A stretch of 64,000 nucleotides of DNA from the NCBI GenBank assembly GCA_040755995.1, contig JBFMAF010000051.1, positions 1 to 64,000 on the forward strand. Direction: 5' to 3'. The notes under the pieces are model-generated. The model was not told the origin of the DNA and ran no database searches. It saw nothing but the letters and a program-made list of their open reading frames with translations. The stretch is from Acidobacteriota bacterium. GTDB taxonomy: Bacteria; Acidobacteriota; CAIWXX01. Shown here one piece after another: positions 1 through 64,000 of this stretch (position 1 is its first letter; every line of letters begins with the position of its first letter). The translations under genes were made by a program, and so were the position numbers.

Positions 1-2
1 TC

Positions 3-503
3 TACTCGACTGCTCTGCGCCTCTCCGAGCTCGCCGCGCTCGATCTTACCGACCTCGATCTTACTGCCGGCACGCTCATCGTTCGTTGCGGCAAGGGCAG
101 CAGGCAGCGCGTCGTGCCGCTCGGCGATGTGGCCATCGCCGCGCTCCTCGATTATCTCCAGAACGCTCGCCGGTACTTCCATCGCAGGCCTGGTGTAGAA
201 GCGCTCTTCCTCGCTGCTACTCACTGCGGCTCGACTGGCAACCGCCTCTCGAAGGCCTCCATCCGCGAGATCGTGCGAAATGCATCTCGCGCCGCCGGCC
301 TCGATCGCCCGATCAACCCGCACCAGGTCCGACACGCGTGCGCCACTCACATGCTGCGCGCCGGCGCCGATCTGCGCCACATCCAGCAGCTCCTCGGCCA
401 CGCCCGCATCGATACAACCGAGATCTACACCCAGGTCGACGTGAGCGACCTCGCCGACGTCCTCGCCCGCTCCCACCCGCGCTGCAAACCGCAGCACTCA
501 TAG
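3..503 (+). CDS. XerC/XerD-like tyrosine recombinase, C-terminal part (5' end outside window)
   Basis: Frame from base 3 reads YSTALRLSEL...GKGSRQRVVP...HQVRHACATHMLRAGADLRHIQQLLGHARIDTTEIYT, containing the catalytic R, HxxR, H and Y. Confidence 0.93.
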   Translation, partial: YSTALRLSELAALDLTDLDLTAGTLIVRCGKGSRQRVVPLGDVAIAALLDYLQNARRYFHRRPGVEALFLAATHCGSTGNRLSKASIREIVRNASRAAGLDRPINPHQVRHACATHMLRAGADLRHIQQLLGHARIDTTEIYTQVDVSDLADVLARSHPRCKPQHS

Positions 504-783
504 CAGCGAAAGAGAAAGCAGCAGCACGCGCTTGCTGGCCGCTTCTGCCAGGCGTATACTCGGCTCATCAGCAGCTGCAGGAGAGGCCAGGAGATGACCG
601 ACACACACGCGACTTCCACCCACAGCCTTGCTCATTCCTTCGCTGCCGTCTCCGAAGGAGCGCTGCTTGCCAGTGGAGCCGGGGTCAGCGCCAGGGCGAG
701 GGATCGCACACAGGCCGGCGGCGCATCATCTTCTTCTTTCGCTGCTCGGAGCGCTGTTTCTGCCGCACTGCGTCAATCAACAA

Positions 784-909
784 AATCAACGACTTGGCAC
801 AGCATCTATTCTTGCGCTTCGGCCGTTCGTCCCAGCCAAGTAGTTGATTCTACGCGGGTGGGAGAGGCGAAAAGTCGCCTACAGCATCTAATAAGAGCTA
901 GATACTATG
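784..909. promoter_or_regulatory. Putative tyrosine-recombinase att site: two IHF-consensus boxes plus an 11-8-11 imperfect palindrome
   Basis: AATCAACGACTTG (784-796, +) and AATCAACTACTTG (837-849, -) fit WATCAAN4TTR; TACAGCATCTA-ATAAGAGC-TAGATACTATG (880-909), arms 8/11 complementary. Confidence 0.5.
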
Positions 910-1412
910 ACCCGCATGCGGGGGGGTTCCTGAGCGAGGATCCTCTGGCGTTCCTGGCCGACTCCAATTTCTATCGATACGTGGGGAACAATCCGACGAT
1001 CTTCGTTGACCCTTATGGGTACTCTTGCACTCAATGGGAGGAGGCGGCATACCAAGCTGATCGTGATGTGGAAACGAGATACGGTGAGTGGATGCCTATG
1101 GGATCACTGGGCATATCGGTTGGCATCTATAATCCGCCGATCCCTAGCATTAATGTTTGCATGCGTCGGCGGTACGAACGCGATGTTTCGAGGGTGCGTT
1201 TGTGGCTGGAGCGAACTTGTGATGGATGCGACGCTAATCCGTGTCCCGACTGCTATCGGAAATTGTGCTATTGCAAGAATGGGCGTCAAGTTGAACGTCA
1301 GACAAAGTTCTTCGATTTGAAAGTCTATACGGATTGGGAATGGAAAGGGTGGCAGTATTTGCTGACACGCCGCAATTGCAGCGACCTGCCGTCGTACGGG
1401 GGAAGTTGGTGA
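885..1412 (+). CDS. Orphan RHS repeat-associated core with Cys-rich C-terminal toxin tip; no credible start of its own
   Basis: RARYYDPHAGGFLSEDPL...NFYRYVGNNPTIFVDPYG (RHS core and DPxG cleavage motif) inside ORF 594..1412; upstream residues do not look RHS-like. Confidence 0.85.
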   Translation, partial: HLIRARYYDPHAGGFLSEDPLAFLADSNFYRYVGNNPTIFVDPYGYSCTQWEEAAYQADRDVETRYGEWMPMGSLGISVGIYNPPIPSINVCMRRRYERDVSRVRLWLERTCDGCDANPCPDCYRKLCYCKNGRQVERQTKFFDLKVYTDWEWKGWQYLLTRRNCSDLPSYGGSW

Positions 1413-1542
1413 CCGCTCCTGCTGGAGGACAGACCCACTATGAGTACTTGGCGGGAGTCGGATGTGGGAGGTTCATACGGATTGGGAACGGAAAGGGGGC
1501 AATATTGGCTGACACCCTGCAATTGCAGCGACCTGCTGTCGT
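1327..1542 (+). repeat. About 69-bp imperfect direct repeat of the RHS tip 3' region (1327-1395 and 1475-1542)
   Basis: ATACGGATTGGGAA(T/C)GGAAAGGG...GCTGACAC..GCAATTGCAGCGACCTGC(C/T)GTCGT occurs twice. Confidence 0.85.
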
Positions 1543-1552
1543 GAGATGTTAC

Positions 1553-2182
1553 ATGCGAATTGTTCATCGCCTTCGGTTTGCCGTTGTCATCCTTCTTCTC
1601 TTGTCGTGGGGGGATGGGTGTAGAGAAGTGACACGTCTGCAGACATGTTCTATCTGTGGTTCTACAAGGAAGCAAACTAACACCTTTCGCCTTGGGTTCA
1701 TACCTAGATCGAGTGAATGGGAAGTCCTGTACGCCGCACCGGGGTTCGCGAACTGCAAACACCAATGGCAATTCGGCATTAGCTCAGGCACTCGAGATCC
1801 CGTCGCGGATGGCATTGTTGTTCTGGTCAGACAAGGATCGAGCTACGGTGCGTTTATACTTGACAGCCAGCACGTGAAACCTGAAGAGATGCACTATACC
1901 TGGTGCTTCCGATCTGATGGAAATGCCATGCTCGATCTATCTGAACCATCAATTCCCCACGGCACAGGCAGCGGCACAAAGATCAATTTCGGCCCGTTCA
2001 TGGTTCACTGGTCCGCATCAAGAGAGGGGGAGGGCTGGCTATATTACCCTCATGCACCGGGAGAGCCCATCAGGTTTGATGACTTGCGCATTTGCATAAC
2101 GTCTGAACATGAGATCAAGAATATCAATGCAGCCGATCCGAAGTGGATATACAAGGCGTCACCTAGTGATTCGGGATCATGA
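1553..2182 (+). CDS. Hypothetical exported or lipoprotein-like protein, candidate immunity protein
   Basis: ATG at 1553, MRIVHRLRFAVVILLLLSWGDGC signal-like N-terminus, lower GC, directly after the RHS tip. Confidence 0.55.
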   Translation: MRIVHRLRFAVVILLLLSWGDGCREVTRLQTCSICGSTRKQTNTFRLGFIPRSSEWEVLYAAPGFANCKHQWQFGISSGTRDPVADGIVVLVRQGSSYGAFILDSQHVKPEEMHYTWCFRSDGNAMLDLSEPSIPHGTGSGTKINFGPFMVHWSASREGEGWLYYPHAPGEPIRFDDLRICITSEHEIKNINAADPKWIYKASPSDSGS

Positions 2183-2278
2183 TCAGGTCAGTGGGCCCTG
2201 TCTTGGGCTCTAACACTACCTGGAAGTTGTCAAGAATCTAGTTGAAATCCCCGGCTCTTCGGCAGAATTGGCGGGTAG

Positions 2279-2324
2279 CCTAGCGCATGTTTGCGGGACT
2301 GTCATGTAAGTCATTGAAAGCTGA
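2279..2324 (-). mobile_element. Isolated inverted copy of the IS1634 right end
   Basis: CCTAGCGCATGTTTGCGGGACTGTCATGTAAGTCATTGAAAGCT is the near-perfect reverse complement of ~4550-4593. Confidence 0.85.
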
Positions 2325-2329
2325 GCTGC

Positions 2330-2560
2330 GGGTTCCAGAAATTCTGGCCGGGAGATTTCCGGAAATTCTGGCCGGTTTGAGGAGGCGCCGCAGGCATCTG
2401 GATTGGGGGTGTCCGGCGCCGAGCCGGCTGCTGGCAAAGCGCGGTCTGGGAGGCCGGGGCGAGGAAGCCGGAGGACGGGGTGATGGATCTGATGGTGTCG
2501 TATCGCCGATACCGCTCACCAGAACTGACCCGTCACCGCTTAGATAGATTGACCCACCCG
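2330..2560. mobile_element. Two IS21-like terminal remnants with 24-bp-period internal repeats
   Basis: TTCC(A/G)GAAATTCTGGCCGG at 2333 and 2357; TGTC at 2496 followed by ACCGCT..TGACCC at 2511 and 2535; no istA/istB present. Confidence 0.5.
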
Positions 2561-2727
2561 TAGAGCACTTGCGGATGCCTCCTAGCGCATGTTTGCAAGG
2601 CGATCGCGCTGGCGGGCTGAATCCACGTAGGGACAACTGAAACGTTTGAGTGGGCTGGCATGTTTAGGGCGTGTTTTCCAAAAAGTGTAGTGACAAACGG
2701 GCGGCATGAGAATTCAAATGCGGACTC

Positions 2728-2756
2728 TTGACAGGACCCCTAGCACGTATTATGAT
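2728..2756 (+). promoter_or_regulatory. Sigma70-type promoter of the transposase
   Basis: TTGACA-17 bp-TATGAT just upstream of ATG 2779. Confidence 0.7.
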
Positions 2757-2778
2757 AGTGGTGTAGAGTTGGTGAGCA

Positions 2779-4524
2779 ATGTTCCTCCGATCCATCACGC
2801 TGGGCGAGGGGAAGTACACCTACCTGCGCCTGGTCGAGAACTACCGGGAGCGAGAGAAGGTAAAGCAGCGGGTCGTGGCTCATCTGGGGCGGAAGGACCT
2901 GCTTGCACCGCATCTCGATTCACTGGTGCGCGCTCTGCAGGCGGAGGATTCTCCGTCGCGGTGGGTGAAGTCGGACGAGATCTCGGCGCCTGAGGCATGG
3001 AGCTGGGGGCCGGTCCTGGTGGCACGGCATCTCTTCGAGGAACTCTCGTTGAGTTCGATTCTGGACGGGCCCCGGGCCGGGAAGCGCGACGATCCCCCGC
3101 TTTCGGAGCGCGTCTTCCCGCTGGTCGCGAGCCGACTCAGTTGGCCGGGCAGCGAACACGCATTGGCGCAGTGGCTGGAAGATTTCTACGTGTGCACACG
3201 GAGTGGGAGTCGGTGGATGCCGAAGTGGAAGGAATCCGGCCGGGTGAAAGTGGATTTCCGGCAGCTTCGGATGTGGTACCAGACACTCGACCAGCTGCTG
3301 GTCGAGAAGGAGCGGGTGGAGAAGGCCGTCTACTTTCGGTTGCGGGATCTGTTCAGCATTCGGGCGGAGCTGATCTTCTACGATATCACCTCGACCTACT
3401 TCGAGGGTGAGGGCCCGGCCGAGATCGCGAAGTTCGGGTACAGCCGGGACCAAAGGCCACGGAACCGGCAGGTCCTCATCGGTGTCGTGATGATGGATGG
3501 GTGGCCGATCGCGCATCATGTCTTCGCGGGCAACCGGCTGGATGGGACGACGGTAGAAGAAGTCGTGGCTGACCTCAACAAGCGATTCGAGATCGAGCGC
3601 ATCGTCTTCGTTGGCGATCGCGGGATGGTGTCGGTCCACAACATCATGCAGCTCCGCAATGCGAACCAGGGCTACCTGGTCGGCCTGCAGCGGAGGAATC
3701 GAAAGGCGATCTACGATTACATACGTGAGGCCGAGAGCCGGGGCCGCTGGGAGGAATGCCCAGCAGGCATCGCTGCCTACGAGAGGAAGCCGATCCCGAG
3801 AACACGGGTGCAGGAGGTCGCCGGCAAGGAACCGGGCGTCAGAGTGTTCGTGGTTGATAGCGAGGAGCGGGCACTCTATGAGAGAAGCATGCGTGAGCTC
3901 TCAATGGAGAGGACAGGCAAGGCATTGGAGGCCATTCGCCAGCGAGTCGAGAAAGGCACTCTCAACGAGCCTCACAAGATCGGAGCCGCTGTGGCCAGAG
4001 CCCTTGCGCGACATCACGGCCACCGGTACTTCACTTGGCGGCTGAAGGACCGCGCCTTCTCCTACGCTGAACACCCGATCAGCCTCGCTCGCGAGAAGGC
4101 CCTGGAAGGCAAGTGCCTCATCCAGACCGAAGAGCAGGGCATCAGCCCGGTCCAGGCCGTGGCGGCGTACAAGCTCCTAAACGATGTCGAGCGTGGGTTC
4201 GCCCATCTCAAGGGTCTGCTCGAAATCAGACCTATTCACCATCGCCGCGAACAACGCGTCCGCGCCCACATCTTCGTCGCTGCACTCGCCTTCCTCGTCG
4301 ACCGCGCGCTGGAGAAAAAACTACGCCAGGCAAACAGCACCCTCTCTTCGCCATTCGCCTGGTCCGCCCTCGAGACGATTCGTTGCGTCAAACTCAACAT
4401 CAATGGCGACACCAAGCTCTGTGTCACCAGAGGCTCCCGCCACGCAGCTCAGGTCCTTCGCGCGGTGGGAGTAACCTCGGTGGAGCCCCCACCCCCGCCC
4501 CAGAACGAACCAACCATCATGTAG
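2779..4524 (+). CDS. IS1634-family DDE transposase
   Basis: YLRLVENYRE...VKQRVVAHLGR N-terminus, FYDITSTYFEG, FGYSRDQRP, FVGDRGM, VERGFAHLK, RPIHHR...RVRAHIFV. Confidence 0.92.
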   Translation: MFLRSITLGEGKYTYLRLVENYREREKVKQRVVAHLGRKDLLAPHLDSLVRALQAEDSPSRWVKSDEISAPEAWSWGPVLVARHLFEELSLSSILDGPRAGKRDDPPLSERVFPLVASRLSWPGSEHALAQWLEDFYVCTRSGSRWMPKWKESGRVKVDFRQLRMWYQTLDQLLVEKERVEKAVYFRLRDLFSIRAELIFYDITSTYFEGEGPAEIAKFGYSRDQRPRNRQVLIGVVMMDGWPIAHHVFAGNRLDGTTVEEVVADLNKRFEIERIVFVGDRGMVSVHNIMQLRNANQGYLVGLQRRNRKAIYDYIREAESRGRWEECPAGIAAYERKPIPRTRVQEVAGKEPGVRVFVVDSEERALYERSMRELSMERTGKALEAIRQRVEKGTLNEPHKIGAAVARALARHHGHRYFTWRLKDRAFSYAEHPISLAREKALEGKCLIQTEEQGISPVQAVAAYKLLNDVERGFAHLKGLLEIRPIHHRREQRVRAHIFVAALAFLVDRALEKKLRQANSTLSSPFAWSALETIRCVKLNINGDTKLCVTRGSRHAAQVLRAVGVTSVEPPPPPQNEPTIM

Positions 4525-5099
4525 TGACCAAAACGCGTTTCCACATGCGAGCTTTCAATGACTTAGATGACAGTCCCGCAGACATGCGCTAGGTCTCTTG
4601 GGTGGTGTGCTGAGCCCATTGTGGTTCTATGCCCGATGGCGGCCCAGGGAGTTGGCCTTTCGAGGCGACGACTTCTTCATCATCCTGGCAATCCTCTTCA
4701 ACTTACTGCTGGATAGTGTTCTTGGTTCTCTATTCGATGAGTCCGGGATGATCTCCAGTGCCCCTCGTCACGAAGGGTGAGGTTGTCAAGAACCCAAGAG
4801 CACGCTCGGGCTGCTTAGCCGTGGGTTGCTTGCAGAATCCGCCTCCCATGTGTTTGGCGATGATGGCGTCGATGAGGTGGACGACGCCCCCGGTGATGGG
4901 GGTCCGGGTCAGTTGATGGGCAGCGCCGCAGTCGCTTCGAGAGCCTGCCAGTTCCAACTCGTCCGTGCGAAGTCCAGAACGCGTTCGCTGCAGGCGTAGG
5001 AGGCGAATACCTCCTCGGAGGTGAAGCGCAGAAGATCGACCGTGGGCGGAGGGAGTGTTCCTTCCAGCTCATCCGGATGCGGAGGAACTGGCGGGCACT

Positions 5100-5578
5100 G
5101 CAGGAACTTCATCGCGGTCGGCTGCGTTGGCGAAGAGACGGCGATACTCACGGGCTACCTCGCGGCTCTCTCGCGGATGCTCCAGGAGGAGACCCTGGCG
5201 GTGCTCTTCTGCGCGCGCTCGGGCGCCGGCAAGAGCACCATGCAGAAGCGTATCGTCGAGCCTGTCCCGGCCGAGGCGCTTATCGAGCGCACCTGTGTGA
5301 CCAGGCAAGCGCTCTTCTACAAGGACGAAAACGCTCTCCTTCACAAGGTGCTCGCGATCGACGAGGAAGGCGGCGCCATCGAAGCCGCCCACGCGCTGAG
5401 GTCACTCCAGAGCGCCGCCTACCTCTCGATCACATCGACGCGCACCGATCCGCAGATCGGCAGGCAGCGGGCCGAAGACTACCCTGTGAACGGCGCGTGC
5501 GCGATCTTCCTCACGACCACTCACCCTGATGCCCTCGACTACGAGACCAGGAATCGCTTCATCAATCGACGAGTCTAA
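5100..5578 (+). pseudogene. Fragment of the P-loop ATPase region of a mobile-element DNA primase
   Basis: GCVGEET...LTGYLAALSRML...LAVLFCARSGAGKS...QALFY...LLHKVLAIDEEGG...LRSLQS...IFLTTT...ETRNRF; truncated at both ends. Confidence 0.7.
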
Positions 5579-5806
5579 GGATGGCAACGGCAATGGTCCC
5601 AACGGGCAGGGCGATTCTTCCGGTACAGGGGCAGTCTAAACACCTTTGTGTACCGCTAGATCCCCCTCCGGGGGCAGGCACTGGTGCCTGTCGCCAAGGA
5701 AAGCCGCCCGGCGCTCCGGCCGAGGTACGCGAACGGGCACGCAGACTGATCACGAAGATCCGCTCACGCCCTGGAATGCAGAGGCGACGCCGCGAAACAC
5801 ATGCGC

Positions 5807-5835
5807 TTGAAAACATCGCCGGAAATCCCTATGCT
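5807..5835 (+). promoter_or_regulatory. Putative sigma70 promoter for the PilZ-CheX operon
   Basis: TTGAAA-17 bp-TATGCT. Confidence 0.45.
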
Positions 5836-5984
5836 AGCTTCGTCATGGTTGCCGACGAGGGTGCTCCGGCTCGGCTGCCGTCCTGTGGGCGAGCAGAGGA
5901 GGAAGTGCGGGGCCGGAGATGAAGGGATACTGAGCAAGAGCGATGCGAGAGAGAAGGAAGAAGGCGCGACTCGCGGGCGGGCCG

Positions 5985-6446
5985 ATGATCGATGAGCGGC
6001 GGGCGTACGTGCGACTGCCACAGAGAAGCATCATGCGCGTGCGCGAATTCAACTTCACGGATGAGCCGCCGAGGTACTTCGACGCGCACTACAAGAACAT
6101 CTCGGGCGGCGGTGTGCTCTTCGAATCGCCCTATGCGCTGCCGGTCGGCACGATCCTCAAACTCGAGCTGAGAATACCAGGGTGGGATCGTCTCGCGCCC
6201 CCGCCCTTCAGGATCGAATCGATGACTCTCATGAGCTCGCAGCCGCTGGGGGTGCTGGGGGAGGTCGTGAGGGTGGAGACCGTTCAGCAGGACAAGTGCT
6301 ACGACATCGGGGTGGTCTTCATCGGAATCGAGGACGAGCAGCGCCGGGCACTGATGCAATTCGTGGCGAGCCAGTACGGGTGCGGGCCCGAGGGCGAGCC
6401 GGCCCGCGGTTCACGCGAGCGCGCGCGTCATCCGAAGCGGCGCTGA
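5985..6446 (+). CDS. PilZ domain protein (c-di-GMP receptor)
   Basis: ERRAYVR (RxxxR), NISGGG (D/NxSxxG), GEVVRV...IGVVF. Confidence 0.85.
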   Translation: MIDERRAYVRLPQRSIMRVREFNFTDEPPRYFDAHYKNISGGGVLFESPYALPVGTILKLELRIPGWDRLAPPPFRIESMTLMSSQPLGVLGEVVRVETVQQDKCYDIGVVFIGIEDEQRRALMQFVASQYGCGPEGEPARGSRERARHPKRR

Positions 6447-6911
6447 ATGGACAGGGACAGCGCCATCCGGAACCTCATCGAGGCCACTCGAGAGGTCTTT
6501 GGCAAGATGATCACCATCCCATTGGGTGAGGATCCGACCTTCGAGACCGAGGCCGAGGCGCGCCGGTGCGAGATCGTCGGGATGGTGAGTCTCGCCGGCC
6601 GATCCATGGGAGTCGTCTCACTCCACTGCTCTCCTCGATTGGGCCTCCTCATCGCATCCAATCTGCTCGGCAGCCCGGTGACGGAGGTAGGGGAGGAGCT
6701 GGAGGACGCCGTCGGTGAGGTGACCAACATGGTTGCAGGAAATTTCAAGACGCGCATGAGCCAAGAAGGCGAGATGTTCGACCTGTCGGTCCCTACAGTC
6801 ATCATGGGGAAGGACTTCTCCGTCAAGACCATGACCGGTGCCCCTACACTGGTCCTCGGCTTCCGGTGGGAGAGTGAGAAATTGCTGGTTCGTTTGAACA
6901 TGAGATTATAG
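6447..6911 (+). CDS. cheX: Chemotaxis phosphatase CheX family protein
   Basis: DAVGEVTNMVAGNFK (ExxN), LSVPTVIMG. Confidence 0.88.
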   Translation: MDRDSAIRNLIEATREVFGKMITIPLGEDPTFETEAEARRCEIVGMVSLAGRSMGVVSLHCSPRLGLLIASNLLGSPVTEVGEELEDAVGEVTNMVAGNFKTRMSQEGEMFDLSVPTVIMGKDFSVKTMTGAPTLVLGFRWESEKLLVRLNMRL

Positions 6912-6958
6912 GGGAACCGGGGGCGGGCGCATCACGATGCGCCCCTACAACCACCTCA

Positions 6959-7195
6959 ATGAATCCGACACCAATCCTCGTCGTCGCGTACGCCGGCTGT
7001 CGCGGTCTGGAGAGGCCACACGTGTTCTTCCTCGAGCAGAGGCGGATCGAGGTGCTGGAGATCGTCTCGCGTTGGGTCCAGGAGGAGGTCGCTGACCGGC
7101 GACAGCGAAGGTTCTTTGTCGTGAGAGGAGACGACGGCGCCGAGCACACGCTGTGGGTCGACGTGGCCACCTCTGAGTGGTACCGCGTCGGGTAG
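6959..7195 (+). CDS. Small hypothetical protein
   Basis: 78-aa ORF, YAGCRGLERP...EIVSRW...RRFFVVRGDDG pattern seen in small conserved proteins. Confidence 0.6.
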   Translation: MNPTPILVVAYAGCRGLERPHVFFLEQRRIEVLEIVSRWVQEEVADRRQRRFFVVRGDDGAEHTLWVDVATSEWYRVG

Positions 7196-7237
7196 GGATA
7201 CGGCAGGGGCGCATCGCGATGCGCCCCTACGGCGCCC

Positions 7238-8176
7238 CTACGACACGTAAGGCGGTATCAGAGACGGGTCTTCGAGCCAGAGCTCCAGCGACATCGCCGC
7301 GGTGACGCCGTCGCCGACGGATGTGGCCACCTGGCGGAGCGAGTTTGTGCGGACGTCGCCGGCGACGAAGATCCCCGGCCGCGAAGTGGCCATCTGGTGA
7401 GTGGCAAGGACGTAGCCGTTGTGGTCGAGCCGGATGAAGTCGCGTAGAAAGATCGAGTTCGGAGTCATCCCGATCGACACGAAGACAGCCGAGGTCGGGA
7501 TCTCCGCAACCGAATTCGTCTTGACGTCCCTGATGCGCAACGCCGTCACCGTCTGCTCCCCGACGATCTCCTGGACGACGGAGTTCCAGATGAACTTGAT
7601 GTTGGGGGCGGCCGTGGCCCGCTCATGCAGAATCCGCTCGGCACGCAGCTCCTCTCGACGATGTATCACCTGGACCGTGCTGCAGAGGTTCTTCAGGAAC
7701 AGGGCCTCGGTCAACGCAGAGTCGCCGCCGCCGACGACGCTGACGACCTGGTCCCTGAAGAAGGCGCCGTCGCACGTCGCGCAAACCGACACACCCTTGC
7801 CCCAGAACTCCTGCTCGCCCGGCACACCTAAGTGCCGGTGACTGCTGCCCGTCGCGACGATGACGGATCGCGCGGCATAGGTCTGCTCCTCGGTGACGAC
7901 GCCGAATTCGCGCCCATCGGCGTGCACTTCGCGCACCTCGCCGTACCCGAGCTCCGCGCCGAACCTCTGGGCCTGCTCGAGGAACTTCTCCATGAGCTGC
8001 CCGCCGTCGGTCTGAATGAATCCGGGGTAGTTCTCGACGTTGTCCGTCAGCAGCAACTGTCCCCCGGTCGCACCTTTCTCGAGGACGAGCGTCTTGATGC
8101 GGGCGCGACCCGTGTAGATGGCGGCGGCCAGCCCGGCCGGGCCACCGCCGATGATGATGCAATCGTAACGCGACAT
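7238..8176 (-). CDS. trxB: Thioredoxin-disulfide reductase
   Basis: IIGGGPAGL, VENYPGF, GVSVCATCDGAFF, VVGGGDSA, AGDVR; start MSRYD at 8176. Confidence 0.96.
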   Translation of the reverse strand: MSRYDCIIIGGGPAGLAAAIYTGRARIKTLVLEKGATGGQLLLTDNVENYPGFIQTDGGQLMEKFLEQAQRFGAELGYGEVREVHADGREFGVVTEEQTYAARSVIVATGSSHRHLGVPGEQEFWGKGVSVCATCDGAFFRDQVVSVVGGGDSALTEALFLKNLCSTVQVIHRREELRAERILHERATAAPNIKFIWNSVVQEIVGEQTVTALRIRDVKTNSVAEIPTSAVFVSIGMTPNSIFLRDFIRLDHNGYVLATHQMATSRPGIFVAGDVRTNSLRQVATSVGDGVTAAMSLELWLEDPSLIPPYVS

Positions 8177-8205
8177 CGAAGTGCTAGGCACGGCGCGCCG
8201 TGCCC

Positions 8206-8532
8206 CTACACGTGCCTGTCCAACATCTTGGACATGGCTTCTTTCGACTGGACCCCGACGACCTGCTCGGCCACACGGCCGTTCTTGAACAGAATCAGCG
8301 TCGGAATACCCCGGATGCCGTAATCCATGGAGACCTTCTGGTTCTCGTCCACGTTGAGCTTCCCGAACTTGATCTTGCCCGCGTACTTGTCGGAGAGGGC
8401 CTCGACCACCGGTGTAATCATGCGGCATGGGCCGCACCACGGCGCCCAGAAGTCCACGAGCACCGGAATCGCGGACTTGAGAACATCGGTCTCCCAGTTC
8501 GCGGTCGTGAACGTCGCCAGTTTGTCACTCAT
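8206..8532 (-). CDS. trxA: Thioredoxin
   Basis: VLVDFWAPWCGPCRMI, GIPTL. Confidence 0.97.
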   Translation of the reverse strand: MSDKLATFTTANWETDVLKSAIPVLVDFWAPWCGPCRMITPVVEALSDKYAGKIKFGKLNVDENQKVSMDYGIRGIPTLILFKNGRVAEQVVGVQSKEAMSKMLDRHV

Positions 8533-8545
8533 GGCGTCAATCCTC

Positions 8546-10000
8546 CTAGTGAATGAAAGAGATGTGTTGGGCCTGCGCCCGGTCGTAGAGATCCGCGTAC
8601 TGCCGCGCCGAATTGCTCCACGAGAAGTCCCCACGCATGGCGCGCATCTGCATGCGCCACCACCGGTGGCGATCGCCGTAGGTGTCGAGGGCGCGGAGGA
8701 TGCAGTGGTAGAGTTCTTCGCCGCTGTAGCCGTAGAACTTGAAACCGGTCCCGGTATCACGATCCGGATCATAATCCTCGATAGTGTCGTCAAGGCCGCC
8801 GGTGGCGCGCACGATCGGGATCGTGCCGTACTTGAGACTGTATATCTGGTTGAGGCCGCAGGGTTCGTAGCGGCTGGGCATCAAGAACATGTCGGCTCCG
8901 GCCTCGATGCGATGGGCGAGCGCGTTGTCGTACATGATTCGTGCGCCGGCCTTGTGCGGGTAATGGTGTGCGAGGGCTCGGAAGAGGTCTTCGTACTCGC
9001 GCTGGCCCGAGCCCAGCACCGCGATGAAGCAGTCGAGGTCCATCAATCGGTAGGCGATCTGGGCGATCAAGTCGAAGCCCTTCTGATCGGCCATTCGAGA
9101 AATGATCCCGATCACGGGACCTTGATAGTCGGGATTCTGGCCGAACTCGCCCAGCAGGTCACGCTTGCATTCGAACTTGCCGTGGAGATTCTCCGGGTTG
9201 TATCGCGCGCGGATGTACATGTCGGTCGCGGGGTTCCACTCGTCGTAGTCCACGCCGTTGACTATGCCGGCCACATCACGGCTCCTCGAACGCATCAGCG
9301 AATCCAGACCGCAGCCGCCCTCGGGCGTCTGGATCTCGTAGCCGTACCGGCGGCTGACGGTGCTGATCAGGTCGGCGAACACCACGCCGCCTTTCAGGAA
9401 GTTGATGGAATCATGGTATTCGAGGCAGTCTTTCGTGAAGTAGCTCCACGGCAGCTCCAGCACCCGCATGTTGTCCTTGTGAAAGATCCCCTGGTATCCC
9501 ATGTTGTGTATCGTGAAGACGGTGGCGGTCCGGAGGAACTTGGGCTCCGACGCATAGTGGGTGCGCATGAATACCGGGATCATGGCAGTCTGCCAGTCGT
9601 TGGCGTGTACGACGTCGACTGACGGCAGCCACAGCCGGACCATCTCGCACACGGCGCGGGAGAAGTATGCGAAGCGGGCTGCGTTGTCCCAGTATGGCCC
9701 GTCGCGCGTTCCGTAGATCCCCTCGCGGTCGTAGAACGCCTTGTGATCGATCATGAAGACGGGCAGGTCCGGGGCTACGAAGCGCCGGTAGATCGCACAC
9801 CCGAGTGTGCTGTGGTTGATCGGAACATCGAGGGTTGCCACAGGTGCGCCGTCGGGAAAAATACCCGCGTACATGGGCATAGCGACGAGTACGTCGTGGC
9901 CCATGGCTTTGAGCGCCTTGGGAAGTGAGGCCGCCACGTCCGCGAGCCCGCCCGTCTTCGCGAACGGCGCCACCTCGCTCGCCGCTACCAGGACACGCAA
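8546..10000 (-). CDS. glgA: Glycogen synthase
   Basis: PFAKTGGLADV, HANDWQ, FTIHNMGYQG, PSRYEPCGLNQ, TGGLDDT; TTG start. Confidence 0.96.
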   Translation of the reverse strand: MRVLVAASEVAPFAKTGGLADVAASLPKALKAMGHDVLVAMPMYAGIFPDGAPVATLDVPINHSTLGCAIYRRFVAPDLPVFMIDHKAFYDREGIYGTRDGPYWDNAARFAYFSRAVCEMVRLWLPSVDVVHANDWQTAMIPVFMRTHYASEPKFLRTATVFTIHNMGYQGIFHKDNMRVLELPWSYFTKDCLEYHDSINFLKGGVVFADLISTVSRRYGYEIQTPEGGCGLDSLMRSRSRDVAGIVNGVDYDEWNPATDMYIRARYNPENLHGKFECKRDLLGEFGQNPDYQGPVIGIISRMADQKGFDLIAQIAYRLMDLDCFIAVLGSGQREYEDLFRALAHHYPHKAGARIMYDNALAHRIEAGADMFLMPSRYEPCGLNQIYSLKYGTIPIVRATGGLDDTIEDYDPDRDTGTGFKFYGYSGEELYHCILRALDTYGDRHRWWRMQMRAMRGDFSWSNSARQYADLYDRAQAQHISFIH

Positions 10001-10206
10001 CCGCCCCTCCGCATGACCGAGTGAAGCTACTCCATCGATCCGAGCGTGTCAAGGAATCGCCGCGGCACCGGCACCGGCCGCGGGTGGAACGGGCGACGCG
10101 GGATTCGCGGTTCGGCATGAGCGCACGCCATCGCGTTGATCTGCGATCCGAGGCCGTGGTAATCTTCTGGCACCGAAAGACCCCGAACGCGAGGTTGTTA
10201 GCAAGA

Positions 10207-10776
10207 ATGTCGAAGCGGCCGTACCAGGACCTGACCCAGGCGCTCGAGGGCTTGAGCGACCGGGAGTCTCGCGAGCTGCAGGAGTACCTGCCGGTAGTGT
10301 ACGACGAGCTTCGCCGGCTGGCGCGGCTTCACCTGCGCCGCGAGCGCAAAGGGCACACTCTACAGACGACGGCGCTCGTCCACGAGGCGTACCTCAAGCT
10401 CGCGGCCCAGCGCAACATGAAATGGCGCGGCCGCGGCCACTTCTTCGCCGTGGCATCGCTTCTCATGCGCCGCATCCTCGTCGACTACGCCCGGCGCAGA
10501 GAGGCTGCACGGCGAGGCGGCGGCGCCGAGCGCGTGACGCTCGACGCGTCCATGCTGGCGTCCAGGCAGGCAAGCGTCGACCTCATCGCGCTGGATGAAG
10601 CTCTGGATCGGCTCGCCGAAATCGACCAGCGCCAGAGCCGCATCGTAGAAATGCACTTCTTCGGCGGGCTGACGTTCGACGAGATCGCCGAGGTGCTCCG
10701 GATCGCATCATCTACCGCCCGCGACGACTGGACCGTGGCCAGAGCCTGGCTCTACGACCAGCTCCGGCGGAGATAG
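10207..10776 (+). CDS. ECF sigma-70 factor, TIGR02999 type
   Basis: VYDELRRLA...HTLQTTALVHEAYLKL...MRRILVDYAR...ARAWL. Confidence 0.92.
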   Translation: MSKRPYQDLTQALEGLSDRESRELQEYLPVVYDELRRLARLHLRRERKGHTLQTTALVHEAYLKLAAQRNMKWRGRGHFFAVASLLMRRILVDYARRREAARRGGGAERVTLDASMLASRQASVDLIALDEALDRLAEIDQRQSRIVEMHFFGGLTFDEIAEVLRIASSTARDDWTVARAWLYDQLRRR

Positions 10777-11017
10777 CCCGATCCGGCGCGCCGGCTGAGC
10801 CGGATGCCGTGCTCTTCCAGGCCAGTGACGCTTCAGTTTCCACTCGCTCCTCCTCACCGCAAGTCACGACCCCGGGGTGACTTGGCAGCAGAGTGAGCTC
10901 AGGCAGGCGGAGGGGGGGAAGGCGATTCAGCTTTCATCAGAACGCTCGAGACAGACGATCAGACCAAGAAGCATCCCGCACACTTCTTTCATCAGCGATA
11001 TCGGTCGCTGTGTCTGA

Positions 11018-12196
11018 TCAAGTCTTGTTCTGGCGTACCCCGTGGATCACCCCCACGACCCTGTGGAGATCTTCAGTCGTGAGGTTGGATCCACTTGGCA
11101 GGCAAAGACCTTTCTCGAAGATCTCCTCTGAGACCCTGCCCCCGCGAACTCTGCAATCGGAGAACACTGGCTGCAAGTGCAACGGCTTGTATACGGGGCG
11201 TGCTTCGATGTTCTCAGCTTCCAGGGCAAGGCGCACATCCTCGCGAGTGGCGCCGAATGCCTCTGGATCTATCATCACGCACGTCAGCCATCGCGTGGAG
11301 CGCCCATACTCCGCCTCCGGCATGAAGCTCAAGCCAGGCAGGTCCACCAGTGCAGACCGGTAGAACTCGAAGTTCCGCCGCCTGGCCTCCAGGCGCTGGT
11401 CCAGCACCGTCAGCTGTCCCCGGCCGATGGCCGCAAGGACATTGGACATGCGGTAATTGTAGCCGATCGTCGAATGCTCGTAGTGTGGGGCAGGGTCGCG
11501 GGCCTGTGTGGCAAGGAAGCGGGCACGCTTGACCAGCGCCTGGTCCGCCGAGACGAGCATCCCTCCTCCACCGGTCGTGATGACCTTGTTGCCGTTGAAA
11601 GACAGGACAGCCATTCGACCGAATGACCCTGCTTTCCTGCCGTTGTAGGTCGCCCCCAGAGCTTCGGCCGCGTCTTCGATCAGGGCCACACCAAACTCAT
11701 CGCAGACAGTCTTGATTGGGTCGTAGTCGGCGCACTGACCATACAGGTCCACCGCCACCAACGCACGCGGGAGTTCGCTCATGGCGGCGCGCTGTTCAAG
11801 TTCTTCCCGCACGAGGTCGGGGTCGAGATTCCACGATAGGCGCGTGCTGTCAATGAATACCGGTCGTGCTCGCTGATAGGCGATGGCGTTGGCACTTGCG
11901 CTGAAGGTGAAGGTGGAACATATTACTGTATCTCCTGGGACGACACCTGCCAGTATCATTGCCAGATGCAGCGCGGCAGTTCCTGAGGACATCGCCGCCG
12001 CATCCGCGACACCCAGGTACCTCGCAACCTCCTTCTCGAAAGCGTCTACATGCGGCCCGAGAGGCGCCACCCAATTCGAGTCAAACGCATCCGAGACAAG
12101 GCTGAGCTCCCTGCCCGACATGTGTGGAGATGAGAGGTAGATGCGCGTGCTCTTGTCCCTTTCCACCATAACGTGCTCGCTACCACCTCCTTTCAC
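11018..12196 (-). CDS. DegT/DnrJ/EryC1/StrS sugar aminotransferase (PglE-like); start uncertain
   Basis: IYLSSPHM, SSGTAALHLA, EDAAEALG, SFNGNKVITTGGGGM, GYNYRMSNV. Confidence 0.93.
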   Translation of the reverse strand: MKGGGSEHVMVERDKSTRIYLSSPHMSGRELSLVSDAFDSNWVAPLGPHVDAFEKEVARYLGVADAAAMSSGTAALHLAMILAGVVPGDTVICSTFTFSASANAIAYQRARPVFIDSTRLSWNLDPDLVREELEQRAAMSELPRALVAVDLYGQCADYDPIKTVCDEFGVALIEDAAEALGATYNGRKAGSFGRMAVLSFNGNKVITTGGGGMLVSADQALVKRARFLATQARDPAPHYEHSTIGYNYRMSNVLAAIGRGQLTVLDQRLEARRRNFEFYRSALVDLPGLSFMPEAEYGRSTRWLTCVMIDPEAFGATREDVRLALEAENIEARPVYKPLHLQPVFSDCRVRGGRVSEEIFEKGLCLPSGSNLTTEDLHRVVGVIHGVRQNKT

Positions 12197-12819
12197 TTCA
12201 TCTCACGGGCGGGGGCGCCCGCGACGGTGACACCGGGCGGAACATCGTTCAGAACGATGGCGCCGGCACCGACTGTCGCCCACGCCCCGATTTTCACCCC
12301 GGGTGTGGCAACCGCGCCTATGCCCAGCAATGCTCCTTCATCCACCCGGACACCCCCTGCAAGGTGGACCCCAGGCGCGAGGTGCGCGAAATCGCCGACA
12401 TCACAATCATGATCGATAGTGGCAGCCGTGTTCACGATAACATGGCGCCCCACCAGCGCGTCGGCCTGGATCACGGCGCCCGCGAACACCACTGTGCCAT
12501 CGCCTATCCGTGCCGTTGGATCAATGACCGCATCGGGGTGGATCGCCTTCGCCCACGGGAGAGCGGAGAAGTCGAGGGCCAGCCTTTTTCGAACCGGGTT
12601 GCTCCCGATCGCCATGATCGCCGGATGGCCCCTCTTCTCCGATGCCGCAGCAAGCGGACCCACCACACGAAATCCGAGCAGCTCTGAGCCGTGCTTTGCC
12701 TGATGATCGTCGTACACCGCGCTAACGTGAATTCCGCTTGCGCTCAGCGTCGCAATGACGACTTTCGCGTGTCCACCCCCGCCGAGGACCAGCACACCCT
12801 TGACAGTCTCAACGGCCAA
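12193..12819 (-). CDS. Sugar acetyltransferase, PglD/NeuD family
   Basis: GGGGHAKVV, AIGSNPVR, hexapeptide repeats, DHDC. Confidence 0.9.
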   Translation of the reverse strand: MAVETVKGVLVLGGGGHAKVVIATLSASGIHVSAVYDDHQAKHGSELLGFRVVGPLAAASEKRGHPAIMAIGSNPVRKRLALDFSALPWAKAIHPDAVIDPTARIGDGTVVFAGAVIQADALVGRHVIVNTAATIDHDCDVGDFAHLAPGVHLAGGVRVDEGALLGIGAVATPGVKIGAWATVGAGAIVLNDVPPGVTVAGAPAREMK

Positions 12820-12827
12820 CCGGCCTC

Positions 12828-13135
12828 TCAGTCCCCATGAACTCGGGCAATGTTGCGTCCGTCGGCGCGCTGATCCGTCTCTCGATCGAGGACCTTCACG
12901 AAGGTCATCCAGAGTATCTTCAGATGGAGCCGGAATTTCATCTGGTCAACATACCACACATCCAGCTCGAACTTCTCCTCCCATGGCATCGCATCCGGCC
13001 CGTTGACCTGGGCCCCTCCTGTCATGCCGGGCTTCACCTCCCGACCGCGCGCCTGCTCGGGCGAGTACCGCGCCAGGATTTTCATCGGCAGCTCCCAGGC
13101 CCAACCAGGGTCATCTCACCTGGCAGCACGTCCGG
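12828..13135 (-). pseudogene. C-terminal remnant of a PglC-like bacterial sugar transferase
   Basis: VLPGEMTLVGP (out of frame), then YSPEQARGREVKPGMTGGAQVNG...WEEKFELDVWYVD; N-terminal half missing. Confidence 0.85.
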
Positions 13136-13199
13136 ACTCCACGCCCAGAGAAGCGTCTTCGATCACCGCAGCGTGGGGCGTGCCCGCGCGCATCTTTCG

Positions 13200-13937
13200 T
13201 CACATTCGATCGCCGTTCTGGATGTCCCACTCAGAGACCGCGGCGTGGCCGCGGATCGGCATCACGCCGACGAATCCGTCGATGATCTCGAAGCCGGCGT
13301 CGGCCAGCGCACGTGCGCGGGAGGGGATGGTCGTGTAGCAGAAGAGTCTGCCGAGGGCGCTGATCGCGGCGGCGAAGTCGCCGTCGATGAAGTGCACGCG
13401 ATTGATGCCGTCTGCCTCTTCGATCACGGCGGCCCATGCGTCCGTGCGAAGCTGTTTCGTCGGGCGGGGCCTTTCGAGAAATTGCATGCGCCATTCGGTT
13501 TCCGTGTAGACGAAGCGGGCGGACGGCGCGGGGGGCGCGACGTGCGCAATGCGACCCGTCCCCCGGCAATAGAACGCAGGCACCATCGTCGCGCCCGACG
13601 CTTCGACGCGTCGCCGGCTCGCGTTGGTCGCGGTGACGAATGAGAGCAGCATCGCGGCACCGCGGCTCCACGCGATCTCGCGCGATTCCTCGAGGATCCG
13701 TGAAAAGTGCCCGCGTCCGCGCGCCACTGGCAGCGTCCACGAGCCGCTCACGATGCCGACGCGCACGCGCCCGCCGCCGGGCAATTCGACGGTGCGATAG
13801 TTGACCGCCGATCCCGCCTCGCCGTTTTCGTGAACGATGAAATCAGCGCCGCGAAACGCCCACTCGAACATCCGCTCGTCCCCCCAGCCGCCGGGGAAAC
13901 AGTGATTCAGCGACGCGAGGTACCGCGGTGCGTCCAT
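13200..13937 (-). CDS. GNAT-like N-acetyltransferase
   Basis: SWTLPVARGRGHFSRIL acetyl-CoA-binding motif A; start MDAPRY coupled to the upstream stop. Confidence 0.65.
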   Translation of the reverse strand: MDAPRYLASLNHCFPGGWGDERMFEWAFRGADFIVHENGEAGSAVNYRTVELPGGGRVRVGIVSGSWTLPVARGRGHFSRILEESREIAWSRGAAMLLSFVTATNASRRRVEASGATMVPAFYCRGTGRIAHVAPPAPSARFVYTETEWRMQFLERPRPTKQLRTDAWAAVIEEADGINRVHFIDGDFAAAISALGRLFCYTTIPSRARALADAGFEIIDGFVGVMPIRGHAAVSEWDIQNGDRM

Positions 13938-14755
13938 CACGACGCCAGCTCGCCCATCGAGGTCCAGAAGACGGCGTCGCCGTAGCGGTCCTCGATCGTG
14001 CAGAAGAGGCGATCGAGCTCGTCGTAGTACGGCGGCGCGAGACCGTCGAGCGCCCTGTACAACCCGGCCTCGCTCAGAAGGTGGGCCTTGATGGAAAGCA
14101 GTCCGCCGGCGTCGATGATCGCACAGGCACGCTCGATGGTCGACGTCGCCTGGAAGTTCGTCGTGAAGTGAAGCAGCCCGCCGAGCGGCGTGGGCTCGAT
14201 CAGCGACACGCCGCACAGTCCGCTGCCGCTGGCTGTCGCGTCACGCGTGACCGGCGTCGTTAGGTCGCGCGCCGAGGCGATGAAGCGGAAGTCGAGATCG
14301 CGCAGCGCGTCGAGCAGTTCGTCCGTCGCGTGCCACGCCGGCGGCGAGAGGCCGCGGACGATCGCAAGGCCGGCGTCCTCGAAGATCGACGTCGCCCGCC
14401 GCACCATCGCGCGGCACACGCGGCGGCTGAGACCTGCGAATTCGGCGATCGGCGTCGATGAACGTCCGACGTGATGCAGGCCGTGGATAGCGATCTCGAT
14501 GCCGCGCCAGTTCCGCAGCAGGTCGCAGAATCGCGGATGCCGATCGAGGCGATACGTCCCGCGCGGCAGCATCGGGATGCGGCCGGCGACGAGGTTCGGG
14601 AACGGCTCGATCGAGCACCAGTCGGGTGTCGTGAAAAGCGTTGCCTTCAACTGCGGATGACGCTCCTGCAGTCTGCGCAGACGCTCGAGCACCGACTCAG
14701 CGACAGGCGCAGGATGGACGTCGTCGATCGAGAACACGACCCGGCCTCGGTTCAT
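13937..14755 (-). CDS. Polysaccharide deacetylase / DUF2334-like protein
   Basis: FSIDDVHP, EIAIHGLHH, GLSPPAW. Confidence 0.75.
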   Translation of the reverse strand: MNRGRVVFSIDDVHPAPVAESVLERLRRLQERHPQLKATLFTTPDWCSIEPFPNLVAGRIPMLPRGTYRLDRHPRFCDLLRNWRGIEIAIHGLHHVGRSSTPIAEFAGLSRRVCRAMVRRATSIFEDAGLAIVRGLSPPAWHATDELLDALRDLDFRFIASARDLTTPVTRDATASGSGLCGVSLIEPTPLGGLLHFTTNFQATSTIERACAIIDAGGLLSIKAHLLSEAGLYRALDGLAPPYYDELDRLFCTIEDRYGDAVFWTSMGELAS

Positions 14756-14879
14756 GAAACGACCGTCGCCGCGTGTTGCGCGATGACCTCCGCCGGGTCG
14801 ACCGTCGCCCGCGCACGCCGTGGTCGAGCCACCGGATGCGACCGCAGAGCGCGCGCGGCCGAATCGTAGTCCCAGGTCG

Positions 14880-16259
14880 TCATGCGAACGCCGCCCGGAG
14901 CCGCCTGAGGATTCGCCCGGGGAAGTTTCTGAGCCGCGTCAGCAGCCATGGGCGCGTGATGTTACGCGCTCTGGCGATCTCCAGCTTGGCCATCAACCCC
15001 CCGACGCGAAACGGGAGTTGCGGGAGGCGCACCAGCGTGCGCGTGAGGCGGTAGCCGTGCGCGCGCGCCGCACCGCATCGCGCGTACAGTTCTTCCAGGT
15101 CATCGACCGTGCGCCTGACTGTGAAGCGTTCGAGCATGAATCGTCGGCCGTTACTTCCGAGCCGTTCCGCGAGGTCGCGATCCTTCAGCAATCGAATGAT
15201 CGCATCGGCCAGGGCTTCCGGATCATTGGGAGGAACGAGAAGGCCGGTCTGCCCGTGCTTCACGGAGTCGACCAGCCCGCCCACGCGCGTCGCGATCAGC
15301 GGCCGGCCCATCATCAGCGCCTCGATGCTCCCGCCCAGGTTTTCGCAGAGCGATACTTGGAGTGCGACATCGAACATGGCCAGCATCGCCGGAACGTCGT
15401 TCCGCTCGCCGGTGAAGAGCACCGCGCGATCGATGCCGAGCGCGAGCGCCGTCGCGCGCAGCCTCTGCTCGTATGCCTCGCCTTCCGGTCCCCATCCTCT
15501 TCCGACGAGGAGAAACTTTGCCGCGGGGCACTCCTTCAGGACCAGCGGAATAGCGCGGAACAAGACGTCATGCCCTTTCACGCCGCGGTCGAGCAGGTGC
15601 GGCGGCGTCAGAAATGCGTTGCGCAGCGGCGGATAGAAGTGAGCTACGAGGCCGACGACCGGCACATCGTCGCCGATCCCCAGCTCGCGCCGTACTGTGT
15701 CGCCCGAGGTGGCTGCCGGATCGAACCGGTCCTCGTCTAGACCGTAGTAGATGACCTCCATCCGCGAAGCGGGCGTGCCGCGCTCGATGTACAGCTCGCG
15801 CGTCTTTTCGCAGGTGGCGATGACGCGCGTGTCGGCCCAGGCCGTTCCTGCTTCGAGGTCGCCGAGGATTGGGGCCTCCAGGTAGAACGTGCCGGGGATC
15901 ATGGAGAAGCGAAGCGGCGCGTCGGCCAGCCACGCCGCGAGGCGTCCCATCAGGATCGAGCCATAGAGGTGGTAGTGGACGACGTCGGCGCGCAGCGCGC
16001 GGAGCAGACGCGACGCACGCCGGATCTTCGAAAACGCGTGCAGCGCCGTCGTGCTCGACGGCAAGTCGAGATCGAGGAACTGGACCGGAATGCCCTCGCT
16101 CGTGAGAATGCGGGCGATCGTTCCGAACCCGCCGCTGAGGACCGCGCTCACGTCGCACCCGCGCCGGCATTGCTCGCGCAGGATGGCGATCAACCACGGC
16201 GCCCCTTCAGGGGTTCCCGCCAGGTGCACGATGCGCAGCGGTCTCATCGGTCGATTCAC
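14880..16259 (-). CDS. Glycosyltransferase family 4
   Basis: KGHDVL, FTGERNDV, ENLGGSIEALMMGRPLIATRVGG, TGLLVPP. Confidence 0.92.
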   Translation of the reverse strand: MNRPMRPLRIVHLAGTPEGAPWLIAILREQCRRGCDVSAVLSGGFGTIARILTSEGIPVQFLDLDLPSSTTALHAFSKIRRASRLLRALRADVVHYHLYGSILMGRLAAWLADAPLRFSMIPGTFYLEAPILGDLEAGTAWADTRVIATCEKTRELYIERGTPASRMEVIYYGLDEDRFDPAATSGDTVRRELGIGDDVPVVGLVAHFYPPLRNAFLTPPHLLDRGVKGHDVLFRAIPLVLKECPAAKFLLVGRGWGPEGEAYEQRLRATALALGIDRAVLFTGERNDVPAMLAMFDVALQVSLCENLGGSIEALMMGRPLIATRVGGLVDSVKHGQTGLLVPPNDPEALADAIIRLLKDRDLAERLGSNGRRFMLERFTVRRTVDDLEELYARCGAARAHGYRLTRTLVRLPQLPFRVGGLMAKLEIARARNITRPWLLTRLRNFPGRILRRLRAAFA

Positions 16260-16644
16260 GGCAAGAGGAACGCAGTGTCCAACGTCGCGTCATCCGGCTC
16301 GATCAGATCGTGACACGCGACGCCATGCTGCGATCGGCGGTTGATCACGGTCAGAGGATATGGCCGGGGTGCTTTGATGTCAAGCGTTCATGAACGCGGG
16401 CGCGACCACTGGACTGTGGCCGGAGCCCGGTTCTACGACCAGATCCGGTGGAGATAGCCTGGCTGAGGTGGTTCTCGCGGCGGCTGTATGCCGAGTGCGC
16501 AGAGCACATCTCATAGGTGGCACCGGCGCTTCTCCAGAAGCATGGTCTTGTACAGGGAGAGATGGGAATCGACCATCATGTCCTCGGAGTGGCTCGTTTC
16601 CACGCCTTGCGGGGCCGCCCCGGCGAGCCTCCGTGCCAGTCCTG

Positions 16645-16896
16645 TTGCGGCACGAGGGAGTGGCTCAGGCCGTCGTTTTCGCCCTATCGCACGAGCTGCT
16701 CGGGGAGGAGGTCGGGGCCGCAGTGGTGGCCCGCGAGGAATCCGCGCTGGATCCATCCGAGCTTCGCGACCTCACCGCCGTTCACCTCGCCAAGTTCAAG
16801 GTCCCGAAGCGAAATCTCGTCGTCGATCAGATCCCGATGGGGCCAACCGGCAAACTCCAGCGCGTTGGCTTGGCGAAGAGACCGGGTTTGGAGTAG
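16645..16896 (+). pseudogene. C-terminal fragment of an AMP-dependent acyl-CoA ligase
   Basis: LLRHEGVAQAVVF...LGEEVGAAVV...LAKFKVPK...IPMGPTGKLQR. Confidence 0.8.
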
Positions 16897-16929
16897 CGCA
16901 GGCGGCTGCGACACTGCATCGAGCTGCGG

Positions 16930-17340
16930 CTATGGCAGAATCACCTTCCCGGTGGTCCTCCGCCCTTCGAGTGCGCGGTGCGCTTCGGCGACGTCGATCA
17001 GCGCATAGCGCTCGTCGCCGCGAATTGTCTTTCGGTACTCGGCGAGAGCGGCTTCCAGGCCGCGTGCCGTGATCAGGGATTCGACGGCGCGGGCCGTCGA
17101 TTCGGACTGCAGCCGCCATGCGGCCTCGATGTTGGCAAGATGGAGGGCCTGACCTTCCGAGACGCGAGTGAAGCTGGCGAGGCCGGGGTACTTCATTTCG
17201 AAGGGGAACCGCTCTTTGGTCGCCGCGAGTGTCGCCCCATCCCGGCGGGCGGCCGCCACGCCGTCCCAGATGTCTTTCAAGTAGGTCACCTGAGCCCGAA
17301 ACTCGGCTCTGGTCATGGCGTCGGAATGCCCAGCGAGGCC
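16930..17340 (-). pseudogene. Chimeric remnant: MBL-fold-hydrolase-like C-terminal part fused in frame to the duplicated qor tail
   Basis: GHSDAMTRAEF...YLKDIWDGVAAARRDGATL followed by VAEAHRALEGRRTTGKVILP. Confidence 0.55.
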
Positions 17341-17426
17341 GTCTACCGACGGATGACGGAGGCCTTCGTCGGTTAGTGCTTTTGATTGGCGACGTGAGCG
17401 GCCACTGCCATGCCGGATGCACTCCC

Positions 17427-18554
17427 TCAACGCGGTGGCATCGATACCTTGTACTTCGCCACCCAGCTCGTTCCGTCTTCGTTCGTCAGTATCGCGTGCA
17501 AGGAACCCTTCGAAAGGACCATGCCGTCGAAGCTCTTGTAACGGTCTCCCTTCGGCATGACGATCCTTCCGCGATACAGGTACTTGCCGTCCAGGGAGAA
17601 GATGTCGACATCCTGCCTGGCGATAGGCGAGTCGAAGCTGTCGACGGTGAAAACGTACACGAGGCCATCGATCACCTGGATGCGGTGGAAATAGGTCAGC
17701 TTCCGGGGGAGAAGCGGGAGCAGCTGTTCCACTCTGTCGGCAGGGATGCTCGAGCCGGCCATGTGCCTCCTCAGCTCCTCCTCGGTAACCTGGCCCCTCT
17801 CCTTCGGGAGGCCGAAGCTGCCGACAGCCTTCCCGTCCAGATCCGATACGAGGATCTCGTAGCGGTCGTTTCTGCCGAAATAGAGCCGGCCGCCGGCCGG
17901 GTCATACCCCATGTTGATCTGGGGAATCACCCCGAGAATCACGCCGCCGAATTTTGTCTGATCCTCCGGCGCGATAGTGAATTCATGGATCGTTTTCGGC
18001 TCGCCGCCCGTCGTGGAGATCTTCCGTATTGCGGCCTTCCCGCCGGGAAGCATGACAAGGGCGCCGGGGGCGGTGAAGAAAACGTCGTCGCTCGTGAAGA
18101 CCAGGGGAAAGCTCTCGAATATGTTGTTCGGAAAAGTCGAAATGAACAGGCCGCTATGATCGTAGCAATGCAGCTTGTCCATGCTGCCGACGATGACGCG
18201 GCAGTCCGACGTGAAGCAGTTGATGTACCGGGAAATGAGCCCCGGGCCGTCCCCGACTCCCGCGAAGGTCCCCAGGATGTCCCCTTTTTCGTCGACAATA
18301 TAGCTGAGGTGCCTTTCGAAATCGTGGAAATAGAGCTTCCCATCGCTCGCGACTCTCGGTTCGCCGGGCCGCTTCAGCGTATCCGCTCCCGCGCGATTGA
18401 AGAACCATACCTTGACGGGCGCGAAATCCCATTCGCCCTTCAGGGGCTTGGCGGAATCGGCCGTTCCGGCGTAGGCCGCCGCGGCCACGCCGGCGCACAC
18501 GACTGCGGCCGCCGCGAGGATAAGACCCGCTGGGAAAATGCTCCTCGGATTCAT
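17427..18554 (-). CDS. Secreted 6-bladed beta-propeller protein
   Basis: Signal peptide; GTFAGVGDGPG, YEILVSDLDGK, DIFSLDGKYL repeats. Confidence 0.75.
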   Translation of the reverse strand: MNPRSIFPAGLILAAAAVVCAGVAAAAYAGTADSAKPLKGEWDFAPVKVWFFNRAGADTLKRPGEPRVASDGKLYFHDFERHLSYIVDEKGDILGTFAGVGDGPGLISRYINCFTSDCRVIVGSMDKLHCYDHSGLFISTFPNNIFESFPLVFTSDDVFFTAPGALVMLPGGKAAIRKISTTGGEPKTIHEFTIAPEDQTKFGGVILGVIPQINMGYDPAGGRLYFGRNDRYEILVSDLDGKAVGSFGLPKERGQVTEEELRRHMAGSSIPADRVEQLLPLLPRKLTYFHRIQVIDGLVYVFTVDSFDSPIARQDVDIFSLDGKYLYRGRIVMPKGDRYKSFDGMVLSKGSLHAILTNEDGTSWVAKYKVSMPPR

Positions 18555-18783
18555 GCTTATGTCCTCCCTTTCGAGACCGTGAAACTCGTGTGAATAATAG
18601 AGCACACTCGCGCAGATTCTACACTCGAATCGGGGAAAAGCTCCGAGTAATTCTTCCTCTAGTAGGGCTCCTATCCCGCGAAGGAACAGACCTTCCTCGG
18701 AGCATGGACGGGCGATCCCATCTGCAGATCATCCGGGGGCTCAAGCACAAATCGATCAGCCACGCCTCTGCGCGGAGCTGCAC

Positions 18784-19752
18784 CTACGGCACCAGAATCA
18801 CCTTCCCGGTGGTCCTCCGTCCTTCGAGTGCGCGGTGCGCTTCGGCGACTTCGTCCAGGCGGTAGGTCGCCCCGATGCGGACCTTGAGTGCGCCTGAGGC
18901 CACCCAGCCGAGCACTTCGCCGGCGCGCGCCAGCAGCTCTTCACGCGTCGAGATGTAGTGGAACAGGCTCGGGCGGGTGAGAAAGAGCGATCCCTTCGCA
19001 GCCAGCACTCCGGGATCGAACGGCGGGACAGGACCGCTCGACTGGCCGAAAAGCACGAGCATGCCCCGCGGGGCGAGGCAGTTGAGGCTCTTCTCGAAAG
19101 TGCTCCGCCCGACCGAATCGTAAGCGACCTGCACTCCCTTGCCATTGGTAAGACGCTTGACCTCGAGCTCGAAGTCCTGAGTGTCGTAAAGGATCACATC
19201 GCCGGCGCCGGCTTCATGCGCCAGCCGCGCTTTCTCCTGCGTGCCGGCGGTCCCGATCACCCGGGCTCCGCACATCCGTGCGATCTGGCACAGCAACAGG
19301 CCCACGCCGCCGGCGGCGGCGTGCACGAGGCACGTATGCCCCGATTGGAGCCGGAATGTAGATCGCATCAGGTAGTGCGCGGTCATGCCCTGCAGCATGA
19401 CGGCGGCAGCGGTCCGGTCGTCGACCCCTGCCGGCACTTTGACCAGCCTCTCGGCGGGCACGATGTTGTAATCGGCGTACGAACCGGGGACGCCGGTCCA
19501 GGCGACGCGATCGCCGGCAGCCAATGTGGTCACCTCCGCCGCGACCTGTTCCACCGTTCCAGCCCCCTCCAGCCCCAGCGCGTAGGGCAGGGGGTTCTTG
19601 TATAGACCCGTTCGCTGATACACGTCGATGAAGTTCAGTCCGCAAGCGGCGATGCGGACGAGGGCAGTTCCTGGAGGGACACTATCCACCTCCGTCTCCT
19701 CGATCCGCAGCACCTCTGGGCCTCCGAATTCGCGAATCACAACTCTTCTCAT
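18784..19752 (-). CDS. qor: NADPH:quinone oxidoreductase (zeta-crystallin type)
   Basis: GGPEVL, GLNFIDVYQRTG, LQGMTAHYL, HAAAGGVG, GSLFLTRP. Confidence 0.95.
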   Translation of the reverse strand: MRRVVIREFGGPEVLRIEETEVDSVPPGTALVRIAACGLNFIDVYQRTGLYKNPLPYALGLEGAGTVEQVAAEVTTLAAGDRVAWTGVPGSYADYNIVPAERLVKVPAGVDDRTAAAVMLQGMTAHYLMRSTFRLQSGHTCLVHAAAGGVGLLLCQIARMCGARVIGTAGTQEKARLAHEAGAGDVILYDTQDFELEVKRLTNGKGVQVAYDSVGRSTFEKSLNCLAPRGMLVLFGQSSGPVPPFDPGVLAAKGSLFLTRPSLFHYISTREELLARAGEVLGWVASGALKVRIGATYRLDEVAEAHRALEGRRTTGKVILVP

Positions 19753-19807
19753 CGTCAAGTCTCCTGTAGAGAAAAACCACCCGGCCACTGCAGACCCTGA
19801 TTCAAAT

Positions 19808-22800
19808 CTACCACGCATCCAGGGGCAGCTGTCTGAAGCGTGACACTCTCTTTCGGCACGACTGGTATTTCCTCATATTGCCAACCGAACGGTAGAGCTC
19901 GGCGGCTTCCTCGTATCGCTTGAGACGCTCGAGCATGCGCGCTGCCTCTTCCTTCAGGCCGGCTTCCGAGTAGAGCCGGTACGCATGCTCGTATCGCTTC
20001 TCTAGCTCAAGCAAGTAGGCCGCTGTGGGCAGATCCCCCGACTTCACGAGTGCACTGACGGCATGCTCCAGATCGCCGATGGCACGGTACACCCTTGCTG
20101 CCTCTGCTGTCTTTCCCTCCTTCATCAGCCATTCCGCCGCGCGGTCACCCTGTCCGATTGAAATGAGGCACGCCTTGTTGTTCACGGTCGGCTCCAAATG
20201 CACCCAACACCGCTGCGCATCCACCGTCCAATCACCGCACAGATACCAGAGCCCAGCCGCCTCCGTTCGGCCGGCTGCCTCCAGGCGCCGCCCTCGCATG
20301 TTCGCATCACGCGACCACTGCTGCCGGCCGGTCTTGCTCCAGTATTGGGCAGCCTCCCTGCAGGTCGTCAGCGCCCTGTCGTACACCCCGAGCTGCTCCC
20401 ACAACTCGACAAGGAAATCCAAGGGGAAGAGGTTCCGATGCGGCTCAACGAGCCTTTCCACCAAGCCCAGAGTCTCTGCGCTGCGGTCTGCGGCGAACCA
20501 TGCCCGGAAGAGCGTCGACAATTCGTCGGCGATGCGCCTCTGGGCCGCGGTTCCGGCGCGCCGATCCTCCAAGGCGCTGGACAACTGGGCGGCAGCAGCC
20601 TCATAGGTGCCTGTCTCGCGACAGTGCTTGATCAGACTCTGGTAATCCCCGAGCTGCATCCAGCACCGAATCGCCCTGGCGGAATTGCCGGCGAGTACCG
20701 CGCAGGACGCGGCCTCCGCCAATTGCATGGCTTGCTCGTAGGCGACCGAAGCCGCAAGATACAGCCTGGTGGTCCGCATCGACTTCGCGAACGCCTCCAA
20801 CGACGCGCGCTCGCCTCCCGCCTTCTCCTGCACCCTCCAAACATGGCAGCAGGTGCTCAAGACGGGATGGCCGTTCCGGCGATCGGCAACGCTATGGGCG
20901 TAAGCCAATGCGGCATCCTTGTAAAGTCCGCCTCTGAGGTATGCATCGGCCGCCTTGTCCATGTCCCCCGCTGTCCGATATGTCTCAGCCGCCAACGCCC
21001 ACACCCCCGCGGCCTCCCACTCCACCGCAGCCTCCGACACCCGATCGAGTACCGCCAGGCGCAACGCGCGGCGAGCGTGGTCCGCGCCGCTCTTGGGCGC
21101 CATCTGCAGTTCCTGTTCGAAGCGGTCACGGAGGGCCGGGTTCAGTCCCTTCCGGTAGTGCTCGATTGCCTCGCGCCATGATCTTCTACGTTCGTAGTAA
21201 TCCCCCACACCCTGGAAGTCGCTCATCTGCAGCAGGCAGCGAAGAAGGGCGTCGTCCCGTCGCAGCTTCTTCCAGATCCGCGCGGCCTCCGCGTAGAGCC
21301 CGGCGGCCTCGTAGCAACGGCCCGCGTCCTCCAGTCGCTTTGTCCTCAAGTAGAGCGCGGCCGCCTTCCCAAGATCTTTGGCTTGTTCGTAGGCGCCAGC
21401 AGCTTCTTCGTACATCTTGCGGCGTTCGCAGAGCACCGCCATGCGGCCGGGGCGCCCGGCCTTCTTCCAGCACTCTATCGCCCGGTCGAGATTCTTCTGC
21501 TCTTCCCAGAGCTCGGCGAGCTCCTCATACCGATTCCCCTTCTCCAGCAGCCGGATGCGACACAGGAGCGCGCGCTGCTTCTCGCGCAGCCGCTGCCAGA
21601 TCGCCAGGGCCTTCGCGGGCTCGCCCGCCAGCTCATACGCCTCGGCTGCGCGGCGATGCTCACCGATGGTCTCCCAACCCGCGGCGGCCGCAGAGAACTC
21701 CCGGCTCTTCTCGTGCGCAGTGGCCATGGCCCGGTGCATGAGCTCTGGCTGGCCGGCGTTCCTGTAGCATTCCGCCGCCGCTCGATAGTGCTCGTGATCG
21801 ACGAAGTAGTCTGCCTGCCGCTTCCAGTCCTCCGGCGACGACGTGGTGCGCCAGCTCAAGTCAAGTACGTCCAGGGTTGATGTGCGATAGACCAGATCGC
21901 CTATTTCGTTCAGCGACCAGACTGACGACGGCTTGGGGCCGTCATAGACGATCAGGTCCTGCTGAGCGCGTGTGATCCCGACATAGAGCAGGTTTATCTC
22001 GTGGCGAATGTGTTGATCGTGGATGCGCGCGGTCTGGGCGCTCTGGATCTTCGCCCAGAGGTCTGCAACGCCCGCTTCGGAGGAGAACTTCCAGAGCGTA
22101 ACCGCCCGGAACTCCAGGCCCTTCGCCTCGCGAATCGTGAAGACCAGCTCGGTGCCTAGCCTCTCCTTCAGCCTGTCCCTCTCGGCATCGGTGCGAGTCA
22201 AGATCGTCTGATCGGCGGCCGTCACGCGCAGTCGACCAAGGAAGGTGTCCTCTTCGATCCCATGCAGTAGACAGGGCGGCCTGCCCTGGTACTTCCATTC
22301 GTCCATCCTCTCGTCGCTCTGGACGCCGAGCAGGTTCTGCTTGACGCGGAGGAACGCGTTTGCCAGGCTCACGATGCTGCCCACGCAGCGGAAGTTGAGC
22401 GTGAGGTAGTTCACCGGCGGGACCGGCTCACCGCGATCATAGAAGAGCTGCTTCACTTCTTCCCATCGAAAGCCGCTGGGATTGACGATCTGCTTGGGAT
22501 CACCTGCGAGCACTAGCCCCCGCGGATGATGCGGCAGACGCACGATGAGAGAGAGTTGGATGTCGGTGAAGTCCTGCACCTCGTCGCAGCAGACCAGGTC
22601 GTAATGCGGCCGGCCCGTCGCGCCGGCGTCGATCGTCCGTATAGCGGCGCGCGCCATATCGATTTCATCCCAGAGACCCGCGGCAGCGAGGCGCGCCTGG
22701 TACCATTGCGCCACAGCGTAGATGTCGCTGCGATCGTGCTGGAAGACGGGCGCGCGCTTGCGCCCGAGCTGCTCGTATTCGAGCAGCGTCATGAGAGGTG

Positions 22801-24016
22801 CGGCGAAATTGGCCTCGTGCGACTTCATCTGGGTCGCGACGGAGCGGAGCGCCTTGAGCACCGCGGCGCGATTCCTTCTCAGGTGTTTCTCCAGGTTGAG
22901 GCACAGGTCGCCGGAGGAGACGCCGGCGACGCGCCGGATCACCGAATCCGCCTTTTCGAAGACGCTCGTGTTGCGAATCGCCAGAATCTCCTCGCGCAGG
23001 TCGTTCGTATCCTCCCGGCCGTCTTGCATCCGTTCGTGCATGTCTACCAGCTTCAGGAGCCGCGCCGGATCGAGGTGTGGTTTCGCGCCCTTGACGATTG
23101 ACCGGATTTCCTCCCAGACCAGCGCTGCATCGTATTTCTCCGAGAGCGGATGCTTGGCGTAGAGGACGCGGAACGACGGGAAGTCGACCTCCCTGTTGGG
23201 GATGAACCTGGAATCGGCTCCGGGCACCAGCCGGAGGCAGAGGTCACGAAAGGTCAGGAAATCCGGAGGCGAGGAGTCGTCGCGTCCGGAGTGCGCCGCT
23301 AGGCTGCGGTAGAGGCGCTCGGAGAAGTCCCGGAGATGGCGATTGTAGGTGAGCAGGAGACGAGGGCGCCCGAGCAGCGACGAGCGGAGCAGGTAGTAGA
23401 CCGACAGCGTAGTCTTGCCGCTTCCCGCGGTTCCGGAGATCAGGAGCGGCGGATTTCTGTCGAGCAACTCGACCTGCTCGTTTGTGAGGTAGAGCGAGAG
23501 ATCGAGATCTCCGCCCGAGTAAAGCAGCAGGCGCTTCCATTGGGTGTCATCCAGGAGGAACCAACGCTGCGAGCCCGTCTCCTGAGCCGACCGCTCCTCG
23601 ATGGACTCCTGCGTGAAGCAGCTCGCGTCCAGCCGATCGAGCTCCACCTGCTGCACCTGCTCGACTGTGCAGTCGGTGAACGACAGAAACGGGGCGTCTT
23701 CCGGGACGATGGCGCGTGCCCGCTGGCCGACCGCCTCGTGCGGGACGACGCACCACACGTATACCAGCAGCTCGGTCTCGCCATCCGGCGAGCGGCCGCG
23801 TCCGAGCGTGAGCAGAACCCTTTCGGTGCGGCTGACCCGTCCCTCGAGCACTGTCTTGCGAGAGATGCCCGTGAGCTTCCGAATCCGCAAGGCGCTTTCC
23901 CACATCCCGTTCTCGAGGTACTCGAACGCCTTCCGCATCCTCTCCCTCGTCTCGCGCGACGCGCCGAGGATGTACCTCTTGACGCTGTCGTTAATGAGGA
24001 CCTTGCAGAATGTCAT
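19808..24016 (-). CDS. UvrD-like SF1 helicase with N-terminal RelE-like region and long C-terminal TPR array (TRANK1-like)
   Basis: GTAGSGKTT, CCDEVQD, AGDPKQ, LTLNFR, TIREAKGLEF, LLYVGITRA, then SSPEDW..A..CY and many AA..YE.AG repeats. Confidence 0.85.
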   Translation of the reverse strand: MTFCKVLINDSVKRYILGASRETRERMRKAFEYLENGMWESALRIRKLTGISRKTVLEGRVSRTERVLLTLGRGRSPDGETELLVYVWCVVPHEAVGQRARAIVPEDAPFLSFTDCTVEQVQQVELDRLDASCFTQESIEERSAQETGSQRWFLLDDTQWKRLLLYSGGDLDLSLYLTNEQVELLDRNPPLLISGTAGSGKTTLSVYYLLRSSLLGRPRLLLTYNRHLRDFSERLYRSLAAHSGRDDSSPPDFLTFRDLCLRLVPGADSRFIPNREVDFPSFRVLYAKHPLSEKYDAALVWEEIRSIVKGAKPHLDPARLLKLVDMHERMQDGREDTNDLREEILAIRNTSVFEKADSVIRRVAGVSSGDLCLNLEKHLRRNRAAVLKALRSVATQMKSHEANFAAPLMTLLEYEQLGRKRAPVFQHDRSDIYAVAQWYQARLAAAGLWDEIDMARAAIRTIDAGATGRPHYDLVCCDEVQDFTDIQLSLIVRLPHHPRGLVLAGDPKQIVNPSGFRWEEVKQLFYDRGEPVPPVNYLTLNFRCVGSIVSLANAFLRVKQNLLGVQSDERMDEWKYQGRPPCLLHGIEEDTFLGRLRVTAADQTILTRTDAERDRLKERLGTELVFTIREAKGLEFRAVTLWKFSSEAGVADLWAKIQSAQTARIHDQHIRHEINLLYVGITRAQQDLIVYDGPKPSSVWSLNEIGDLVYRTSTLDVLDLSWRTTSSPEDWKRQADYFVDHEHYRAAAECYRNAGQPELMHRAMATAHEKSREFSAAAAGWETIGEHRRAAEAYELAGEPAKALAIWQRLREKQRALLCRIRLLEKGNRYEELAELWEEQKNLDRAIECWKKAGRPGRMAVLCERRKMYEEAAGAYEQAKDLGKAAALYLRTKRLEDAGRCYEAAGLYAEAARIWKKLRRDDALLRCLLQMSDFQGVGDYYERRRSWREAIEHYRKGLNPALRDRFEQELQMAPKSGADHARRALRLAVLDRVSEAAVEWEAAGVWALAAETYRTAGDMDKAADAYLRGGLYKDAALAYAHSVADRRNGHPVLSTCCHVWRVQEKAGGERASLEAFAKSMRTTRLYLAASVAYEQAMQLAEAASCAVLAGNSARAIRCWMQLGDYQSLIKHCRETGTYEAAAAQLSSALEDRRAGTAAQRRIADELSTLFRAWFAADRSAETLGLVERLVEPHRNLFPLDFLVELWEQLGVYDRALTTCREAAQYWSKTGRQQWSRDANMRGRRLEAAGRTEAAGLWYLCGDWTVDAQRCWVHLEPTVNNKACLISIGQGDRAAEWLMKEGKTAEAARVYRAIGDLEHAVSALVKSGDLPTAAYLLELEKRYEHAYRLYSEAGLKEEAARMLERLKRYEEAAELYRSVGNMRKYQSCRKRVSRFRQLPLDAW

Positions 24017-24126
24017 GCGAAAAAGGGACAAGGGGAAAGGAGAAAGGGACTAGGGCAGAGGTGAGAGGGAGGCGCAATTGAGTGACGAGCGAAGTTTTCC
24101 CTTTCACCTTTCCCCTTTCGCCTCAT

Positions 24127-25044
24127 TCAGCGGGGAGCGATGCGGCACTGGCCAACGACGTCCGGGAGCCTCTTGTTATGCCTTGCGAGGTACTCGGCTA
24201 TGCCCTGCAATATCTCGACCGATGCGCGCGGGTTGACGAAGTTGGCGGTTCCCACCTGGACCGCGCTGGCCCCGGCCATGAAGAACTCGATCGCGTCGCG
24301 CCATTCGACTATGCCCCCGGCACCGATGACTGGGATCTCTACGACCTGGGCCACCTGGTAGACCATGCGGAGGGCGATCGGGCGGATGGCCGGACCGGAG
24401 AGGCCGCCCATGCCGGTGGCCAGTCGAGGCTCGCCGGTCTCGATGTTGATCGCCATGCCGAGGACCGTGTTGATCACCGACAGCGCGTCGGCTCCACCCT
24501 CCTGCGCGCTCATCGCGATGGCGGCTATGTCGGTCACGTTGGGCGAGAGCTTCACGACAAGAGGTTTCTGCGTGACCCTGCGGACACGCGTCACAAGCGC
24601 GTACGTCTCTTGCTGGCTCATACCCGGGCATCGGCCGTTGGCCCGGATGTTCGGACACGAGATATTCAGCTCCAGCGCGTGAACGCCGTCCGTTTCGTCA
24701 CAGACGCGACTGACATCTTCGTATTCCTCTTCGGTCGAACCGCAGACATTGACGATGACTGTGGCACGGCGCTCCAGCAGCGGCGGCAGCTTCTCGGCGA
24801 CGAACGCGCGGATGCCTATGCCGGGGAGCCCGATGGAATTGAGCATCCCCGAGGGGGTTTCCCAGGTGCGTGGCGGAGGGTTGCCCACGCGAGGCGACAT
24901 GTAGAGGCCCTTGACTACGATGCCACCGAGCTCCGCCAGATCCACAAACTGCGCGATCTCCTCGCCGTACCCCACGCAGCCGCTCGCGAGGAGCACCGGG
25001 TTGCGCAGCCTCAGCGACCCTATGCTTACTTCAAGTCCTTCCAT
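24127..25044 (-). CDS. pyrD: Dihydroorotate dehydrogenase B, catalytic subunit
   Basis: LRNPVLLASG, MLNSIGL, ELNISCPN, VKLSPNV, GGLSGPAIRP. Confidence 0.95.
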   Translation of the reverse strand: MEGLEVSIGSLRLRNPVLLASGCVGYGEEIAQFVDLAELGGIVVKGLYMSPRVGNPPPRTWETPSGMLNSIGLPGIGIRAFVAEKLPPLLERRATVIVNVCGSTEEEYEDVSRVCDETDGVHALELNISCPNIRANGRCPGMSQQETYALVTRVRRVTQKPLVVKLSPNVTDIAAIAMSAQEGGADALSVINTVLGMAINIETGEPRLATGMGGLSGPAIRPIALRMVYQVAQVVEIPVIGAGGIVEWRDAIEFFMAGASAVQVGTANFVNPRASVEILQGIAEYLARHNKRLPDVVGQCRIAPR

Positions 25045-25805
25045 CGTATGTCCCTCGACGAAAAGATCGGACCGTCCACACAAACGCGTTTGAACCCGGC
25101 CTCGCCCGCGGGGATCGCGCATCCCATGCAGATGCCGAATCCACAAGCCATGTTCGCTTCCATCGAGAGCTCTGTTCTGATGTCCCCGGCGAGGTCCGCA
25201 ACCTTGTGCAGCAGGGCGTGCGGGCCGCAGGCGTAGACGATCGGAGGCCTGTGATCGCTCAGATACGCGGCGATCGGCTCCGTGATCAGCCCCTTGGTCC
25301 CCATGCTGCCGTCCTCGGTTGTGACGACCATCTCGTGAGTCCGCCGTGCAAAGAACCCGGTCTCCACGATCTGGCCCTGTGTGCGCCCGCCGTAGAAGAG
25401 CACCGGAGCGCATCTCTGGAGGCGGCGGACCAGCTCGAAAAACGGGGCGATCCCACGGCCTCCGGCGACGATCACCGGACGCATGTCCGTGACCTCGCTG
25501 AAGGCCCTGCCCAACGGCCCCAGGATCTTCACCGAATCGCCGGGCCGCAGCGAGGCAAGCCGAGCTGTGCCCTTGCCCAGCGACTGAAAGACGAAGTAGA
25601 GCACACCGCGCTCCTCCATCGCTATCGAAAACGGGCGCGGCAGCAGCGGCTCGCAGCCGAGCGACAGCATCGCGAACTGCCCTGGCCGCATCTCCTTCGC
25701 GATGGGTTCCGCCTTGATGGCCAGGCGGACATACTCCTTGAGCGGCTCGATCGAAACAACCTGCGCGGTCAGGTAATGTGGCATAGCCATGACCTCAGGC
25801 GTCAT
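25026..25805 (-). CDS. pyrK: Dihydroorotate dehydrogenase electron-transfer subunit
   Basis: PGQF, RPFS, GPLG, ACGP, MACGFGICMGC, CVDGP. Confidence 0.93.
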   Translation of the reverse strand: MTPEVMAMPHYLTAQVVSIEPLKEYVRLAIKAEPIAKEMRPGQFAMLSLGCEPLLPRPFSIAMEERGVLYFVFQSLGKGTARLASLRPGDSVKILGPLGRAFSEVTDMRPVIVAGGRGIAPFFELVRRLQRCAPVLFYGGRTQGQIVETGFFARRTHEMVVTTEDGSMGTKGLITEPIAAYLSDHRPPIVYACGPHALLHKVADLAGDIRTELSMEANMACGFGICMGCAIPAGEAGFKRVCVDGPIFSSRDIRWKDLK

Positions 25806-26024
25806 TCTATCACGGCTACCCTGACCGCGGGGTCGGGGGGTACATCGGCGGCCTGCCGGGGGGACGTTCCGGCGCTCCTGCCTCAGGTGGGCCGGTCCAT
25901 CCGCAGATCACGCAGATTTGAGTCGATTTCGCAGATCGCACCGATACTGAATGAGCAGAGCCGTCTGCGTCATCTCCTGGGATCTGCGCAGTCTGCGGAT
26001 CCTCACGCACCCCGCACCGCTCAG

Positions 26025-27299
26025 CTACTCGTACCGGAGTGCGTCGATGGGGTCGAGGCGGGAGGCCTTCATGGCCGGGTAGACGCCGAAGATCGCTCCT
26101 GTGAACGCGGCGAACGCGAGACTCGACAATATCACCCAGATCGGGATGTAAGCGGGCGGGAAGGTCTCCGCAACGGTGCTGCGCAGCAGCCACACGACAA
26201 GGTGTGCGAGTCCCGCTCCGCAGCCCAATCCCAGGACGCCGCCGAGTGTCGAGAGTGTGACCGATTCGATGAGGAACTGGTAGAGGATATGGCGTCGCCT
26301 GGCGCCCACCGCCATTCGGATGCCGATTTCGCGAGTTCGCTCCGTCACCGACACCAGCATGATGTTCATGATGCCTATGCCGCCGACTACGAGCGTTATG
26401 CTCACGATAGCCGCCACGATGAGCGTAGAGATGGACGTGAACTTCTTTATCTGACGCTGTAGTTCTTCGCTGGTGAAGATGCGGAAATCGTCAGTGGCGC
26501 CGGCCCGCAGGCCATGCTCGCGCCTGAGCACGTTGCTGATCCGCTCCACGGCCTGGTCCATCCTGGCTGCGTCGTGCACCTGGACTCCGATGAAGATGTT
26601 GCGCGCTGTTTCCGGGCCGTACTGCACGATGGCCGTGGTCAATGGGATGAAGACTTGGTCGTCTTGGCTTTGACCGAACCTTGCGCCCTTCTTCTCCAGA
26701 ACGCCGACGATCAAGTAAGACCCGCGTCCGATCTGGATCTCTGTGCCCAGGCACTGCGTGGGCAACGCCAGCTTGTCGAGGATGTCCTGGCCGATCACGC
26801 AGACCTTGCGGCGAGCGGCCACGTCCATGGGGGCAAGAAAGCGGCCCAGCTCGGGATAGAAAGAGTACATCCCCGAATAGGATTCCATCGTACCGACGAC
26901 CTGAGAGCTATCGTGGCGCCCGTGATATGCAATCGAGTCGGAGTGCAGGACGAACGGGCAGACCTCCTTCGCCTGAGGCACATCGCGTGCCAATGCCTGA
27001 GCGTCTTCGTACGTCAACTGCAGGCGCCGTATCCCCTCGATGCGCTCCTGGAACATCTCCCAGTTCGGACGGATGAACATCGTGTCGCCACCCAGCGCCT
27101 CGAAGTCGCCCAGGATCGACTGGAACACCCCTTGCATGATCGAGACTACAGCGACGACAGCCAGCACGCCGATGATGATCCCGAGCACCGTGAGGAAAGA
27201 GCGCATCTTGTTCGCGAGGATCGCGCGCAGCGCGATGCGGATCAGCTCGGCCGCCGTGCCCCAGAACCCAAAGAGGCGGCGCTTGACCTCGTTCTTCAC
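26025..27299 (-). CDS. ABC exporter permease, MacB/FtsX family
   Basis: ANKMRSFLTVLGIIIG, VGGIGIMNIMLVSVTERTREIGIR, DPIDALRYE. Confidence 0.93.
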   Translation of the reverse strand: MKNEVKRRLFGFWGTAAELIRIALRAILANKMRSFLTVLGIIIGVLAVVAVVSIMQGVFQSILGDFEALGGDTMFIRPNWEMFQERIEGIRRLQLTYEDAQALARDVPQAKEVCPFVLHSDSIAYHGRHDSSQVVGTMESYSGMYSFYPELGRFLAPMDVAARRKVCVIGQDILDKLALPTQCLGTEIQIGRGSYLIVGVLEKKGARFGQSQDDQVFIPLTTAIVQYGPETARNIFIGVQVHDAARMDQAVERISNVLRREHGLRAGATDDFRIFTSEELQRQIKKFTSISTLIVAAIVSITLVVGGIGIMNIMLVSVTERTREIGIRMAVGARRRHILYQFLIESVTLSTLGGVLGLGCGAGLAHLVVWLLRSTVAETFPPAYIPIWVILSSLAFAAFTGAIFGVYPAMKASRLDPIDALRYE

Positions 27300-27306
27300 A
27301 GCGACC

Positions 27307-28023
<717 letters not shown>

Positions 28024-28105
28024 TCTGAAATCTGAAATCTGAAATCTGGGATCTGCAATCCGATCTCAGTGCGGGCCCTCTCGGTCGAACCCGCCAAACC
28101 CACGG

Positions 28106-29323
28106 CTATTCCTCTTCCTCGCCGGTCTTCTGCTTCTTCTGAATGTCCTCGGCCTTGATCTCCTTCGGCTTCACGCGATCGCCGTCGTGCATGGTGCGGA
28201 GCAGTCGATAGGGGCCGGTGATCACCTGTGTGCCGACGTCGAGGCCGCCGAGCACTTCCGTGTAATAGTCATCCGAGAGGCCGGTCTGGATGATCTTCTT
28301 GACCACCTTCCCCTTCTCCGCGGTGAAGACGAAGAACACCTGCGACCCCTCTTTCTCCTCAGTGCGGATCGCGCCGATCGGCACGCGTACCACGTCCCTG
28401 CGCTTGTCCGCGATGAGCTTGACACGGGCGGTGATGCCGGGCCTCAACGAGCTATCCGGCTCGGTGATCGCGACCTTCACGGTAAATTGGCGTATGTTGG
28501 ACTGCACCCCTGACTGGCCGGCACGCGCGGAGGCGCCGATCTCGGTCAGCTTTCCCGCGTACTGCTTGCCGCCAAGTGCATCGACTGTGATGACTGCCGG
28601 CTGGCCCAGCTTCAGCCGGGGGAAATCGACCTCGTCCACCGGCACTTCGGTGATGATCTCGCTCAGGTCGGAGACGGTGACGATGATCGTACCGGCGAAG
28701 TTCATCGTCCCGACGATCGCCGTCTCCCCCTCCTTCGCGTTCACCGCCGTGACGATGCCGTCGATCGGCGACCGGATCGTGGTCTTGCTCAGGTTGTCCA
28801 GAGCCTTCTGGTGGAATGCCCTCGCCTGTGCCACCTGAGTCCGCGCCTGCTCGACGGCGAGTGCCGCCTGGTCCAGCGCAAGCTTCGCATCGTCATGCTG
28901 CTGGACCGACAGGACCTGGTCACGGAAGAGGTCACGGGCGCGTTCCCAGTCGAGCTTGCGCTGAGCCAGCGTCACCTCAGCCTGGCGGGCGGCGACTTCC
29001 GCCGCGTCCAGGTTGGCCTTGGACGAGTTCACGTCGCGCTCATAGAGGTCCGGATTGATGACCACGAGAACGTCGCCCTTCTTGACCGCGGCACCTTCCT
29101 TGAACGGGAGCCGCACGATCTCGCCCATCACCTGAGAGGAGATGTTGACCGTGACTTTCGCCGTGACGAGTCCCTCGGCTGTTACCGTCGGGGACACGTC
29201 GCCCTTTTGTACTTTCAGCACTTCCACCTCGTCTCCACGCTGGCCGGAACTGACAGCTGTTGCGACGATTATAGCCGCCAACGCGACGAGTATGATGGCT
29301 CCTATTACGATGCGCTTGCGCAC
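28106..29323 (-). CDS. Efflux periplasmic adaptor (MacA-like MFP)
   Basis: N-terminal TM, ISSQVMGEI, VKKGD, IRSPIDG, VDEVD. Confidence 0.92.
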   Translation of the reverse strand: MRKRIVIGAIILVALAAIIVATAVSSGQRGDEVEVLKVQKGDVSPTVTAEGLVTAKVTVNISSQVMGEIVRLPFKEGAAVKKGDVLVVINPDLYERDVNSSKANLDAAEVAARQAEVTLAQRKLDWERARDLFRDQVLSVQQHDDAKLALDQAALAVEQARTQVAQARAFHQKALDNLSKTTIRSPIDGIVTAVNAKEGETAIVGTMNFAGTIIVTVSDLSEIITEVPVDEVDFPRLKLGQPAVITVDALGGKQYAGKLTEIGASARAGQSGVQSNIRQFTVKVAITEPDSSLRPGITARVKLIADKRRDVVRVPIGAIRTEEKEGSQVFFVFTAEKGKVVKKIIQTGLSDDYYTEVLGGLDVGTQVITGPYRLLRTMHDGDRVKPKEIKAEDIQKKQKTGEEEE

Positions 29324-29335
29324 GTTGTGCTCCGA

Positions 29336-30115
29336 CTAGAAGATCGCGGCGAGCGCCATGTGCCCCAGCACATAGAGCCCGTAGATGCCGAAGACGATAG
29401 CCAGCATCTTGCCTGCGCGCGCCTTGGCGAAGGCGGCAAAACCGGCCGCCTCGAGCCACAGCTTCCAGAATGAGAAGAGATCCAGGTCAGAGAGCAGCGC
29501 GTAGAGCGGCTTGCCGAGTCGATCGCGCCCGAGTACGGCCCCCAGATTGGTCATGATCGGGTTCTTCAGGTCGATGAAAGTCGGATCCTTCACGTTGATG
29601 ATGACGATGAAGAGAATAGTGCCCAGAATGGCGGGCACCTGCGCCCAGCAGACAACCTGGAAGGCGTATTTGAAGGGGATGTGGTCGCCGAATGCGAGTA
29701 TCGCCACCCAGAAGACGCCCGCAATGATCGCCATCATGATCGCGCCAACCACGGGGATCGTGCCCACCATGAACCAGGGTGGGCGGTCGGCTGCCTGTTG
29801 CGTGGCCTCCTCGATCTGCTTCTCGTCCATCTGCGAGGCAAAGGGGCTGTTGCGAATCTCGCTCCTCATGAACTCCTTCATGTCGGCGCGTTGAGTGAAA
29901 ACGTAGTAACCGGCCGCTCCGAGAACCAGTGCCAGCACAAGGGGCACCAGACAGGTCCAGGTCGGTCTCGCCGCGAGCCGCTTGAACGTTGCTGTGGGTT
30001 CCGTCAGCAGCCCGACCATGGCGCCCGCTAGAGAAACCCGATCTGCCTCCACCGGCGGCAAAGGCGCACCGCCCGCAGGCGGCAGCCCCCGCGACGCATC
30101 CGGTTGCTCTTCCAT
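29336..30115 (-). CDS. Yip1-family membrane protein
   Basis: EPTATFKRLAARPTW, several TM helices, DLFSFW; upstream of the MFP/ABC genes. Confidence 0.75.
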   Translation of the reverse strand: MEEQPDASRGLPPAGGAPLPPVEADRVSLAGAMVGLLTEPTATFKRLAARPTWTCLVPLVLALVLGAAGYYVFTQRADMKEFMRSEIRNSPFASQMDEKQIEEATQQAADRPPWFMVGTIPVVGAIMMAIIAGVFWVAILAFGDHIPFKYAFQVVCWAQVPAILGTILFIVIINVKDPTFIDLKNPIMTNLGAVLGRDRLGKPLYALLSDLDLFSFWKLWLEAAGFAAFAKARAGKMLAIVFGIYGLYVLGHMALAAIF

Positions 30116-30284
30116 TTGTCTTCCTCCTTCGGCGACAAAGGCCGATTCTATTCCGCTTTATACGAGATGAGCAATCGGGAGGTTCTAGGAGGTGCCTCGG
30201 GGACAGGCCCGCACCACGCGCAGGCAATAATTGGAAGTGTGCATCCGGCAGGCCCTTGCGGGCGTTTCGCCGCGAGGCTCCCAC

Positions 30285-30710
30285 CTATTTGGTTAGTGGC
30301 AGGCGGACCACCTTGTTCTCCCACTCGTCCTCGCGGCTGCATTGGGCGATGATCACAAGATCATCCACAATCGCGCCAATTGGCGCGTCCCCGCGGCGCG
30401 CCAGCAGCCGTTCTCGAATGCCATGCGGGGGGAAGCTCGCCTCGATTGTTCTGCGGATGTCCATCGCCCCTCTTGCGCGCTCTGCCACGTATGCATCAAT
30501 CTCGGAACGGTGACGGAGGTAGTAGCCTATGACCGCATAGACATCTGCCAGGTCCAGAACAGGGTACTGCGCCACGATCTCCTCGGGACTGAAACCGTCG
30601 TTGAATGCGCCCACCAGGATCTCGATCGTGACCCGCGTGTTGCCGACTCGGACCGAGCCGTCCTGGTCGGTCTGAAGTGGCATGGCCTCGGTGGCGGTGT
30701 CGACTGTCAT
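30285..30710 (-). CDS. DUF433 antitoxin-like protein, apparently fused to a DUF5615/PIN tail
   Basis: GNTRVT...GFSPEEIVAQYPVLDLADVYAVIGYY; tail PIGAIVDDLVIIAQCSREDEWENKVVRLPL. Confidence 0.75.
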   Translation of the reverse strand: MTVDTATEAMPLQTDQDGSVRVGNTRVTIEILVGAFNDGFSPEEIVAQYPVLDLADVYAVIGYYLRHRSEIDAYVAERARGAMDIRRTIEASFPPHGIRERLLARRGDAPIGAIVDDLVIIAQCSREDEWENKVVRLPLTK

Positions 30711-30836
30711 GCAGGACTCCTCTCCTCAGACTATAGCCGAATCACGCCACCCGTCGGCAACCCGACCGAATGGGTGGACACTCGACAACGCTCAGGATCT
30801 GCGCTTGCCCCGACCGAGATCCACGCAGGAGAATCT

Positions 30837-30912
30837 TGGTGGACGGTAAGGGATTCGAACCCTCGGCCTCAGCGTTGCGAACGCCGCGCTCTCCCAGCTG
30901 AGCTAACCGCCC
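30837..30912 (-). tRNA. tRNA-Ala (CGC)
   Basis: GGGCGGTTAGCTCAGCTGGGAGAGCGCGGCGTTCGCAACGCTGAGGCCGAGGGTTCGAATCCCTTACCGTCCACCA: 76 nt, G3:U70, encoded CCA. Confidence 0.97.
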
Positions 30913-30974
30913 ACAGGTTCGAGTGGTAGTATACTCGGAAACCGGGGGTGTGCGCAAACTTGAGGCATGGAAAG

Positions 30975-31235
30975 GTGACCACGAATGTCGTCAAGGTAAC
31001 CGTGTTGATCGACAAGGACTTGTTCGAGGAGGGACGGCGGCTCGCGTGCAAACAGAAGATCTCCCCCGGCAGGTTGTTCGCAGAAGCGCTGCGCGAGCAT
31101 GTGGAGCGACAGCGCAATCGCGCGCAGTGGGCACGCGTCAACGCGGCATGCTCGGAGGGGCTTGACGATCTAGACCGGCGGGTGCTGCGGTGCGCGGAGA
31201 AAAGCAGGCGCGGGCTGGCGGAAGGCAAGTGGTGA
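30975..31235 (+). CDS. Ribbon-helix-helix antitoxin-like protein (orphan)
   Basis: VKVTVLIDKDLFEEG..LA....ISPGRLFAEAL...VNAA...W; no intact toxin follows. Confidence 0.6.
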   Translation: MTTNVVKVTVLIDKDLFEEGRRLACKQKISPGRLFAEALREHVERQRNRAQWARVNAACSEGLDDLDRRVLRCAEKSRRGLAEGKW

Positions 31236-31270
31236 CCTGCCGGGGTGGCTCAGGCGCCTGGTGGAAACGG

Positions 31271-32641
31271 CTACGTCCCGCTGACCGCCATCTTCGCGAT
31301 CCGGAAGGTGGGTGCGGCCATCGAGCCACGGAACACCAGGTCGTTGCCGACCGTGTCGATCGAGGCGAGCATGTCGCGCAGGTTGCCCGCGATCGTCATT
31401 TCGGATACGGGACGCGTCAGCTTGCCGTTCTCGATCCAGATGCCCTGTATGCCCTGTGAGAGCACGCCGTTGACGATATTGACGCCGAAGCCCATGAGGC
31501 TCACGACCATCAGGCCGTTCTTGACGGACGCGACTATCTCCTCCGGCGTCACAGTGCCCGGCATCAAGAAGAAGTTGGTCGCGCCGGGGGACGGCCTGCC
31601 CGCGACCGATCGGCTCGCGCTGCCCGTGGTCTTCAGCTTGAGCTTGCGCGAGCTATACGTGTCGAGCAGGAAGCTCGCGAGCTTGCCCCCGTCGAACACG
31701 AGGTTCCGGCGCGCGCGAACTCCCTCGCCATCAAACGGGCGCGACCCGATGTGCCCCGGCATCAGCGGATCATCGCAGACCTTGAAGAGCTCCGATCCTA
31801 TCTGCTGCCCCAGCGCCTCGGCCAAGAAAGACTGCTTGCGCCAGACGCCCGCGCCCGAGATCGCCTGGAACACACTCCCCATGAATTGCGACGCAACCGG
31901 CTGCTCGAACACGACAGGCACTTCCTTTGTAGCGACCTTGGTCGAGCCGATGAGCCGAGTAGTTCGTTCGGCGGCGCGCCTGCCGACGGCCTCCGGCGTT
32001 TCCAGCGCCTTGAGCGACGTACCGACCGTGTACCACCCATCCGACTGCTTCTTGCCGCGTACGTTTTCTCCCTTGGAGGGCTGCGTATCGTCGAGCACGG
32101 CGGACGCGGAGATGGACGCGACGCTCTTCCGGTAGCCGCCCGCGAAGCCTTCGCTGTTGGCCAGGGCGAAGGTGATCAGGCTCGAAGCGAATTCGTTCCC
32201 CTCTGTGTTGTTCACGCGCTTGTCGGCGGCAAACACCGCTTCCTCGGTCTTGCGCGCCACCGCGATCTTCTCTTCGGCAGTCATCGCTTCGATCTCCGGG
32301 TCGTAAAGCCCCAGGTCGGCGGCCGCGCTTCCGAGCATCTCGGCTTCAGGCACCGACGACACCTCGTCAACACTGGCATACGCCAGCAGCTCGATCCCTC
32401 CGGCGACAAACGCCCCGATCCGTTCCGGCGCAAAATCCGACGTGTACGTGATGGCCGTCCTGCCGCCCCTGATGACCCTGAGCCCCATGGCCCTGCTCGT
32501 GCTCTCCACAAGCTTCTCCACTTTCCCCATGCGGTACACCGATGAGAAGTCCGTGCTCTCGATCACCACGGAGTCGGCGAAATCCGCCCCAAGCTTCCTG
32601 GCCCTGGCAACGATGTCGATTGCGAACGATTCCAAAGGCAT
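31271..32641 (-). CDS. pmbA: TldE/PmbA family protein
   Basis: SRPFDGEGV, MGFGVNIVNG, MTIAGNL. Confidence 0.9.
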   Translation of the reverse strand: MPLESFAIDIVARARKLGADFADSVVIESTDFSSVYRMGKVEKLVESTSRAMGLRVIRGGRTAITYTSDFAPERIGAFVAGGIELLAYASVDEVSSVPEAEMLGSAAADLGLYDPEIEAMTAEEKIAVARKTEEAVFAADKRVNNTEGNEFASSLITFALANSEGFAGGYRKSVASISASAVLDDTQPSKGENVRGKKQSDGWYTVGTSLKALETPEAVGRRAAERTTRLIGSTKVATKEVPVVFEQPVASQFMGSVFQAISGAGVWRKQSFLAEALGQQIGSELFKVCDDPLMPGHIGSRPFDGEGVRARRNLVFDGGKLASFLLDTYSSRKLKLKTTGSASRSVAGRPSPGATNFFLMPGTVTPEEIVASVKNGLMVVSLMGFGVNIVNGVLSQGIQGIWIENGKLTRPVSEMTIAGNLRDMLASIDTVGNDLVFRGSMAAPTFRIAKMAVSGT

Positions 32642-32646
32642 GATGA

Positions 32647-34191
32647 TCAGCCCTTCACCTGCGTCCCGCCCACTGTGATCTGCGAGACCAGAACTGTTGG
32701 GATGCCGACGCTCACCGGCACGCTCTGCCCGCTCTTGCCGCACGTCCACAGCGAGTCACTCAGCTTCATGTCCGAGCCGACCATCGTGACCTTCGACAGC
32801 GAGTCGGGCCCGTTGCCGATCAGCGTTACCCCCTTGAGCGGGGTGGTGACCTTGCCGTTCTCGATCCGATACGCCTCGGTCACCGAGAAGACGTAATCGC
32901 CGTTGGAGATGTTTACCTGGCCGCCGCTGAACGCGACCGCGTAGATCCCGTCCTTGACGGACTTGATGATCTCCTCGGGATCGTGCGGCCCGGCCAGCAT
33001 GTACGTGTTGGTCATGCGCGGCAGCGGGTAGTGCTCGTAAGACTGCCTGCGCCCGTTGCCGGAAGGGGCCGTCTTGAAGTGACGGGCGCTGATGCGGTCA
33101 TGCATGTAGCTTCGCAAGATGCCTTTATCGATCAGCACGTTCATCTTCGGCAGATTCGCCTCGTCGTCCACGTCGATCGATCCGCGGCTGTGTTCGATCG
33201 TGCCGTCGTCAACGATCGTGCACTGGTCGGAGGCCACACGTTCGCCGATGCGGTCGGAGAAATTCGACGTCTTCTGGCGATTGAAATCGGCCTCCAGCCC
33301 GTGCCCGATCGCCTCATGCAACAGTATCCCCGAGTAGGCCGGCCCCAAGACCACCGGCATCTCACCTGCAGGAGCCTCGACAGCTCCCAGCTGCACGATC
33401 GCCTGCCGGGCCGCCGTGCGCGCTATGTACTCCGGCGCGTCAGGTCGCTCGAAGAACTCCAGCCCCACGCGGCCTCCACCTGAGAAGTATCCGGTCTCGC
33501 GACGGTCCTTCTCCTGCGCGATCGTCGAGATTCGAAGCGCCGCCATCGGCTGCGCATCGCTCGTAATCAGCCCGTCGGATGTGGCGATCTGAATGAACCG
33601 CACCTCGTCCGAGAAGCCGATCTGGACCTTGATGATTCGCGAGTCGTGCGCACGGGCCGCCTTGTCCGCACGCTCTACTATTCGCACCTTCTCAGCAATC
33701 GGCGCCGTCAGCGAGGAGCGATGCGCCGCATAGAGATCTCTCGCCTCGACAGGGTTCACGTCGACAGCCTTGACCTTCGCCTCTTCCCGCGCTATCGCGG
33801 CCGCCGTCTCGGCCGCCTTCCGAAGTCTCTCGTACGCGAGATCGTCCGAGTACGCGTAACCCGTCTGGTCTCCCGAGACAACGCGGATTCCGACCCCCAC
33901 CGTCGTTCCACGCGTGGCGTCCCGAACGATGCCGTCCTCGAAGCTCAGGCCGTAAGCCACCCGATACTCGAAGAAGAGGTCGGCGAATTCGCCGCCTTTC
34001 GAGAGCGCCACGTCCATGAGCTTCCTCATCGTCGCACGGTCGATCCCGAACCGGTCCTCGAACGAGAGCCGGCTGCTCTGCGCGAGACCGGCGGCGCGGA
34101 TCTCTCTAGGCATGATCAGGTCCTCCGCGGCGAGCGCGGCGAGGGCCGTACTGCTGAGCAGCAAGAAACCACGTCGGCCGATTGCGGGCAT
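32647..34191 (-). CDS. tldD: TldD metalloprotease
   Basis: GILLHEAIGHGLEADFNR, GNGRRQSY...PRMTNTYM, CGKSGQSVPV. Confidence 0.95.
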   Translation of the reverse strand: MPAIGRRGFLLLSSTALAALAAEDLIMPREIRAAGLAQSSRLSFEDRFGIDRATMRKLMDVALSKGGEFADLFFEYRVAYGLSFEDGIVRDATRGTTVGVGIRVVSGDQTGYAYSDDLAYERLRKAAETAAAIAREEAKVKAVDVNPVEARDLYAAHRSSLTAPIAEKVRIVERADKAARAHDSRIIKVQIGFSDEVRFIQIATSDGLITSDAQPMAALRISTIAQEKDRRETGYFSGGGRVGLEFFERPDAPEYIARTAARQAIVQLGAVEAPAGEMPVVLGPAYSGILLHEAIGHGLEADFNRQKTSNFSDRIGERVASDQCTIVDDGTIEHSRGSIDVDDEANLPKMNVLIDKGILRSYMHDRISARHFKTAPSGNGRRQSYEHYPLPRMTNTYMLAGPHDPEEIIKSVKDGIYAVAFSGGQVNISNGDYVFSVTEAYRIENGKVTTPLKGVTLIGNGPDSLSKVTMVGSDMKLSDSLWTCGKSGQSVPVSVGIPTVLVSQITVGGTQVKG

Positions 34192-34287
34192 ATGCGGCCC
34201 CTCTCAGAGTGAAGCGAGCCAGATTCATTCGGGTTCGGGTACGGGAACGGGTACGGAGGTCGCCGGTTCCGCAAGCACCAGCCACAG

Positions 34288-36381
34288 TCAACGCCCAGGA
34301 TAGATCTCCTCCTCCCAGCCCAGCCTCGCGTCGTTTGAATAGCAGAGGCGGCCGAGCATGAAAGAGGTCACGAAATAGATGTAGACCTGGATGGAGCTGT
34401 ACAGGAGTGATCCGGCGATCGGTATGCGGCTGAAGAGCGCTTGTGACATCCACCCGACGAATGTGAAGATACCGAAGAAGATCAGGAACGCCACATACTG
34501 GCCCGCAATCCGCCCGATCAGCCGGAAAATGAAAAGCGGGTTGAGGATCGGCCGGAGAACGTGCCAGACGGCGGTAACCGCCAGGCTCATGGGGTAGTAC
34601 ACGAAGGCGAACAGGCTGCCGATGGTAACGCCGATGAAGAAGATCACCCCCTTCGCCATGACCCCGCCCATTCTGCTCTCCAGCTCTTCCTGCGCCTCGC
34701 GGTCGGCGGCCTCGCGCTCGCGCGCCAGGCGCTCCTCCATCTGCTGGCGCGCATCGACCGACATGTCCTCTTTTGTGCCGCCGCCCCTCTGCACCGCCAT
34801 CTGCTCGACCCAGGCCGTGTCGGGCGGTTCGAGGCCGCCGCCCTCGGGAGGAGCCGCTGCGTAAGGAACGCTGACCTCCGGCGGCGCGGCCGCGTATGGG
34901 ACTCCGCCCTCGGGCATCACCGGATGATACTGCGACGGCTCCGCCGGCCTCTCGGATTCCATCTGGCTCGGAATCGGGAGCGGCGTGACCTCAGTCGGAG
35001 AAGGCATACCCATTCCCAACATGCCCGAGATCATCGGCCAGAAGAAGATCGTCAGGAAGATGAGTAGCGGAGCGAACGAGATCAGCGTGACGGTGGATGC
35101 GCGAACGCCTATGCCTGCCAGCTCCAGTACGTCGCTAGTGTCGGGCCAGTCTGGCACTGTCTCGCGTCCGCGGGCGGCGTATTTCAGAATCCAGAGGAGG
35201 TAGGCGAGGACGATCGCCTTGCAGAGGAAGCTCGCGAACGGCACCGGGATCGGCCAGGTCGAGACCCAGAGCATGCCGGCGTTTAGAACCATCATCAGCG
35301 GCCCCCACCCCTTCCACGGACTCGCGAAGAGCTGCGGCAGCATCAGGTAGAATGGAGTTATCGCGTATGTCTTGTCGACCTGCTTGCACAGGTCATGACA
35401 GGTCTTGCAGGAATAGAAGCTAGCTGAGCCGGCCCTCTTCTGGTCGACACAGTGTATGCAGAAGTACTTCCCGCACTTCGAGCAGCGGAGCTCCGCCTCC
35501 CACTGCGGATGATTCGCACAGGGATGCTGCACGCTGACCGGCGCCGAAGCCTTCTGCGGCTTGTCCGCCTTCTTCCTGTCCATCATCTCCTTGAGCTCGA
35601 ACAGCCGGCGGATCTCGGGCACCTCGCCCGCCGCCGCCCAGCTCTCTTCGCCTGCCTTCGTCACGGGGTCGTGCTGCAACAGCGCGCCGTCGCGAACCAT
35701 CGTCTTGAGCTCAGCCATGCTGAAGGTCTGCCCGAGATGCTCAGGCATGTCGATCTGCCAGCGTGTCTCGCCGGGCTCGCCGGCCGATGCCGGCGTGGCG
35801 CGGGCTGGCACCTGCGACGCCTCGGCCAGGCGTGCTGCCTCTTCCTCCGGCCGCGGAGCGAGCGAAAGAGTCTGCACATCTTCTATCCGCGCGGGAACGA
35901 GCCCCTGGGCGCCGTCAACCATGGGCTCCAACGCATCGAAGCGCCGTTGTGCTGGCGCCGAGAGGGGTAGAGGAGCGGGGCGCGCCGCAGGGCGCGCGGT
36001 GGGCTCGGCCGGCTTCTCGGTGGCGGGCTTCGATGCCGCCGTCGCCGGCGTGGTCGCAGCAGCGGCCGGCGCGGGAGCTGCGAGGGTTGCGACAGGAGCG
36101 CGCGGCGGCTGCTCTGGCGCCATCGCCGTGGGCGCGGGGCCGGGGGCGGATGCGCCGGCTGCCGGAGCCGCCGGAGTCGCCTGTGGCGAGGCTTGCGGCG
36201 CGGCCGCACCAGGCAACGCCGAAGCGACTGCGGTTCCCCCATCGAGTCTCAGCAGGAACATGACGGTGCACTTCGGACACCTGACCCTGCTCCCCTGCGG
36301 AGAGATTTTCGCAGCCGAAGCGCGGAATTGCGAGGCGCACGAAGGACAGGTGACCAACACCTTCGCATCGGCGGATTCCAT
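34288..36381 (-). CDS. Membrane protein with MJ0042-type zinc ribbon, GYF-like and B-box-like domains
   Basis: CPSC...VRCPKC N-terminus, Ala/Pro linker, W....EVPE, CANHP..CSKCGKYFCIHC, C-terminal TM helices. Confidence 0.75.
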   Translation of the reverse strand: MESADAKVLVTCPSCASQFRASAAKISPQGSRVRCPKCTVMFLLRLDGGTAVASALPGAAAPQASPQATPAAPAAGASAPGPAPTAMAPEQPPRAPVATLAAPAPAAAATTPATAASKPATEKPAEPTARPAARPAPLPLSAPAQRRFDALEPMVDGAQGLVPARIEDVQTLSLAPRPEEEAARLAEASQVPARATPASAGEPGETRWQIDMPEHLGQTFSMAELKTMVRDGALLQHDPVTKAGEESWAAAGEVPEIRRLFELKEMMDRKKADKPQKASAPVSVQHPCANHPQWEAELRCSKCGKYFCIHCVDQKRAGSASFYSCKTCHDLCKQVDKTYAITPFYLMLPQLFASPWKGWGPLMMVLNAGMLWVSTWPIPVPFASFLCKAIVLAYLLWILKYAARGRETVPDWPDTSDVLELAGIGVRASTVTLISFAPLLIFLTIFFWPMISGMLGMGMPSPTEVTPLPIPSQMESERPAEPSQYHPVMPEGGVPYAAAPPEVSVPYAAAPPEGGGLEPPDTAWVEQMAVQRGGGTKEDMSVDARQQMEERLAREREAADREAQEELESRMGGVMAKGVIFFIGVTIGSLFAFVYYPMSLAVTAVWHVLRPILNPLFIFRLIGRIAGQYVAFLIFFGIFTFVGWMSQALFSRIPIAGSLLYSSIQVYIYFVTSFMLGRLCYSNDARLGWEEEIYPGR

Positions 36382-36578
36382 AGCAGACCTCCTGGATTTC
36401 CCACAACGATTATTCAGCTTTCGGTCGATCCGATCAAGTGGATCATACCACCGATAGCGAGGGGTGGCCCCCGACCAGAGTCACCGTACCCGGGCCAAAG
36501 GCTGGCACTCGTACCCGTACCCGGTCAACGGGGGTACGGGAACGGGTACGGGCACGGATCAAGGGCAATGATGCGCAG

Positions 36579-38972
36579 CTACGGCGTGATCCGCTGGACG
36601 GCGAAGTTGCCGCGCGAGTCAATAGCCTTGATTACCATTAGCTGGCCCGTCTGGGGCTTCTGCACCTCGACTCGTTCCTCCAGCCCGTCGCAGATTCCGT
36701 CTTTCGGAAGGACGGGCTGCCACTTGCCGCCGTTGATCGACACAGCGATTCTTTCGATGGGGCTCATTGCGTCGGAGATGGTGAAGGCGAGTACGCCGCC
36801 GGAGGGGACTGGGGCAGAGATGCGTGGAGGCGTGTTGTCTACGAGAAACACGGTGGATTCCATGGCGGACGCGAGCGCGGTTCCGCCAGGGTTCTCCGGG
36901 TCGTCGCGCGCCTGGATTCTCACACGGTAGTAGTCGTCAGGGAGCGACGTCGAGTCGATGACGTAGGTGGTCTGATCGTAGCCGCTCTTGATCGTGCGCC
37001 ACGTTTTCTCGCCCAGCTGCTTGATGGAGATCTCGTACACGAGCTCGTCGCCATTGGGATCGTCGGCGGTCCATTGGATGCTCTGCAGACCGGGCACGAA
37101 CATCTTCTTCCCTGTGACGCCGCCGGCCTGGACGGGGGGCGGCTGTTGGGTTGCGTCGCTCCTTCTCGACCTGCTCAGATCGATGTCATCGCCGCCCTGC
37201 AGCTCGCCCTCGCCCGTGCTGAAGCTCTTCTGATAAACCTCGCCCGGACCGTACAGCGTTATGGATGCGATATGAGGCGGTGCATTCTGTGGACGGTAGT
37301 TGATGGCAACGTAATCCAACTCGGCGCTCCCGCCCTGCGCACCTGGCGTGAACGTAGCCTTCCACTGCAGGTAGCGTGCGGTTGGCGACGGCACCTGCTC
37401 ACCAGCTGCGTTCTTGAGGGGCAGCGACCACTCGGACCAGCTCACGTCCGGCGGCACTGTATTGCCCGAGCGGGTTGAGATCGATAGGTTCCCGCCGCGC
37501 AGCAGCCACCGGGCCTGCCCCCACGACGCCGTCCTGCCAGCATCGAGAACGTCGGATGTATATGTGCCCTCGCGAGCCGGGGCTTCGCTCAACCGGTAGA
37601 CACCGGGGCGGTTGTTGACCGCGCAAAGGATGCGGTCCTTGCCGAACCTGGCAAGCGCGGCACACTGCTCGCCGTCGAACTCGGAGATGAGCCCGGAGGT
37701 TCCGTCATCCGCAACCCAGAAAAGCCGGCCCTTGTTCCCCGTGCCGACTACCACTCGACCGTTCCATCCCTCCGCAAGGCTGTATAGCGTCTCCTCTTCG
37801 CTGCGCCAGAGCTCCTTCGTCGTGCCGTCCGATGCTATGCGCACGACAAGGCTTCTTGGTTTCTTCTCAGTGACCTGGACCTTGCCCAGGGCCGGCGCCG
37901 GCGTCGCCACCGCGGGCTCCACGTCGATCACGGTCGCGGTGACAACCGGCGTTACACCGGCGTCGCGCGGAGCCGGCGATGCCGGCATGCGGGCGGGCAG
38001 CGCCGGCTCGGTCTCGCGCCTGGCCTCGGTCGCGCCTGCCACAATCGATCCGTCCCCCCTGGGCAGTATCCCGCGTACCTCGCGCAGATCGGAGCTCCAT
38101 ATCGCCAGCGCCTTTCCCGCTGGACTGATCCTGTAGACCGCGCCACGGGTGTCTCCGCCTGCCAGCAGGTCGCCCGAAGCGTCGAACGCCAGGCACACGA
38201 TGTTGGTCTCGCCGCTCGAGAAGAACACGCTCGACTCCTTCGAGCGATTGATTTTCCTCACGATCCCCTGATCGCCGGTGGCGGCATAGAGGTTGCCGGC
38301 GCCGTCGAAGACCATTGCCCAGACGTACTTGTCATCCGTCTTCGCGTAGGCCTCACCCTTGCCGGTTGCGTCAAGCCGGTAGATCTTGCCGTTCGGCGAC
38401 GTGGCGGCGAAAAGCGTGCCGCTGGAGTCGAAGGCGAGGGCGGTGACATGGGTCTCCTCGCTGTCGAAGAAAGTGGACGAGGAGCCGTCGGCCTTGATTC
38501 GGACGACCCGTCCTTCGAATCCGGTCCCAACATAGGTGTTGCCGGCCTGATCGGATGCTATGCACCAGACGATGCCTTCCGGCATCTTCCCAACCTCGAC
38601 CACGGCGTTCGAGAGCCGCACGGTGCCGGCGAGATCAAGGGACACGCCGCTGGCACGCCCCTTGAGGAAGTCCTGGTACGTGTCCATCTCGAACACACTC
38701 GATGCGCTCGAGTGCAGAGAGGGGGCGGCGGTCGCCGCTATCAGAAGCCCGAATACCAACGCTCTCGACTTCGCAGGTATCCTCGCGAGGCGTGGACTCG
38801 GACCGGTCAAGCGTGCGAGGACGCGTCGCCTGCGTCTCGCGTCGAGACTCGGCAGTCGAGGGTCGAGAGAAAAGGCCGTGACACCGAGAGGTGCGATTAC
38901 TGGCCGATCCAGGACTTGACCCAAGCGCACGAACTTCTTCGCCTCAAGCATTCTAGCTATTCCTTTCATCAC
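36579..38972 (-). CDS. Secreted beta-propeller protein with C-terminal Ig/FN3-like domains; true start probably ~38820 or downstream
   Basis: Repeats YVGTG..GRV, FAATSPNGKIY, YAATGDQG; W.ADDPNGD, VDNTPP. Confidence 0.8.
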   Translation of the reverse strand: MMKGIARMLEAKKFVRLGQVLDRPVIAPLGVTAFSLDPRLPSLDARRRRRVLARLTGPSPRLARIPAKSRALVFGLLIAATAAPSLHSSASSVFEMDTYQDFLKGRASGVSLDLAGTVRLSNAVVEVGKMPEGIVWCIASDQAGNTYVGTGFEGRVVRIKADGSSSTFFDSEETHVTALAFDSSGTLFAATSPNGKIYRLDATGKGEAYAKTDDKYVWAMVFDGAGNLYAATGDQGIVRKINRSKESSVFFSSGETNIVCLAFDASGDLLAGGDTRGAVYRISPAGKALAIWSSDLREVRGILPRGDGSIVAGATEARRETEPALPARMPASPAPRDAGVTPVVTATVIDVEPAVATPAPALGKVQVTEKKPRSLVVRIASDGTTKELWRSEEETLYSLAEGWNGRVVVGTGNKGRLFWVADDGTSGLISEFDGEQCAALARFGKDRILCAVNNRPGVYRLSEAPAREGTYTSDVLDAGRTASWGQARWLLRGGNLSISTRSGNTVPPDVSWSEWSLPLKNAAGEQVPSPTARYLQWKATFTPGAQGGSAELDYVAINYRPQNAPPHIASITLYGPGEVYQKSFSTGEGELQGGDDIDLSRSRRSDATQQPPPVQAGGVTGKKMFVPGLQSIQWTADDPNGDELVYEISIKQLGEKTWRTIKSGYDQTTYVIDSTSLPDDYYRVRIQARDDPENPGGTALASAMESTVFLVDNTPPRISAPVPSGGVLAFTISDAMSPIERIAVSINGGKWQPVLPKDGICDGLEERVEVQKPQTGQLMVIKAIDSRGNFAVQRITP

Positions 38973-39035
38973 ACGATGTCATAGTCTCTTTTTCAGCTCG
39001 CGGATCGTGGAGCGACCGGCCGCGGGGCGGAGGGC

Positions 39036-40823
39036 TCAGAAGCTCAGGATCTTGATCGGCATGATCCTGAAGCCGCTCACCGCATAGTCGGTTGCCAGCT
39101 CGGCGTCCAGTAGCGGGGAGAAATAGATCCGGCGAATGTCCTGCGTGTTGTAACGCGACCCGACCATGGCGGTGAGGGCCGGGGGCATGTCGCTCAGGTC
39201 TTCGCCGCGCAGCACGATTCCAGGCTTCCGATCGGAGAACCTGAAGTAGATCCGGTTGTTCTTCCGCAGGCTGTTCAGGGCGCGCATGAGCTGTGGGTAG
39301 GTCTGCGGGTAATATGCCTCTTGCAGCTCAGCCGCCTCCATCGCATCCAACGTGGCGCCCTGGCCCACGTACACGAGGAGGTCTCCCGGCTTGAGGCTGC
39401 GCGGCAGCTCGATCGACGCCTCCTCGACCAGCGGCTCCTCCAGCTGGCCGCGCAGATGGACCTTCATCTTGATGGTGTCCCCGGGCCGGTACGCGCTGCG
39501 ATCGATCTCGATTCGCTCCAATCGTGCCGTCTTCGCTGTCTCTTCCGAGTCGATCACCACATCGATGCTTCCCACGGCCACGTCGCGGTATGGATTGTTC
39601 ATGATGTAGTAGATGGGGGTGGCGAGGAGCGATGCGAGCCCGGCCGCGGTCCCTGATTCACCGGCAAACAGATCCCCCACGATCACCGTGCCCTCGGGTT
39701 CCAGGTTCACCTTGGCGGACATCCTGAGTGTGCTCTGACCGAGCTCCCTTTCGCGCGAGTTCACGGCAGACAGGATCGTGACATATGCGAGGATAGGGGA
39801 GAGGAACTTGTCGTTGACGATTTCGAATCGCCACTGCTGGCTGGACTTCGAGCTCGTAGTCAAATTGACGTTGACCGGGATCATTCGCGGGCGCTTGCCC
39901 AGCGTTCCCGCCACCGCGGTGGACCGGTCCTGGTCCATCGTCCCAACCACCTCGCCGGTGCTCGCGATCTTGAACGACGCGTAGAGATTCGGCATCGAAT
40001 GGATGACTTCCGCGCGGGCCATCGGAAACTGCACGGGACCCATGTTGAAGAACGGATGGCCGAACGCGTAAACGCGCTCATTCGAAATCATGGTCACCGT
40101 GCCGACAGCCGAGAGATCGAGGTCGCCGCGGACGAGCTGCACGGACAGTGCCGAGCCGGGGCGCAATGGCTCTATGCTGTCCCGTATGGCCCGTTCGAAC
40201 TTGCCCTGCGTCTGCGTAGCGCCGACAACCGGCACGACACTGAATCCGGAGAGCCGCGAAGAAAGGGCCTCGATCGCCTCCGGCGAGAAGCCCGCGAAGC
40301 TCAGGGGCGTCTTGATGAAAAGGGACGCTCCGCTTGCTGCACCCGCCCGCTGGATGAGGGGCGAAGCGAGCTCATCCAGCGTCATCTGCTTCTTGAACTG
40401 CACGGGGGGCGCGTCCGCACCGGTTGCGCCAGGCTTGCTCTGAGGGGCCGAGGTCGCAGAGATCATCTCCTCTATCGGCGTGACTCCGGCGATAGCCTCC
40501 TCCGCGAACGGGAACGCCGAGCTCACGGCGCCGACGACCCTGTTGCCGATATAGACCGGGCTGCCGCTCATCCCCATGATTACCCCGGTCTTCTCCAGAG
40601 GCCCGCCGCTCAGCCTGGCGATGATCATATTCTGCTTCGGTCCGGTGTTTTCCATCACCCCGAGTATCTCGACCTGGAACTCGGCGATCTCGGAGCCCGC
40701 GAACACGGTCTTCCCGATTCCGACCATTCCCTTCTTGATCTCACTGAGAGGCATGATCTCCTGAGCTATCCCAGCAGGAGAGAGCGCCGCCACCAACACA
40801 CAACTCGCCAACATCTTCTTCAT
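39036..40823 (-). CDS. SpoIVB-like peptidase S55 domain protein
   Basis: GKTVFAG, TGVIMGMSGSPVY, AFGHPF, YASFK, QDRST. Confidence 0.88.
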   Translation of the reverse strand: MKKMLASCVLVAALSPAGIAQEIMPLSEIKKGMVGIGKTVFAGSEIAEFQVEILGVMENTGPKQNMIIARLSGGPLEKTGVIMGMSGSPVYIGNRVVGAVSSAFPFAEEAIAGVTPIEEMISATSAPQSKPGATGADAPPVQFKKQMTLDELASPLIQRAGAASGASLFIKTPLSFAGFSPEAIEALSSRLSGFSVVPVVGATQTQGKFERAIRDSIEPLRPGSALSVQLVRGDLDLSAVGTVTMISNERVYAFGHPFFNMGPVQFPMARAEVIHSMPNLYASFKIASTGEVVGTMDQDRSTAVAGTLGKRPRMIPVNVNLTTSSKSSQQWRFEIVNDKFLSPILAYVTILSAVNSRERELGQSTLRMSAKVNLEPEGTVIVGDLFAGESGTAAGLASLLATPIYYIMNNPYRDVAVGSIDVVIDSEETAKTARLERIEIDRSAYRPGDTIKMKVHLRGQLEEPLVEEASIELPRSLKPGDLLVYVGQGATLDAMEAAELQEAYYPQTYPQLMRALNSLRKNNRIYFRFSDRKPGIVLRGEDLSDMPPALTAMVGSRYNTQDIRRIYFSPLLDAELATDYAVSGFRIMPIKILSF

Positions 40824-41014
40824 GCGTGACACCTTTCGCGTATCCTTCTGCACACTTCCTATCCTAATTAATCCTCCATCCGCGATCCACAGTCAAGCCG
40901 AGAGGCCGCGCTCACGCACAGCATCTGCGTGAAGAAGCACAAACCTGCATACACAGTCGGCTGGGCGCCACTCTCTACTCTCCACTCTCCACTCTCCACT
41001 TTCTACTCTTCTCT

Positions 41015-41075
41015 ACGCGAGGCGGGGCCAAAGCAGCCTTGCATGATTCATCGGTCTGAGGCCCCGCCTCGCTAG
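41015..41075 (-). repeat. 61-bp hairpin element, copy A (identical to 51681-51741)
   Basis: CTAGCGAGGCGGGGCC-TCAGACCGATGAATCATGCAAGGCTGCTTT-GGCCCCGCCTCGCGT; 13-bp IR; overlaps the gmhA stop. Confidence 0.9.
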
Positions 41076-41653
41076 AACCTGGCCTCGACCATTTCCGCGA
41101 TGAGGTGCCCGATCAGCAGATGCATCTCCTGAATGCGCGGTGTCGTTTCCGCATCCACGCGCAAGAGCAGGTCGGAGCAGCCGGCGAGCCGCCCGCCGCT
41201 CCTGCCGGTCAACCCGATCGTAAAGACTCCCATCAACCGCGACACCTCGAAAGCCGAGATGACGTTGCGGGACTCACCGCTTGTCGAGAGGCCGATTGCC
41301 ACGTCCCCGGGCTTGCCGATCGCTTCCACCTGGCGCGCGAACACGGCATCGAACGTAGCATCGTTGGCTATCGATGTGAGGATGGACTGGTCCGTGGTGA
41401 GCGCTATGGCGGGCAGGGCTCTGCGGTCGCGCAGGAACCGGTTCACGAACTCGGCCGCGATGTGCTGGGCTTGCGAAGCAGAGCCGCCGTTGCCGAACAG
41501 CATCACCTTTCCCCCGGCGCGAACCGCGGCCTCGATCTTGCCTGCCGCCGCTTCCAGAAGCGGTTCGATCGTGCTCAGTCCTTGGATGAGACGAGACAGC
41601 TCGCTAAGAGCGCCGTCGATTCTCTGCCTGTCGGTCAGCCGCATGTTCGTCAT
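41072..41653 (-). CDS. gmhA: D-sedoheptulose 7-phosphate isomerase
   Basis: FGNGGSASQAQHIAAEF, TSIAND, STSGES, TPRIQEMH. Confidence 0.93.
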   Translation of the reverse strand: MTNMRLTDRQRIDGALSELSRLIQGLSTIEPLLEAAAGKIEAAVRAGGKVMLFGNGGSASQAQHIAAEFVNRFLRDRRALPAIALTTDQSILTSIANDATFDAVFARQVEAIGKPGDVAIGLSTSGESRNVISAFEVSRLMGVFTIGLTGRSGGRLAGCSDLLLRVDAETTPRIQEMHLLIGHLIAEMVEARF

Positions 41654-41684
41654 GCTACCGCAGGAGCCTCGGGCTCGTCTATCC

Positions 41685-42410
41685 TCATGGCTTGGCCTCC
41701 GCAGCCGCCTCGATCAGCCTGAACCCGCCGTCGAATCGCCAGCTGACGGAGGGCGCGGGCGCGCGGGCGTGCTCGTCGGAGGCGCCGGAGGACGCCACGA
41801 TGTCGAACCCGTGGAGACACTGTAGATAATCGTAGTGGTACTGAGCCGGCGAGTGAATGGCCAGGTCGATGAGGTAGCGCCCGGGGCTGAGGGACTCCGA
41901 TGAGAAACAGATGGTCGCTACACCGCGTCCGTCCAGGTGTGCGAGATCGCGCCCGTCCAGCGCCGTATTGGTGCCGAAGACCCGGCGACCCGACGCGTGG
42001 TAGACGGCGATTCCGACCACTGGTTCCTGCACGGGCTTCGCCGCCGCGCACTCCAGCCGGATCGACAGGGTCTCGCCGCGCTCGAACGCCGCGCGCTCGA
42101 CACCGCCTGCATCTGCGACGGCCACACGTTCGATCGTCGCCTCGCCTCCACCCCATCTCTTCGGCTCGCGCAACGCCGTCTCCTCCGAAGCGCTCTGCGC
42201 ATAGTACGGACAGTGACGGCACGCACGCGGCAGCAGACCTTCGGTCATCTCGAGACGGAGCAGGCGAGCCGGTTCTGAGTTCCAGATCTCATCCAGCGTG
42301 TGCACATTGAGATTGCCGAGGCACAGGTGCGGCTCTGCCAGGTAGCAGCAAAGGTAGACGGAGCCGTCCTCCTTCACGAGCATGTTCTGGGACGGCTTGT
42401 TGCAGAGCAC
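41685..42410 (-). CDS. SPASM-like Fe-S domain fused to a Wzt C-terminal carbohydrate-binding-like domain
   Basis: CNKP...DGSVYLCC...LGNL...LDEIWNS...CRHC; then GGGEATI...FERGE...PVVGIAV...VFGTNT...LSPGRYLIDLAI...YDY. Confidence 0.75.
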   Translation of the reverse strand: MLCNKPSQNMLVKEDGSVYLCCYLAEPHLCLGNLNVHTLDEIWNSEPARLLRLEMTEGLLPRACRHCPYYAQSASEETALREPKRWGGGEATIERVAVADAGGVERAAFERGETLSIRLECAAAKPVQEPVVGIAVYHASGRRVFGTNTALDGRDLAHLDGRGVATICFSSESLSPGRYLIDLAIHSPAQYHYDYLQCLHGFDIVASSGASDEHARAPAPSVSWRFDGGFRLIEAAAEAKP

Positions 42411-42609
42411 TGGGCGGTTGTCAGTCGTCGGTTGTCAGTTGTCCGTTGTCAGTTGTCGGTTGTCAGTTGACAGTGGCCGCCGATCAGCGGGACGAGCGGT
42501 CGTGAGATATCGACGCCGGCGGAGGTCCCGGCGGCCCATTCGCCTCATACGGTATGACCAGGTGCCGAGACGGTGATTGGCTCGCTCAATCATGGCCGCG
42601 TGTCCATAT

Positions 42610-43602
42610 TCAATAGCGCTGGCGGTAGACGAGAGGGATGCCGAGGTCGCGGGCGAGCGCGTGGGCCTCTTCGACCTTCGCGTAGTGGATCTCGGGATAG
42701 TTCTGGAGGAGCTGTGAGGGGTAGTCGAAGACCCAGCCCGCGCCCGATACAGGAGCCGAGATGTTCGTCGAGACGTTCATCTGCTGGAAGACGACCTGGT
42801 TCACGCCGAGGCCGGCGCCCAGGCGCACGAACAGCGGTGCCTCGGCGATGTTCTCCTTCATCAGCGTCATGTTGATGAACACCTGCGGCCGCGAGCGTTC
42901 GCCTCGGGCCCCGATCAGGGCGCGGATGTTGTCGAGGAGCCTCGACAGGTCGTTGTGCCGGATGCGCCGGTAGGTCGGGGCCGTCGCTGCATCTATGGAG
43001 ACGTTGATCCAGCCGAGCCCGATCTTGACCAGCTTCTCCGATATTGCCCGAGTCAGCAGGAGGCCGTTGGTGCTGAATCCGGCCTTTGAGGGATCGGGCA
43101 ACAGCTCGATGATCGACAACAGCCCCGGGTTCATGAGCGGCTCGCCTATCCCGTGAAGCAGCACTTGCCTGGCCTCGGGCAGGATCGGCGAGAGGTGCTG
43201 AACTGTTTCGAGCGGGATATCCGATGCCTTGCCGGCAAGCTCGATATCGCACATCACGCAGGCCGGCCTGACGTTGCACCTGGAGCTCACTTCGATCTCG
43301 ATTGTCCGCGGTCCTTCGGAGAGCCGAGTTGCGGGGTAAGCGTCAGACGCGAGCCTCCTGGATATCTCGGCGGCGTCCCCGAAGGCCGACTCATACCTCT
43401 CCCGCAGGGCCTGGGCCTCGGGTGATTGCTCGAATGCCTGCTTCAACCCATCCCTATCGAGCACGGCATTGTCCAACAGGGTCGCATGGTGCCTCAGCCC
43501 CGCCTCGTCCGGCGCCCGCTTGAGGATGGAGTGGTAGAGCCACGTCACGTACTGCGCGTTGTCCATCTCCTGCAGACTCGATTCGAAAGCGAAACGTAGC
43601 AA
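42610..43602 (-). CDS. Radical SAM protein with N-terminal DUF4214-like domain
   Basis: YVTWLYHSILKRAPDEAG...SPE; CNVRPACVMC, GIGEPL, STNG, SIDA. Confidence 0.82.
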   Translation of the reverse strand: MLRFAFESSLQEMDNAQYVTWLYHSILKRAPDEAGLRHHATLLDNAVLDRDGLKQAFEQSPEAQALRERYESAFGDAAEISRRLASDAYPATRLSEGPRTIEIEVSSRCNVRPACVMCDIELAGKASDIPLETVQHLSPILPEARQVLLHGIGEPLMNPGLLSIIELLPDPSKAGFSTNGLLLTRAISEKLVKIGLGWINVSIDAATAPTYRRIRHNDLSRLLDNIRALIGARGERSRPQVFINMTLMKENIAEAPLFVRLGAGLGVNQVVFQQMNVSTNISAPVSGAGWVFDYPSQLLQNYPEIHYAKVEEAHALARDLGIPLVYRQRY

Positions 43603-43738
43603 CCCCGATGGCGGCTGTCAAGCCCGCCGTCAGTGGCCCTCAGTGCGCCGCCGCCTCCAGGAGCCGCCTGCACCTTGCCCATCGGCCACCGCCCCAGCGA
43701 CACTCCGTGACCAGGATCACACTTCGGATGGGAGCCCC

Positions 43739-43767
43739 TTGACGGCAATCGGGGTGGAAGCTATATT
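43739..43767 (+). promoter_or_regulatory. Putative sigma70 promoter
   Basis: TTGACG-17 bp-TATATT upstream of 43857. Confidence 0.55.
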
Positions 43768-43856
43768 CCTAGTGCAGGGGTAGGAATTGAGTTGATACGT
43801 GGTCATGGGACTCATGCTCCGTCGAGGAGCAACACAACCAACATGGAGAGATCAGC

Positions 43857-44222
43857 ATGAAGAAAGCATTCGCAGTGGCGCTTCTGATCGGGCTGGCGGC
43901 CGGCCAGGCGGCATGGGCCGACGAGTACACGAAGGCCGCAGCCACTGAGTATCAGAAGGTCCCGTTAATCGACAAGATGTGCCTCGAGAAGGTCAAGAGC
44001 GATCCTGACAAGCACACCACCAAGTGCCTTGCCATGTGCGCAAGCAGTGGGTACGGAGTCCTCTTGGAAGACGGGACTTACCTGAAGTTCGACAAGGCGG
44101 GCGACGAGAAGGCTATCGCAGCGCTCAAAGCCACCGACAAGAAGGACCACATCCGGGTGTCCGTGAAAGGCGAGCGAGACGGCGATACGTTCAAGGTGGA
44201 GAACCTACAGATCGAGAAGTAG
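43857..44222 (+). CDS. Small secreted hypothetical protein (OB-fold-like, 3 Cys)
   Basis: GGAGAG RBS, signal peptide, IDKMC...HTTKCLAMCASSGYG, V.G...GD. Confidence 0.8.
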   Translation: MKKAFAVALLIGLAAGQAAWADEYTKAAATEYQKVPLIDKMCLEKVKSDPDKHTTKCLAMCASSGYGVLLEDGTYLKFDKAGDEKAIAALKATDKKDHIRVSVKGERDGDTFKVENLQIEK

Positions 44223-44511
44223 CTGGCGGAAGCACGGAATCGGCGATTGGCCGCCCCGAAGCAAGGGGCGGCCCTTCTTTCTTGAGCCCTTCCGATGTCG
44301 CACCGGCTGACCACGGCAGCTCCTGGTCGAGGTGTCCGGCGATCGCGATGTGCCTCTCATCTCGCTGTGCGATGAAGCATCTGCCCTGTGAGGCGGTTGC
44401 AGGGAACGGCGCGGCACCTCTCTCACCGCGTCTCCGTGTCGCCGCGTCTCCGCGTCTGATGCCGCGTGAACGAGCCTGTCTTCTAGCCCTGTACGTGTAC
44501 CCCCCGAGCTT

Positions 44512-44540
44512 TTGACACCCAGATACCCTTCCGCTAGAAT
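44512..44540 (+). promoter_or_regulatory. Sigma70 promoter of galT
   Basis: TTGACA-17 bp-TAGAAT. Confidence 0.7.
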
Positions 44541-44581
44541 CCGCGACGTGAGAGCCACGAAAGGCGAAAGGGACAGGTCAT

Positions 44582-45586
44582 ATGCCAGAGCTCCGGAAGG
44601 ATCCAGTGAGTGGGCGGTGGATAATCATCTCCACCGAACGAGGCAAGCGCCCCTCGGAATTCAGGGGTGAGACCCCGGCCAGGCGCAACAACGGCGGATT
44701 CTGCCCCTTTTGCCCTGGCAACGAGGACAAGACGCCGCGCGAGGTTCTTTCGTACCGAAGAGACGGGAGCCCCCCGGATACGCCCGGCTGGGAGCTGCGC
44801 GTAGTGCCCAACAGGTATCCTGCGCTCAGGATCGAGGGCGGGCTAAACCGGCAGGGCGAGGGGATCTACGACAAGATGAACGGCATCGGCGCTCATGAGG
44901 TGATCATCGAGACGCCGTCGCACGAGGCCACACTCGCGACACTAGCCGAGCGTGATATCGAGAACGTCTTCTGGAGCTTCCACGACCGTGTGCTCGACCT
45001 GAAGAAGGACCGGAGATTCAAGTACATCCTGATTTTCAAGAACCACGGCGAGGCGGCCGGGGCCAGCGTCGAGCACACACATTCGCAGCTCATAGCACTG
45101 CCCATCGTCCCCAAGCGCGTCCGCGAGGAGATCGACGGCTGCAAGACGTACTACAGCTTCAAAGAGCGCTGCATATACTGCGACATCATCAAGCAGGAGA
45201 GCGACGTCGGAACCCGGGTGATCGCCGAGAACAGCGATTTCCTGGCAGTGTCGCCATTCGCCCCGCGCTTTCCCTTCGAAACCTGGATCCTGCCCAAGAA
45301 CCACGGCGCTTATTTCGAAGCGTGCCAGAAGCACGAGTATGAGAACCTGTCGAAGGTCGTCAAGGACATCCTCATGCGAATGGATCGCGTGCTGGAGTTC
45401 CCGCCGTACAACATGTTGATCCAGACGTCGCCCTTCCACGAGATCGTGACTGACTTCTATCACTGGCACATCGAGATCATGCCCAAGCTCACGAAGGTGG
45501 CCGGCTTCGAATGGGGGACCGGGTTCTATCTGAATCCCACGCTGCCCGAGGAGGCCGCGAAGTTCATGAGGGAAGCGGCCCCCTAG
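44582..45586 (+). CDS. galT: Galactose-1-phosphate uridylyltransferase
   Basis: ELRKDP, CPFCPGNE, HEVIIE, GASVEHTHSQ, YHWHIE. Confidence 0.93.
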   Translation: MPELRKDPVSGRWIIISTERGKRPSEFRGETPARRNNGGFCPFCPGNEDKTPREVLSYRRDGSPPDTPGWELRVVPNRYPALRIEGGLNRQGEGIYDKMNGIGAHEVIIETPSHEATLATLAERDIENVFWSFHDRVLDLKKDRRFKYILIFKNHGEAAGASVEHTHSQLIALPIVPKRVREEIDGCKTYYSFKERCIYCDIIKQESDVGTRVIAENSDFLAVSPFAPRFPFETWILPKNHGAYFEACQKHEYENLSKVVKDILMRMDRVLEFPPYNMLIQTSPFHEIVTDFYHWHIEIMPKLTKVAGFEWGTGFYLNPTLPEEAAKFMREAAP

Positions 45587-45754
45587 AGGGGCGCTGCACG
45601 CGCGCCCCGGGGCGGCACGCGCCAAACCGCGCCTCGGCGTTTCACGGGATCGCTCCCTGCCTCTCGCCTCCGGGTGGAGTTCATGCCCTCATTTCGCAGG
45701 GACACGGGGACGTCACCTTTGAAATCAGGCCCGCGAATTGCTAGCATCTTCAGT

Positions 45755-47923
45755 ATGATCCGCATCGACGACCTGCTCGACCGCCTCGAAACCCTGAATC
45801 CGACCGACAACCTCGACTTGCTGAGGCGGGCCTACATGTTCTCCGCGTGGAAGCACCAGGGGCAGGTCAGGATGTCGGGTGAGCCGTATCTGATGCATCC
45901 GCTCGAGGTAGCCGGCATCCTGGTGGATCTCCATCTCGACAGCGTCACGATCGCCGCAGGGCTGCTGCACGACGTGGTCGAGGACACTCGGACGACCATC
46001 GAGACCCTGCGCGAGTACTTCGGCGACACTGTGGCGCATCTGGTCGAAGGGGTGACGAAGCTGAGCAAGATCCCGTTCTCGTCGCAGGAGGAGAAGCAGG
46101 CTGAGAATTTTCGCAAGATGCTCCTCGCGATGGTCGACGACATCCGGGTGATCGTCATCAAGCTCGCGGACCGGCTTCACAACATGCGCACGCTCGAGTT
46201 TCTTCCCGAGGAGAAACGGAGGCGGATCGCCCAGGAGACGCTCGACATCTACGCTCCGATCGCCAACCGTCTCGGCATAGGGAAGATCCGCAACGAGCTG
46301 GAAGACCTCGCGTTCCGCCACCTCGACCCTGCCGCGTACATCGAGCTGGAGAACCTGGTCGGGCAGCGGCGGAGGGCATCGGAGGAGTTCATAAGGGAGA
46401 TGGAGGAGAAGGTGCGGACGGCGCTGAAGGAGAGCAGCATCCCCGCCGCGATCCAGAGCCGCATCAAGCGAAACTACTCGATCTACCTGAAGATGAAGCG
46501 GCAGAAGATCACGATCGAACAGGTCTACGATTTCATCGCGCTGCGCATCCTGACCGACACCGAACGCAACTGCTATGCGGTGATGGGGTACATGCACCAG
46601 ATTGGACGCCCCGTGCCGGGCAGGATCAAGGACTTCATCGCCATCCCCAAGCCGAACCTGTACCAGTCGATCCACACCTCGATCGTGGACGAGAAGGGGC
46701 GCGCCTGCGAAATCCAGATCCGTACGCACGAAATGCACCGTGTGGCCGAAGAGGGGATTGCGGCGCATTGGAAGTACAAGGAGGGCAAGCCGGCCGCAGA
46801 GTCCGAGGACCAGCACGTCCAGTGGCTGCGCCAACTCCTCGAGTACCACCGCGAGGTGAAGGACCCGAAGGAGTTTCTGAGCATCCTGAAGGTGGACCTG
46901 TACCCGGACGAGGTCTACGCGTTCACTCCGAAGGGCCAGGTCATCTCGCTGCCGCGCGGCTCCACATCGATCGACTTCGCATATGCAATACACACGCAGA
47001 TCGGGAATCGATGCTCGGGCGCCCGCGTGAATGGGCAGCTGGTGCCTCTGCGGCACAGGCTTCGGAGCGGCGATTTCGTCGAGATCATCACGGCGCAGTC
47101 GAACAACGTCAGCCGCGACTGGCTCAACATCGTGAAGACCTCACGCGCGCGCCACAAGATCAAGCACATCATCCAGCAGCAGGATCGCGCGCGATCCGTG
47201 GAGGTCGGGGCGAAGCTGTGGGAGAAGGAGTGCCGCAAGTACAAGATCAACCCGAAGAAGGTCGATGAAGACCTGGTCAAGAAGCTGCCGGAATACGGAA
47301 TGCAGAAGATCGAGGACTTCTACGCCTCGCTCGGGTATGGCAAGATGTCGGCCAAGACGGTACTGACGCGGCTCATGCCGGAGGCCACCGCCGAGGAGCC
47401 CGCGCCGGCCAAGGAATCGCGCATCGCCAGCGCCGTCAAGAAGGCCTTCGGCCTCGGCGAGAAGGCGATCAAGGTCAAGGGCGCCGAAGACGTGCTCGTC
47501 TACCTCGCCAAGTGCTGCAACCCGATCAAGGGTGAGAGGATCGTCGGCTACATCACGCGCGGCAAGGGCGTGGCAGTGCACGCCGAACGCTGCTCAAACG
47601 TAACGAACCTGCTCTACGACGCCGAGCGAAAGATCGATGTGAACTGGGACGGCACCAGCGAAGCGCCGTACGGCGTCCCCGTCGAGGTCGAAGTCGACGA
47701 CCGTCCAGGCATGCTGGCCAAGGTCACGACGGCGGTCGCAGCGGCCAAGACCAACATCCGTGCCGCCAAGGTCGAGACAGACGAGGGCAGAGGATACATC
47801 AAGATGGAAGTCGAGGTGGCCGACGTGAAACACCTCGACAAGATCCTCTCAACCCTCCGCGGGATACAGGGCGTCAGCAGCGTCGAGCGGGTCTACGAAG
47901 AGAAACGCAAGCCGGGGCATTGA
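45755..47923 (+). CDS. relA: Bifunctional (p)ppGpp synthetase/hydrolase
   Basis: SGEPYLMHP, LLHDVVED, KLADRLHNMRTL, YQSIHT, AAHWKYK, TGS and ACT domains. Confidence 0.96.
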   Translation: MIRIDDLLDRLETLNPTDNLDLLRRAYMFSAWKHQGQVRMSGEPYLMHPLEVAGILVDLHLDSVTIAAGLLHDVVEDTRTTIETLREYFGDTVAHLVEGVTKLSKIPFSSQEEKQAENFRKMLLAMVDDIRVIVIKLADRLHNMRTLEFLPEEKRRRIAQETLDIYAPIANRLGIGKIRNELEDLAFRHLDPAAYIELENLVGQRRRASEEFIREMEEKVRTALKESSIPAAIQSRIKRNYSIYLKMKRQKITIEQVYDFIALRILTDTERNCYAVMGYMHQIGRPVPGRIKDFIAIPKPNLYQSIHTSIVDEKGRACEIQIRTHEMHRVAEEGIAAHWKYKEGKPAAESEDQHVQWLRQLLEYHREVKDPKEFLSILKVDLYPDEVYAFTPKGQVISLPRGSTSIDFAYAIHTQIGNRCSGARVNGQLVPLRHRLRSGDFVEIITAQSNNVSRDWLNIVKTSRARHKIKHIIQQQDRARSVEVGAKLWEKECRKYKINPKKVDEDLVKKLPEYGMQKIEDFYASLGYGKMSAKTVLTRLMPEATAEEPAPAKESRIASAVKKAFGLGEKAIKVKGAEDVLVYLAKCCNPIKGERIVGYITRGKGVAVHAERCSNVTNLLYDAERKIDVNWDGTSEAPYGVPVEVEVDDRPGMLAKVTTAVAAAKTNIRAAKVETDEGRGYIKMEVEVADVKHLDKILSTLRGIQGVSSVERVYEEKRKPGH

Positions 47924-48174
47924 CAGCCTGTGCCGCGTGCCCGACGCGCGCCGTGATACGCGCCCGCCGCGGTGGTTCGCGGTCGCAGGCGCCCGCGGCA
48001 TGGTGCCTATAGGCTGCCGTCCAGCACTCCCCGGACCTTCTGCGCCAGGTTGCGATCGCCATTGCCGTCCGGCCCTTCGACGCGCCAAACGCCGCCTGGC
48101 CGCGCAGGCCAATCACCGCAAGAACCGTTGAGTGCAGATGCGATGCTGCGGATTCAAGGTTTCAGTGGGAACAC

Positions 48175-48203
48175 TTGACATCGAGGCACATCAGCCATAC
48201 CTT
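48175..48203 (+). promoter_or_regulatory. Putative sigma70 promoter directly upstream of the degenerate repeat copy
   Basis: TTGACA-17 bp-TACCTT. Confidence 0.4.
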
Positions 48204-48357
48204 CTGGCGAAGGGGGGCCTCGGACGGATGAATCATGCAAGACGGCCTTGGCCGGGCCTCGAGTCTGGAGTTGAGAGTGACTACCGTGGGAATTCAGAGC
48301 GAATGACGCGACGCAACGAACTTGACTCAATCGTGGCATCCTTTTCGTTTCGAGCCC
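48204..48357 (+). repeat. Degenerate ~150-bp direct repeat of 51681-51848 (hairpin element plus downstream block)
   Basis: Shared GATGAATCATGCAAG, GAGTTGAGAGTGACT.CCGTGGGAATTCAGAGC.AATGACGC and TTGACTCAATCG. Confidence 0.85.
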
Positions 48358-48364
48358 AGTAGCC

Positions 48365-50314
48365 ATGATCCAATCCCGACCGTGGCGAGCTAATAGCCAA
48401 CTCGCGGTGTTGCTGCTCGCTCTGGCTGGCCGCGGGGTCGCGGCCGCGGGAGACCCGGCCGAGCTGGAGCGAAGATTGGCGGGCGCGTCCGGAGCCGAAC
48501 GCGTCGACATCCTCCTCGATCTATCGGAGGCCTACATGTATACGGCTCCCGACAAGGTCCTCGCGTACGCCGAGCAGGCATACGAGGCGGCGACTGCCCT
48601 GTCTCTGGCTGGACCGGCGGCGCGGGCGGTAATTGCCCGTGCGAGCGGGCGGTTCCGCATGGGCGACCTCGACGGGGCGCTGGAAGGCTACCGCGCGGGG
48701 CTTGCGGAGGCGGAGCGCCTTGGCGATCCACTGCTGATCGGCCGCTGTCTCAACGGGCTCGCGGCGGTGAGCGGGGGGAAAGGCGACCTCGACACGGCGC
48801 TGGATTACTATGGCCGGGCCGCCGCCGAGTTCGAGAAGGCCCGCGAGCCCGCGAAGCTCGCCGGCGTGTACAACAACATTTCAATGATCCAGCGATCGAG
48901 GGGGAAATACGGCCAGTCGCTGGATGCAGCGTTCAAAGCGCAGCGGCTGTACGAGGAGATCGGCGACGAGAACGGGCTCGGAATCGTCCTCAACACCATC
49001 GGCGCTGTGTACCGCGAGGTGGCAAATCCGATGCGTGCGCGCTTGTGCTATGAGCGCGCCCTGGCCATTGGCGAGAAGACCGGCAACCAGATGATGGTGG
49101 TGTCCTGCCTCATCAACCTCGGAGAAATCCAGACCAACCTGGGGGAGTTGAATCAGGCCCTCGTCACGCTGGACCGGGGGCTGGCGGTCGCGCGGGAGAT
49201 CGGTGCCCCTGACCTCATTTCGATGTGCCTGGGCAACCTCGGCGACGCCCTGAGGGAGAAGGGTGAGACCGACGCTGCGCTTGAGAAGTACAAGGAATCG
49301 ATGCGGCTGTTCGAGGAGATGGGAGCCCTGCCGCGGCTGGCATTCTCTTACGTTAGCGTCGGCCAGCTATACCTCGACCTCGGCAGGCTTCGAGAGGCTG
49401 AGACCTACCTCGTGAAGGGATTTGAGCTCGGTGGCAAGGTCCAGGAGCGTGCTCCGCAGAGGAACGCCGCCCATGCCTTGGTCAAACTATACCAACGGAC
49501 TGGTGACTTTCGCAGCGCGTTCAAGTATCAGCGCACCTTGGATGAGCTTCGGCAGCAAGACTTCTCGGTGGAGACCTTCGAGAAGGTCTCATCGCTTCAA
49601 GCCGAGCTCGAGGCGGAGAAGAGAGAGCGAGAGGTGGAGCTGCTTCGGAAAGAGAGTACGATCAACGCGCTCGAGGTCAGGCGGCAGAGGCTCTGGCTCG
49701 GCCTGGTCGTCTCCGGCCTCGTGTTCACTACTGCCCTCTCCGGCGTCCTCTACAACTTTTACAGGCTGAAACGCCGGAGCAGTGCCGAGCTCGGCGTCGC
49801 TTACAAGCGCGTAGCGGAGCTGGCCCAGAAGGACGAGCTGACCGGGCTGCTCAATCGGCGGTCGGCGACCGAGCGACTGCAGCTTGAGGTAGTGCGCTCC
49901 CGCCGCACGCAACGGCCGTTCAGTATCGTCCTGCTCGACGTGGACAACTTCAAGAAGATAAACGACCAGCACGGACACCCTTGCGGGGACGCCGTGCTCC
50001 GCAGCCTGGCGGGCCTGCTCACGAGCGGAGTGCGTGCCGAGGACATGGTCGCCAGGTGGGGAGGTGAGGAGTTCCTGATGCTACTGCCGGAGACCCCTCG
50101 GGATGGTGCGATGGTGCTGGCCGAGAAGCTCCGATCGACCGTAGCCGACCACACGCTCAACCACGATGGGCGCGAAGTCCGCTTCACAGTCACGATGGGT
50201 GTCAGCGTTTACGATCACCTCGCCTCACTCGATGACTGTGTCCGCGGCGCCGATCAGGCGCTCTATGCCGGCAAACGATCCGGAAAGAACGTCGTGGTCG
50301 CCGCTACCGCGTGA
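48365..50314 (+). CDS. TPR-containing membrane diguanylate cyclase
   Basis: Signal peptide, TPRs, one TM, DELTGLLNRR, DVDNFKKIND, RWGGEEF. Confidence 0.93.
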   Translation: MIQSRPWRANSQLAVLLLALAGRGVAAAGDPAELERRLAGASGAERVDILLDLSEAYMYTAPDKVLAYAEQAYEAATALSLAGPAARAVIARASGRFRMGDLDGALEGYRAGLAEAERLGDPLLIGRCLNGLAAVSGGKGDLDTALDYYGRAAAEFEKAREPAKLAGVYNNISMIQRSRGKYGQSLDAAFKAQRLYEEIGDENGLGIVLNTIGAVYREVANPMRARLCYERALAIGEKTGNQMMVVSCLINLGEIQTNLGELNQALVTLDRGLAVAREIGAPDLISMCLGNLGDALREKGETDAALEKYKESMRLFEEMGALPRLAFSYVSVGQLYLDLGRLREAETYLVKGFELGGKVQERAPQRNAAHALVKLYQRTGDFRSAFKYQRTLDELRQQDFSVETFEKVSSLQAELEAEKREREVELLRKESTINALEVRRQRLWLGLVVSGLVFTTALSGVLYNFYRLKRRSSAELGVAYKRVAELAQKDELTGLLNRRSATERLQLEVVRSRRTQRPFSIVLLDVDNFKKINDQHGHPCGDAVLRSLAGLLTSGVRAEDMVARWGGEEFLMLLPETPRDGAMVLAEKLRSTVADHTLNHDGREVRFTVTMGVSVYDHLASLDDCVRGADQALYAGKRSGKNVVVAATA

Positions 50315-50437
50315 CAGCACCATTGCGTTCCTGCCGGCACGTAGAGCCAGGCTGGCCCGGCCAGCCGCTCCGGGGCACCCCGGCCGTTCCCGGCATCCCG
50401 GCACGGCGGCGCTTGACCGGAGGCAGACAACCGCAAT

Positions 50438-51684
50438 ATGCTCAGCACCCGAACCGTCATGGTCATGTTGCGGAATAACCTCGGTCAGAAGCTTGGGATT
50501 CTGATTCTCTTGCTGTCGATGGCCGTTCCTCTCCCAGCGCAAGAGGACACGTTATCGTCGGTGACCCCGGAGAAGCCCTCGGTCGGACAGGATCCGCAAG
50601 ATCCAGTGGGGCCCGACTTCTATATCTATTCGAAGAATGGCTACCAATTGGGAATTGGTGGATATGTCAAGTTCAATGGACTCTATGATTTCGTACCGCT
50701 TGAGAACTACAGGTCGTTCCTGACCGAGGAGATACCAGTAGGCCATGCCAATGTGAAGGATAACCATCTACATTTCGACATAAACCAGACCAGGTTATTC
50801 TTTCAGGCGCTGGGTGGCACGCCCTACGGCAACATGAAGATATATACTTCGAATGTGATTTCGCTGATCAGGACGGGGTATTCAGGATTCGGGATGCCTA
50901 TGGATCAATCAGGGGTTTCCTGATCGGAAAGACCACTTCAACGATCGTCGACCTGGATGCGAAGCCGTTCACAGTAGATCTTGAAGGCCCAAATAGCATT
51001 TTTCTGCCGAAGAAGGTAATGATCAGGTACACGGCACGGCGGGCCAAGAACCTTGCTTTCACGATCTCAGCGGAGGAACAAAGGCCTCGCGCCACTTACT
51101 CCCTCTACACAGCTGCATTGAACCAGTACGTTCCCGATCTGGCATTTCGGTTGCGGTACAAGGTCGAAAAAGGGCATCTTTCGCTCGGTGGCCTTTACCG
51201 GTACTTCACCTACGAGGACACGCTGAACAACCGGGCGAGGAGCAGCAATGGATGGGGTCTGTCCCTTGGCGGTTCCTACAGGCTGGTCTCAAGATTGAAA
51301 TTCCTCGTCCATGGGACTTATGCGTATGGAGTTGCGAGCTACGTTCACGATTTCATGTGGACCGAAAGGGATTTCGTCCCGTCTGCGACTCGGCCGGGAG
51401 AACTGGAAGCCGTCCCGGTATATGGAGGTTTTGGGGCCTTTGAGGCACAATGGACTAAGAAGACGAAATCATCTTTTGTTTATAGTTACTTGCAGGCCGG
51501 TGACATTGGGAACAAGCCGCCCAGTTCATATCAGATCGGCCATTATGTGCTAGGTAACTATGTTTGGTTTGTCCTCCCGAAACTAAGGCTCGCAACAGAG
51601 CTCATTTATGGGAACAGGATTAATAAAGATGGGCAGGAAGGGTCTGCGAGGCGGATCTATTTCATGGCTCAGTTCGACCTCTAG
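50438..51684 (+). pseudogene. DcaP-like outer-membrane porin, frameshifted at 50840-50846
   Basis: IGGYVKFNGLYDF, QTRL; removing 2 nt from ATATATA restores KIYFECDF...FRIRDAY...DLEGPN...PDL and a terminal F(D)L. Confidence 0.8.
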
Positions 51685-51848
51685 CGAGGCGGGGCCTCAG
51701 ACCGATGAATCATGCAAGGCTGCTTTGGCCCCGCCTCGCGTCGAGAGTCGAGGGTCAAGAGTTGAGAGTGACTGCCGTGGGAATTCAGAGCCAATGACGC
51801 TCCGCGGCAAGATTGACTCAATCGCAACATCTTTTTCGCCTCAAGCCC
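51681..51848 (+). repeat. 61-bp hairpin element, copy B, plus the block shared with 48204-48357
   Basis: 51681-51741 is 61/61 identical to the reverse complement of 41015-41075; overlaps the porin TAG. Confidence 0.9.
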
Positions 51849-51906
51849 CCCTAGGCGCTAATGCGCCTAGCGGGGCTGTGCCTCGCACCGATGAGGCGCT
51901 CCGGTA

Positions 51907-53955
51907 TTGCTCATGCGATATGCCCTGAAGCGATTGCTGCTTGGTTTCGTGCTGATCGCCGGAGGGTCGGCGGTCCTGTTGGTGTCCGATCTCCAGCACA
52001 GGAAACGCCCGCGCCGGGTGCCACGGATCGCAACGTTCCAGTATTCGACTCGCCCGATCATGGACAGCGTGGTCCGTGGGGTGCTGGATGCCCTCTCGGA
52101 CGCCGGTTTCGTGGACGGCAAGACCATCAACATCCAGAAGTTCAATGCCGAGAACGATCTGCCGACTGCCAACAGCGTTGCGAGGGCGATTGTGGACGCC
52201 AGGTTCGACATGGTGGTGACGGCGAGCACTCCGTGCCTCCAGACGATGGCTTCGGTCAACCGGAGCGGACAGCTGCTCCACGTGTTCTGCGCCGTGACGG
52301 ATCCGTTCGCTGCAGGAGTGGGCGTCGAGCGTGACGACCCGCTCGATCACCCCAGACACCTCGTCGGGGTGGGCACCTTTCAGCCGGTGAAGGAGGTCTT
52401 CCGGCTGGTGAAGCGGTGCAATCCGGAACTGAGCGTTGTCGGCGTGGTCTGGAATCCCGCGGAGGCGTGCTCGGAGGCATGTACGGTGCTCGCGCGGGAA
52501 GTCTGCGGGGAGCTCGGGATCACGCTGGTGGAAGCCAACGTGGACTCGTCCTCGCAGGTCGGGGAGGCCGCACACTCGCTGGTGAGCAGGGACGCCCAGG
52601 CGCTCTGGCTCGGCGGAGACAACACCGTCGAGGTGGCGATCGGGCAGCTCGTCGAGACGGCTCGATCTGCCGGAATACCGTTGCTCACCAATGCGCCCGC
52701 GAATGCGGAGGCTGGAGCTTCCCTCAGCCTCGGCGCGGACTACTACCAGGTGGGCCGCGCCGCCGGAGACCTGGCTGCGAGGCTTCTCAACGGTCTCGAC
52801 CCTGCCACGGTTCGCATCGAGAACATGGTGCCACAGCAACTGGGACTGAACCTGCTTGCGTTACGAAACCTCCGGGGGCCATGGCGCACACCGCCGGAGC
52901 TCGTCGATGCGGCGGCACTGGTGATCGACGAGAGCGGGGCTCGCAGAGAAAACACCGACCCGTCGCTCCCCCAAAGGCTCCTCGCTCTCACGCTCCCCGC
53001 AGCATCCGAGCTGCCGCTGGCCGCAAGAGGCAGCAGCGGGCCGTCGCCGGGCCGGGCGTGGCGGCTGAGGTTCGTGAACTTCGTGGAATCGCCGTTCGTC
53101 GAGGACGTCCATCGGGGGTTCTTCGATGAGCTCAAGAAGATGGGTCGTATCCAGGGACGCGACTTCGAGATCGAGGTTGCCTGCGCTCAGGGCGACATGG
53201 CCTCGCTGCCCGCGCTGCTCACCGATGCGAAGGACGCCGAGCCCGACGTGATCCTCACGACATCCACCCCCACGCTCCAGGCCGCGATAAGGACTGTGGA
53301 TAGCACACCGGTCCTGTTCGCAGCGGTCGCGGACGCCGTGCTGGCCGGCGCAGGCAAGACTCGGATCGATCACAAGCCCAACGTGACCGGCATCGAGACC
53401 GCAGCCGACTTCCCGTTGATGATGAAAGTCATCAAGCAGTGTATTCCTCATGCGCGCCGCATTGGGACGCTGTTCGCTCCGGCCGAGATCAACTCAGCGA
53501 TATACAAGGACATTCTGGCGGAAGCCTCGCTGTCCGCCGGCATGGAGCTGGTGGCGCTGCCCACGGCCACCAGCACCGACGTGCCAGACACGGCGCTCTC
53601 GCTCGCCTCCAAGGACATCGACGCAATCTGCCAGATTCTAGACAATCTTCACGACATGTCATTCGCAGCGATCGCACGCGCGGCAGAGAAGACCAAGAAG
53701 CCTCTGTTCGCGTTTCTGTCGCAACAGGTCGTGAGCGGCGGAGCCGCCGTCGCAGTTTCGGCGGACTTCGAACAGGCCGGCCGCGACCTTGCGCACCTGC
53801 TGGATCGGGTGATGCACGGTGATAGCCCGTCGGGGATTCCGTTCCAGAGGGTGTCGCGAACCCTCCTCGTCGCTAATCCCAAGAATGCCGCCCAGTGCGG
53901 CCTTACGATACCTCCGGCGGTCATGAAATCCGCCGACGTCGTGGTGGGACGGTAG
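51907..53955 (+). CDS. ABC substrate-binding protein with two tandem ABC_sub_bind-type domains
   Basis: ASTPCLQ/TSTPTLQ, AVTDP/AVADA, VWNPAE/LFAPAE, GADYYQVGR/SADFEQAGR. Confidence 0.85.
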   Translation: MLMRYALKRLLLGFVLIAGGSAVLLVSDLQHRKRPRRVPRIATFQYSTRPIMDSVVRGVLDALSDAGFVDGKTINIQKFNAENDLPTANSVARAIVDARFDMVVTASTPCLQTMASVNRSGQLLHVFCAVTDPFAAGVGVERDDPLDHPRHLVGVGTFQPVKEVFRLVKRCNPELSVVGVVWNPAEACSEACTVLAREVCGELGITLVEANVDSSSQVGEAAHSLVSRDAQALWLGGDNTVEVAIGQLVETARSAGIPLLTNAPANAEAGASLSLGADYYQVGRAAGDLAARLLNGLDPATVRIENMVPQQLGLNLLALRNLRGPWRTPPELVDAAALVIDESGARRENTDPSLPQRLLALTLPAASELPLAARGSSGPSPGRAWRLRFVNFVESPFVEDVHRGFFDELKKMGRIQGRDFEIEVACAQGDMASLPALLTDAKDAEPDVILTTSTPTLQAAIRTVDSTPVLFAAVADAVLAGAGKTRIDHKPNVTGIETAADFPLMMKVIKQCIPHARRIGTLFAPAEINSAIYKDILAEASLSAGMELVALPTATSTDVPDTALSLASKDIDAICQILDNLHDMSFAAIARAAEKTKKPLFAFLSQQVVSGGAAVAVSADFEQAGRDLAHLLDRVMHGDSPSGIPFQRVSRTLLVANPKNAAQCGLTIPPAVMKSADVVVGR

Positions 53956-54117
53956 TGGAGATCCAGCGATCGCGAGCCCGCCTACACTGAGATACGCCTG
54001 CAGGGGCGCCTCGACGCCGCGTGGTACAGCCGAGTGGAGGCCACGACGAATACCACACGCGACTCTTGAGCATGGCCCCTTGGGGGCATATGATCGGCAC
54101 GTGACTACGAGCGCGCG

Positions 54118-55305
54118 ATGACCAAGGCCGGGAAGCTGCTCACTTTCGAATTCGTCTCGCTCAACTGCGTCTCGTTCTTCGCTTTTTGCAACCTCTCGGT
54201 CTTCTACGGCTTCTACACCTACCTTGGGAGGATCGGCATCCCGGAGGAATGGAGGGGCTTTCTGCTCGGGCTGGAGCCGATGACCGCATTCGCCCTGCGG
54301 CTGGCCGTCGTGCCTCTGCTTCACGGGGGTAATGCTGCCACCGCGATGCTCGTTTCGCTGGTCATGATCATCGTCGCACTCTGCTCATATTCGGTAGCGC
54401 TGACGATCCCGGCGCTGGTACTGTTGCGGATCTTTCACGGCGCCGCCTTCGTCGTGTTGGTGTCATCCAGCATGGCCATGGTCGTGCACTTCATCCCGAA
54501 GGAGCGGAGCGCGCAGGGATTCAGCATCGTCAGCCTCAGCTCACTGATTCCCTACGCGGTGATGCCTCTGGTGGTGGAGTTCTTGCTGCGACGCATCCCC
54601 AACGAGGCGCATATCTACGCTCTGGTCTCGATTCTGGGGCTCCCGGGCATCGTGCTGCTGCACGGGATCAGGCCCCGGCTCCGCCGAGCGGTCGAAGGCA
54701 TGGGATCGGCTCTGGTGAAGAGACCCACTGCTGGGGAGCTCTTCCTGTGTCTGAGGCAGCGCGATGTACTGCTGCTCCTTTGTGTCAGCCTGCTTCTCTA
54801 TTTCTGTCACGCTACCGTCTTCTTCTTCATGAAGACCCTGGTGACAGCACACGGGTTCGGCAATCCAGGTCTGTTCTTCTCCATTTCAACGGCTGCGATG
54901 ATCCTCGTGCGTCTGCTGGGCGGAGCGCTACTCGACCGGGTGAACAGGCTACGAGTGCTGAGTATCTCCGCGCTTCTGCTGTCGCTGTGCCTGGTCCTCC
55001 TCGCACGCGCAACCTCGCCCCTTGCCTTCTCCCTGGTGGCTCTCTTCTACGGAACGAGCATGAGCGGTGCTCTGCCTCTGCTCACCGCCGTGCTATTCAG
55101 GATATCCCCGCCTCAGCTGCGCGGAATCAACACCAACCTGGCCCTGTTCATGATGGACGGCGGCTACATCCTGGGCACGTACATCGGAGGATTGCTGCTT
55201 GCGGCCGGGTGGTCCCCGTCGAGCCCCTTCTACGCGTCTGGAGGACTGGCCCTGTGCGCCACGCTGCTCCTGCTGGCGACGCGCGAGGACCCGGCGGACG
55301 CGTGA
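54118..55305 (+). CDS. MFS transporter
   Basis: About 12 TM helices, LLRIFHG, LLDRVNRL. Confidence 0.85.
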   Translation: MTKAGKLLTFEFVSLNCVSFFAFCNLSVFYGFYTYLGRIGIPEEWRGFLLGLEPMTAFALRLAVVPLLHGGNAATAMLVSLVMIIVALCSYSVALTIPALVLLRIFHGAAFVVLVSSSMAMVVHFIPKERSAQGFSIVSLSSLIPYAVMPLVVEFLLRRIPNEAHIYALVSILGLPGIVLLHGIRPRLRRAVEGMGSALVKRPTAGELFLCLRQRDVLLLLCVSLLLYFCHATVFFFMKTLVTAHGFGNPGLFFSISTAAMILVRLLGGALLDRVNRLRVLSISALLLSLCLVLLARATSPLAFSLVALFYGTSMSGALPLLTAVLFRISPPQLRGINTNLALFMMDGGYILGTYIGGLLLAAGWSPSSPFYASGGLALCATLLLLATREDPADA

Positions 55306-55443
55306 TGGTAAGTCGAGCCCGTGAACCCGAACCCTTGCAGGATGCACCGCGCGGCCTCGAAGTGGCTCATTAGAGGCTGAAGAGATCCTTCGTGCAAGCG
55401 CCGTTCGGCAGATACGCGCCCTTGTGCATGCGGACGCGCATCC

Positions 55444-55478
55444 GCGCCCGACCGGCAGCGGTCGCCGGGTCGGGCGCG
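55444..55478. terminator. GC-rich hairpin between convergent genes
   Basis: GCGCCCGACC...GGTCGGGCGC. Confidence 0.4.
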
Positions 55479-55550
55479 GTTTCGCCGCAGTCAGGTTTCT
55501 TCGTATCGTCCCTCAAGCGAGGTAGTTATCAGTGAGTCCCTAGCAGGGCC

Positions 55551-56015
55551 TCATTTCGTGAGTTTCAGGCCGGGGCTCATGTCCTCGTGCGCGCCGTCGA
55601 CCGTTCGGATCTTCACATTGCACCACACGCGCCCCAGGTATTTCGTCTGGTCGTACTGACCAGCCTTCCACGCATACTGAAGGTCCGTGACCGGGACAGT
55701 CGCGATGGTACCGACGAGGGCTCCCTTCCTGTACAAGGAGATCTCCAGGTTGCCGGTCTTGCCGTCAGGCGTGATCGCCATGTCGAAGACGCCGCCGCCG
55801 TCGGTGCCAAGGGGTCTCCCGACATGCTCCACGACCTGACCTGTCTTGACGTTGTAAACATAGAGCTCGGCGTGAGGGCTGTTGGCTGCCAACACCCACT
55901 CCCCATCCACACCGCCGACAGGAACCGCGCCTGCATCCCGCGGCAGGCCGAAACCCCAAACGAGAAGCGCCATCCACATTGTGGCGAGAACCACGACGTG
56001 CTTGGAATTCATCAT
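55551..56015 (-). CDS. Secreted hypothetical protein, probably internally deleted
   Basis: Signal peptide, one propeller-like blade DMAITPDGK joined abruptly to TGNLEISLYRKG...Y.W. Confidence 0.5.
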   Translation of the reverse strand: MMNSKHVVVLATMWMALLVWGFGLPRDAGAVPVGGVDGEWVLAANSPHAELYVYNVKTGQVVEHVGRPLGTDGGGVFDMAITPDGKTGNLEISLYRKGALVGTIATVPVTDLQYAWKAGQYDQTKYLGRVWCNVKIRTVDGAHEDMSPGLKLTK

Positions 56016-56245
56016 TCCCGTTCCCTCCAATGAATTCACCCCTTAATTCGTGCAATATGCAACTCCAAGACCCCCGCATCTGCAGGCAGCCTGGCCGCTT
56101 GACACCGGCTCGAGATACTGCTGGCCGATGAATTGACCCTCCTGCATTCTCGTGCTGGTAGCCTTCGTGAGCCGGTCAACGGAGGTACAGCGGCGGCACA
56201 TCGTGCCGCGGAGCGCACGGGGCCCAAGGTCCAGGGGGCGTACTG

Positions 56246-57640
56246 CTACACCGGCCCGAAGCTCGATTCGGGCGATGCCAGGCGCAGGTGGGCGATTCTC
56301 CGCAGGGCGGTCTCGATCGAGGCCCGTTCACGAGGCGCGCCGAGACAGACGCGGATGGCGCGCACCTCGGCGCTCTCGCTTACCGCGAAGACCTCGGCGG
56401 GTGCGACAGACACACCTCGAGCGCGGGCTGCGGCGGCGAACGATCCAGATCGCCACGGCTCAGGAAGCTCGAGCCATATGTGGTAACTCGACGCGCTCCC
56501 TCGCCACTCCCAGTCCGCCAGTATCTCTCGCGCCTGCCGCTGTCGCGCCTGCGCCTCCTCTCGCCGCCCCTGCAGCACCTGCTCGGCCGTGCCGCCGGCA
56601 ATCCACCGGCATGCCACCTCGAGCGGCAGCGGAGACACGCCGAGGCAGTGCGCCCTCAAGCCCTCCGAGAGTCTCTCGACCATTCCCTTGGGCACGTGCA
56701 GGAATGCAACTCTCAGACCCGGAGCGACCGTCTTCGAGAGGCTCAGAATGTAGAAGCCGCGCTCGGGCAGGAGAGATGCGATAGGCGGCGGCGCCTCCGG
56801 GTCCAACCTGCCGTACGCATCGTCCTCGACGACCCACAATCCCGATTCCGCGGCTGCGCGTGCGACTGCATCTCTGCGCGCCTGCGGCATCACGCAGCCA
56901 GTCGGATTGTGGATCGTCGGGTTGCAGTAGAGAACTCTCGCGCCCGTGGCGCGGCTTGCGGCCGCGATGGCTTCGGGTGTCGGGCCGTCGCAATCGGCCT
57001 CGACCGGAACGAGCCGAAGGTGCAACAGCCGCGCCAGGCTCTTGAGCGCGGGGTAGGTGAGTGCCTCGGCCATGATGGCATCTCCGGGATTGACAATCGT
57101 GGTCAGGAGGACGCTCATGGCCTGATGTGCACCGGCTGTTGCGAGCACCGTGTCAGGGCTGCAGCTCAGCCCTGTTCGGGCCATCCACATCGACCCGACT
57201 TCGCGATGTCGAGGCAGCCCCGCCGGCGGCGGGTAGCTGAGGAGATCTGGACGCGAGGCGTCCGTCGCGAGCTCCTGGATCACTCTCCTCAGCTCCGAAT
57301 CCAGGTCGATCCCGCTGGGAGGCGGCGGCGAGTTGACGGCGAGATCGATGGTTCGAGCGCCCTCCGCAACGCCCGGATCCTCGATCGATCCAGCCGTTCC
57401 AGGCCAGCACACGAACGTACCGCGCCCGACCTCTGACGAGATCAGCCCTCGGCGCTCGACCTCCGCGTATGCCCGCGTGACCGTGCCCACGGTCACGCCG
57501 AGGTCGCGAGCCAGCTCGCGGTGGGTCGGGAGGCGCGTGCCGGGCGAGAGCTTTCCCGAGCTCACATCCGAGGCCAGCGCGCGGGCGATCGCCAGATATA
57601 GAGGTCTGGACGTCCTGTCGAGCTCAAGGCTCCATTTCAT
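56246..57640 (-). CDS. MocR/GntR family PLP-dependent transcriptional regulator
   Basis: PLYLAIA...PGTRLPTHRELA...GTVTRAY...GRGTFV, HNPTG, EDDAYG, SLSKTVAPGLR. Confidence 0.93.
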   Translation of the reverse strand: MKWSLELDRTSRPLYLAIARALASDVSSGKLSPGTRLPTHRELARDLGVTVGTVTRAYAEVERRGLISSEVGRGTFVCWPGTAGSIEDPGVAEGARTIDLAVNSPPPPSGIDLDSELRRVIQELATDASRPDLLSYPPPAGLPRHREVGSMWMARTGLSCSPDTVLATAGAHQAMSVLLTTIVNPGDAIMAEALTYPALKSLARLLHLRLVPVEADCDGPTPEAIAAASRATGARVLYCNPTIHNPTGCVMPQARRDAVARAAAESGLWVVEDDAYGRLDPEAPPPIASLLPERGFYILSLSKTVAPGLRVAFLHVPKGMVERLSEGLRAHCLGVSPLPLEVACRWIAGGTAEQVLQGRREEAQARQRQAREILADWEWRGSASSYHIWLELPEPWRSGSFAAAARARGVSVAPAEVFAVSESAEVRAIRVCLGAPRERASIETALRRIAHLRLASPESSFGPV

Positions 57641-57792
57641 CGTTGTGCTCCCTTGCTTCGACGCGAGCAACCTCACGCGCGGGCGATTGCCCGGATCGCG
57701 CCGCAGAAACGGTCGATCTCGCACCCCGGTGTATCTTGCCGGGCGCGAACGATATCGAGTGCTTCATCTGTCATGTCCCGCCTCCGTGCGGC

Positions 57793-58548
57793 TCATCTCA
57801 TGTAATAGCCGCCGTCAACTATGAAGTTCTGGCCTGTGACATACGTGGACCCGCACACCAGGTGCTCGATCATAAGGAAGACGTCCTCCGGCGTGCCGAT
57901 CCGCCTGAGCGGTATCATATCGAGAGTGCGCGAAAGGACGTCGGGCTCGTCCAGTCTGTAGCGTTCGACCAGCTCGCCGGTTCCGATGTATCCCGGCGAG
58001 ATGCAATTGACGCGGATGCGTGGCGCGAGCTCCTGTGCCAGGCACTTCGTGAGCGCCATGACGCCGGCTCGGGCACTGACGTAGTTGGCGCCGTTCCGGC
58101 GACCTCTGAATGCGGAGAGCGCGCCGATCGTGACGATGTGGCCGTCGACACCGAGGTGGCGCCGCGCGAACTCCTGCGCGCAGATGAACGTGCCGGTGAG
58201 GATCGGTGAGACTGCCGCCTCCCACTGATCGTCGCTCATTTCCAGAAACGGACCGTCTCGATTGACTCCGGCCATTGCCACGAGCACGTCCACGCCGCCG
58301 AACCGCTCGACAGTCTGGTCGAACATCTGCTGCACTTGGCACCTTGAACTGACGTCAGCCCGGATCGTGATTGCCCGGCCGGGCCCATGAATGCGTGTGA
58401 TCGCTTCGAGCAGCCCGCGGGCAGCCTCTTCCGATTGCCGGAAGTTGATTACGACTCGATATCCCATCCCCGCGAAGCGCTCCGCCACATGCGCGCCAAT
58501 GCCGCGCGACGCGCCTGTGACAACGACAACTTTCCGGTCCAACATCAC
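57793..58548 (-). CDS. SDR family oxidoreductase (FabG-like)
   Basis: TGASRGIG, ADVS, NYVSAR (YxxxR instead of YxxxK), IRVNCISPG, TGQNFIVDGG. Confidence 0.9.
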   Translation of the reverse strand: MMLDRKVVVVTGASRGIGAHVAERFAGMGYRVVINFRQSEEAARGLLEAITRIHGPGRAITIRADVSSRCQVQQMFDQTVERFGGVDVLVAMAGVNRDGPFLEMSDDQWEAAVSPILTGTFICAQEFARRHLGVDGHIVTIGALSAFRGRRNGANYVSARAGVMALTKCLAQELAPRIRVNCISPGYIGTGELVERYRLDEPDVLSRTLDMIPLRRIGTPEDVFLMIEHLVCGSTYVTGQNFIVDGGYYMR

Positions 58549-58697
58549 TTGGCTCCTTTCTCGACCTCTGTGGCCACTCTCCTTGTCCCTGCTCAGCCGT
58601 CCCCACGTGCGCCGCGGTAGGGCATGTTCGCGCGATCTGTGTTAACTTGTACGCCAAATGAACCCATTCAAGCTTCGTAATGTGATGTGACAAGTGG

Positions 58698-58726
58698 ACT
58701 ATAATATCTTCATTGTTTCATGTCAA
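58698..58726 (-). promoter_or_regulatory. Sigma70 promoter for the SDR gene
   Basis: Minus strand TTGACA-17 bp-TATAGT in an AT-rich patch. Confidence 0.65.
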
Positions 58727-58871
58727 GCTCGAATTTTGTGCCCTCACGGCATAGCTGGGCTGGCCGCCGAGACAATACCATGGGCGGCGCGCTTGCGGCC
58801 TCTCCGTGCGCGCGATCCTACTCAGAGCGCATTGTGCTTGAGCGGGGGCCGCGCAGGCGGCGTTCTCGCGC

Positions 58872-59687
58872 TCAGGCGCACCAGCATCCGGCGGCCGGGA
58901 TGCGGATCGAGAGGCAGGTCAGCGCGCCGTCGGCTTTGTGGAACTCGGACACGTCGACCGCCAGTGTGCCGAGCCCCAGTCCACGCGAGATCATGTCGGA
59001 TGTTGCAGGGTGGCTGGCCGAGACGAGCACGGTCTGTCCGAGCGTCAGTACGTTGGCACCCTGAGGATCCGGCACGATGCGGCATCCGAGCCCGCGCGCG
59101 AGGAAAGGTGCAGGGTCCAGCACGCGTGTGTGGAGCAGCAGGCGGGGTCCGGCCAGGGTGCAGAGAGACTTCAAGTGCAGCGCGCCCTCGACGGGAATCG
59201 TCACCGTCTGGGTCCCTTCCATCTCGGCAATGCGCGCCAGGAACTCGGCGCCCTGCGAATTGGTGCGCGCAGAGATCCCAACGAACAGAGTGCGGCCTGC
59301 GCAAAGAACGTCACCGCCGTCGAGCGTGGCCGGCTCCTGCATTCGATGAATCTCACACCATCGCTCCAAGACCCTCGCCACCGGCACGACCTCCGGCCGC
59401 CGCGACGCCGCGCCGGGCCGCGTGATCACGGCGGCCTTTCCCAGCACGACAGCCGTGTCCTCGATGAAGCAGCAGTCCGGACACGCGTCGTCAGCAGGCA
59501 GCTCATGCACCTCGATTCCGAGACTCCTGACCGCGCGCACGTAGCCCGCGTGCTGATCCCGTGCCCGGTCGACGTCTATCGGCAGAGCCTCGTGTGGTCC
59601 CTCCCGCAGGCACCGCTGCATGGTGCTCGCAACGCCGCGCACCAGGACCGCCGCGGGGAGCGCCGGTCCGGATAGATCTGGCAGCAC
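58872..59687 (-). CDS. Dimethylarginine dimethylaminohydrolase (amidinotransferase family); start uncertain
   Basis: QHAGY, PDCCFIEDTAV, SRRPE, LDGGDV, RTN, LHLKS, SEFHKADGALTCLS. Confidence 0.9.
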   Translation of the reverse strand: MLPDLSGPALPAAVLVRGVASTMQRCLREGPHEALPIDVDRARDQHAGYVRAVRSLGIEVHELPADDACPDCCFIEDTAVVLGKAAVITRPGAASRRPEVVPVARVLERWCEIHRMQEPATLDGGDVLCAGRTLFVGISARTNSQGAEFLARIAEMEGTQTVTIPVEGALHLKSLCTLAGPRLLLHTRVLDPAPFLARGLGCRIVPDPQGANVLTLGQTVLVSASHPATSDMISRGLGLGTLAVDVSEFHKADGALTCLSIRIPAAGCWCA

Positions 59688-59811
59688 GTCCCCATCATAT
59701 TCTGAGGCCGGGTCGGTCGCAACCTTGACTGAGCGGCGGCGCGGCGGCGCCCCGGGGAGGAATACCTTGACGCGTTCAGGAACCACACGGCGGGGTTGTG
59801 GCACGCCTGGC

Positions 59812-59910
59812 TCAGAGGAGGTCGGAGATCTTCCTGACAGGGGAGAAGAACCCTTCACGAAGCATTACGGCAAGCAACTCACCCGCCTCCGCCGAGCTGA
59901 TCTGGGATGC
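59812..59910 (-). pseudogene. C-terminal remnant resembling a DUF3368/PIN-type protein
   Basis: ISSAEAGELLAVMLREGFFSPVRKISDLL*. Confidence 0.4.
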
Positions 59911-60224
59911 GGTCCGGGATTTCCGCGGAATCGGATCGTGAGGTGCTGTCATGAGCGATCATCCGCGCATTCTCGGGAGTGAAGTTTGAGATTCCGAAGT
60001 GTGTCCATCGATCGATAGAGGCGCTACAACTTACAACCGCGTATACTTTGAGCGGGAGTGCAAGACGATGAGAGTGCCCATAGCTGGCCGCCCGGCCAGC
60101 ATGGCGATGCGCGTCCGGGCCGGCAGGTCTGCATCGCCGGGAGTGATTTCGATCACACGCGTTTCGCCCGATACGCGCTACATTTCTGGTATCGGATTCG
60201 ATAATCAGGCGGGAGGGGGCAATC

Positions 60225-61913
60225 ATGAATCATAGGGTCTCATACGTAGCCGGGCTGATGCTCGTGTGGGCGGTTCTGACCGCGTCGAACACGGAAGCCG
60301 TTACGGTGAGCACGACGGCGCAGCTTGCTGCGGCCATCGAGAACGCCAATGCAGGAGGTGACAAGACGATACTCCTGCAGAACGGCACATATACGCTGGA
60401 CAACATGCTCTGGGTCTCTGCTCACGGCGTTACCGTGCGAAGCGTTTCGGGGAATCGCGATGCGGTTGTGATCCAGGGGCACGGGATGTACGGCGGCGTT
60501 AGCCACGTGTTCAACGTGCAGGGAGACAACTTCTCGGTGAGCGACGTGACGCTGCGAGGCGTCGCGAATCACGCCGTGCAGTTACAGCCGGAAGCGGACT
60601 CGCCAGTCCTCAGGAATCTCTACATACTCGACGCATACGAACAGATGGTGAAGATCCCGTACTACCCCGACAACCTGAGCGTGAGCACGGACAACGGGAT
60701 CATGGAGGGCTGCCTGCTCGAGTACAGCGCCGGGATCGGGCCGCAATACTACATCGGCGGCATCGATGCGCACAACGCCAGGAACTGGATCGTGCGCGAC
60801 AACGTGTTCAAGGGGATCCGCAGCCCGTCAGACGACGTGGCCGAGCACGCCATTCACTTCTGGTCGGGCTCGCAGGGGACGCTCGTCGAACGGAACCTCA
60901 TCATCAACTGTGACCGAGGCATCGGATTCGGGCTGGGAGACCGCGGGCACATCGGCGGAATCATCCGCAACAACATGATCTATCACGACTCCTCCGAAGG
61001 TTTCGCGGACGTCGGGATCGGGATCGAGTCAGCCGTCAACACGCAAGTGTACAACAACACGGTCTACATGCAGAACAGCTATCCCAACGCCATCGAGTAC
61101 CGCTTCGCCGCGACCACGGGCGCGTACATAGCGAATAACCTCACGAACCGCGCAATCGCGCGGCGCGACGGGGCCTCCGGGACCGCCACCAGTAACGTCA
61201 CGACGGCAGTCGCCGGATACTTCGTCAACGCCTCCGCCGGGGATCTCCACCTGGCGTCCGCGGTCGGCGGTGTCGCCGATGCCGGCATTGCAATCGCGGG
61301 CCTCACGAACGACTTCGACGGGCACGCGCGCCCCTACGGCGCGGGTATCGACATCGGCGCCGATGAGTACGGCACTTCGCCGAGCTGCGTCGCACCGTCT
61401 ATCTCGGTCCATCCCCAGGACCAGGCCATCTCGAGCGGGCAGACGGCGACGTTGAGCGTGGTGGCGAACGGTACGGCGCCGCTGAACTACCAATGGTATG
61501 AAGGGTCTTCCGGCGACACCAGCACGCCGGTGGGCGCCGACTCGAGCACGTTCACGACGCCAGCGCTGACCTCTTCGACCAGCTACTGGGTATTCGTCAG
61601 CAACGCGTGCGGCAATGCCTCGAGCCTCGCCGCCCTGCTCTCGATTGGATCAGCCACGGCCCCACATATCAGCCGCATCCGAAGCAGAACGGGGAAGCCG
61701 GGCAGCACAGCCACTATCTCCGGGACGGGCTTCTCACCGACAGCGGCCAAGAACAAGGTCTACTTCGGCACTGCCTCGGCCCGGCTCACACGCGCGAGCG
61801 CGACGAGTCTGAAGGTGAGGATCCCGGCGAAGCTGAAGAAGGGGTCCACGGTCGGCGTCTACGTCTCCGTAGACGGGATCAATAGCAATACTGTCTCATT
61901 CCGCGTCCGGTAG
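60225..61913 (+). CDS. Secreted right-handed beta-helix protein with Ig-like and IPT/TIG domains
   Basis: Signal peptide, ILLQNGTY, IRNNMIY/VYNNTVY repeats, DFDG.ARP...DIGADE, PLNYQWY, TISGTGF...VYFG. Confidence 0.85.
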   Translation: MNHRVSYVAGLMLVWAVLTASNTEAVTVSTTAQLAAAIENANAGGDKTILLQNGTYTLDNMLWVSAHGVTVRSVSGNRDAVVIQGHGMYGGVSHVFNVQGDNFSVSDVTLRGVANHAVQLQPEADSPVLRNLYILDAYEQMVKIPYYPDNLSVSTDNGIMEGCLLEYSAGIGPQYYIGGIDAHNARNWIVRDNVFKGIRSPSDDVAEHAIHFWSGSQGTLVERNLIINCDRGIGFGLGDRGHIGGIIRNNMIYHDSSEGFADVGIGIESAVNTQVYNNTVYMQNSYPNAIEYRFAATTGAYIANNLTNRAIARRDGASGTATSNVTTAVAGYFVNASAGDLHLASAVGGVADAGIAIAGLTNDFDGHARPYGAGIDIGADEYGTSPSCVAPSISVHPQDQAISSGQTATLSVVANGTAPLNYQWYEGSSGDTSTPVGADSSTFTTPALTSSTSYWVFVSNACGNASSLAALLSIGSATAPHISRIRSRTGKPGSTATISGTGFSPTAAKNKVYFGTASARLTRASATSLKVRIPAKLKKGSTVGVYVSVDGINSNTVSFRVR

Positions 61914-61939
61914 CGGCTCCGCTCCCCAATGGAACCCCG

Positions 61940-62440
61940 ATGACACCAATCGTATTGTGCCTGGGACTTGCGGCCAGCTTGGCTGTGGAAGGCGATCAGG
62001 TCCACCCCGTACGAGAGCTGATCGACCTGCAGGGTCGATCGATAGTGCATTACGAGATTGGCAACTACGAGGGTCCAGGCTGCTACCTGGACTGCTACAC
62101 CGTGTCCCGCCCTGACCTCCAGAGGCAACCCGAGTGGAATGGATCGGGCCCGGTGCCAATGCCGGTCGAGGCATTGATTGCGAAGGCCAGCGCTGCCGCG
62201 AAGGCGACCAGGGGCCCTCTGGAGTTCCAGAGCTTTCGGATTGAGCCATGCCATGATGACCCGAAGAAGATGTATGCTGTGGTGACGTTTTCCGATGACC
62301 AGGCCACACACATGGACCTTTTCCAGAGAGAGATCTATCTTCTGCTCGACGGGACGCCTGTGGAAGCATCGCGGACAAGTATTACCGAGGCCCAGTTCCA
62401 TCGCATTTGGGAGCACGGACTGGCGGTGCGCGACTTCTGA
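61940..62440 (+). CDS. Hypothetical exported protein
   Basis: 166-aa ORF with signal-like N-terminus, same strand as the preceding gene. Confidence 0.55.
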   Translation: MTPIVLCLGLAASLAVEGDQVHPVRELIDLQGRSIVHYEIGNYEGPGCYLDCYTVSRPDLQRQPEWNGSGPVPMPVEALIAKASAAAKATRGPLEFQSFRIEPCHDDPKKMYAVVTFSDDQATHMDLFQREIYLLLDGTPVEASRTSITEAQFHRIWEHGLAVRDF

Positions 62441-62490
62441 GCGCCACGGCTTGCCTGTCCGCTCTGGCCGCGGGGCACGCCGCCGGGCGA

Positions 62491-62553
62491 TCAGTCAAGC
62501 ATGATGATGCCTCGTTGGAGCGCCGTGGTGACGGCCTGGGTTCGATCGCGCAG
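62491..62553 (-). pseudogene. C-terminal remnant of a NarL/LuxR response regulator
   Basis: LRDRTQAVTTALQRGIIMLD*. Confidence 0.65.
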
Positions 62554-62807
62554 TCACCTGTCAGGCAAGGGCGAACGCCGGGGCGGACCGGATCGAGATA
62601 CCCACTTGATGTGGACGCCGATCGAGACGTCGCCGAGGAGAGCGAGGGCAACGTGTTCTGGGCGCCTCTTCGTTGAGGAATGCTGGCGGGCGAGGTGCAG
62701 CTGTGCGCGGTGAGCAGTGGGGCAGCGCCTATATCCATCGATAGAGGCGGAGACTGCGATTTCAATCGATACTATGACCAGAGCGTAACGGGAAGAAGGA
62801 GGAAAAG

Positions 62808-64000
62808 ATGAGGACCACGCCGAATCAGACTGCCCGAGGAGGAAACAGGACATCGCGGGCTCTTGCTGCGGGGCTGCTGACGGGCACGCTGTTGCTCGTC
62901 GGGAGTGTATCCGCCTGGGCGGATGAGTTCGTAGACTCCGGGAATGCGAACATCGTCATGGCTCCTGCAGCCACCAGCTGCTCGGCAACGGTGCCGGCCG
63001 CCGGACAAACAGGGCAATCCATTACCTTCCTGGGCGACGCGACCTACACCTGCGACACGCCAGGCGCAATCGTAGAGTCCGACGACATCGTCGGGATCTT
63101 GCGCTGCATTTCAGGGGGAACCTTCGTTCAAGGATCGCCCACGACAGAGACCTGCCGGGACTCAGATGAGCCGCAGGTCACACACCGCCTGACCAGGCCG
63201 TTCGCGATGATGGAGAGAGAGGTCACGCGCTGGGCGTGGGCCACACTGTGGAGTCTTCAACGCACTTTGCCGGCGGATCCATCGGATACGGGCGTGAGCT
63301 CCGACTCTTACACTCCAGTGCAGCGGGTGACCTGGTATCAGGCCGTGCTCTTCGCCAATCTCCTTTCTGCCCAGAGAGGGTTCCGCCGCTGTTACTACAC
63401 CGACCAGGCATTCACTGTGCCCGTAGATGCCGGCAACTACACCGCTGGCACCGTCTACTGCGACTGGGATGCGAATGGGTTCCGTTTGCCCACCGAGGCC
63501 GAGTGGGAGTTTTCCGCGAGGGCCAACACAGGCGGGGCTTTCAGCTCGCCCGAGCCCAACTACAGCGGCAGCACGTGCGCTGACTGCACGCCGGACCCGG
63601 CCCTCACCCGCCTGAACAGCGTGGCCTGGTGGTGTGGCAACTCGGACGACGCCACGCACAACGCAGGCAGCCTCGCGCAGAACGGGTTCAATCTCTACGA
63701 CGTTCACGGGAACGTCAGGGAATGGTGTTGGGATATGTATGGACCCTATCCGTCCGGCATGCAGTTCGATTACCACGGACCCAGCTCGGGCACGAACCGC
63801 GTTGTACGAGGCGGCGGATGGTTCAGCTTCGCACGGCATTGTCGCTCCGCACGGCGGAGCTCCTGGCAACCGGCAGACTGGAACAACACCATTGGTTTCC
63901 GTCTGGTGAGATCGTTGAACGCTCTTTACACGTGGAACTTCGGCGATGGGTCACCGTTCTCAACGCAGAAGAACCCATCCCATGAATACGCGTCAGCTGG
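62808..64000 (+). CDS. Secreted FGE-sulfatase (SUMF1/CLec) + PKD domain protein, runs off the window; absent from the ORF track
   Basis: AGGAGG RBS, open frame: GGTFVQGSP..E, PVQRVTWYQA, FRLPTEAEWEFSARA, LYDVHGNVREWCWD, RVVRGGGW, IGFRLVR, YTWNFGDG...NPSHEY. Confidence 0.9.
   Translation, partial: MRTTPNQTARGGNRTSRALAAGLLTGTLLLVGSVSAWADEFVDSGNANIVMAPAATSCSATVPAAGQTGQSITFLGDATYTCDTPGAIVESDDIVGILRCISGGTFVQGSPTTETCRDSDEPQVTHRLTRPFAMMEREVTRWAWATLWSLQRTLPADPSDTGVSSDSYTPVQRVTWYQAVLFANLLSAQRGFRRCYYTDQAFTVPVDAGNYTAGTVYCDWDANGFRLPTEAEWEFSARANTGGAFSSPEPNYSGSTCADCTPDPALTRLNSVAWWCGNSDDATHNAGSLAQNGFNLYDVHGNVREWCWDMYGPYPSGMQFDYHGPSSGTNRVVRGGGWFSFARHCRSARRSSWQPADWNNTIGFRLVRSLNALYTWNFGDGSPFSTQKNPSHEYASA

Follow-up and report, generated by a model that had tools for sequence, protein, structure and literature searches.

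A small integrative element that likely exchanges the killing domain of RHS toxins by site-specific recombination

Introduction

Several kinds of mobile DNA resemble parts of the locus described here. In integrons (IntI, attI, attC) a new unit enters a fixed site and pushes the older units downstream. Phage satellites (P4-like, PICI) carry an integrase, a repressor and a primase-helicase within ~8-15 kb. IMEX have no recombinase of their own and depend on host XerCD acting at dif, while rAID poly-immunity arrays consist of a XerD-like recombinase and immunity genes, without toxins.

For RHS and CDI toxins, exchange of the killing domain is usually ascribed to homologous recombination (Hagan 2023, PMC10539506). 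In the model of Jackson et al. 2009 (PMC2935791), the old tip is pushed downstream when a new one arrives on a circular intermediate; the passages that set out this model predict an episomal pool of tips, leave the origin of the circles open and state that no integrase is known to accompany rhs. Kirchberger 2017 (PMC5361080) draws an analogy with integrons. Integrase or XerC/D-like genes have been noted beside cdi, rhs and poly-immunity arrays (Ruhe 2016, PMC4927057; Steele 2017, PMC5727410; Zhang 2012, PMC3482391), with site-specific recombination suggested as a possible contributor; the sections concerned define neither the limits of an element nor an att site, a primase or a unit that carries a tip. 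Martinkus 2026 (Curr Biol), known from its citation in bioRxiv 10.64898/2026.07.13.738213, is grouped with these reports and may go further. Kawano, Aravind and Storz 2007 (PMC1891008) drew a cHTH gene and a DnaG primase-AAA+ helicase beside RHS and haemagglutinin genes and treated SymE-cHTH-Prim-Hel as a toxin-antitoxin neighbourhood; the words 'recombinase' and 'integrase' are absent from the text, and the passages on this neighbourhood mention neither att sites nor an exchange of tips. The gene neighbourhood was noted earlier, and we found no description of the element itself in the literature searched, which was mostly outside subscription journals and without supplements.

An element at the start of the window and its complete copy

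The window, that is, the whole stretch of 64,000 nucleotides analysed, begins at base 1 of its contig, so the assembly truncates the recombinase gene found there; the contig lacks the upstream half of this element copy. The features are as follows.

1: contig start, base 1 of the contig being base 1 of the window
3 to 503, plus strand: rec2, C-terminal half of the element's second tyrosine recombinase (PF00589), truncated by the contig start
504 to 891, plus strand: right end of the element, arm side of attR, multi-copy in the genome
504 to 514, plus strand: repeated 11-mer, copy 1, a candidate iteron or accessory site
635 to 645, minus strand: repeated 11-mer, copy 2
734 to 744, minus strand: repeated 11-mer, copy 3
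784 to 796, plus strand: putative IHF-consensus box 1, exact consensus match, clade-specific
799 to 808, plus strand: extra copy of an arm 10-mer, unconserved (3 of 7 right ends of the genome)
837 to 849, minus strand: putative IHF-consensus box 2, exact consensus match, clade-specific
880 to 891, plus strand: core arm encoded by the element, a partial mirror of the rhs RYY(D) codons
892 to 898, plus strand: probable crossover (overlap) region, minimal shared part 892 to 895
892 to 1412, plus strand: orphan, a displaced rhs core end (TIGR03696) with a Cys-rich variable tip
1475 to 1542, plus strand: degenerate duplicate of the tip 3' end (1327 to 1395), 90% identity over 69 bp
1553 to 2182, plus strand: candidate immunity protein, 209 aa, hydrophobic N-terminus, assigned to the tip by position only
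2279 to 4593, plus strand: IS1634-family insertion sequence, not part of the element (NF033559 298 bits, cut-off 100), with 44-bp inverted repeats and a transposase at 2779 to 4524
5099 to 5578, plus strand: P-loop ATPase domain relic of a primase, likely from an older decayed element copy

The first-pass annotation of this DNA had overlooked the insertion sequence, the 11-mer repeat of the right end and the 69-bp duplication. An Rfam scan of the window gave a tRNA at 30840-30912 as its sole match.

The element type in which the window begins is complete on another contig of the same genome, C28, where it measures 7,777 bp from attL (21655) to attR. The order there is full rhs, immunity gene, HTH gene, DnaG-type primase-ATPase, two XerC-like recombinases, right end and orphan tip; the same 7-bp overlap stands at both ends, and both tips are of one rare rhs subtype. 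The second recombinase, the CHC2/TOPRIM primase, the HTH gene and the full-length rhs whose overlap matches at the same codons, all of which the first-pass annotation had proposed to look for upstream, are found on C28. Size and gene set are those of P4-like satellites or PICI and of other small integrative replicons (7-9 kb, tyrosine recombinase, divergent repressor, primase-helicase, toxin-antitoxin cargo). Among the annotated genes that fill the complete copy no conjugation gene was recognisable, nor, in a PHROGs scan of non-overlapping ORFs of at least 100 aa, a terminase, capsid or helper-interference gene (terS, capsid, Psu/Sid) of the kind expected in phage satellites. A cHTH gene and a DnaG-type primase with a C-terminal ATPase do lie beside rhs or haemagglutinin genes in the element, and the core genes of the SymE-cHTH-Prim-Hel neighbourhood match its enterobacterial relatives; symE stands beside the HTH gene in relatives from E. 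coli, Shigella and Lonsdalea, where the C28 copy has a DUF433/DUF5615 pair.

We consider it very probable that the element is an integrative replicon that installs its toxin tip in RHS and displaces the old one by means of its own recombinases. According to this model the element, of 7-9 kb with tip and immunity gene at its left end and with copies at one fixed rhs base, would excise as a circle, and its own tyrosine recombinases would integrate that circle at the rhs site, fusing the element's tip in frame to the host RHS body and shifting the previous tip downstream. The DnaG-type primase-ATPase may replicate the element from the repeated 11-mer (16 of its 29 genome-wide matches fall in element DNA), the divergent HTH protein may act as a repressor, and the element could be maintained because a cell that lost it would no longer be immune to a toxin still delivered by its kin. 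In the window, one copy appears to have integrated in front of an older one, whose tip (892-1412) and immunity gene would have been orphaned, the primase fragment being its only other remnant.

A fixed junction within the rhs core

The TIGR03696 match of the window tip (47.9 bits, cut-off 32.5) begins at residue 3 of the frame from 885 and at position 33 of the 76 in the profile; the first 32 positions of the rhs core are therefore absent. This bears out the abrupt RHS start at ~885-900 described earlier, and no RHS homology extends well upstream of 880. Within the genome, 7 of the 20 rhs core-end motifs begin at this same base behind the same element arm. At all seven the tips, which begin at rhs codons, differ among sites, and no rhs core lies left of the fixed base. 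The right end recurs on C24, C28, C35, C42 and C43, and C8 has a divergent right end of the same type. The last 7 bases of the arm (880-891) are common to all seven genome right ends and to three right ends of a family relative, G029, which provides three further element-rhs junctions of the same kind; dozens of other loci have the same junction where an rhs tip adjoins a recombinase. Since copies occupy one fixed rhs position and bring their own tip, site-specific swapping of the host toxin's killing domain is likely. The tip swap within the rhs core that the first-pass annotation had put forward is supported by these junctions and by the C28 copy, and neither of the findings named there as refuting it was observed; what changes is that the tip in the window is the displaced one, not the new one.

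Comparison of left and right ends places the breakpoint more exactly. The pairs compared were hand-picked from the subfamily that breaks at the window's column; subfamilies breaking elsewhere, in L016/17/24, L018/19, L022, L023, L045 and L051/52/55, were left out. In six core-preceded attL/attR pairs, only 28% of the 37 bases preceding the breakpoint are identical, against 98% of the 7 that follow, the jump falling at window base 892. The overlap is identical over 7 bp in 8 of 11 left/right pairs, and its first 4 bp in 12 of 12. Beyond it the partner tips still agree at 93% of the next 7 bases and at 83% across 30; the comparison gives no sharp right edge, and the 7-bp overlap is therefore an estimate. 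The permutation value, 3e-5, is inflated by kinship. Gene order, base-exact junctions and matching left/right overlaps are shown directly by the sequences.

The 11-8-11 palindrome at 880-909, on which the first-pass annotation had centred its site, is present with 8 of 11 arm matches, its right arm being rhs coding sequence. As 175 of ~63,970 window positions score equally well (8 or more), we rejected it as stand-alone evidence. Nor is it family-wide. Its position is the non-random aspect: scores are 4-8 at the seven element-preceded sites of the genome and 1-6 at the 13 core-preceded ones. The IHF boxes at 784-796 and 837-849 are the only two exact consensus boxes in the 64-kb window, both in the right end, and so far the earlier description holds; the box at 837-849 is found with at most one mismatch in the seven genome right ends and in L030 and is absent from 25 others, and with boxes in 8 of 33 collected right ends they were rejected as a family feature. 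The extra half-site at 799-808 exists and was likewise set aside as a family feature. Folded as single-stranded DNA, the right end gave an unpersuasive z of -2.1. In the clade of C51, C28, C24, L030 and L039 an open frame (594-1412 in the window) would provide the orphan tip with a leader encoded by the element; most other clades lack it, and it was dropped as a general feature.

These junctions bear on the main alternative, in which host homologous recombination through core-fragment circles swaps the tips and the primase-recombinase block, acquired on a single occasion, is a passenger duplicated together with them. The identity of 83-93% between partner tips right of the junction would suit such a process, as would the longer core piece that some subfamilies keep behind the element and the existence of element-free arrays with core fragments of variable length. 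However, no core lies left of the fixed base behind the element either at the seven sites of this genome or at the 33 collected right ends, the final site of one relative (L091) has only ~5 bases in common with its partner, and base-exact breakpoints are also seen in E. coli and in a CdiA-like target. We regard this explanation as improbable. Orphan arrays that lack the element and contain long core fragments do occur, both in this genome (C16:2583-16419) and in E. coli (L127), and homologous recombination therefore also swaps tips. As in the model of Jackson et al. 2009, displaced orphan tips stand downstream of full-length rhs genes (C28, C24 and E. coli loci); in contrast to that model, the element has fixed breakpoints and a dedicated recombinase-primase unit that carries the tip, and the variable core fragments before orphans, without a dedicated recombinase, are not seen at element-preceded sites.

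Relatives in other genomes

In an independent sample, contigs of relatives match the window from 1 to ~930 and none past 1001. Among 30 distinct elements with at least 1.2 kb of downstream sequence, 25 have an rhs core-end motif within 2 kb downstream; of the other five, two retain the last core motif alone, as judged by eye, and three have no motif. Upstream, the motif was found in 18 of 24 elements. Elements occur in Acidobacteriota, Pseudomonadota, Bacteroidota and Fibrobacterota, with relatives in Spirochaetota.

L091 holds a 100% identical 7,147-bp tandem unit that begins at the site, in the order core, tipX-element, tipX-element, tipY, and a similar tandem in L134 (Bacteroidota, two recombinases) is 99.98% identical. 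In Shigella, a plasmid recorded as circular, 8,758 bp long and lacking a typed replicon, consists of a permuted unit. Collapse during assembly could account for circular records and for 100% tandems. No clear junction was found in a 13-kb Leptospira circle (L117) or a Ralstonia locus (L118).

A single-recombinase relative is present in 54 of 5,426 complete E. coli genomes (~1%), which makes the question of tip exchange directly testable in laboratory strains. L123:8174-13366 matches L124:16103-21283 at 95.6%, from the exact junction, with identical tip proteins; the unit is fused to a full rhs at an ansP-pptA-type locus in L123 and lies displaced behind attR at the ybgA-phrB locus in L124. Exact tandem units starting at the site, and one tip-plus-element unit at two rhs loci, can be read from the DNA. 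L131 and L132 carry the last of the displaced L124 tips fused to a full-length rhs, without an adjoining primase or recombinase. An empty-site search with the orphan tip of L126 gave matches only in element carriers (2 of 5,426).

Targets are not restricted to rhs. Two Paraburkholderia orphans share their starting base within a filamentous-haemagglutinin (CdiA-like) gene, and relatives occupy several polymorphic-toxin classes (RHS, CdiA/TpsA and a large Leptospira M23 protein). The left ends of annotated relatives carry HNH/EndoVII, ADP-ribosyltransferase and non-specific endonuclease genes, with SMI1/KNR4, Imm8 and NTF2 immunity genes. No relative of the primase was found in 50,697 phage records or in IMG/VR, and the 23 IMG/VR matches to a 17-base end motif are all without element genes.

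This cargo and range of targets argue against a selfish integrative replicon for which rhs is a conserved, harmless landing site, the tip only restores the frame or is captured when a tandem excises imprecisely, and exchange is a side effect that selection does not maintain. Restoring the entered gene is common among integrative elements, many copies are decayed, and the tips in this genome are mostly Cys-rich with no known toxin domain (one recognisable domain, weak, in 12 tips scanned), all of which would fit; we give this account marginally less credence than homologous recombination. It has its recombination mechanism in common with the exchange model and differs in function only. What sets the element apart from target-restoring replicons is a polymorphic toxin gene as target and a different toxin as the segment that restores it.

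If tip exchange is the function, the element would supply carrier, fixed site and enzyme for RHS/CDI tip exchange and so a long-sought route for RHS toxin diversification; it would spread, as a mobile element, by commandeering the toxin-delivery machine of its host, and its recombinases would form a set that targets conserved protein-coding motifs. We lean, with little margin, towards a broader proposal: a cross-phylum class of self-replicating warhead exchangers, in which the recombinase of each clade would have evolved to recognise conserved codons of a polymorphic toxin gene (RHS, CdiA/TpsA or others), integration would need no more than 4-5 bp in common, the host would become a killer of kin that lack the element, and the elements would be the episomal reservoir predicted in 2009.

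Recombinases

The recombinase described earlier as ending at 503 matches PF00589 (E 2.6e-36) and retains the catalytic R-K-H-R-H-Y motifs. It is 64% identical to rec2 and 50% to rec1 of C28, and clusters with the former in a quick tree that carried long-branch warnings. By profile comparison the element recombinases are XerC/D-like simple tyrosine recombinases, separate in the quick tree from the genome's two likely housekeeping copies; all three tested have intact catalytic motifs and fall below the XerC/XerD equivalog cut-offs. Each element has one or two (two in this genome's element, one in many Proteobacteria; the apparent three of L016 reflect a split rec1), in contrast to RIT elements with their three adjacent recombinases, and the Gamma-Mobile-Trio profile (GmtY, NF040693) gives 20-35 bits against a cut-off of 340. 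A new unit at a fixed site with older units shifted downstream recalls the integron; here, however, the recombinase travels with the unit, the target site is part of a protein-coding gene, the outcome is a fused gene, and scores of 103-124 bits are far below the IntI cut-off (TIGR02249, 265). Units of rAID arrays differ in that those of the element carry toxin tips, fused or displaced, plus a primase. Action of the host's XerC/XerD at a dif-like site, the route used by IMEX, with the element recombinases incidental, is the least credible explanation: the XerC/D-like character of these enzymes and the dif-like 11-bp arm geometry would accord with it, but an XerD-arm motif has no match within window 500-1000, arm sequence varies with element clade, and the element has two recombinases of its own with the properties given above.

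The displaced tip of the window

Because it stands behind the element's right end, the tip at 892-1412 is a displaced tip and not a newly installed one. It has no Pfam family, no homologue other than itself among 30 longer candidates and no usable Atlas match, and its single-sequence structure model has a pLDDT of 39. The candidate immunity protein (1553-2182) has no Pfam family, its Atlas leads are all under 0.9, and two homologues were found among 79 candidates; a 67% identical copy lies behind the orphan tip of C35. The primase-ATPase relic that had been recognised at ~5100-5578 is likewise sound: 5102-5578 is 72% identical to the C-terminal domain of the C28 primase, with a premature stop at its end, and identity to the C28 and C16 primases is 72-84%. 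Given this downstream relic, the data suggest that the window tip was the cargo of an older, decayed element copy.

The start of the window

The window begins at base 1 of contig C51 (JBFMAF010000051.1), so no sequence lies upstream of it. The feature at its start is real, and it belongs to a 7-9 kb element consisting of an rhs tip (the variable C-terminal end), an immunity gene, an HTH gene, a primase-ATPase, one or two tyrosine recombinases (rec1, rec2) and a right end (attR). The recombinase called in the first-pass annotation is confirmed, as are the extra half-site and the primase relic, both found where they had been placed; an insertion sequence had been missed.

3-503: catalytic half of a tyrosine recombinase (PF00589), catalytic motifs intact; second of the element's pair (rec2)
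2279-4593: IS1634, single copy, 44-bp inverted repeats, no evident target duplication
2581-2596: 16-bp partial repeat within IS1634
5943-6911: PilZ-domain and CheX genes, where ordinary chromosome resumes
30840-30912: one tRNA

The right end of IS1634 is similar to sequences at seven contig ends of this genome. RHS similarity indeed has an abrupt onset near base 891: in the frame at 885, the TIGR03696 match begins no earlier than profile position 33. The 11-8-11 palindrome that had been described at this boundary is correctly placed but carries no significance alone, since a score of at least 8 of 11 is reached at 175 positions of the window. The two IHF-consensus boxes, also correctly placed, are the sole exact consensus matches in the window; across the family such boxes occur in only 8 of 33 right ends. 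The window's own tip is a putative toxin, toxin and immunity annotations being drawn from relatives and one weak match in this genome. From 594 to 1412 one reading frame stays open through the right end and into the displaced tip, which may permit expression of the orphan tip in this clade; such open right ends span 127-327 codons in C51, two further contigs of this genome (C28, C24) and two loci elsewhere (L030, L039), and were not observed in most other clades.

Breakpoint, overlap and arm

Eleven left/right pairs were hand-picked within the subfamily sharing the window's break column (base 892), with duplicates excluded; subfamilies that break elsewhere (L016/17/24, L018/19, L022, L023, L045 and L051/52/55) were set aside. 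In the six pairs with rhs core before the left site, the 37 bases to the left of the breakpoint are 28% identical and the seven that follow it 98%; identity is still 93%, then 83%, further right. Only the left edge is therefore sharp to the base. The inferred 7-base overlap (892-898) is identical in 8 of the 11 pairs. Its first four bases are identical within all 12 pairs when one from contig C24 is added, and three of these four vary between pairs. The arm, the element-encoded sequence left of the breakpoint, is conserved across 33 hand-collected right ends, with T and A at positions 5 and 6 in 30/33 and 33/33, respectively.

A repeated 11-mer lies on both strands of the right end (504-514, 635-645 and 734-744) and also inside the primase gene. 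It is present on C28, C16, C24 and C36 as well. Element DNA holds 16 of its 29 genome-wide matches, and other loci show a 4-fold enrichment. We regard it as a candidate replication iteron.

Copies in the same genome and in close relatives

Bases 772-943 recur on other contigs of the genome, mainly at contig ends. A profile search identified 20 rhs core-end motifs in the genome, 13 of them preceded by rhs core sequence. As predicted, the junction recurs at other recombinase-adjacent tips: 7 of the 20 motifs come directly after one shared 7-base arm end and have a common start base, with different tips. Three further junctions with the same arm were found in a family relative (G029), and in one independent sample relatives' contigs match the window from 1 to about 930, then continue into other tips. 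The first-pass model, in which a mobile element inserts in the rhs core, supplies a new tip and displaces the old one, is supported by independent genomic tests. The full-length rhs, HTH gene, CHC2-TOPRIM primase and second recombinase that it called for are all on C28.

C28, 15019-22308: full-length rhs, 2,430 codons
C28, next in order: short gene, DUF5615/DUF433 pair, HTH gene (-), 933-aa CHC2-TOPRIM-ATPase protein
C28, distal part: two XerC-like recombinases, right end, orphan tip
C16: rhs, downstream gene, minus-strand ORF at the HTH position, primase running to the contig end

On C28, the full-length rhs and the right end agree exactly over the 7 bases behind the breakpoint and mismatch on either side of them; both tips are of an unusual rhs subtype. 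Relics lie on C15, C24, C35, C36, C37, C42, C43 and C48, and C15, C16 and C48 have open element ends. At C35:290053-292618, downstream of the C35 orphan tip, are three adjacent, RIT-like tyrosine recombinases, then a primase relic. A long rhs at C3:154035 (-) carries the 7-bp overlap of the C28 element on a contig with no primase match, and is likely an unoccupied target.

The tip travels with the element

The moving unit includes the tip. At locus L091 the order is core, tip X-element, tip X-element, tip Y; the 7,147-bp unit is repeated at 100% identity, beginning at the site, and the last site has just some five bases in common with the others. The same tandem pattern is seen in Aureibacter (L134, two recombinases; 99.98%). 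Junctions of the arm to the element's own tip are the expected excision product, whether they represent tandems or circles collapsed by the assembler. Relatives in E. coli break at DPIGL codons. In strain JNE120442, a tip-immunity-symE-HTH-primase block is fused to a full-length rhs beside pptA; in strain 200164 this block lies behind attR at the ybgA-phrB locus, 95.6% identical, starting exactly at the junction and encoding an identical tip protein. The last-displaced tip of 200164 is fused to a full-length rhs in two other strains, with no primase or recombinase adjoining. Furthermore, an 8,758-bp circular Shigella record without a typed replicon is a permutation of one unit.

Distribution and other toxin targets

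At least 1,890 of 8,000 scored candidates are homologous to the primase C-terminal domain, which is also matched in 16 of 401 genomes from this phylum; most of the nearest named loci belong to Acidobacteriota MAGs. Phage records and IMG/VR yielded no copy of the element primase. The 105 fetched loci yielded 98 primase-recombinase units, 82 of them distinct. Among the 30 distinct units with at least 1.2 kb of downstream sequence, 25 are followed within 2 kb by an rhs core-end motif; the remaining five comprise two with only the last core motif, judged by eye, and three with none. An upstream core-end motif is present in 18/24 units. At two loci (L034, L038), a hydrophobic, signal-peptide-like ORF start behind rec2 is fused to no more than the last rhs core motif and a tip, and might export the displaced tip unaided.

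Relatives with a single recombinase, and with primases 40-45% identical, were found in 37 plasmid records and in 54 of 5,426 E. coli genomes. On plasmids of Enterobacter, Pseudomonas and Paraburkholderia, tandem relatives follow genes of the CdiA/TpsA type (L119:8329-32616, L133, L135). Two orphans in Paraburkholderia share one start base in a CdiA-like gene and are preceded by the same element end. Relatives behind a 2,075-aa Leptospira protein annotated as peptidase M23, and elements followed by non-RHS tails, were also seen (L137:4988-17896, L026, L021), which suggests further target classes.

Comparison with known systems

On the features compared, the element does not fit integrons, IMEX, RIT, Gamma-Mobile-Trio (GMT) or rAID; its gene content fits that of phage satellites. 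No packaging or conjugation genes were recognisable in the complete copy. The passages on displacement in Jackson 2009 (PMC2935791) invoke circles from homologous recombination, predict episomal tips and state that no integrase was known with rhs; homologous recombination is still cited in a passage of Hagan 2023 (PMC10539506). Kawano 2007 (PMC1891008) draws a SymE-HTH-primase/helicase neighbourhood beside RHS and haemagglutinin genes, and its text does not name a recombinase. Zhang 2012 (PMC3482391), Ruhe 2016 (PMC4927057) and Steele 2017 (PMC5727410) point to integrase or XerC/D genes close to arrays of immunity genes or orphans, without assigning them a role. Smyshlyaev 2021 mentions neither Rhs nor primase. 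We found no description of the element in the main texts searched, which included few subscription papers, and the family appears not to have been reported before as an exchanger of toxin tips. Its priority is most at risk from Martinkus 2026 (Curr Biol 36:176), which bioRxiv 10.64898/2026.07.13.738213 cites for Xer-dependent systems beside poly-immunity arrays.

Proposed mechanism

We consider it highly probable that tips are exchanged by excision and integration of the element. Excision would most likely occur by recombination between the site in a full-length toxin gene and the right end. The circle released would have the arm fused to the element's own tip, and the host gene would regain its previous tip. 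Run in reverse at a second stretch of the conserved codons, the reaction would integrate the element, whose tip and immunity gene would be installed there while the resident tip became an orphan. If elements insert in tandem and then excise through alternative sites, tips could be reassorted among them. We infer that the recombinases are active and that the circle forms; the primase-ATPase would act with the 11-mer in replication, the HTH protein would be a repressor, and selection would operate through kin killing. An older copy is recognised in the window because a primase relic lies downstream of the tip and candidate immunity gene (ORF 1553-2182); its cargo would have been displaced, after which the copy would have degenerated and acquired an IS.

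Element-free arrays in our data show that tips are swapped by homologous recombination as well. An array at C16:2583-16419 is element-free and of the classical orphan type, with five rhs core ends of the C28 subtype carrying long core fragments.
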